This document shows positions 1 through 22,908 of a stretch of 22,908 nt of DNA, one piece after another. This stretch comes from Promethearchaeota archaeon. Its GTDB lineage: Archaea; Asgardarchaeota; Thorarchaeia; Thorarchaeales; Thorarchaeaceae. The position numbers and the translations under genes were made by a program. The notes below the pieces were generated by a model. It ran no database searches, was not told where the DNA came from, and saw only the letters and a list, made by a program, of their open reading frames with translations. How positions within the stretch are numbered: position 1 is the first letter of the stretch; the number at the start of each line of letters is the position of its first letter. The DNA is taken from contig JALVPN010000218.1 in the NCBI GenBank assembly GCA_027031765.1, positions 1 through 22,908 of the forward strand. Direction: 5' to 3'.

Positions 1-76
1 GGCCGAGTTTGCAATACAGTCGCCGTACCCGGAGCCCGAAGAGGCGCTGGACGATGTCTTTGCGGAGGTGATATGA
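1..76 (+). CDS. pdhA: C-terminal fragment of 2-oxoacid/acetoin dehydrogenase E1 alpha subunit (partial, runs off the left edge)
   Basis: The frame from base 2 reads AEFAIQSPYPEPEEALDDVFAEVI* (TGA 74-76), a typical E1-alpha C-terminus (SPxPxPEExxxDV). The stop abuts the E1-beta start at 77. Confidence 0.8.
   Translation, partial: AEFAIQSPYPEPEEALDDVFAEVI
64..71 (+). promoter_or_regulatory. Shine-Dalgarno site for E1-beta
   Basis: GGAGGTGA lies 5 nt upstream of the TTG start at 77, inside the upstream CDS. Confidence 0.7.
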
Positions 77-1051
77 TTGCCAGTGATGACGTACCGGGAG
101 GCACTCCGCCAGGGCCTCCGTGAGGAGATGCTCAGGGACGAACGTGTGTTCCTCATGGGTGAGGACATCGGACGCAACTGGGGCGGCGCCTTCAAGGTCA
201 CAAAGGGCCTGGCCGAGGAGTTCGGCGACGAGCGTGTGCGTGACACCCCCATCTCCGAGAACACGATTGTGGGTGCTGCGGTCGGTGCGGCGATTACGGA
301 CATGCGCCCTGTGGCTGAGATAATGTTCGGCGACCTGATCACCTTGGCAATGGACCAGGTCTGCAACCAGGCTGCCAAGATGCGCTACATGTTTGGTGGC
401 CAGACATCGGTGCCACTGGTCATCCGGACGGTCTTTGGCGGTGGCAAGAACATAGCGTCACACCACTCTCAGAGCCTCGAGGCGTGGTTCATGCACACCC
501 CCGGTCTCAAGATTGCAGTCCCCGCCTTTGCGTATGATGTGAAGGGCCTCATCAAGACGGCCGTCCGTGACCCCGACCCCGTGATGTTCTTCGAGCACAA
601 ACTCGTCTACGACAAGAAGGAGGAGGTGCCTGAAGAGGAGTACCTCATCCCATTTGGGCAGGCGCGGGTCCGGAGAGAGGGCGACGACGTGACGGTCTGG
701 GGCACGTTCCTGATGCTCCACAAGGCCCTCGAGGTCGCAGAGGGACTTGCAAAGGAGGGCATCAGCGTCGAGGTGATTGACCCACGGACTCTGGCCCCGC
801 TCGACAAGACAACCCTCATCAACTCCGTAAAGAAGACCGGCCGCCTCGTGCTCGTCACTGAGGAGACGAGGACGGGTGCCACCACCGCCGAGGTCGCTGC
901 ACTGGTCCAGGAGGAGGCCTTTGACTGGCTCGATGCACCGATAAAGCGGGTCAACGCACCGGACACCCCGGTACCCTTCAGCCCACCGCTGGAACAGTTC
1001 TTCATCCCGGACAACAAGCGCATTGCAGAGGCCATCAGGAGCATTGTGTAG
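77..1051 (+). CDS. pdhB: 2-oxoacid/acetoin dehydrogenase E1 beta subunit (transketolase-like pyrimidine-binding and C-terminal domains)
   Basis: 324 aa with motifs TYREAL..EEM.RDERVFLMGEDIG, GGAFKVTKGL, RVRDTPISE, RPVAEIMF, HSQSLEAWF, PVMFFEHK, EVIDPRTLAPLD and PVPFSPPLE. Substrate (pyruvate, acetoin or branched-chain) cannot be resolved by eye. Confidence 0.93.
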   Translation: MPVMTYREALRQGLREEMLRDERVFLMGEDIGRNWGGAFKVTKGLAEEFGDERVRDTPISENTIVGAAVGAAITDMRPVAEIMFGDLITLAMDQVCNQAAKMRYMFGGQTSVPLVIRTVFGGGKNIASHHSQSLEAWFMHTPGLKIAVPAFAYDVKGLIKTAVRDPDPVMFFEHKLVYDKKEEVPEEEYLIPFGQARVRREGDDVTVWGTFLMLHKALEVAEGLAKEGISVEVIDPRTLAPLDKTTLINSVKKTGRLVLVTEETRTGATTAEVAALVQEEAFDWLDAPIKRVNAPDTPVPFSPPLEQFFIPDNKRIAEAIRSIV

Positions 1052-1207
1052 TCGGTCTGGCACGGCCACCACCAGATGCGTGGCCAGAGTGTCCAGGCAC
1101 CGCCCGTTGTCCCGGGCCTACATGGTTGCCCCATGACACAGCACTGGGCTGGCCACTGTCCCCCTCGCTCATCCCGGCCCACTGACGCCGGTATGCCTTG
1201 CAGTACC

Positions 1208-1215
1208 ATTAAATA
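1208..1215 (+). promoter_or_regulatory. Candidate TATA box upstream of E2
   Basis: ATTAAATA is the only AT-rich island in the GC-rich 231-bp gap between E1-beta and the E2 ATG at 1283. Confidence 0.4.
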
Positions 1216-1282
1216 CGGTGTACCTGCAACCCAGCCCGTTGCTGGCGACCAGTCGGTGACTCTCACTGTTGGGGTTCGTACA

Positions 1283-2509
1283 ATGGTCACAATAATGATC
1301 ATGCAGCGCATGAGTGTCGCGATGGAGTACGGCGTCATCCTGAAGTGGCTCAAGAAGGAGGGCGACCGTGTCAGGAAAGGCGAGCCCGTCGTCGAGGTGT
1401 TCGGCGAGAAGAGCGAGTTCGAGCTCGAAGCACCTGCCGACGGCGTCCTGTTGAAGATACTCTGTGATGTTGACGACGAGATCCCGATAAGCGAGCCCAT
1501 TGCAGTCATCGGTGAGGAGGGCGAGGAGGTGCCGGATGTGCGCCCGCGCAAGCTCTCTGCGGGCGTGCCAGCAGCAGCCACCCCCGGAGTCACAGCAGGG
1601 ACTACTGCCCCAGCAGCCACATCGGCCATACCCGGGGGCGCCCCACAGACAACCCCCCAGCCGACCAGCAGCAGGTTGCCCGGTGGTAGGATCCGTGCCT
1701 CACCACGTGCCCGCATGCGTGCCCGCGAGCTCGGAGTCGACCTCTCACAGGTCGTGGGCACCGGGCCGGGAGGACGCATTGTTGAACGTGATGTGGTCGC
1801 GTCCAGCCAGACTGTCGCTCCCGTGCAGGCCCGGGTCAGGAGTGTGGAGCCCCTGTCGCCACTGCGGCGCACCATTGCCCGGCGCATGACCCAGAGCTGG
1901 CAACACCCGCACATCACCATGATAACCGAGATTGACATGACCGAGGTCGTTGCCTTCCGCGAGGAGATCAACAGGGACTCTGATGTCAGGGTGTCGTTCA
2001 ATGACATTGTCATCAAGGCGGTCGCGGACACTCTGGAACGCTTCCCACGTTTCAACGCCACCCTCGTCGGTAATGAGCTGCACCTCTTAGATGACATCAA
2101 TATCGGTGTGGCAATGGCGACTGACGACGGCCTGATTGTCCCAGTGGTGCGGACTGCAAACAGGAAGACAATAACTGAGATTGCGCGCGAGACGAAGGAC
2201 CTGGGCCGTCGGGCCCGCGCAGGGACGCTACGTCCTGAAGAGCTTACCGGCAGCACCTTCACAGTATCTAACTTGGGGCCGTTCAGGGTGGACCTGTTCA
2301 TCCCGGTGGTCAACCCGCCCGAGACCGCAATCCTCGCACTCGGACAGATAAAGGAGAGACCGGTCGTCGTGGGCGGCTCCATTGAAGTCCGCCCGGTGAT
2401 GATGGCCAGCTGTGCTGTTGACCACCGCGTCCTTGACGGTGCACCAGTCGGACAGTTCCTCGCAGCCCTGAAGGACTACCTTGAGAACCCATACTTCATG
2501 TCGGTATAG
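1283..2509 (+). CDS. pdhC: Dihydrolipoamide acyltransferase E2 (lipoyl domain, E3-binding domain, catalytic domain)
   Basis: Start moved from 1076 to ATG 1283, where the lipoyl domain begins (MVTIMIMQRMSVAMEYGVILKWLKKEGDRVRKGEPVVEVFGEK...EAPADG). A Pro/Ala/Thr linker, the PSBD (ASPRARMRARELGVDLSQVVGTGPGGRIVERDV) and the catalytic DHRVLDG motif follow. Confidence 0.93.
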   Translation: MVTIMIMQRMSVAMEYGVILKWLKKEGDRVRKGEPVVEVFGEKSEFELEAPADGVLLKILCDVDDEIPISEPIAVIGEEGEEVPDVRPRKLSAGVPAAATPGVTAGTTAPAATSAIPGGAPQTTPQPTSSRLPGGRIRASPRARMRARELGVDLSQVVGTGPGGRIVERDVVASSQTVAPVQARVRSVEPLSPLRRTIARRMTQSWQHPHITMITEIDMTEVVAFREEINRDSDVRVSFNDIVIKAVADTLERFPRFNATLVGNELHLLDDINIGVAMATDDGLIVPVVRTANRKTITEIARETKDLGRRARAGTLRPEELTGSTFTVSNLGPFRVDLFIPVVNPPETAILALGQIKERPVVVGGSIEVRPVMMASCAVDHRVLDGAPVGQFLAALKDYLENPYFMSV

Positions 2510-2599
2510 GGACCGGGACTTGGCGTCCTCGCACGACCCAGCCTGCAAACGTGTGTGGCGCCCCGCACGGGCTGATACTGTGTACCTTTATTAGGCACT

Positions 2600-2730
2600 G
2601 TGTAGGACTTACACTCGGCGTGGCAGTCCAATCTGCCATGCCAGACTCGCAACAAGCGACATCTGCTCACCTCTCTTTGGGAGACCCCAAAGGGCCTCTG
2701 CCGGCGCGGATACTTCCGACGTCGGCAGAG
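2600..2730 (+). ncRNA. Candidate structured RNA element (run of hairpins) between E2 and lplA
   Basis: Consecutive stems at 2600-2614, 2617-2642 (10 bp), 2647-2659, 2673-2694 and 2696-2730 (15 bp with one bulge). The wobble pairs are G-U only on the + strand. No family recognised. Confidence 0.4.
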
Positions 2731-2813
2731 AATTCCCTACTCATTTCTGAAACAGTTAAGTACACAACGGAGGGCGTAGTGGCCAGTGCACAGTGTTGTT
2801 GCTGGTGGTGTAG

Positions 2814-3632
2814 TTGCGGTGCAGCCCATGGCGACTGATTGATGAGGGCACAGGTGACATATTCTACAACCTTTCAGTGGAGGAGGCACTTGCCCGGGCC
2901 AACGCAGAGCGGGTGGAGAAGGAGAACACGCTCCGCCTCTGGATGTCGCGTTCTGCAGTGGTGCTGGGCCGGTTCCAGTGTGTCCACAAGGAGGTCAACC
3001 TCGTGTACTGTACGGATCACGGTGTGGCGGTTGCACGACGGTTCACAGGTGGCGGGACAGTGTACCACGACCCAGGAAACCTCAACTTCACAGTCTGCGT
3101 TGACCAGCATGAGCCGTATGTCACACGGACGCTCCCCGAACTGTACTGGAACTTTGTGGGGGCCATCAGCAGGGGTCTGCAGCAGGTCGGTGTACCGGCG
3201 GTCTACGATGCAGAACGGTCATGCATGCGCATCCACGGCCGCAAGGTCTCCGGGATTGCTGGGTGGGTCAAGCGTGGGGTCGCCTTCATCCATGGCACCC
3301 TCCTCGTGGACTCCGACCTTGACCGCCTGCATCATTGTCTTGACGTCCCCCCCGGACAGCCGGTATACGCCCGGCCGGACAGCAAGGTGCGCTGCCTTGA
3401 GAGCAAGCGCGACATCGTGACGACCATTGCACGCGAGCTCGGTTCAACCCTGTCACTCGACGACATCAAGCATGCAGTCATTGCGGGCATCTGCGGTTTC
3501 ACTGGCTGTGTCATCGAGCCCGACACCCTGACCCCTGATGAACGCCAGCTTGCAGAGGCTTTATATCGTGACCGCTACAGCCACCCCGAGTGGAACCTGG
3601 GAGTTCCAGTCCGAGACCAACTGACACAGTGA
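2814..3632 (+). CDS. lplA: Lipoate-protein ligase A family protein (BPL/LplA/LipB catalytic domain only)
   Basis: WRLID, YNLSVEEAL, TLRLW, AVVLGRFQ, RRFTGGGTVYHDPGNLNF, GRKVSG, HGTLL and terminal Y..PEWNLG motifs. TTG start. BRE/TATA-like GAAACAGTTAAGTA at about 2749-2762. Confidence 0.9.
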   Translation: MRCSPWRLIDEGTGDIFYNLSVEEALARANAERVEKENTLRLWMSRSAVVLGRFQCVHKEVNLVYCTDHGVAVARRFTGGGTVYHDPGNLNFTVCVDQHEPYVTRTLPELYWNFVGAISRGLQQVGVPAVYDAERSCMRIHGRKVSGIAGWVKRGVAFIHGTLLVDSDLDRLHHCLDVPPGQPVYARPDSKVRCLESKRDIVTTIARELGSTLSLDDIKHAVIAGICGFTGCVIEPDTLTPDERQLAEALYRDRYSHPEWNLGVPVRDQLTQ

Positions 3633-3643
3633 GCTGAGTCGAG

Positions 3644-3991
3644 ATGCCAGAGGACGTCGAGAAGATTCTCAAGAGCTTTCAGAGGCACTTCGGGGCCCTC
3701 AACCGTGACATCCCGGACACGCGGAACGCATACATCGAGCTGATAAAGACCGTACACCGTGACGGTGCGCTGCCCGCGAAGATAAAGGAGATCATGTGCA
3801 TTGTCGCATCAATACTCGCACCATGCGAGTCGTGCATGGTCTATCACACAAAGCAGGCGCTCGCTGCGGGTGCCACCCGTGAGGAGATCATGGAGGGCTG
3901 TGCCGTCGCCATTGTGATGGGGGGTGGTCCTGCGGCGTCACACATCGCTGTTGTGCAGGACTGCCTTGACAAGTGGGCCCCTAGACGTTGA
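3644..3991 (+). CDS. Carboxymuconolactone decarboxylase / AhpD-like protein
   Basis: 115 aa: GALPAKIKEIM..., CxxC (CESC)xxYH, ALAAGATREEI.E...VA.VMGGGPA. Confidence 0.85.
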   Translation: MPEDVEKILKSFQRHFGALNRDIPDTRNAYIELIKTVHRDGALPAKIKEIMCIVASILAPCESCMVYHTKQALAAGATREEIMEGCAVAIVMGGGPAASHIAVVQDCLDKWAPRR

Positions 3992-4328
3992 CAAAGTCGC
4001 GGACGCAGAGGAACTTGACCGGTGTGTCGCCCTCGTTCATGAACTGGTGTGACTCGCCACCGGCAATGTGGATGACGTCCCCCGGCCCGAGTTCAATACG
4101 CTCCCCCTGGACGACGACGGTCACCCGACCACGGAGCACATACACCCCATGTTCGTGTTGGTGTGTGTCCATCGAGGTGTGCCCACCCGGCTCTATGATG
4201 TAGGCCCTGAGCGCAAAGCCCCTCGTCGAGTTCTCAGGGTGCAACATCCTGTGTCTTCGTACTCCCTTCACCCCGTCACCACCGAGCGGCACGTAGTCCT
4301 CCGGTGGTACGTCCCTTGTCAAGTACAC
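3981..4328 (-). CDS. Cupin-domain protein
   Basis: Cupin motif 1 (GGHTSMDTHQHEHGVYVLRG) and motif 2 (GPGDVIHIAGGESHQFMN). GTG start. Overlaps the CMD gene end by 11 nt convergently. Confidence 0.85.
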   Translation of the reverse strand: MYLTRDVPPEDYVPLGGDGVKGVRRHRMLHPENSTRGFALRAYIIEPGGHTSMDTHQHEHGVYVLRGRVTVVVQGERIELGPGDVIHIAGGESHQFMNEGDTPVKFLCVRDFVNV

Positions 4329-4335
4329 CGTGTTC

Positions 4336-5382
4336 TCAGCCCCCCATCTCTGTGAACAACACCTTGATTGCCTGTTGAGACTCCATCAGTCCGAAGCCAC
4401 GTTCCCACTCCACAAGCGACAGCCGGTGCGTGATCAACGGTCCCACATGGATTCGGCCCGACCCCAACAGCCTGAGTGTTGTGACCCACGAGGACGGGAC
4501 GGTCCCCCATGTGCCCGTCATCGTCAGCTCCTTCTCAATCATCCTGTCGAGGCGCAGCCGAGTATCACTCCCCTGCACTCCCACCAGGACCACACGGCCA
4601 GCGGTCCTGACAAACTCAAGTGCCTGCTCCCGTGCAGCCCCTGCCCCTGAGGCCTCGACCACTACATCAGCACCAATGCCGTCGGTCTCTGCCAGCACGG
4701 TACCGACCGGGTCGCTCTCTGCCTGCACGTCGATGGTGATATCTGCACCGGTCTTACGCGCGACCTCGAGTCGCCAGGCGTCGGAGGTGACGCCGGTCAC
4801 AATCACCTTCGCCGCTCCCATGGCCTTTGCCACTTGGAGCGCCAGGAGTCCCATCGTCCCGGGGCCTTGTACCACCACATTCTCGCCCGGGCGTACGGTG
4901 CTGGCCTCGACCAGTGCATGCACCACACATGCCATTGGCTCTGCGAGGGCTGCATGCTCCAAGTCGACTCCCTTGGGTACCAGGTGTACTATGTACTCTG
5001 GTACGACCACATACTCTGCGAATGCACCATTGGCGCGTGAAACACCAAGGATGCGTTTGTCAGGTGCCGTGCAACGGTTGACATGACCTGTCATGCACTG
5101 GTAACACTGTCCGCAATACGCAGTGGCCGGGGACACCACCCTGTCGCCCACCGATACCCTCGTGACATCAGCCCCGACCTCGACCACGACGCCGGAGTAC
5201 TCGTGTCCAAGGATCACTGGTGGCGTATAGAATGTGGTGTCGTGCCGGATGTGGACATCCGAACCGCATATCCCAGCTGCAGAGACCTGTACCAGCACCT
5301 CCTTGGGACCAGGGCGTGGGGCGTCCACTTCAACAAGCTCGAGTCTTCCCGGGCCACGACCTGTCTTCATCAGTCCGAGCAA
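4336..5382 (-). CDS. Zinc-dependent medium-chain alcohol/polyol dehydrogenase (MDR family)
   Basis: Catalytic Zn motifs GICGSDVH and GHEYSG, structural Zn CGQCYQC...C, and NAD-binding GPGTMG. Confidence 0.92.
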   Translation of the reverse strand: MLGLMKTGRGPGRLELVEVDAPRPGPKEVLVQVSAAGICGSDVHIRHDTTFYTPPVILGHEYSGVVVEVGADVTRVSVGDRVVSPATAYCGQCYQCMTGHVNRCTAPDKRILGVSRANGAFAEYVVVPEYIVHLVPKGVDLEHAALAEPMACVVHALVEASTVRPGENVVVQGPGTMGLLALQVAKAMGAAKVIVTGVTSDAWRLEVARKTGADITIDVQAESDPVGTVLAETDGIGADVVVEASGAGAAREQALEFVRTAGRVVLVGVQGSDTRLRLDRMIEKELTMTGTWGTVPSSWVTTLRLLGSGRIHVGPLITHRLSLVEWERGFGLMESQQAIKVLFTEMGG

Positions 5383-5416
5383 CGGTCATCTCTCACCCAG
5401 TCGGCGCCGGGTACTA

Positions 5417-5424
5417 CTTATAAT
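5417..5424 (-). promoter_or_regulatory. TATA box for the MDR-cupin operon
   Basis: ATTATAAG on the minus strand about 35-42 nt upstream of the TTG at 5382. The identical octamer occurs upstream of acpS. Confidence 0.55.
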
Positions 5425-5486
5425 GTTGCCCCGACGGGCCAGTGCTTGGGGTCCCGCATACAGGTGCTGCCCCTGATGCTGGGCGT

Positions 5487-5834
5487 CTACGCGGTGTTCC
5501 GTCGGGCTGCTGACCGGGCCTGTGTGACTGTTGAGGTGTCCGTAGGTGTGTGGTGTCCTTGGTCGCTGTCTATCAGTGCAAAGAAGCCGGGCGGCTCGGC
5601 GCCTTGGTCAATGGTCACTACACGGTAGTTGAACCCGGCACTGCGGCGCACTGATGCGGCAACCGTGGCCCCAGCAAAACGAGTCCGCACATGTGCCCTG
5701 GCACCAATCCATATGTAGACAATCTTTGCGCAGCCGTCCACCACACAGTAGACCTTTGTTTCCTCCAAACTCCTCCTGCTAACGTCGGTCTCTGCATAGG
5801 TGCCATCATCAAGTACAAGGAGTCCGTGGGTCAT
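5487..5834 (-). CDS. Single-domain gelsolin-like protein (Asgard ProGel-like eukaryotic signature protein)
   Basis: From ATG 5834 (115 aa): ...LDDG...SLEETKVYCVVDGCAKIVYIWIGARAHVRTRFAGATVAASVRR...RVVTIDQGAEPPGFFALI. This matches the gelsolin repeat pattern (L-x-S/E..vyilD...iyiWxG...helix...v-x-x-i-x-Q/E-G-x-E-P-x-x-F). Confidence 0.75.
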   Translation of the reverse strand: MTHGLLVLDDGTYAETDVSRRSLEETKVYCVVDGCAKIVYIWIGARAHVRTRFAGATVAASVRRSAGFNYRVVTIDQGAEPPGFFALIDSDQGHHTPTDTSTVTQARSAARRNTA

Positions 5835-5918
5835 GGGCTTCCTCTGCCTGCTCCCACTGGGTAGGGAGCCACATGCTTTGTAGCCGTATTGGCCTCTGAG
5901 GTGCACTGCGACGTGGCG

Positions 5919-5926
5919 TTTTAAAA
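5919..5926 (-). promoter_or_regulatory. Candidate TATA box (palindromic TTTTAAAA) upstream of the gelsolin-like gene
   Basis: An isolated AT island about 85 nt upstream of ATG 5834. It argues against the longer start at 5966. Confidence 0.45.
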
Positions 5927-6144
5927 TGTTACGGGAGTCCCACATGTGGGACAGCAGTCGCGGCAAATACTTCCTGTGCGTATTGGGCTATGGCAGACGC
6001 CTTGCAGCCGCAAGACTGCACGATTTCCGGACAAGGGTGGACTCCTGTGAGCCACGTCGTGCCCGGCTACCTGGGCCCGCCGTTGCCGTTCCTGTGGGAC
6101 TCCTCCGTGTTCCAGGTCACATGCACTGGGCTGTTCGCTCTCTC

Positions 6145-6513
6145 TCAGAGCCGTTCCAATGTGGCCCGTACCGTTGCACCACAATACGAGCAGCGGGCCT
6201 CTAGCGGGCCGACCCAGTCTATACCCTCGTGGGAGAGGGCTGCATTGCATGAGGGGCACCGTTCCGGAATCCTGACCATCCTTATGTCCGAGCCATCGGT
6301 CGTTGTTCTTTCCACAGCCGGTCTGGGCATGAACCTTGATGGCATTGCCACGGTGGTCATACGTTCTGCCACCGTTCCAGCCTTGCACACTGTGCGGACT
6401 ATCACAATGACCACAATTGTTCCGAACACTATCGTGAGTACAGGGACAACAATGAAGAACATCTTGGCGAAGTCCCAGATCTCCTGAAAGGACGGGGGCA
6501 TCTGTGCTAGCAC
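6145..6513 (-). CDS. Membrane-anchored zinc-ribbon protein (N-terminal TM helix, two CxxC motifs)
   Basis: Hydrophobic FFIVVPVLTIVFGTIVVIVIV followed by CPSC...WVGP...CSYCG. Start is GTG 6513 or ATG 6501. Confidence 0.75.
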   Translation of the reverse strand: MLAQMPPSFQEIWDFAKMFFIVVPVLTIVFGTIVVIVIVRTVCKAGTVAERMTTVAMPSRFMPRPAVERTTTDGSDIRMVRIPERCPSCNAALSHEGIDWVGPLEARCSYCGATVRATLERL

Positions 6514-6725
6514 TGTCGCTGCCTCAACAGCCCCCTGTCATCAGCCCTTTTTACCTTGTTGCTTCCGCAGGCCCGCCCGCCGCGTGAGTGGCACTGCGCA
6601 CGCCACCAGTGATTCGACTGTTCTCCGACCACTCCTGCCGGCGTCGGTGGCGTGTCAGCTGGTGCTCCTGTACTTGGTACTGGCCTGAGCCGTCCCCAGT
6701 ACGTGTGTGGGGTTTCTTCACAACG

Positions 6726-6773
6726 TATAAATTGTACCTGACGGGACATGCCTAGAGCGAATACCATGGAGGT
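6726..6773 (+). promoter_or_regulatory. TATA box and Shine-Dalgarno site for the 6785 gene
   Basis: TATAAAT at 6726-6732 and GGAGGT at 6768-6773. Confidence 0.5.
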
Positions 6774-6784
6774 ATACCACCAAC

Positions 6785-7144
6785 ATGCCAATCCCAGCCT
6801 TTCTGCTCAGGAAACTCTATGTCAAGGGCAGTCTTCAAAACGTTGATGATGGCTTTGAGTTCAGGCTCAAGAACCGGCTCTCGAACAGCACTGCTGTGGC
6901 CATGAGCCCAGTCCGCGTGGACGACAAGGAGTACCCGCTGGACAGCACCACCGTGCGCTACGATGATGAAGTGTACAATGCAGGTGAGATTTCAGAGTCC
7001 TCGCCGTTCCCAATCCGTCTGAACGAGGAGATAACAGTCCACATCGCTGGCGAGCAGCTCTCCCCGGGTGAGCACAAGATATACATCGAGCTGAAGACAA
7101 GAGAGGTCGGCCAGGTCGGCTTTGACGTCGAAGACAGCATCTAG
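6785..7144 (+). CDS. Small acidic beta-sandwich protein; resembles DUF6379-like domains and the N-terminal extra domain of some HMG-CoA reductases
   Basis: 119 aa with its own TATA and SD. KLYVKGSLQNVDDGFEFRLKNRL...GEHKIYIELKT...GFDVEDSI. The CDS is well supported; the family assignment is from memory only. Confidence 0.7.
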   Translation: MPIPAFLLRKLYVKGSLQNVDDGFEFRLKNRLSNSTAVAMSPVRVDDKEYPLDSTTVRYDDEVYNAGEISESSPFPIRLNEEITVHIAGEQLSPGEHKIYIELKTREVGQVGFDVEDSI

Positions 7145-7304
7145 TACGTACTTGTGTGCATGAGGGGGCTGCAGGACAGCCATGTCACTCTGGTCCGTCC
7201 GGTGCATGCCGTGTGCCCCCACATCTGTGGCCTGTGTCGTTGTTGCTGGGGTGGGCCTCGCCACTGGTGTCTGTGGGATGCCGCCCCACGCCCGGTCTCA
7301 GACA

Positions 7305-8870
7305 CTAGCGTTTCTTCTTCAAAAGGACAACGACCACCGCTAGGGCGGCGATGCCCGCGACTCCTGCCGCTGCCACCGTCACAGTCTCCAGGTCTGTGGG
7401 GGGCGTTTCTGTGTCGTGTGTCGGCCCGGGATATGTGGTCGGCATCCTGACATAGAACACGAACCGTGCAGTGCTCCAGCGCCCCTCGGTGTCGCATGCG
7501 TACACATTGAGCACATGTTCTCCTCCGATATCCGGCAGTCCGGTGAGGGCTGTGGTGTTGGTGCCACCGTCCCACGAGTAGTATACTTGCTCGGGCTGTT
7601 GGCTGAAGTATATCCTTGGCATTGTCCCATTGGCCTTTGTGGAGGCATTTGCGGTTTCACGCAGGAAGATCTCTATGGGCCCGGTATACGGCAACGCGTA
7701 GCTTGCCGCGCAGGAGCCGTCGGTCCTTACCGCGGTGATGTTGATCCGGTGTCTGCTCACAGTCACCCGTGTGTAGTGGTAGTATGCGCCACCCCATGGG
7801 GTGTTATAGAGGGGGGCACCTGCGCCACCGGTTATCACATATATCACGCTGTTGACCGTCATGCGGTCGTACAAGTGGTCGTGCCCGGCGACCACCAGAG
7901 TGACATTCTCCTCCTCGAACAGGTGCTGCAGCCGGTCGCGTTCGGTCACGTTCACATCGAGTGCGGAACCAACGTGGGAGAGCGGGTACAGTGGCCTGTG
8001 GACGAAGACGAACTTGGCATAGGCATCCGTGGCCGCAAGGTCTTCGACGAGCCACTCGTACTGCGCCCCTGTTATGCGCCCCTCCTTTCCCAGCTCTTCG
8101 GAGTCGAGGAGCACAAAGTGCACTCCTGCATAGTCGAAGGAACTGTAGGTCGCCGGCTCATCGAACAACTCGAACGTATCAAAGAAGTACTGCAGCCGGC
8201 GTGTCCCTGTGCTGCTACCCGTGTCGTGGTTCCCGAGTACCGCATATACCGGCGCATAGTGCCCAATCCTGTCTACAATCGCCATGAACGGGGCCCATGC
8301 CTCCCTGTTCGCAGTATCGTCCGTTGTCACACTGAGCACGTAGTCGCCGGTCATTACCACCATGTGCGGTTCCTCTTGGACCACCATGTCCGCAATCTGG
8401 GAGAACATGGCCGGCTGTATGGGCGCATCTGAACTTGAGGGCCTGTTGTCTCCAAGGGCGACCAGTCTGAACTCTTCACCGTCGGGTGGTGCCGTCCGGA
8501 AGTGGAAGACATCGCTCTCGACACCGCCCGACACGACCTTGTAGTAGTACCTGGTGTCGGTCGTGAGCCCAGTGAGGAACACCCTGTGTTCTGTGGTCGG
8601 CGTGGCGTTTATCACAGTGAGTGTCATCTCGGTTGTGTCACCATAGTGGATGGTCGAGTCGGCCTCTTCTGAGGTGCGCCACACGACCCGGGCCGTAGAG
8701 TCCGTGACAAAATGTACCGTTGGCCCCCTCAACAATGTCAGGGTAGCTGGGGCCCTGATGCCGGACTGACCAGTAGCAGTCTGCAACACTAACGGGCGTT
8801 GTACTAGGGGCCACAAGAGCATGCACAAGAGGACTACCACCAGATACCGTCTACTGTCCATCATTGACAC
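7305..8870 (-). CDS. Secreted, C-terminally membrane-anchored purple-acid-phosphatase-like metallophosphoesterase (FN3-like N-domain, calcineurin-like domain, Ig-like domain, TM)
   Basis: Signal-like N-terminus; FN3/PAP N-domain (ARVVWRT...EHRVFLTGL...YYYKV); metal motifs GD, TGDYV, GNHD, FVHRP and GHDH; Ig-like YSWDGG...HVLNVYACD..GRW; Thr/Pro linker; TM helix followed by KKKR. Confidence 0.88.
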   Translation of the reverse strand: MSMMDSRRYLVVVLLCMLLWPLVQRPLVLQTATGQSGIRAPATLTLLRGPTVHFVTDSTARVVWRTSEEADSTIHYGDTTEMTLTVINATPTTEHRVFLTGLTTDTRYYYKVVSGGVESDVFHFRTAPPDGEEFRLVALGDNRPSSSDAPIQPAMFSQIADMVVQEEPHMVVMTGDYVLSVTTDDTANREAWAPFMAIVDRIGHYAPVYAVLGNHDTGSSTGTRRLQYFFDTFELFDEPATYSSFDYAGVHFVLLDSEELGKEGRITGAQYEWLVEDLAATDAYAKFVFVHRPLYPLSHVGSALDVNVTERDRLQHLFEEENVTLVVAGHDHLYDRMTVNSVIYVITGGAGAPLYNTPWGGAYYHYTRVTVSRHRINITAVRTDGSCAASYALPYTGPIEIFLRETANASTKANGTMPRIYFSQQPEQVYYSWDGGTNTTALTGLPDIGGEHVLNVYACDTEGRWSTARFVFYVRMPTTYPGPTHDTETPPTDLETVTVAAAGVAGIAALAVVVVLLKKKR

Positions 8871-9010
8871 ACACTATCACTGCCTGACCACCTGATAAGT
8901 CCTCACAGGGGCCAGTGGACAGCAGTGACACGCCACGGTGACAGCGTGCTGTACCAACCGCAGATGCCGTGTCCCCCGATATGACCCGTGCGGAATAGTT
9001 TTGTAAGCTT

Positions 9011-9949
9011 GTGTACCGTAGCTCTTCGGTGACCACTTTGTATGTGAAGATCCGTACAGATGGAGCTGTTGGCATAGGTCGCGGAGGCGAGGGCGAGGGC
9101 GACATTGCTCTCGGCTATGGAGAGGCGCACATGATCGCTGCCGCCCTTGAGAAGCTTGCCCAGACGGCACGGAACTACAAACAGACCTACAAGAAGACCA
9201 CGGATGTGGGCAGTGGCAACAAGATCGAGTTCGAACGCAGCGACGACGGCACGATAACAATCAGTGGCGATGGCCAGACCATCATATGCTCCGAGGAAGA
9301 GATCCGCGAGCTTGCGCGTCTGCTCAAGGAACTACCACCCATCGAGGTCGCGCCGCCATCGGACTATGTCGAAACGATTCCGCCGAGCGGAGGTTTCTGT
9401 CTGGCAGTACTGGGCGACGGTGGGTCTGTCCGCCTCACGCTCCCTGATGCCGCCCTCCTCAAAATATCTGTGCTCAACAGTATGAACAGCAAGTACTATG
9501 AGGAGCCCATCGTCATAGGGGAGCGGGAGCTGAGTGTGGTGCGCACCAGTGACCTGAAGTGGGAACTGAAGGCTGATGGCGAGTCTGTTCGGTTCACTGC
9601 ATACGAGGTCGAGTCCGTGGTGGCAGGACTGCACAATGGTATCCTGGATGTGCTGATGAATCTTGTAAAGTCGATGGGCTCGGATGAGATTGCTGACATC
9701 CGTGTGAAGAGCCACATCCAGCACCTTGAACAAGAGGTCACTTTGATTCTCCAGGAACACAAGAAGGCCAAGAACATTGTCAAGGACATCATGAAGTATG
9801 GTAAGAAGGTGCTCGCCTCGGGTGAGGACGCTGATGTGCGTGCTACGGAGTTTATCGGACTGTGTCAGTACGTGTACTCGTGTCTGGACCCCGTGTACTT
9901 CGAGCCGCTCTTCGCGCTGTTTTCGTCCATCTTTGTGGTCGAGTCGTGA
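9011..9949 (+). CDS. Hypothetical protein with four beta-beta-beta-alpha repeats and a helical C-terminal domain
   Basis: 312-aa ORF with a normal coding-like composition. CGGAATAG-TTTTGTAA (BRE/TATA-like) at 8991-9006 suggests the true start may be the leaderless GTG at 9029. Confidence 0.8.
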   Translation: MYRSSSVTTLYVKIRTDGAVGIGRGGEGEGDIALGYGEAHMIAAALEKLAQTARNYKQTYKKTTDVGSGNKIEFERSDDGTITISGDGQTIICSEEEIRELARLLKELPPIEVAPPSDYVETIPPSGGFCLAVLGDGGSVRLTLPDAALLKISVLNSMNSKYYEEPIVIGERELSVVRTSDLKWELKADGESVRFTAYEVESVVAGLHNGILDVLMNLVKSMGSDEIADIRVKSHIQHLEQEVTLILQEHKKAKNIVKDIMKYGKKVLASGEDADVRATEFIGLCQYVYSCLDPVYFEPLFALFSSIFVVES

Positions 9950-10037
9950 CCGTCCCGGCAGTCCGCAACTCTTATGAGTGGGGGCCTGTCAGGCTGCGGC
10001 GGGGCTGCGGTCATCCGTGACTGTGCCCCTGCCTGCT

Positions 10038-10940
10038 ATGAGGAGGCCCACGACACTGTCGGCGCTCGGTTATCTCAGGCAACTGCACAAGCGCTGGGGC
10101 GTGCGCAGTCTGGTTCAGGCCCTCAAGATGTACCGGTTCCACAGGGTTCCCTTCGAGACCCTCCTGACGGACATGTTCGGTGCACTTGATACCTACGCCG
10201 CCAAGTTCGCCTTTCCCATTGTGGCACTGGTCGCGAGGATGCGTCCAGATCTTGTCCAGATGATTGAACGGGAGGGCCACGAGGTGGCGAGCCACGGGTT
10301 CAACCATCTACGCTACCCAAACTTGACCCCACAGGCACGTGAGGAGGACATAGTGTCCAGCCTCGCTGTCTTCGAGTCCCTTGGTGTCAGGGTACGCGGT
10401 TTCCGTGCACCCTACAACAACTATACGGATGACATGCCCCTGCTGCTGGACCGTGTTGGCATCCTGTGGGACGGGGGTTTCGGGTACCGTCCTGAACACC
10501 GCGGCCGTCACATGTTCTTCCACGTCAACCACCGCGGCCGTCGACTGTCGACCACGTTCATTCCCCTGAATGCCTGGAGCGACGACCGCATGATTGATAC
10601 CGATGGTATGGGGCCGTCCCAGATCACACGGCGTCTTGTCCACGAGGTCACACGGGTGGCAGACCTCGGTGGTGTCATAATGTTCGACTTCCACCCAGTC
10701 CGGTTTGGCCAGCCGCAGTATGTAGGCTGCCTGGCCCGGCTCGTGGAAGAGGCACATTCGCTTGGGGGGTGGTGCCCCACTCCGGCAGAGGCGGTGGAGT
10801 ACTGGGGGCAGCACGGACGGTGGCCCGGAGACGCGCGGTTCTGCCTGCTCCTGACAGGGGATATTGACAACTGGGTCTTCTCAGACTATCTGCGGCGTGT
10901 TATCTGGGCCCGTCAGGCCCGCCACCTGAGAGTGAGGTAG
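10038..10940 (+). CDS. Polysaccharide deacetylase (NodB/CE4 family)
   Basis: EVASHGFNH metal motif, GFRAPY, and a C-terminal MFDFHP motif. The start is uncertain (track start 9978; ATG 10038 preferred). Confidence 0.85.
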   Translation: MRRPTTLSALGYLRQLHKRWGVRSLVQALKMYRFHRVPFETLLTDMFGALDTYAAKFAFPIVALVARMRPDLVQMIEREGHEVASHGFNHLRYPNLTPQAREEDIVSSLAVFESLGVRVRGFRAPYNNYTDDMPLLLDRVGILWDGGFGYRPEHRGRHMFFHVNHRGRRLSTTFIPLNAWSDDRMIDTDGMGPSQITRRLVHEVTRVADLGGVIMFDFHPVRFGQPQYVGCLARLVEEAHSLGGWCPTPAEAVEYWGQHGRWPGDARFCLLLTGDIDNWVFSDYLRRVIWARQARHLRVR

Positions 10941-10947
10941 GACGGCC

Positions 10948-11409
10948 ATGGGACGACTGCTCGGTAGGCTGCTGCGTGTGCTCGCATGGCTGGCACCAGT
11001 GTACCAGTTCCGTGTGGCCTGTCACCGCAGGTGCGGCGTCAAGATTGGCAGGGGCGTCTTCATAGGCGCCAATGTCATGATTGACAGTGAGCACCCAGAC
11101 TACGTTGAGATTGAGGACTGGGCGTCAATCGGCCCGGGTGTGATGGTCATGGCGCACTCCGGTGCCAGCCCATACCACCAGCGCTTCAAGATATACCACG
11201 GCCCCCCGAAGAAGGTCACCATCAAGCGTGGTGCGTGGGTCGCGTCAGGTGCAATCATACTCCCGGGAGTGACTGTGGGCGAGGGGGCGATTGTGGCTGC
11301 GGGAGCAGTGGTGAGCCGCGACGTCCCACCAATGACAATGGTCGCCGGGAACCCCGCACGTGTCGTGCAGAAGCTCAACAGTGACGGGACGCAGGACAGC
11401 CACTACTGA
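10948..11409 (+). CDS. Hexapeptide-repeat (left-handed beta-helix) acyltransferase
   Basis: GVKIGRGVFIG, EIEDWASIGPGV, HSG, and VTIKRGAWVASGAIILPGVTVGEGAIVAAGAVVSRDVPP.TMVAGNPARV. Confidence 0.9.
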   Translation: MGRLLGRLLRVLAWLAPVYQFRVACHRRCGVKIGRGVFIGANVMIDSEHPDYVEIEDWASIGPGVMVMAHSGASPYHQRFKIYHGPPKKVTIKRGAWVASGAIILPGVTVGEGAIVAAGAVVSRDVPPMTMVAGNPARVVQKLNSDGTQDSHY

Positions 11410-11420
11410 CCCTTGAGTCC

Positions 11421-11657
11421 TCAGCCCCTGAGCTTTCGTGCGAGTGCGGCCCTGAGGTCTCCAACGGTCCAGATCTCGACGACCTCCTCGTCCTCGAAGG
11501 TCACACCGAACTCGTTCTCCACCTCGCTTATCAGTACCAGGTGGGCCATGGCGTCCCACGGTTCATAGTCCTTCCGTCTGATGTCGTCCTTCAGCTGGTC
11601 CCCGTCAAGGAGCAGCACTTTCGCGACAATCTCTGACAGCCTTTCGTCAACGCTCAT
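11421..11657 (-). CDS. acpP: Acyl carrier protein (FkbH-associated type); Ala occupies the phosphopantetheine Ser position
   Basis: 78 aa, acidic, with the ACP pattern W-D-x-M-x-H-L-x-L-I-x-E-x-E-x-E-F-G-V-x-F-x-D-E-E...TVGDL. The motif reads WDAMAH (GCC at 11552-11550) rather than WDS. It starts 9 nt after the fkbH stop, with a GAGGAG SD. Confidence 0.85.
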   Translation of the reverse strand: MSVDERLSEIVAKVLLLDGDQLKDDIRRKDYEPWDAMAHLVLISEVENEFGVTFEDEEVVEIWTVGDLRAALARKLRG

Positions 11658-11666
11658 ATCCAGCAG

Positions 11667-13496
11667 TCACTCCTCCACAAGCTCGACCCACTCCGGGACA
11701 TCCACTGTCCTCTCCGTGAGGTCGAGGGTCCACACCCTGACGCCGTCCTGTTCTACGGGCCCCTCAAAGCCGTGTTTCGAATAGAAGTCGCTGGCTGGAG
11801 CATTCTTCTTGGACGGTATGAACTCACCGACCAGTCTCTTCGCGCCACCCTTTCTGGCGTCGGCCACTATCTTGGCCAGGAAGGCGGTCTCGACAGACCT
11901 CCCGATGACCCTACAGCTCATGAGGAATGAGTCCACAACCCACTCCTCTGCGCCCTTCCTCACGATTGCCACACCGACGATGCCCTCATCGCCGAACCTG
12001 TCGCTCACGGCCATGCAGTATACGGCCACATCGCCGGAGTCGCTCATTTCCCTGACCTGCGCATCAGTGTACCGTCGTGTGGTTAGGTTGAACTGGTTCG
12101 TCTTGCCTATGAGCTGCACGACGCGTGGCATGTCGAAGTCGGTGGCCTCCCTGACTGTGACCCTCAGTCCGAGCCCCCTCAGGAAGTCTTCGAGAGAGCC
12201 GGCAGTCCGTTCCAGCTCGGCCCGCTTTCGCTTGCCGACATACATCTCACCACGGCGCATGTCCTCCTTTGTCAGGGAGAGGACGTCGAACACATCCAGT
12301 GCCTCAATGGTCTGTCTGTACAGGCGTGGGTTGCTGGGCAGGTCGACCACCATGACTTCAGGTAGCGCCTGTCTGACCTGTTCCCGCTCGTGCGGGTTGT
12401 CGTCTATGAACACCATGCTGTCGAGCCCGATGTTTATCTCATTGGCCAGCTCGATGAGGTTCTGCACCTTGCTCTGCCAGTTGATACGCAGTGCAGCGAA
12501 GTGTTCTTCCCTCAGGACCTGGTACGGGTGCTCCCTCAGTACCCTTATTGCGTCGTCAAAGTTGTTCTTGCTGTTGACGGCCAGTATCACACCCCGGTTG
12601 TAGAGGCTCAGCAGCGCCCTCTGGAACTCGACGTACTCGACGCCCGGAGAGGTCGTGCCGAGTCTGATCCCGTCGAGGCCGTCCTCCCCGACAATGCCGC
12701 CCCAGAGGGTGTTGTCGAGGTCGACGACAATGCACTTCTTTGCACGGCCTTTGAGGGCCCTGATATACCGCACGTACTCTGCCGCCAGTCTCAGTGAGAA
12801 CTCCTCGCTGAAGGGGACTGAGCCCCGGTAGTACGTGTTCCAGTTCACGGCCCGCTCCTTCCCGAGTGACGACGCCACAGAGTCCACATCCACGACGAAC
12901 ATCCGGCTGGAGTCCCTCACCCCCTCTTCCATGCGCCGGTTGGCGCCGCGGACGAACTCCCGCAGTCCCATCTCCTGCTTGTTGTCGACCACACCGAGGG
13001 GCGTGAATGTCGGTACAATGAAGTTGTTCACGAGGACAAGGGCCGATGTCCTCTCCTCCAGTCTGCGTGCAGTGTCGAGGAGCTCGGCCACGGCCCTCTC
13101 CTGTGCCTGCACGCGCTCATCGTGTCCCATCCTCACGAAATCTGGGATGAACGTCTTGTCAAGGAGTGACCATACGTCCACGGCAAGGACGACCACATCA
13201 GGCTCAAACCCGTACAGACCGGAGTTGTCGTCGAGGACTTCCTGCCTGTACGTGTTGAACCCGCCGACGAACGTCGCCACGACAAGTCCCTCCAGCCTTG
13301 CCTTGACATCGGTGCATGCTGCAAGTGGTTCCAGAGTCGCCGAGCCGATCACCGCCAGCCGCAGTCGTCTTGTAGGGTCGTCCGGCAGGTCAACTCCCAT
13401 CCTCTGGATCTTCTTGTAGGCACTCCAGTGGTTGAGGTAGCTGGGGTCCTCGCGGACGGTCGCCAGCACTTCCTCCACTGTGCTCTCATGGCTCAC
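11667..13496 (-). CDS. fkbH: FkbH-like HAD-IIIC protein (glyceryl-ACP synthase type; N-terminal SGNH-like, HAD and C-terminal GNAT-like domains)
   Basis: KKCIVVDLDNTLWGG, LAVNSKNN, INWQSK, FIDDNPHER, KTNQFNLTTRRY, DRFGDEG and FLMSCRVIGR motifs. The GTG start overlaps the acpS stop (GTGA). Confidence 0.92.
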   Translation of the reverse strand: MSHESTVEEVLATVREDPSYLNHWSAYKKIQRMGVDLPDDPTRRLRLAVIGSATLEPLAACTDVKARLEGLVVATFVGGFNTYRQEVLDDNSGLYGFEPDVVVLAVDVWSLLDKTFIPDFVRMGHDERVQAQERAVAELLDTARRLEERTSALVLVNNFIVPTFTPLGVVDNKQEMGLREFVRGANRRMEEGVRDSSRMFVVDVDSVASSLGKERAVNWNTYYRGSVPFSEEFSLRLAAEYVRYIRALKGRAKKCIVVDLDNTLWGGIVGEDGLDGIRLGTTSPGVEYVEFQRALLSLYNRGVILAVNSKNNFDDAIRVLREHPYQVLREEHFAALRINWQSKVQNLIELANEINIGLDSMVFIDDNPHEREQVRQALPEVMVVDLPSNPRLYRQTIEALDVFDVLSLTKEDMRRGEMYVGKRKRAELERTAGSLEDFLRGLGLRVTVREATDFDMPRVVQLIGKTNQFNLTTRRYTDAQVREMSDSGDVAVYCMAVSDRFGDEGIVGVAIVRKGAEEWVVDSFLMSCRVIGRSVETAFLAKIVADARKGGAKRLVGEFIPSKKNAPASDFYSKHGFEGPVEQDGVRVWTLDLTERTVDVPEWVELVEE

Positions 13497-13960
13497 TTCT
13501 TATCACCATCTCCAGCTGCGATGATACTGACTGCATCGTCCACAGCCGCACGCTGTCCCTCGCTAGGCCCCTCCCCGGCACTGTACAGGGCGACCGCTAT
13601 TGCATGGGTGGCTGAGTGGGACAGGCTCACATAGACCGTCCCCGTGCACAGACCGCCAAGACGGACATAGGGCGCACCTGACGCCTCCCTCAGTATCTCT
13701 ACTGTCCGGAGTGAGGCCGCCTGGTCGGACACCCCTGAGAGGGCCTTCAGTGTGGCCTCCTTCGCAGCAAAAGTGGCTGCAAGGTGAGGTGCCGGGTCAT
13801 CATAGCCGTAGCAGTAGGCAATCTCCCCCTTTGTGAACACTCTCTGGATGAAGTTCGACTCGCGGCCCATGTGCCTGAAGCGGTCTATCTCGATTATGTC
13901 CGCACCAATGCTCCACTCTGTGCGTCTGGTCTCGGTCAATGTTCTTCGGCCTGTGCTCAC
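13493..13960 (-). CDS. acpS: Holo-ACP synthase (4'-phosphopantetheinyl transferase, AcpS type)
   Basis: IGADIIEIDRF, RVFT..EI.YC, FAAKEA.LKAL, EI....GAP and VSLSH motifs. The true start may be TTG 13939, given the TATA position. Confidence 0.9.
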   Translation of the reverse strand: MSTGRRTLTETRRTEWSIGADIIEIDRFRHMGRESNFIQRVFTKGEIAYCYGYDDPAPHLAATFAAKEATLKALSGVSDQAASLRTVEILREASGAPYVRLGGLCTGTVYVSLSHSATHAIAVALYSAGEGPSEGQRAAVDDAVSIIAAGDGDKK

Positions 13961-13968
13961 CAGGTCCT

Positions 13969-13976
13969 CTTATAAT
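13969..13976 (-). promoter_or_regulatory. TATA box of the acpS-fkbH-acp transcription unit
   Basis: ATTATAAG on the minus strand, preceded by CGAATCC (BRE-like), in the 36-nt gap after the helicase gene. Confidence 0.55.
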
Positions 13977-13996
13977 GGATTCGCAGGCCGCACCCG

Positions 13997-15445
13997 TCAC
14001 TTTTCCGGGACACCCGACCCGTCCTTGTCGACCGCTCCCAACACGGCCGTCGACCAGGGGTACCGTTCGAGGACTCTCTCGAACAGCCTCCTGACCTTCT
14101 TCTCCTCGGACGTACCGGAGTAGGCGAGCAACACCACGAGGCCGCCGCGGGTGCGCTTGAACTTCTGGTACATGGTCTTTGTGGTGTTGATAGTATCACA
14201 GACGACCATCAGGTCAGCCTGCGGCAGGTCGAGGTCACGTTCGCCCACTGGCGACATCACCAGTACCCTTGTCTGAGGGTCTTCACGGAACCTGCGGAGG
14301 ACAGCCCCCTTGTCACGGGTGCTGCCGGTCACTGTGACAACATGCAGGCCTGCCTTCTCAAGGACATCTTCTATCTGTCGCACCATCTCTACATACGAGG
14401 TCAGTACCACTGTTTTCTGGTACCGCACTGCAAGTCCGAGTACCTTTGTGACCTTCGCCGAGACCGATGGCAGCGAGCGCCTGAGGGCTGCAACGTCAAA
14501 ATAGTGCTGCAAGTAGTCGTTGTAGAACTTCCTGACAAGGCTCTTGGGTGGCATCGCGAAGACGAACTTGCGGAGCATCAACAGCCCCGTATACCGGCCC
14601 TTCAACTCGTCCCGGACTGGCAACCGCTCTATCATCAGGTATAGCCTGCGGGGGTCGCCCTCGATAAGGTGGAGATTGCCACCCTCTTCCAGTTCGGCAA
14701 CAATCTCGGCCTTGGTGCTTGCCAGCAGCTCGTCGAGGACCGTCGAAATCGCCCTGATGTGGTCGTCTGTAACAGTGACGACCGTCAGCAGAGTGGGCCT
14801 CAGATAGTCGGTCACATCGGTCTGGTACAGGTCCTCCATGGCTATGAGCTCGAGGTCTGGCAGGTGCTCCCGCAGGGTGGTCAGCTCGTCCCGTATCTCA
14901 AGCTGCTCGCCGGTCAGCACCGCATGGTCATCACGGATGGTGCCGCTCATTGCGATGACCCACTTGTTGCGGATCAGTCCGACCAAGTGCGACCAAGGGT
15001 ATACCAGGGTGGCGCTGTCACCGTGTCTGCGCACCATCTTGTCGACCTCGTTTATGATCACCATGTCAAAGGGCTCTATCAGTGACGGGTCGTCTGTGAG
15101 AACCGAGGCGAGGACCTGGGGTGTGGCCACTACGACCCGCTTCTCCCGCATCACGTATGCCCTCCTCTTTGACGGCACCCTCGACGAGAGCTCACCGATG
15201 CAGTCCCCTAGTCTGCCGTACTCATCACGGAGGTACTGGATGGTCTCTGCAAGTGAGGACGACGAGTGGACAATGATGATGGCCCGCGCGTCCGCGAACC
15301 GTTCAGCGACTATCTGGTGGGTTATGAACCTCTTGCCGAGTCCGCAGTCCAGCTCTATCAGCACATCCCGACCACGCAGCCCCTCCAGTCGCTGGAGGAT
15401 GTACTCCTGATACCCCCGGGGGGTGTATTCCTCGTGTTGTGGCAT
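13997..15445 (-). CDS. Divergent Hef/FANCM(ERCC4-like helicase)-type SF2 protein, two RecA domains, no nuclease domain
   Basis: Start moved to ATG 15445 (482 aa). Q motif PRGYQ, Walker A-like LDCGLGKR, Ib VVATPQ, II NEVD, III SGT, V SPVGERDLDLP, VI QKFKRTRG. Confidence 0.8.
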   Translation of the reverse strand: MPQHEEYTPRGYQEYILQRLEGLRGRDVLIELDCGLGKRFITHQIVAERFADARAIIIVHSSSSLAETIQYLRDEYGRLGDCIGELSSRVPSKRRAYVMREKRVVVATPQVLASVLTDDPSLIEPFDMVIINEVDKMVRRHGDSATLVYPWSHLVGLIRNKWVIAMSGTIRDDHAVLTGEQLEIRDELTTLREHLPDLELIAMEDLYQTDVTDYLRPTLLTVVTVTDDHIRAISTVLDELLASTKAEIVAELEEGGNLHLIEGDPRRLYLMIERLPVRDELKGRYTGLLMLRKFVFAMPPKSLVRKFYNDYLQHYFDVAALRRSLPSVSAKVTKVLGLAVRYQKTVVLTSYVEMVRQIEDVLEKAGLHVVTVTGSTRDKGAVLRRFREDPQTRVLVMSPVGERDLDLPQADLMVVCDTINTTKTMYQKFKRTRGGLVVLLAYSGTSEEKKVRRLFERVLERYPWSTAVLGAVDKDGSGVPEK

Positions 15446-15482
15446 CTCGTCCACTTGTCGGCATTCCCCGTTATTAGGCCCG

Positions 15483-15881
15483 CTAGAAGGCCTTGAACAC
15501 CTTTGCCAGCGACGGCCCGCACACATGCATTGCAAACTCGTTCAGCCCCGCGTGCACAATATGCACGTCGTACTCGCGTGTCCGCAGGCGGGTGGCGGTC
15601 TCCTCGATAATTGCCTGTGCCTCTTCGGGTGTGGCCTTCTCTCCACCAAGGTGTGCAAAGGAGTGCAGCACCACCTGTCTGAGCCTGTGCTTCTGGGCAA
15701 TCCAGCGGATATTCTTCACCATCTTCCTGAGCACGGCGGTCCTGTCGTCTATGTCCTTGCTCTCAGCCTCAACCCAGACGAGGATGCAGTCTTCAAACCG
15801 GGTGGCGGTCCCACTGCTGTCACTGTCCTCGTCGTATGGGGCGTACCAGTAGTCCTTCACATGGAACATGAGCATCCGCAT
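15483..15881 (-). CDS. Free-standing archaeal threonyl-tRNA synthetase editing domain (DTD-like fold)
   Basis: MRMLMFH start, central VVLHSFAHLGGEKATPEEA, and C-terminal F.MHVCGPSLAKVFKAF, paralleling the archaeal ThrRS N-terminal editing domain (MRxLxIH...PF/YAHL...GHPLAELSR). Confidence 0.8.
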   Translation of the reverse strand: MRMLMFHVKDYWYAPYDEDSDSSGTATRFEDCILVWVEAESKDIDDRTAVLRKMVKNIRWIAQKHRLRQVVLHSFAHLGGEKATPEEAQAIIEETATRLRTREYDVHIVHAGLNEFAMHVCGPSLAKVFKAF

Positions 15882-15913
15882 GGTGGTGTCCGGGACTGGT
15901 GTACATCCGAGTA

Positions 15914-15922
15914 CCTTTTAAG
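15914..15922. promoter_or_regulatory. TATA-like element between the divergent ThrRS-editing and GGR genes
   Basis: CTTTTAAG. On the minus strand it lies about 35-40 nt upstream of ATG 15881. Confidence 0.45.
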
Positions 15923-16014
15923 TGTGCCATGTGCGCTCACACACCAGAGGCAGGACTCGCGTTGATGCTCAGTGCAACAGATACTGGTCACCCCATACCA
16001 CGAGGTACCCTACA

Positions 16015-17244
16015 ATGACCTTTGACATTGTGATTGCAGGGACCGGCCCTGCCGGCCTCATGACCGCGCAGAGGGGCGCCCGTGCGGGCCTCCGTACGGT
16101 TGTGCTTGAGAAGGGCGCCTGTGTGACAGACTCTCTCATGGGCGAACTCGTCACAGACAAGGCCCTGAGGTTATTGCGTATACGCCCCGACTCTGAGTAT
16201 GTCGGCAACAAGTACTCAGCAATAGTTGGCGAGAGCTTGGACACCGGTGCCAACATTGTCGTTGACCGGAACCTACTAGGTAGCTCCTACCTCCTCGATG
16301 AAGACCTGTGCCAGCTCCTCATGCGTGACAGGGCGGTTGCAGATGGTGCCGAGTTCCGGTACAACGCCCACGTCCAGTCTGTTGTGCGTGACAACGGCTC
16401 TGTGGTGGGTGTCCGGTACAATGGCGGCGAAGAGGTCAGGGCGCCACTCACAGTCGGTGCCGATGGCTCTTTCAGCCGGGTCTCGGACACTGCTGGTTTC
16501 ACGCGTCCCAAGTGGCTCCTGAGCTACGGTGTCCGTTGGAAGCTCGCAGGGTGCAAGGGTGTCGACCCGGATGTGGCATATTTCTATGTTGGCCGCGACG
16601 TGGGCCTCGGATACCTCTGGATGTACCCGCGTAGCGAGACCGAGGTCAACTTGGGTATAGGCCGCGTACCGACAACACGTTCCAAGCAGGCGCAGTTGCC
16701 GTCCATGATGGATGTCCTGGCCAAGTACAAGAAGGTAATCCCCGGGCTGGAGCCTGCAAGAGTCGTTGCAAAGAATGGTGGTGTGGTGCCATGCGCCGGC
16801 CTGATCCCGCGGTTCACTGATGCCGGTGTTGCACTGTGCGGCAACTCAGCTGGCCAAGTGTCCTCGATAGTTGGGGGCGGCGTGACCACCTGTCTGCATG
16901 CCGGGACGCTCCTTGCAAAGCATGCCGTGCGTGCCACTGAGGAGGATGACTTCTCTCGCGAGAGCATCCGGAGGTACGAGTCTGAGTACCGGAAGACACA
17001 CCTCGCCCGCAACATCCAGCAGACCGGCAAGGGGATGTGGGCAGTCGCCAAGTACTCAATGCTCAATGACCCTCTCAAGGCCGCTGAGACCGTCCTCAGC
17101 ACCCTCGACGCTAGGACCCTCAACGCATTGATCCAGGGCACCGCTGGTGTAGGCGAGATGTTCACTCTCTTCACTGACTTTCTCCCTACCGTCGTCCGGA
17201 TTGGCCTGGGGTATCTGAAGAGCATTGCTGTGACTGGCCTGTGA
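16015..17244 (+). CDS. Geranylgeranyl reductase family FAD-dependent oxidoreductase (DGGR-like)
   Basis: Start moved to ATG 16015. FDIVIAGTGPAGLMTA, VLEK, VGADG, GYLWMYP, NLGIG, GGVVP, and CGNSAGQV...GGG (the canonical GDAAG is here GNSAG). Confidence 0.85.
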   Translation: MTFDIVIAGTGPAGLMTAQRGARAGLRTVVLEKGACVTDSLMGELVTDKALRLLRIRPDSEYVGNKYSAIVGESLDTGANIVVDRNLLGSSYLLDEDLCQLLMRDRAVADGAEFRYNAHVQSVVRDNGSVVGVRYNGGEEVRAPLTVGADGSFSRVSDTAGFTRPKWLLSYGVRWKLAGCKGVDPDVAYFYVGRDVGLGYLWMYPRSETEVNLGIGRVPTTRSKQAQLPSMMDVLAKYKKVIPGLEPARVVAKNGGVVPCAGLIPRFTDAGVALCGNSAGQVSSIVGGGVTTCLHAGTLLAKHAVRATEEDDFSRESIRRYESEYRKTHLARNIQQTGKGMWAVAKYSMLNDPLKAAETVLSTLDARTLNALIQGTAGVGEMFTLFTDFLPTVVRIGLGYLKSIAVTGL

Positions 17245-17500
17245 CACGGGCAACAGTTCTGGTATATGCTACTCTGCACCGGTCAGCCCTGCCCATGTGT
17301 ACACTCCCCCCGCACACCACCACGCCACATACTACGATGAGCAGGAGTACAAGGGCGAGCGGCACGGCCTGACACCGCGTACACTGTGTCCTCGTAGTGT
17401 GGGCCTGCTGTGTCAAGCGCGTGCGAAAGGCCGCCCACTGGTGCATCCAGCGGTGAGCAGCCACCAGGTGCGTGAAGGCATGACGGGATGAAACGGGGTC

Positions 17501-17563
17501 AGAACAGAAAGGACAATCAAAAAGAGAGAGCGAAAGAAAGGATATGGCGGGGTGAACCCCGCC
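17501..17563 (-). terminator. Hairpin plus U-rich tract (minus-strand terminator-like)
   Basis: GGCGGGG-TTCA-CCCCGCC (17563-17546) followed by ATATCCTTTCTTTCGCTCTCTCTTTTTGATTGTCCTTTCTGTTCT. Confidence 0.55.
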
Positions 17564-17671
17564 TCCGTTTGTTGCCCGTGCTTACAATGGTGCGTGGACC
17601 TACAACATGCCAAGCGTGCTATGCTGGGCCTGTGGGCCAAAACTCTTTTCGGTACAGACCCACTAATACCC
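17510..17671 (-). ncRNA. Candidate small non-coding RNA of about 125-160 nt
   Basis: Minus-strand CGGAACG-C-TTTATAATA (BRE+TATA), GGG 30 nt downstream, a 5' stem-loop, a 3' perfect hairpin and a long pyrimidine tract. No credible ORF lies within it. Confidence 0.45.
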
Positions 17672-17692
17672 TGTTCCATACATCCCAGAACA

Positions 17693-17710
17693 TATTATAA
17701 AGCGTTCCGA
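17693..17710. promoter_or_regulatory. Bidirectional-looking BRE/TATA element
   Basis: The + strand reads CAGAACAT-ATTATAAAG and the - strand reads CGGAACGC-TTTATAATA. Confidence 0.6.
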
Positions 17711-17819
17711 GTGTCATGAGTCATAACGTTAGTATGTTGTTGGTGTGTGTTGCATGTCCTGCCCCATTATTGCTGACGACCTGCTACCTCGACACATGTC
17801 TGGCGAGTGAGGTGATCCC

Positions 17820-18857
17820 TTGTCATTGAGTGACGAGACTCGGAACTTGCTGAAACGGCTTGGGGCTATCCAGTCCTCCGAGAACCTCCCCCGGTCACTG
17901 CAGATACTCATTGCGCTCCTCCGGAGTCAAGGCTCACCTATGAGGCCCCTGTCATTCGGTGAGCTGTATGGTGCGATGCAGCAGATAGCTGGGTCGGACC
18001 TGACGAGGGCATGGGTGCACAGGGTCTTGAAAGGTCTTGTCGATGATGGCATTGTGAAGACCATGCCGGGCAAAGGACGGGCCCGGTACTACACGGATGT
18101 GGACACGATTGCCGACGGTCTGGAGCGCATGCGGGAGGCCCGGATGACGCACATCCGTGAAGAGGTCGCAGCGTTGCATGCCGAACTCGTGGAGCTTGAG
18201 AAGTGTGACTGTACTGCTCTTGCCGAACGTCTGTACATGGAGGTCACAGGGACGAGTTCAGCCCCGTGCTCGAGGCTGCTGAAGGGAATAGACGAGTTCC
18301 ACGATGTGACTAGCGAACTGATATACCGTGTGGCGCGTCAGGGTGATGTGATCCGCACCTGCCCCCTGTGGGTCAGTGAGTTCGTGGAGAATGCGCTGGT
18401 GCGTCTATCCCGACTCCTCGTCGCAGCTGAGCAAGGGGTTGAGATACGCTATCTCCTGACCAGCGACGCCTTCGTCCTTGACGATGTGCTCAGTGCAAAC
18501 GTGGACTTTGATGGTGTCCGGAAGTTCTTGGCAAAGACCTTGGAGCTCAGGAGGGCTGGCAAGAAACTCGATGTCCGGGTGTATTTTGGGCCCAAGGACA
18601 CATATCAGTTCGTGGCCCTCAACTCCGAACGGATTGCGTTCCTACTTGCTAGAGAGCCAATCACCGCTGTGTACTTCACCCGCGCCTTCAACGCAGACCT
18701 CATTGATGCCACGATTGCCACTTTTGATGTCAACTGGGAGAACGCAGTTTCCATGTTCGACCCGACCGTTCTGGAGCGGTTCCCACGTAGGGGCTTCATC
18801 CTAGATGCCCTCCTACGCTCTTTCGAGTCAGATGGCAGTGGGGGGCCCGGTAAATGA
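17820..18857 (+). CDS. TrmB-like transcriptional regulator 1 (winged HTH, coiled coil, PLD-like effector domain)
   Basis: TTG start with GAGGTGA SD. wHTH SFGELY...TRAWVHRVLKGLVDDGIV...RARYY; heptad helix; C-domain GVEIRYLL...YQFVALN...TFDVNWENA. Confidence 0.75.
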   Translation: MSLSDETRNLLKRLGAIQSSENLPRSLQILIALLRSQGSPMRPLSFGELYGAMQQIAGSDLTRAWVHRVLKGLVDDGIVKTMPGKGRARYYTDVDTIADGLERMREARMTHIREEVAALHAELVELEKCDCTALAERLYMEVTGTSSAPCSRLLKGIDEFHDVTSELIYRVARQGDVIRTCPLWVSEFVENALVRLSRLLVAAEQGVEIRYLLTSDAFVLDDVLSANVDFDGVRKFLAKTLELRRAGKKLDVRVYFGPKDTYQFVALNSERIAFLLAREPITAVYFTRAFNADLIDATIATFDVNWENAVSMFDPTVLERFPRRGFILDALLRSFESDGSGGPGK

Positions 18858-19780
18858 GTCGTGACCGACTATCAGGGGCCCTCTCGCTCCTTGGCATGAA
18901 TCTGGACAGGAAGCCCATGCGTGTGCTGGCGGCTGTTATCAGTGCGTGTTCCCATGAGGACAGACCGGCAACGTTTGCAGAGGTCTACGCAGAACTCCTG
19001 AGGTCTGAGGAGCATGACCCGGGGGCCAAGCCGCTTGTGTACCGGATGTTGTCAAGACTGGAGCGTTCCGGCCTCGTGCAGGTTGACAGGAGCTCGTATC
19101 ATCACCGGTACTGGGTTGACAGGGGTCTGTTGACCGTAGCCTTCCACGAACAGAAGTATAGGACCATCACCATCAACCAGGCACGTATCAAGGAACTGCG
19201 GGGACAGGCCCAGCGCATCAGTATGCTTGACCCCTCGGCCCTTGCACAGGCCATGATTGCTCACATGACCAACAACCTGGTGGAGCGCTCGCGCTCGGCT
19301 ATCGGCGCCGCGGTCACCTCGAAGCTTGTTGAAGAGTATGTATATAGCCGTGCAAAGTCAGGAGACACCATACGTATTGCCCTGTCAAGTGTTCCAATGG
19401 GTCGAGAGCACCTGCGCATACGGGTAGACCGGTTGAAGGAGATAGTGAGCCAAGGTTGCCGTGTACATGCAATACTCTACTCTTTCCACACGTGCCCCCC
19501 TGAAACAGCCGAGTCCCTGATGTCCATCCGAGTGTCTACCGCAGAGTCATCTCCGCTCCGTGTGCTGTACAGCGTGGAGCCTATCCGTAGCTACCAGTTC
19601 GTTGCACTCAACAAGGAGAACATGTTACTTGTAGTGTCCACGAACCCTCTCGCAGTGGTTCTCGTAACACATAGGATGCAGCCGCGCATCATAGAGGACG
19701 TTATCGAGCGCTTTGATGCTGACTTTGAGAGAATGATACACGAGCTGGAACAGGACGGCGGGGTGCCAAATGGACTATGA
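18854..19780 (+). CDS. TrmB-like transcriptional regulator 2
   Basis: ATGA overlap with the upstream gene. wHTH ATFAEVY...PLVYRMLSRLERSGLV...HRYW; C-domain GCRVHAIL...YQFVALN...RFDADF. Confidence 0.75.
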   Translation: MSRDRLSGALSLLGMNLDRKPMRVLAAVISACSHEDRPATFAEVYAELLRSEEHDPGAKPLVYRMLSRLERSGLVQVDRSSYHHRYWVDRGLLTVAFHEQKYRTITINQARIKELRGQAQRISMLDPSALAQAMIAHMTNNLVERSRSAIGAAVTSKLVEEYVYSRAKSGDTIRIALSSVPMGREHLRIRVDRLKEIVSQGCRVHAILYSFHTCPPETAESLMSIRVSTAESSPLRVLYSVEPIRSYQFVALNKENMLLVVSTNPLAVVLVTHRMQPRIIEDVIERFDADFERMIHELEQDGGVPNGL

Positions 19781-20717
19781 GGAGATGCAGGACTGGCTGG
19801 CCCTGTTGGGGCTTGACCTCTCGTCACGAGAGATGTTGATTCTGCGGGCAGTACTACGTATCGCCACACAGTCTGGAGGGTTTGCCACTGCCGCTGACAT
19901 CCACAAGGAGATTGCGCATACGGAGGAGCGAAGCATTGCGAGGTCGTGGATATACAAGTGCTTGGCCTCTCTTGAGAAACAACACTTCATCCTGGCCGAC
20001 CATGTGGCCTCTCCCAAACGCTATATCGCAACTGAAGACACTGTGCGTGCGGCCATCGAGTTGCTGATCCGTCACCGCTCTCAAGACATAGAGTCTGAGA
20101 TCCGTACACTGAAGGATAGTCTCCGTAAGACGGAGAGTGTGAGTCCTGCCCAGGTCGCGAACGACCTCTATGACTACGTGTTGGGAGAGCATGATGGCAC
20201 TCGTGCAACGACCCTTGAGAGCGCACAGCAAATCCGCGCTCTACTGACCGAGAAGATACAGGCCCTTCCAGCTGGTTCCATTGTCAGGGCAATAGAGCCA
20301 TCCCTGACGTACGATGTTGAGAGCATACTTTGGGACGTGGTCGAAACTGCTCTGGCGGCCGTGAAACGCGGTGTGAAGTTCCGTGTCCTGTTTGTAGTTG
20401 CGCCTGATGACTACAGGGTCGATACGGTATATGATGCTATCGACTCCTATGGTCCCGAGGCCAAGAGTACCATACTGTCCTCCAAGATTGAACTCCGACA
20501 CATACTCCGCGAAGGACTGACATACCGGGCAATCGTGTTCAATGACGAGTCGATGATACTGATTGTGACCGCAATGGCCCCGCTAAGCCAAGGCGTGTTC
20601 CTGACGCGGGACGACAACCCGCTGCTCATCCGTGATACCATTGCCAAGTTCGAGGAGTACTGGGCCCAGGGACGTGAACTTGCAAAGGCCATCCGTGAAC
20701 TCCAGCGTGATGGCTAG
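19770..20717 (+). CDS. TrmB-like transcriptional regulator 3
   Basis: 11-nt overlap with the upstream gene. LLGL.LS.RE..IL.A, ATAADI...RSWIYKCLASLEKQHFI...PKRY; C-domain RGVKFRVL...YRAIVFND...KFEEYWAQG. Confidence 0.8.
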   Translation: MDYEEMQDWLALLGLDLSSREMLILRAVLRIATQSGGFATAADIHKEIAHTEERSIARSWIYKCLASLEKQHFILADHVASPKRYIATEDTVRAAIELLIRHRSQDIESEIRTLKDSLRKTESVSPAQVANDLYDYVLGEHDGTRATTLESAQQIRALLTEKIQALPAGSIVRAIEPSLTYDVESILWDVVETALAAVKRGVKFRVLFVVAPDDYRVDTVYDAIDSYGPEAKSTILSSKIELRHILREGLTYRAIVFNDESMILIVTAMAPLSQGVFLTRDDNPLLIRDTIAKFEEYWAQGRELAKAIRELQRDG

Positions 20718-21811
20718 GAGTCCGCCCCTGCTGAGTCCCCGCCAGCAGAAGGTGCCACCCACGACATGTCCTTTGAGAGCGTGACGAAGATGTCGTCGCA
20801 GACAGCCTCGAAGTCCTCATATGACCCGTACTCGCCACCGGCTGCATACTCATGGCCGCCACCATTGAACAACTTGGCCACCATGTTGCACAGTACGCTC
20901 TCATTGCCACGCCTGAAACCGAGTTTGCCCCCCTGTCCGAGCGTTATGACCAGGTCGGCCACTGGCAGGCTCTTGCCATCGACCTTCAGGTTCTCCGGGT
21001 CGCACAGGAACGTGCCCATGTCCGTGGTGGTCACTCCGCGGGGGAGCTCCACAATCCTGACCAGTCGGCCGTGTACGGTGTGGTCGCAGTGGCCCAGGAG
21101 CGCCTTCCGCATCCGTTTGGCCTTTTCCTTCCTGTAGTACTTCACCCTCTCTTCAAGTACTGGGTCTTTGAAGCAGTCCTTCTCCCGGTCCCATACACCG
21201 TCCAGGCCCCCATGCGCCAGCTTGCTCAGCAGGGGCAGCAGGGCTGATGTCATGTCCTCGCCCCGGTCCACTACACCGAACCTTATTACCGACAGCGCGT
21301 CTGTCAGGGCATTTGCAGCCTCTATCTCTCTGAGGTTGAAGTCACTGTCATGTGCAACCCTTGCGAGCTCTTCCGACACGGCATCCCTCGGCATGAGCAC
21401 CCGGAACGCTATCTCGGCAGCACAGTAGTCGTGGTTGACCTTTAGCACTGGCCTGTTGCCAAGGGAGAGCACCTTCTTGATGGCTGTCGGTGTCCACTGG
21501 TGGTGGTCGAGCCAGACGACCCTGCACCCTTGTGCAACGGCTCTCTCTAGCAGCTGGACGACAGTGTCCACGGAGTTGTCCTCCATCCCCAAGTCGGTGA
21601 CCACGACCAGCGTGTTGCGTCGTGTTGCTACAGTCGAGAATACCGGCTCAAATGAGCCATAGTCTGTGAGTATCACTTCGTGGTCCAGGCCGTGGGCCAT
21701 TGCATATCTCCAGACAATGGCTGCTGAGGTGAGGCCGTCAACATCCTTATCGTGAGAGATTGATAGCAGCGACCTGATGCGCCGCGTCTTTTCTGTCCTG
21801 TGGTTGCTCAT
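20714..21811 (-). CDS. DHH/DHHA1 family phosphoesterase
   Basis: HDKDVDG (motif I), TDLG (II), DHH (III), CAA, and DHHA1 GGGHEYAAG. Confidence 0.88.
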   Translation of the reverse strand: MSNHRTEKTRRIRSLLSISHDKDVDGLTSAAIVWRYAMAHGLDHEVILTDYGSFEPVFSTVATRRNTLVVVTDLGMEDNSVDTVVQLLERAVAQGCRVVWLDHHQWTPTAIKKVLSLGNRPVLKVNHDYCAAEIAFRVLMPRDAVSEELARVAHDSDFNLREIEAANALTDALSVIRFGVVDRGEDMTSALLPLLSKLAHGGLDGVWDREKDCFKDPVLEERVKYYRKEKAKRMRKALLGHCDHTVHGRLVRIVELPRGVTTTDMGTFLCDPENLKVDGKSLPVADLVITLGQGGKLGFRRGNESVLCNMVAKLFNGGGHEYAAGGEYGSYEDFEAVCDDIFVTLSKDMSWVAPSAGGDSAGADS

Positions 21812-22042
21812 CCCAGTGCGGAGCGGCGGATGACCTTTTGTTTCTTCCCCTCACAGTTTCAGTGTCCTCCATGCCCGGAGAAACCCCCTGATGTCACAGT
21901 CCGGGGACTGACAGTCTGCCGACCCGGGCCGTCACGGTCACGTGTGACGCGCCGTACGCACAGGCCCTGCCGGGTGACGACAGCCCCGGTGCAAGACTCG
22001 AAAGTATTTTCTCTTGTTCTGCGTCCACAATGGTGTGCTCCT

Positions 22043-22908
22043 ATGACTGTGACCGGCTCTGAACCTGTGCTATTGAACGGCAACCAGGCCATTGCGCGTG
22101 GTGCCTTGGAGGCTGGGATTGGTTTCTGTGCGGCGTATCCCGGGACACCATCAACTGAGATTGCTGAGTACGTCATGCGGTTTGTTGACGAGCTCGGCCT
22201 GTATGCCGAGTGGAGCGTGAACGAAAAGGTGGCCATGGAGGCTGCTGCGGGCGCCAGCTGGGCCGGTGTGCCTGCGCTCTGCGCCATGAAGTCCCTAGGG
22301 ATGAATGTCGCATCGGACTTCCTGCTCAACCTGGACCTCTCGGGCTCCGGGCCTGGTGGCCTTGTGGTTGTGGTCTGTGATGACCCCCGGGGCCACAGCT
22401 CGAGTAACGAACAGGACACGAGGTTCTATGCCAAGGCTGCTGGCCTTCCACTGCTCGAGCCCTCGACATGTCAGCAGGCACATGATATCATGCCCTATGC
22501 CTTTGACCTGTCAAGGCGCTATGGCCTCCCGGTCATAGTACGGAGTACCACTAGGCTCAGCCATTCCCGTGCCCCAGTATATGTGGGCAAGATACCACGC
22601 ACGGAGTGGACCCCAACACCTACCATTCCGGACTCCCTCTTCAATGTCCCACACCCCCACCTCCGGCACAGAGATCTGCTGGCGACGCTCCAGCGGGTTG
22701 CTGCTGAGTTCGAGTCGTCAGAGTTCAACAGTGTGCCCCATCGTGACCACTATGACCTGCTCATTGTGGCATCGGGGGTCTGCCAGCGGTACGCCCTTGA
22801 GGCCGTTTCTCTTGCTGGACTTGAAGACTCTGCTCTCCTGGGCCTCGTCACGACCTATCCCATGCCGTCACACTCTGTCCTAGGGGCCATCGGCATGGCC
22901 GACCGGGT
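22043..22908 (+). CDS. iorA: Indolepyruvate:ferredoxin oxidoreductase alpha subunit (partial, runs off the right edge; absent from the ORF track)
   Basis: Manual translation from ATG 22043 is open to the window end: LLNGNQAIARGALEAG...YPGTPSTEI...YAEWSVNEKVAMEAAAGAS...MKSLGMNVASD...DDPRGHSSSNEQDTR...EPSTCQQA...PVIVRSTTRLSH. Confidence 0.92.
   Translation, partial: MTVTGSEPVLLNGNQAIARGALEAGIGFCAAYPGTPSTEIAEYVMRFVDELGLYAEWSVNEKVAMEAAAGASWAGVPALCAMKSLGMNVASDFLLNLDLSGSGPGGLVVVVCDDPRGHSSSNEQDTRFYAKAAGLPLLEPSTCQQAHDIMPYAFDLSRRYGLPVIVRSTTRLSHSRAPVYVGKIPRTEWTPTPTIPDSLFNVPHPHLRHRDLLATLQRVAAEFESSEFNSVPHRDHYDLLIVASGVCQRYALEAVSLAGLEDSALLGLVTTYPMPSHSVLGAIGMADR

Follow-up and report, generated by a model that had tools for sequence, protein, structure and literature searches.

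Nearly all archaea have been described as lacking acyl carrier protein (ACP) and AcpS (PMC3533463; bioRxiv 10.1101/2024.07.05.601840), and the original prediction started from a like premise, that archaea are generally without ACP-based pathways. The closest described systems are the FkbH/OzmB-type loaders of polyketide, tetronate and non-ribosomal peptide synthetase (NRPS) pathways, in which FkbH loads glycerate from 1,3-bisphosphoglycerate; feeding such assembly lines is the sole biochemically established role of FkbH-type enzymes (PMC8949500). The locus reported here resembles them in its TIGR01686 family loader with a HAD DxDxT motif and a C-terminal cysteine, in a dedicated small carrier protein gene directly downstream, and in the presumed substrate, 1,3-bisphosphoglycerate. 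It is unlike them in having no assembly line, in its partners, a carbohydrate esterase family 4 (CE4) deacetylase homologue and a left-handed beta-helix (LbH) acyltransferase, and in its archaeal host. A different precedent is found in lipid A biosynthesis, where an amino sugar is de-N-acetylated by LpxC and then N-acylated by LpxD, an LbH transferase, with a hydroxyacyl group from acyl-ACP. The flagellin glycosylation locus of C. jejuni, in turn, contains extra acpP genes, and the strain makes di-O-methylglyceroyl pseudaminic acid; we know of no biochemical demonstration that ties the gene cj1302 to this glyceroyl group. This gene encodes an FkbH domain and lies in that same glycan-modification locus (PMC7099621). 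The C. jejuni locus is thus like ours in its FkbH-domain gene in a glycan-modification setting, and unlike it in being bacterial and without the CE4/LbH pairing. Our literature search for FkbH together with glycan, polysaccharide or pseudaminic returned only cj1302, mentioned in passing, and found no biochemical study of cassettes such as the present one.

The window, the whole stretch of 22,908 nucleotides analysed here (contig JALVPN010000218.1), comes from an Asgard archaeon, as had been proposed: the nearest loci belong to Thorarchaeota metagenome-assembled genomes (MAGs), and the flanking genes are archaeal. Since the families involved are typical of bacteria, one might suspect a bacterial or chimeric contig, or contamination of the bin, which would make the archaeal ACP an artefact. 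We give this next to no credence. The flanks encode an archaea-specific ThrRS editing domain, a geranylgeranyl reductase and a Hef/XPB-like helicase; the same ten-gene order recurs in independent Thorarchaeota MAGs, on contigs of up to 471 kb and in a one-contig genome (G341), and this conserved synteny rules out a bacterial or chimeric contig; GC content is flat across the block. Among the 120 closest proteins, all 43 that carry an organism name are from Asgard archaea. The earlier label "bacterial-type" holds at the level of protein families only, as the Asgard FkbH copies form a clade of their own in the tree.

Three genes on the minus strand, matching their expected families, encode the carrier system that had been predicted: an AcpS-type 4'-phosphopantetheinyl transferase (13493-13960), an FkbH-like loader of 609 aa (11667-13496) and a small stand-alone ACP-like carrier protein of 78 aa (11421-11657). 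AcpS was assigned by domain scores above the cut-offs and a single-domain size of about 120-150 aa; it scores 56.3 bits against PF01648 (cut-off 25) and 65.9 bits against TIGR00556 (cut-off 45.35), and lies slightly below the cut-off of the acpS equivalog TIGR00516 (58.7 against 59.8). It is the sole phosphopantetheinyl transferase (PPTase) match in the genome. The overlap of the AcpS stop with the FkbH start (GTGA, 13496-13493) and a gap of 9 nt between FkbH and ACP (11666-11658) are both present as predicted. The Shine-Dalgarno (SD) sequence claimed for ACP is less convincing, because GGAGGAG (11676-11670) falls within the last codons of FkbH and 14 nt separate GGAGG from the ATG, which is weak evidence for an SD. 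The predicted TATA box is there: the TATA-like promoter element ATTATAAG (13976-13969, minus strand) lies upstream of AcpS, within the 36 nt that separate it from the helicase stop codon, and about 20 of 23 Thorarchaeota orthologues have kept the element in their upstream regions. As this box ends just 9 nt before GTG 13960, AcpS more likely starts at TTG 13939.

The FkbH-like protein comprises an FkbH_N domain, a HAD-IIIC phosphatase domain and a C-terminal cysteine domain. It belongs to the FkbH family with 315.2 bits against TIGR01686 over residues 252-578 (cut-off 146.65), scores 40.4 bits against FkbH_N (PF21211; cut-off 27), and matches PDB 3slr (BF1531) with residues 43-409. Both signature motifs are intact, as the original prediction had stated. 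Across 60 homologues there is no variation in HAD motif I (D259-L-D261-N-T263) or in the C-terminal S527-C528-R529, nor in the HAD catalytic residues D259, D261, T263, S309, K343, D365 and D366, all of which are present here. Cys528 is taken by us, from what is known of OzmB, to be the residue that holds the glyceryl group. The genome encodes PGK, so 1,3-bisphosphoglycerate can be made. Some Asgard genomes possess an FkbH-like paralogue of about 30% identity, for which no cassette neighbours were detected.

The unit is not three genes but five. On the plus strand, a CE4 polysaccharide-deacetylase homologue (PDA, 9978-10940) and a hexapeptide-repeat LbH acyltransferase (Hexa, 10948-11409) adjoin the trio and converge on it, contrary to the statement that the window holds no acceptor enzyme. 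In five genomes of the same family without FkbH (G001, G007, G008, G009 and G012), exactly these five genes are missing and the flanks, PAP-orf9011 on one side and helicase-ThrRS-ED-GGR on the other, are unchanged, with orf9011 and the helicase separated by only about 15-45 nt in four of them and about 90 nt in G012; where the cassette is missing, the helicase is present at 56-63% identity. The left flank, orf9011 (9011-9949, plus strand), is a conserved Thorarchaeota protein without a Pfam family; it was considered as a cassette member and rejected, as it stays behind in the cassette-free genomes. The right flank is a Hef/XPB-like superfamily-2 helicase (13997-15535, minus strand; Helicase_C, DEAD and ResIII matches) and likewise lies outside the cassette. 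Presence or absence of the Hexa orthologue agrees with that of FkbH in 81 of 85 family genomes, and the four disagreements are explained by contig ends or by a paralogue of 30% identity. Absence of the cassette is frequent, also inside a single genus; in genus g6, the Hexa orthologue was found in 20 of 28 genomes. The tree of the flanking helicase lacks resolution at depth, and its starred branches force only one cassette change, which fits ancestral presence with losses as well as later spread.

The same partners recur elsewhere. In two other Asgard families, f18 and f20, the five genes are found in two further gene orders with PDA linked to FkbH, and the f18 cassette abuts the oligosaccharyltransferase STT3/AglB. 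In Nitrosopumilus, Hexa, a CE4/DUF3473 deacetylase, FkbH, ACP and AcpS are clustered, with an NDP-sugar pyrophosphorylase, a 4,6-dehydratase, a DegT aminotransferase, GT2 and GT4 glycosyltransferases and a TylF methyltransferase as neighbours. These versions and those of several bacterial phyla, all uncharacterised, resemble our cassette in linking Hexa, CE4 deacetylase, FkbH, ACP and AcpS. With the five genes moving as one block and recurring in other Asgard gene orders and in Nitrosopumilus sugar loci, the acceptor pathway, earlier called undefined, becomes visible. The versions differ in their accessory genes: a sixth, glyoxalase-family (VOC) gene is present in the f18, f20 and Nitrosopumilus cassettes and absent from that of Thorarchaeota, so not all lineages may use the same acyl group in the end, while bacterial versions add MaoC dehydratase and SDR genes, both of which the Thorarchaeota version lacks. 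The Thorarchaeota cassette keeps to one site on the chromosome, apart from other genes for glycans; in this genome no glycosyltransferase or AglB lies beside it, and AglB is on contig C40.

Given the established role of FkbH-type enzymes, glyceryl-ACP might be expected to serve as a starter or extender, of the methoxymalonyl-ACP or tetronate type, for a polyketide or non-ribosomal assembly line. This is very improbable here. The absence of polyketide synthases, NRPS and MBOAT, first noted for the window, extends to the genome (95% complete), in which no NRPS condensation domain, MBOAT or true ketosynthase was found; the matches to the ketosynthase model are weak and partial (27-33 bits, about 60 of 252 model positions), and the proteins, of about 395-400 aa, are read as putative thiolases from their size. 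The genome holds one ACP and one PPTase, and the conserved neighbours are sugar-modifying enzymes. The cassette includes an AcpS because its host is without any further carrier-protein system.

PDA scores 53 bits against PF01522, and its AlphaFold model has a pLDDT of 89.6. The best Foldseek matches are PuuE and CE4 deacetylases (TM 0.64), with ArnD also among the matches, and the conserved motifs GHEVASHG, GFRAPY, WSDD and MFDxHP place it in the CE4 group by its fold and by the family motifs His-His, RxPY, DxxD(W/Y) and LxH. The N-terminal TFDD motif, which provides the catalytic base and a metal ligand, is absent at its usual place, and the Pfam match begins at profile position 19. An invariant T-G-D-I-D-N follows the last strand at the C-terminus; going by the sequence, it may replace TFDD, in which case PDA would be circularly permuted. 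The start of PDA is uncertain, as the public gene call of 307 aa would place it near 10017.

Hexa (55 bits against PF00132) contains the hexapeptide repeats and H70, the catalytic histidine of the maltose/galactoside-acetyltransferase branch, which is near-invariant in 23 cassette-linked homologues. Among solved structures, maltose and galactoside O-acetyltransferases come nearest to it, and in sequence its closest relatives are acetyl-CoA-dependent O-acetyltransferases of the maltose, galactoside and WcaF types rather than LpxA or LpxD. Such relatives, solved or curated, would suit an ordinary acetyl-CoA O-acetyltransferase that acts on the same glycan, in which case the trio would still make glyceryl-ACP and the glyceryl group would be transferred by another enzyme, perhaps encoded elsewhere. 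The complex predicted for the Hexa trimer with ACP reached an ipSAE of 0.60 against 0.11 for the best control, with at least 74% of contacts agreeing between runs and a partner pLDDT of at least 85. Of 80 solved complexes, 58 reached the mark for such scores, as did 2 of 110 mismatched pairs; at scores of 0.60 or lower, only 7 of the 80 solved complexes passed, along with both passing mismatches. We rate the prediction as weak support. Solved LbH-ACP complexes exist, so the pass may reflect the model's memory of them. Nevertheless, we consider the acetyl-CoA explanation unlikely: the five-gene block is without any other transferase, the genome search found no MBOAT, NRPS condensation domain or convincing ketosynthase to take that part, and members of this one LbH subfamily accompany FkbH-ACP in three gene orders and also in Nitrosopumilus and bacteria. 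Hexa is strictly co-inherited with ACP, and we infer that it may take its acyl group from acyl-ACP, as LpxA and LpxD do.

The hypothesis that we favour, with moderate confidence, is that the five genes form an accessory cassette that loads glycerate onto ACP and re-acylates an amino sugar with it, the trio being the carrier half. AcpS would convert apo-ACP to holo-ACP with CoA. The FkbH-like enzyme would take in 1,3-bisphosphoglycerate, dephosphorylate it with the HAD domain, hold the glyceryl group on Cys528 and pass it to holo-ACP; glycerate as the substrate is assumed from the family to which the loader belongs. The CE4 enzyme would de-N-acetylate an amino sugar, which is probably linked to a lipid or a nucleotide and bound for an N-glycan or other surface glycan. 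The LbH acyltransferase would move the glyceryl group from ACP to the freed amine or to a hydroxyl. That the acceptor is an amino sugar we infer from the partner enzymes and their settings. In line with the fate proposed earlier, the best reading is modification of a surface glycan or a lipid-linked sugar. The proposed route follows the same logic as LpxC-LpxD, and membership in that system is not claimed: the cassette deacetylase is CE4, non-homologous to the LpxC fold, Hexa belongs, unlike LpxD, to the maltose/galactoside/WcaF branch of LbH enzymes, and the acyl group would be C3 and not a fatty acid.

The carrier protein departs from this scheme at one residue. It scores 22.6 bits against PF00550 (gathering threshold 20.8) and is the sole PP-binding match in the genome; AcpP equivalog models all score far under their cut-offs, so it is not the AcpP of fatty acid synthesis. 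In Thorarchaeota and other Asgard families, as in Nitrosopumilus and bacteria, its gene comes directly downstream of FkbH. The serine to which phosphopantetheine is attached, found in orthologues within D-S-L/M at the start of helix II, is replaced here, where the sequence reads W-D-A36-M (codon GCC, 11552-11550, minus strand). The position is a TCN serine codon in 57 of 57 homologous loci compared, the change is the sole unique deviation of this ACP among 31 distinct Thorarchaeota sequences, and its nearest database relatives (79% or less) read WDSM. The operon, described as complete, is therefore not so: with alanine in place of the attachment serine, this copy of ACP cannot work as written.

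Ala36 reflects either a null allele that segregates in the population or a base call that is erroneous or represents a minority. This ACP is a singleton among 5.8 billion protein clusters, which yielded no near-identical allele with serine, and JGI metagenome contigs scanned for the exact pattern, with the Ser/Ala base left as N, gave no match. In the likely source run, Logan contigs break at 11493-11552 and 12454-12544, one of them ending at 11553, adjoining the Ala36 codon, which hints at a polymorphism. Given a serine in every homologue, an alanine unique to this sequence and the frequent absence of the cassette even inside one genus, one could also take the cassette as a dead or dying relic in this organism. 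S36A would then be a real, fixed mutation that abolishes carrier function and begins a course which has ended in clean loss in sister genera. We find this doubtful, if still a serious contender. At conserved sites, unique changes are not in excess in the other four genes (three, all conservative, in FkbH, and none in AcpS or Hexa), and all frames are open; contig ends beside the base suggest two coexisting alleles rather than fixation, and coverage is only about 9x. A broader proposal is one to which we give somewhat less than even confidence: Thorarchaeota and at least two further Asgard families would long have kept an ACP-dependent lineage of their own that swaps the N-acetyl group of a glycan amino sugar for a glycerate-derived acyl group, and S36A would be a naturally occurring null allele that segregates among the members of a vent population.

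The cassette is small and its proteins are soluble, which makes the route easy to test in vitro; the Ala36 copy of ACP offers a ready-made negative control, and a Ser-bearing orthologue is fit for activity tests. In a domain generally described as ACP-free, a self-sufficient ACP system with its own activating enzyme, loader, likely transferase and deacetylase is present in about half of one family of Thorarchaeota and in at least two families of Asgard archaea besides. If the proposed chemistry is true, FkbH chemistry would extend from antibiotic assembly lines to surface sugars in both bacteria and archaea. The cassette would then define a new class of glycan decoration, and a new kind of N-glycan decoration, in the prokaryotes most closely related to eukaryotes, and it would be the first native carrier-protein chemistry of these archaea.

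The three minus-strand genes proposed in the original prediction are confirmed by profile scores above the cut-offs: an AcpS-type 4'-phosphopantetheinyl transferase (13493-13960; PF01648, 56 bits; TIGR00556, 65.9 against 45.35), an FkbH-like protein of 609 aa with an FkbH_N domain (11667-13496; TIGR01686, 315 bits against 146.65), and a carrier protein, ACP, of 78 aa (11421-11657; PF00550, 22.6 bits against 20.8). As described there, the AcpS stop overlaps the FkbH start codon as GTGA, a gap of 9 nt separates FkbH from ACP, and the FkbH motifs are intact: the HAD residues D259, D261, T263, S309, K343, D365 and D366, together with the C-terminal S-C528-R, are invariant in a 60-homologue alignment and all kept in the window. 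The only solved FkbH relative, BF1531 (3slr), spans the N-terminal and HAD domains. The predicted TATA box also holds, since about 20 of 23 Thorarchaeota orthologues of AcpS have the element ATTATAAG (13976-13969, minus strand) conserved in their upstream region, which makes a dedicated archaeal promoter credible. Because this element ends only 9 nt before GTG 13960, and because an ACATTG context is repeated in several AcpS orthologues, AcpS probably starts at TTG 13939 instead, in which case its transcript leader would probably be very short or absent. Little weight is given to the Shine-Dalgarno sequence claimed ahead of ACP, whose GGAGG lies inside coding sequence at a spacing of 14 nt from the ATG.

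These genes belong to an Asgard archaeon, as had been proposed. The window is a complete contig (C218) of a 2.95-Mb genome (95% complete, 1.4% contaminated), in which genes for an archaea-specific ThrRS editing domain (ThrRS-ED), a geranylgeranyl reductase (GGR) and a Hef/XPB-like helicase flank the cassette. The closest FkbH loci (64-68% identity) are found in Thorarchaeota MAGs, which share the ten-gene order GGR, ThrRS-ED, helicase, AcpS, FkbH, ACP, Hexa, PDA, orf9011 and a purple-acid-phosphatase-like gene. A 5.8-billion-sequence collection gives an organism name for 43 of the 120 closest proteins, and every one of these is Asgard (Thorarchaeota, Promethearchaeota and a single protein labelled Odinarchaeota). 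A bacterial or chimeric contig is rejected on these archaeal flanks, the synteny, the Asgard closest proteins and a GC content that stays flat over the cassette block.

The view that no acceptor enzyme is visible in the window could not be upheld. A CE4 polysaccharide-deacetylase homologue (PDA, 9978-10940) and a hexapeptide-repeat acyltransferase (Hexa, 10948-11409), both on the plus strand, lie beside the trio; because they converge on ACP and travel with the trio, an acceptor pathway is visible here. In five same-family genomes without FkbH, exactly PDA, Hexa, ACP, FkbH and AcpS are absent as a block while both flanks are intact, and orf9011 adjoins the helicase gene at about 15-45 nt in four of the five and at about 90 nt in G012. 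Among 85 family genomes, FkbH and a Hexa orthologue occur in 39 each and agree in 81, a figure that is descriptive and carries no statistical test, related genomes not being independent samples; where the two disagree, in four genomes, a contig end or a distant FkbH paralogue accounts for it. The cassette unit is five genes. Outside it, orf9011 (9011-9949) encodes a conserved Thorarchaeota protein without a Pfam family and always sits between the phosphatase-like gene and the cassette or helicase. Some Asgard genomes, one of the same family, hold a second FkbH-like type (loci L074, L075, L079, L080; genomes G028, G005, G055, G110), about 30% identical yet above the TIGR01686 cut-off, beside which tblastn recognised no ACP, AcpS, Hexa or PDA.

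FkbH exceeds the cut-off in 66 of 400 sampled Asgard genomes, spread across five or more additional families; the largest family has none in 135. In the Asgard families f18 and f20, the five cassette genes are arranged in two other gene orders and are accompanied by a glyoxalase-family (VOC) gene, and STT3/AglB adjoins the cassette in f18. Nitrosopumilus groups Hexa, a CE4/DUF3473 deacetylase, FkbH, ACP, VOC and AcpS, surrounded by genes for an NDP-sugar pyrophosphorylase, a 4,6-dehydratase, a DegT aminotransferase, GT2 and GT4 glycosyltransferases and a TylF-type methyltransferase. The VOC gene (PF13669; L076 9425-9832, L077 3845-4261, L032 9927-10355), a sixth member in f18, f20 and Nitrosopumilus, is not in Thorarchaeota cassettes, is replaced by MaoC and SDR genes in bacterial versions, and may alter the carrier-bound acyl group, for example by epimerisation or isomerisation. 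In a maximum-likelihood tree, which has narrow bacterial sampling and is in effect unrooted, Thorarchaeota FkbH forms one clade (support 96/100) with the f18 and f20 sequences as sister (86/96), apart from a mixed clade of Nitrososphaeria and bacteria. The helicase tree is too unresolved to count cassette gains or losses. The Thorarchaeota clade has coherent genera and an always identical insertion site, a pattern more in keeping with a long history in Asgard archaea than with recent bacterial import. ACP and AcpS are described as absent from nearly all archaea, a few having acquired them by transfer (PMC3533463; bioRxiv 10.1101/2024.07.05.601840).

The operon had been called complete; as assembled, this cassette copy is defective, as the ACP serine is missing. 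The window reads W-D-A36-M, whereas all 57 homologous loci have a TCN serine codon at position 36, and its GCC is one transversion from TCC. S36A is the only window-unique departure from an invariant column in ACP. The other four genes have no excess of such changes (FkbH L189M, T562S, I604V; PDA D147N, L238F; none in AcpS or Hexa). In a large protein collection the window ACP is a singleton, its nearest relatives (at most 79% identity) reading WDSM. The likely source run is a hydrothermal-vent metagenome with a coverage of about 9x, and its Logan contigs match the window without differences except for holes at 11493-11552 and 12454-12544, which suggest that strains differ within the ACP and FkbH genes. 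The edge of one hole, at 11553, adjoins the altered base 11552; in a de Bruijn graph, contigs end like that at a branching position, which hints at a Ser/Ala polymorphism at codon 36. The original prediction was largely right in what it observed; its interpretation holds in spirit, and overlooked the adjacent acceptor genes and the missing serine.

Elsewhere in the window, an E1-beta-like 2-oxoacid dehydrogenase gene (77-1051), a lipoyl-bearing E2 acyltransferase (1076-2509) and a lipoate-protein ligase (2814-3632) equip a Thorarchaeote with a lipoate-dependent complex and the complex's own ligase, and three consecutive plus-strand ORFs of 345, 308 and 315 aa (17820-20717) have no Pfam match.

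Public records name the cassette proteins only as 'HAD-IIIC family phosphatase', 'acyl carrier protein' and 'polysaccharide deacetylase family protein', and literature searches on FkbH with glycans, polysaccharides, pseudaminic acid or archaea yielded no work on a cassette of this kind; the one related item was a mention of cj1302, an FkbH-domain gene in the flagellar glycosylation locus of C. jejuni (PMC7099621). The genome-wide search proposed earlier for MBOAT, PKS and other carrier proteins found one carrier protein and one PPTase by profile, no NRPS condensation domain or MBOAT in the 95%-complete genome, and no convincing ketosynthase, the model matches being weak, partial and in thiolase-size proteins. 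A classical polyketide role is excluded on these grounds.

Enzymes of the FkbH type take up 1,3-bisphosphoglycerate and remove its phosphate, which leaves a glyceryl-carrier thioester (PMC8949500); 1,3-bisphosphoglycerate is available here because the genome encodes PGK. The predicted PDA model is confident (pLDDT 89.6) and matches PuuE, CE4 deacetylases and ArnD, the last of which acts on a lipid-linked sugar. PDA lacks the usual N-terminal TFDD motif and has an invariant L-T-G-D-I-D-N past the last beta-strand (C-terminal residues about 275-290), which gives it the look of a circularly permuted CE4 barrel; the subfamily to which it belongs occurs commonly in Thorarchaeota, Promethearchaeota, Kariarchaeaceae and Nitrososphaerales. 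A predicted Hexa trimer with ACP reached an ipSAE of 0.60 against 0.11 for the best control, graded as weak support: 58 of 80 solved complexes and 2 of 110 mismatched pairs reach the ipSAE mark, and at 0.60 or under only seven solved complexes and both mismatches passed. Solved LbH-ACP complexes exist, and the pass may stem from likeness to them. Since the closest sequence relatives of Hexa are acetyl-CoA O-acetyltransferases, its donor is the main inference here. The most economical model is that AcpS would prime ACP, FkbH would load glycerate onto it, the CE4 enzyme would free an amine on a GlcNAc-type sugar, and Hexa, the LbH enzyme, would transfer the ACP-bound glyceryl group to this sugar. 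Such a route would follow the same logic as LpxC/LpxD, here applied to a glycan.

Follow-up and report, generated by a model that had tools for sequence, protein, structure and literature searches.

An alanine at the phosphopantetheine position of a Thorarchaeota carrier protein encoded beside an FkbH-like loader, a candidate recent null allele in an otherwise intact cassette

The window, which is the whole stretch of DNA that was analysed (22,908 nucleotides), is an entire contig, one of the 229 that make up a 2.95-Mb genome; this genome is 95% complete and comes from a low-coverage metagenome bin. It contains a gene for a small carrier protein (ACP) that sits on the minus strand together with genes for an FkbH-like loader and a 4'-phosphopantetheinyl transferase (PPTase) of the AcpS type, and that is met from the other side by an arm of three plus-strand genes. 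The features to which the text refers are as follows.

9011..9949, plus strand: conserved 312-aa protein, the first gene of the plus-strand arm, without a Pfam or NCBIfam match; syntenic in 10 of 10 relatives
9978..10940, plus strand: 320-aa member of the polysaccharide deacetylase family (PF01522); syntenic in 10 of 10 relatives
10948..11409, plus strand: 153-aa acyltransferase of the left-handed beta-helix (hexapeptide) type, convergent with the ACP gene; syntenic in 10 of 10 relatives
11421..11657, minus strand: stand-alone 78-aa homologue of ACPs, from the W-D-S-[MLF]-x-H subfamily found alongside FkbH-like loaders
11550..11552, minus strand: codon 36 of the ACP gene, GCC (Ala), aligned with a TCN Ser codon in all relatives
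11667..13496, minus strand: FkbH-like loader, 609 aa, with FkbH_N, a HAD-IIIC phosphatase domain and a C-terminal domain bearing the SCR cysteine; motifs intact
13493..13960, minus strand: AcpS-type 4'-phosphopantetheinyl transferase, 155 aa, overlapping the start of the FkbH gene by 4 nt
13997..15535, minus strand: SF2 helicase-like protein, 512 aa (DEAD, Helicase_C and ResIII matches), directly upstream of AcpS in most of the 10 relatives
17820..20717, plus strand: three consecutive ORFs of 345, 308 and 315 aa, weakly alike and without a Pfam match; the trio is found in most relatives

The 78-aa protein is matched by the Pfam PP-binding profile (PF00550) at 22.6 bits, the cut-off being 20.8, and a search of the whole 95%-complete genome with the same profile returned no other protein. 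Its codon 36 is the reverse complement of positions 11550-11552 (ggc) and reads GCC, which places an alanine in the context E32-P-W-D-A-M-A-H-L40. When a profile of the orthologues is aligned with solved ACPs, e.g. 2ehs, 4dxe and 2n50, column 36 falls on the serine of their 'DS' motif. The AlphaFold2 model (pLDDT 92, pTM 0.81) has the four-helix fold of an ACP, with helices at residues 3-14, 36-50, 56-61 and 65-77, and in this model Ala36 is predicted to cap the N-terminus of helix II, which in carrier proteins is the place of the serine that bears phosphopantetheine. The codon, the profile alignment and the model thus agree with what had been noticed from the sequence alone, that the attachment serine of the ACP is replaced by Ala36 and that GCC is a single substitution away from TCC. 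The same observation had equated residue 36 with Ser36 of E. coli ACP by its index, and here the positional homology holds and the identity of the index does not: the E. coli number is that of the mature protein, with the residue becoming Ser37 if Met1 is counted, so that the shared 36 is a near-coincidence and it is positional homology that counts.

The protein therefore has the profile match, the four-helix bundle and the association with a PPTase and a loader that are expected of the PP-binding family, and it lacks the phosphopantetheine serine, having Ala36 in its place. Judged on these grounds it is an orthologue by descent which, as encoded, would be no functional carrier. The gene itself is an ordinary carrier protein gene of a conserved Thorarchaeota cassette, and what it carries is a null or miscalled allele of the known FkbH-associated W-D-S-x-x-H group of ACPs, not a new kind of carrier.

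The loader begins the list of partners, with its stop separated from the start of the ACP gene by 9 nt. It matches TIGR01686 at 315 bits (cut-off 147), and nearly all of 11 genomes have the identical motifs DLDNT259, SKN309, DDN365, KTNQFN465 and SCR527. Its N-terminal and HAD domains also match Bacteroides fragilis BF1531 (PDB 3slr; E = 1.8e-46, residues 43-409), a 387-residue chain deposited as an uncharacterized protein, although the match stops at residue 409 of 609 and leaves the C-terminal SCR domain outside. That the FkbH-like protein loads a glyceryl unit is probable by analogy with characterised homologues (PMC7489565). A second HAD-IIIC/FkbH-like match in the same genome scores 30 bits, below the cut-off, and lies in a 175-aa frame (G000:C46:13161-13430) which is probably an unrelated small HAD phosphatase. 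The AcpS is recognised by both PF01648 (56.3 bits, cut-off 25) and TIGR00556 (65.9 bits, cut-off 45), keeps the motifs GxD19, KEA67 and SLSH112 as do those of ten relatives, and is the sole PF01648 match in a search of the genome. With the catalytic motifs of both enzymes in place, the earlier impression that the neighbouring PPTase and FkbH are intact is borne out. The hexapeptide acyltransferase on the other side of the ACP gene is presumed to be the user of the acyl-ACP.

The orthologues of the ACP come from metagenome bins of Thorarchaeota (Asgard), and the arrangement around it is kept in 10 relatives from nine other genera, with protein identities of 42-79%. The conserved order is the gene without a family match, the deacetylase and the acyltransferase, convergent with ACP, FkbH, AcpS and the helicase. 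The helicase may be either a part of the cassette or merely a stable neighbour, and in one relative (G015) about 3 kb separate it from AcpS. Further along the window, the ORF trio at 17820-20717 cross-matches the same loci in relatives at 21-38% identity. Within the family the ACP, a full-length FkbH and AcpS occur together, in the same 11 of the 24 other genomes (12 of 25 when this one is included), and in the other 13 of the 24 genomes searched not one of the three was found. By this all-or-none co-occurrence ACP, FkbH and AcpS form an accessory unit, and a null allele in such a unit could be tolerated. One relative has a second and divergent set on a different contig (G005:C32:12419-24115), made up of an ACP with 29% identity to the query, a weak match to ACPS and an FkbH domain (E = 3.6e-77); by its appearance this cassette is a paralogue or a separate acquisition.

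It is apparent from every collection of relatives that serine is the rule at column 36. The 15 orthologues taken from the protein collection (Thorarchaeota, 61-79% identity) all have serine, and so do the genomes of all eleven relatives, where it is encoded by TCC, TCG or TCA; it is again serine, always TCN, in 63 of 63 related loci from the genome_contigs and metagenome_contigs collections, among them bacterial members as distant as about 30% identity. A wider set of family sequences, 148 of them representatives of 50%-identity clusters, gave 162 with serine out of 164, the two without being the Ala36 ACP and a degenerate domain, the second in a two-domain protein that has WDS in its first. 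With that degenerate domain excepted, each of the other family members examined, roughly 225 in all, has serine at column 36. The nearest relative, 79% identical in amino acids and known from a 1.5-kb NCBI contig, has GAC-TCC-ATG where this genome has GAC-GCC-ATG, with identical flanks, and the two codons differ by a single T-to-G transversion at codon position 1. All 27 of the 27 columns that are invariant among the orthologues are kept by the Ala36 protein, and its one departure at a nearly invariant column is at column 36.

The alanine is thus, as far as the alignments reach, private to this assembly. Serine in all close orthologues with alanine in this strain alone was one of the outcomes that the earlier note had named as refuting its claim, and this is the outcome of the alignment, which has the form of a private loss of function. 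The first of the three explanations offered there, a recent inactivating mutation or an assembly error, is the one that gains from these counts (15 of 15, 63 of 63 and 162 of 164). An evolved Ser-less look-alike would be recognised by an absence of serine that is conserved among relatives under purifying selection, and alanine was found in one assembly only. Among the roughly 225 other family sequences, many of which are likewise from low-coverage bins, no comparable lesion was found, which fits a null allele and an artefact alike. In the profile search the top match, a protein of 3397 aa (P0017), was set aside as spurious, as it consists of about 53 tandem repeats of about 59 aa without a WDS motif and its score is a sum of weak matches.

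The remainder of the gene and of the module shows no sign of decay. At columns invariant in the ten other genomes, the private deviations of this genome number one in the ACP, which is S36A, seven in FkbH, all of them conservative, and one in AcpS, with the counts for FkbH and AcpS falling within the range of the other genomes. The mean identity of the ACP to the others is 0.66, where the others have 0.61-0.70, and the means for FkbH (0.66) and AcpS (0.48) are also typical. Against the nearest relative the ACP gene has a dN of 0.15 with a saturated pS of 0.75, compared with a dN of 0.18 and a dS of about 2.3 for FkbH and a dN of 0.12 for the acyltransferase. Over the ACP gene as a whole, dN is by this estimate much less than dS, a statement which the synonymous saturation confines to the whole gene and does not extend to this branch. 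As the dN and pS are like those of FkbH and the acyltransferase, the ACP gene appears to have been constrained through nearly all of its history, and the change at codon 36, if real, would be very recent. The view that a long decay would not have left the remaining ACP pattern so well conserved is therefore upheld by the identities, by the private deviations and by dN.

The base itself can be followed only a little way into the public data. A search of public runs found a single run that contains the locus, a hydrothermal vent metagenome which is probably the source sample and which is kept as Logan contigs; no RNA run containing the locus was among the public runs listed. In the vent run 95% of the sampled words are present, at a word depth of about 8.5-9.6x, and near-identical contigs span 10999-11492 and 11553-12453. 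No contig of the run at 99% identity lies over 11493-11552, which leaves codon 36 uncovered, and this hole is no evidence for or against the base. The right-hand contig begins one base past the first position of the codon, and the gap is the stretch that encodes the most conserved part of the protein. The gap could arise from a branch in the graph caused by a second allele, from k-mers held in common with a second related organism, or from low depth. The vent run also contains a 1336-base contig (depth 8.7) with less than 90% identity to conserved parts of the FkbH gene (12177-12602), which points to a second related organism with an FkbH-like gene in the sample, and this organism may be the cause of contig breaks in conserved stretches. 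Conspecific sequence was sought in several ways: an exact pattern with NNN at the codon gave 0 matches in metagenome_contigs, the 90% protein cluster has one member only, a search for shorter protein fragments at contig ends returned none, and the closest loci in the scans for related loci are at most 75% identical.

The codon also has a local context that bears on how it may have changed or been misread. Positions 11545-11552 read GCCATGGC on the plus strand, a G+C-rich palindrome that is a perfect 8 bp given the C at 11552; the TCC codon of the nearest relative would shorten it to CCATGG. The extension is not significant, having a chance of 1/3 for a random substitution. Short palindromes are a context in which template-switch mutations and sequence-specific miscalls are discussed, and those that are rich in G+C are associated with sequence-specific miscalls on Illumina instruments.

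The balance of the evidence leans slightly towards Ala36 being a genuine and very recent loss-of-function allele, fixed or segregating in the sampled population. In the relatives, to judge from homologues (PMC7489565) and from the gene content, AcpS would convert apo-ACP to holo-ACP by placing phosphopantetheine on Ser36, FkbH would then load a glyceryl unit from 1,3-bisphosphoglycerate, which is derived from glycolysis, onto the phosphopantetheine arm, and the hexapeptide acyltransferase would transfer the glyceryl unit onward, with an amino sugar that the deacetylase has exposed as the plausible acceptor. In this genome one T-to-G change would have converted the Ser36 codon from TCC to GCC, and if the base is real the Ala36 protein would be expected to fold and to escape phosphopantetheinylation, locked in the apo form. 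An ACP locked in this way would leave the only AcpS of the genome, and its FkbH, without a substrate, and S36A would then mark the earliest damage to an accessory cassette, one which is absent from many members of the family. The effect proposed for the substitution has a counterpart in Staphylococcus aureus, where S36A DltC was not modified by AcpS in vitro and no longer activated its partner (PMC8972799). The likeness is close, as it is the same substitution at the homologous serine that caps helix II, although the DltC variant is a laboratory construct and Ala36 is in a natural assembly and is known from that assembly alone. What the sequences show is the codon, its restriction to this assembly, the intact state of the rest and the all-or-none distribution of ACP, FkbH and AcpS; we infer, in the reading of a null allele, the correctness of the base call and the null effect of S36A in this protein as well as the chemistry of the cassette.

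Against the null allele stands the fact that a cassette freshly inactivated and otherwise untouched is a short-lived state, improbable a priori to about the same degree as a consensus error is here, and that the base comes from one assembly of a low-coverage metagenome bin (about 9x). It is quite conceivable, if on the doubtful side, that the alanine is an artefact of assembly or sequencing, or a rare read variant that entered the consensus, and that the organism truly has Ser36 (TCC) and a cassette that functions as in the relatives. The codon is one base from the TCC of the nearest relative within identical flanks, the gene and its partners are otherwise unaltered, just as an error would look, the word depth is low (about 8.5-9.6x), and the site is within the G+C-rich palindrome described above. 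Assemblers want a k-mer in at least two reads and favour the better-covered path, and at about 10x a wrong substitution seldom enters the consensus, probably at fewer than 1 in 100,000 bases, which counts against an artefact here. Nor does the contig look ridden with errors, as the syntenic genes of the 22.9-kb window align nearly full length without signs of frameshift and the private-deviation counts of the genome are in the range of the others.

The two remaining explanations put forward in the earlier note have the Ser-less state as something other than a lesion. A pseudo-ACP would have evolved to act without serine on AcpS, FkbH or the acyltransferase, be it as a non-covalent adaptor, as a decoy or as a regulator, and the Ala36 protein could still bind these partners, as the fold and all the other conserved surface residues are kept. 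However, the Ser-less state is not conserved in relatives, being confined to one assembly, neither the ACP nor its partners show a change that goes with it, and the genome has no second ACP with a serine, so that a decoy would have nothing to regulate; with alanine in no relative and the partner genes unchanged, this explanation found no support and is distinctly unlikely. It is very improbable, too, that an apo-locked ACP has been selected, at the level of the genus, to regulate or scaffold the set of AcpS, FkbH and acyltransferase without a covalent bond and has been caught just after its origin. The attachment of the cofactor or of an acyl group at another residue, or by a different chemistry, is barely credible, and it likewise gained nothing from the analysis: the four residues on either side of position 36 include no Ser, Thr or Cys that might compensate, cysteine is absent from the entire protein, and the only other serines are S2, S8 and S44, the last of which is inside helix II in the model and is also serine in most of the relatives that bear Ser36. 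The AcpS is ordinary, with residues that match the AcpS of relatives serving Ser36 carriers.

The nearest systems in which the chemistry is known are the FkbH-type glyceryl-ACP pairs, namely the methoxymalonyl-ACP genes of FK520 and the tetronate pairs Mad7/Mad8 and Mad14/Mad12 (PMC7489565), which are alike in having a stand-alone ACP beside an FkbH-like HAD/acyltransferase protein. The Thorarchaeota FkbH matches the FkbH domain model and keeps the HAD motifs and the SCR cysteine. In contrast to those systems the window shows no PKS, dehydrogenase, methyltransferase or FabH-like partner, the partners being instead a hexapeptide acyltransferase and a protein of the deacetylase family, the host is an Asgard archaeon, and the carrier is without its serine. 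The six-gene cassette of the 10 Thorarchaeota relatives is the same in gene set and order and differs in having serine where alanine is found only here. A phrase search of the literature for natural ACPs said to be without the conserved serine gave no result.

If the null allele is real and frequent in the population, the cassette would be dispensable in that habitat. By itself Ala36 is of minor importance, being either a snapshot of the first step in the loss of an accessory gene set or a base-call problem in a low-coverage bin. The case also carries a caution, that single active-site changes in metagenome bins should not be taken as biology without the reads. A more interesting object than Ala36 is the cassette itself, with a dedicated ACP, an AcpS and an FkbH loader in Asgard archaea, a group in which ACP-based chemistry is generally taken to be missing. 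Two further genomes of this phylum have an ACPS domain within much longer open frames, of 3235 and 3524 aa (G039:C21:45562-45771 and G028:C24:28359-28877, respectively), which suggests that giant multidomain synthase-like proteins with a built-in PPTase exist in Asgard archaea, and the second of these genomes has a full FkbH-domain match as well.
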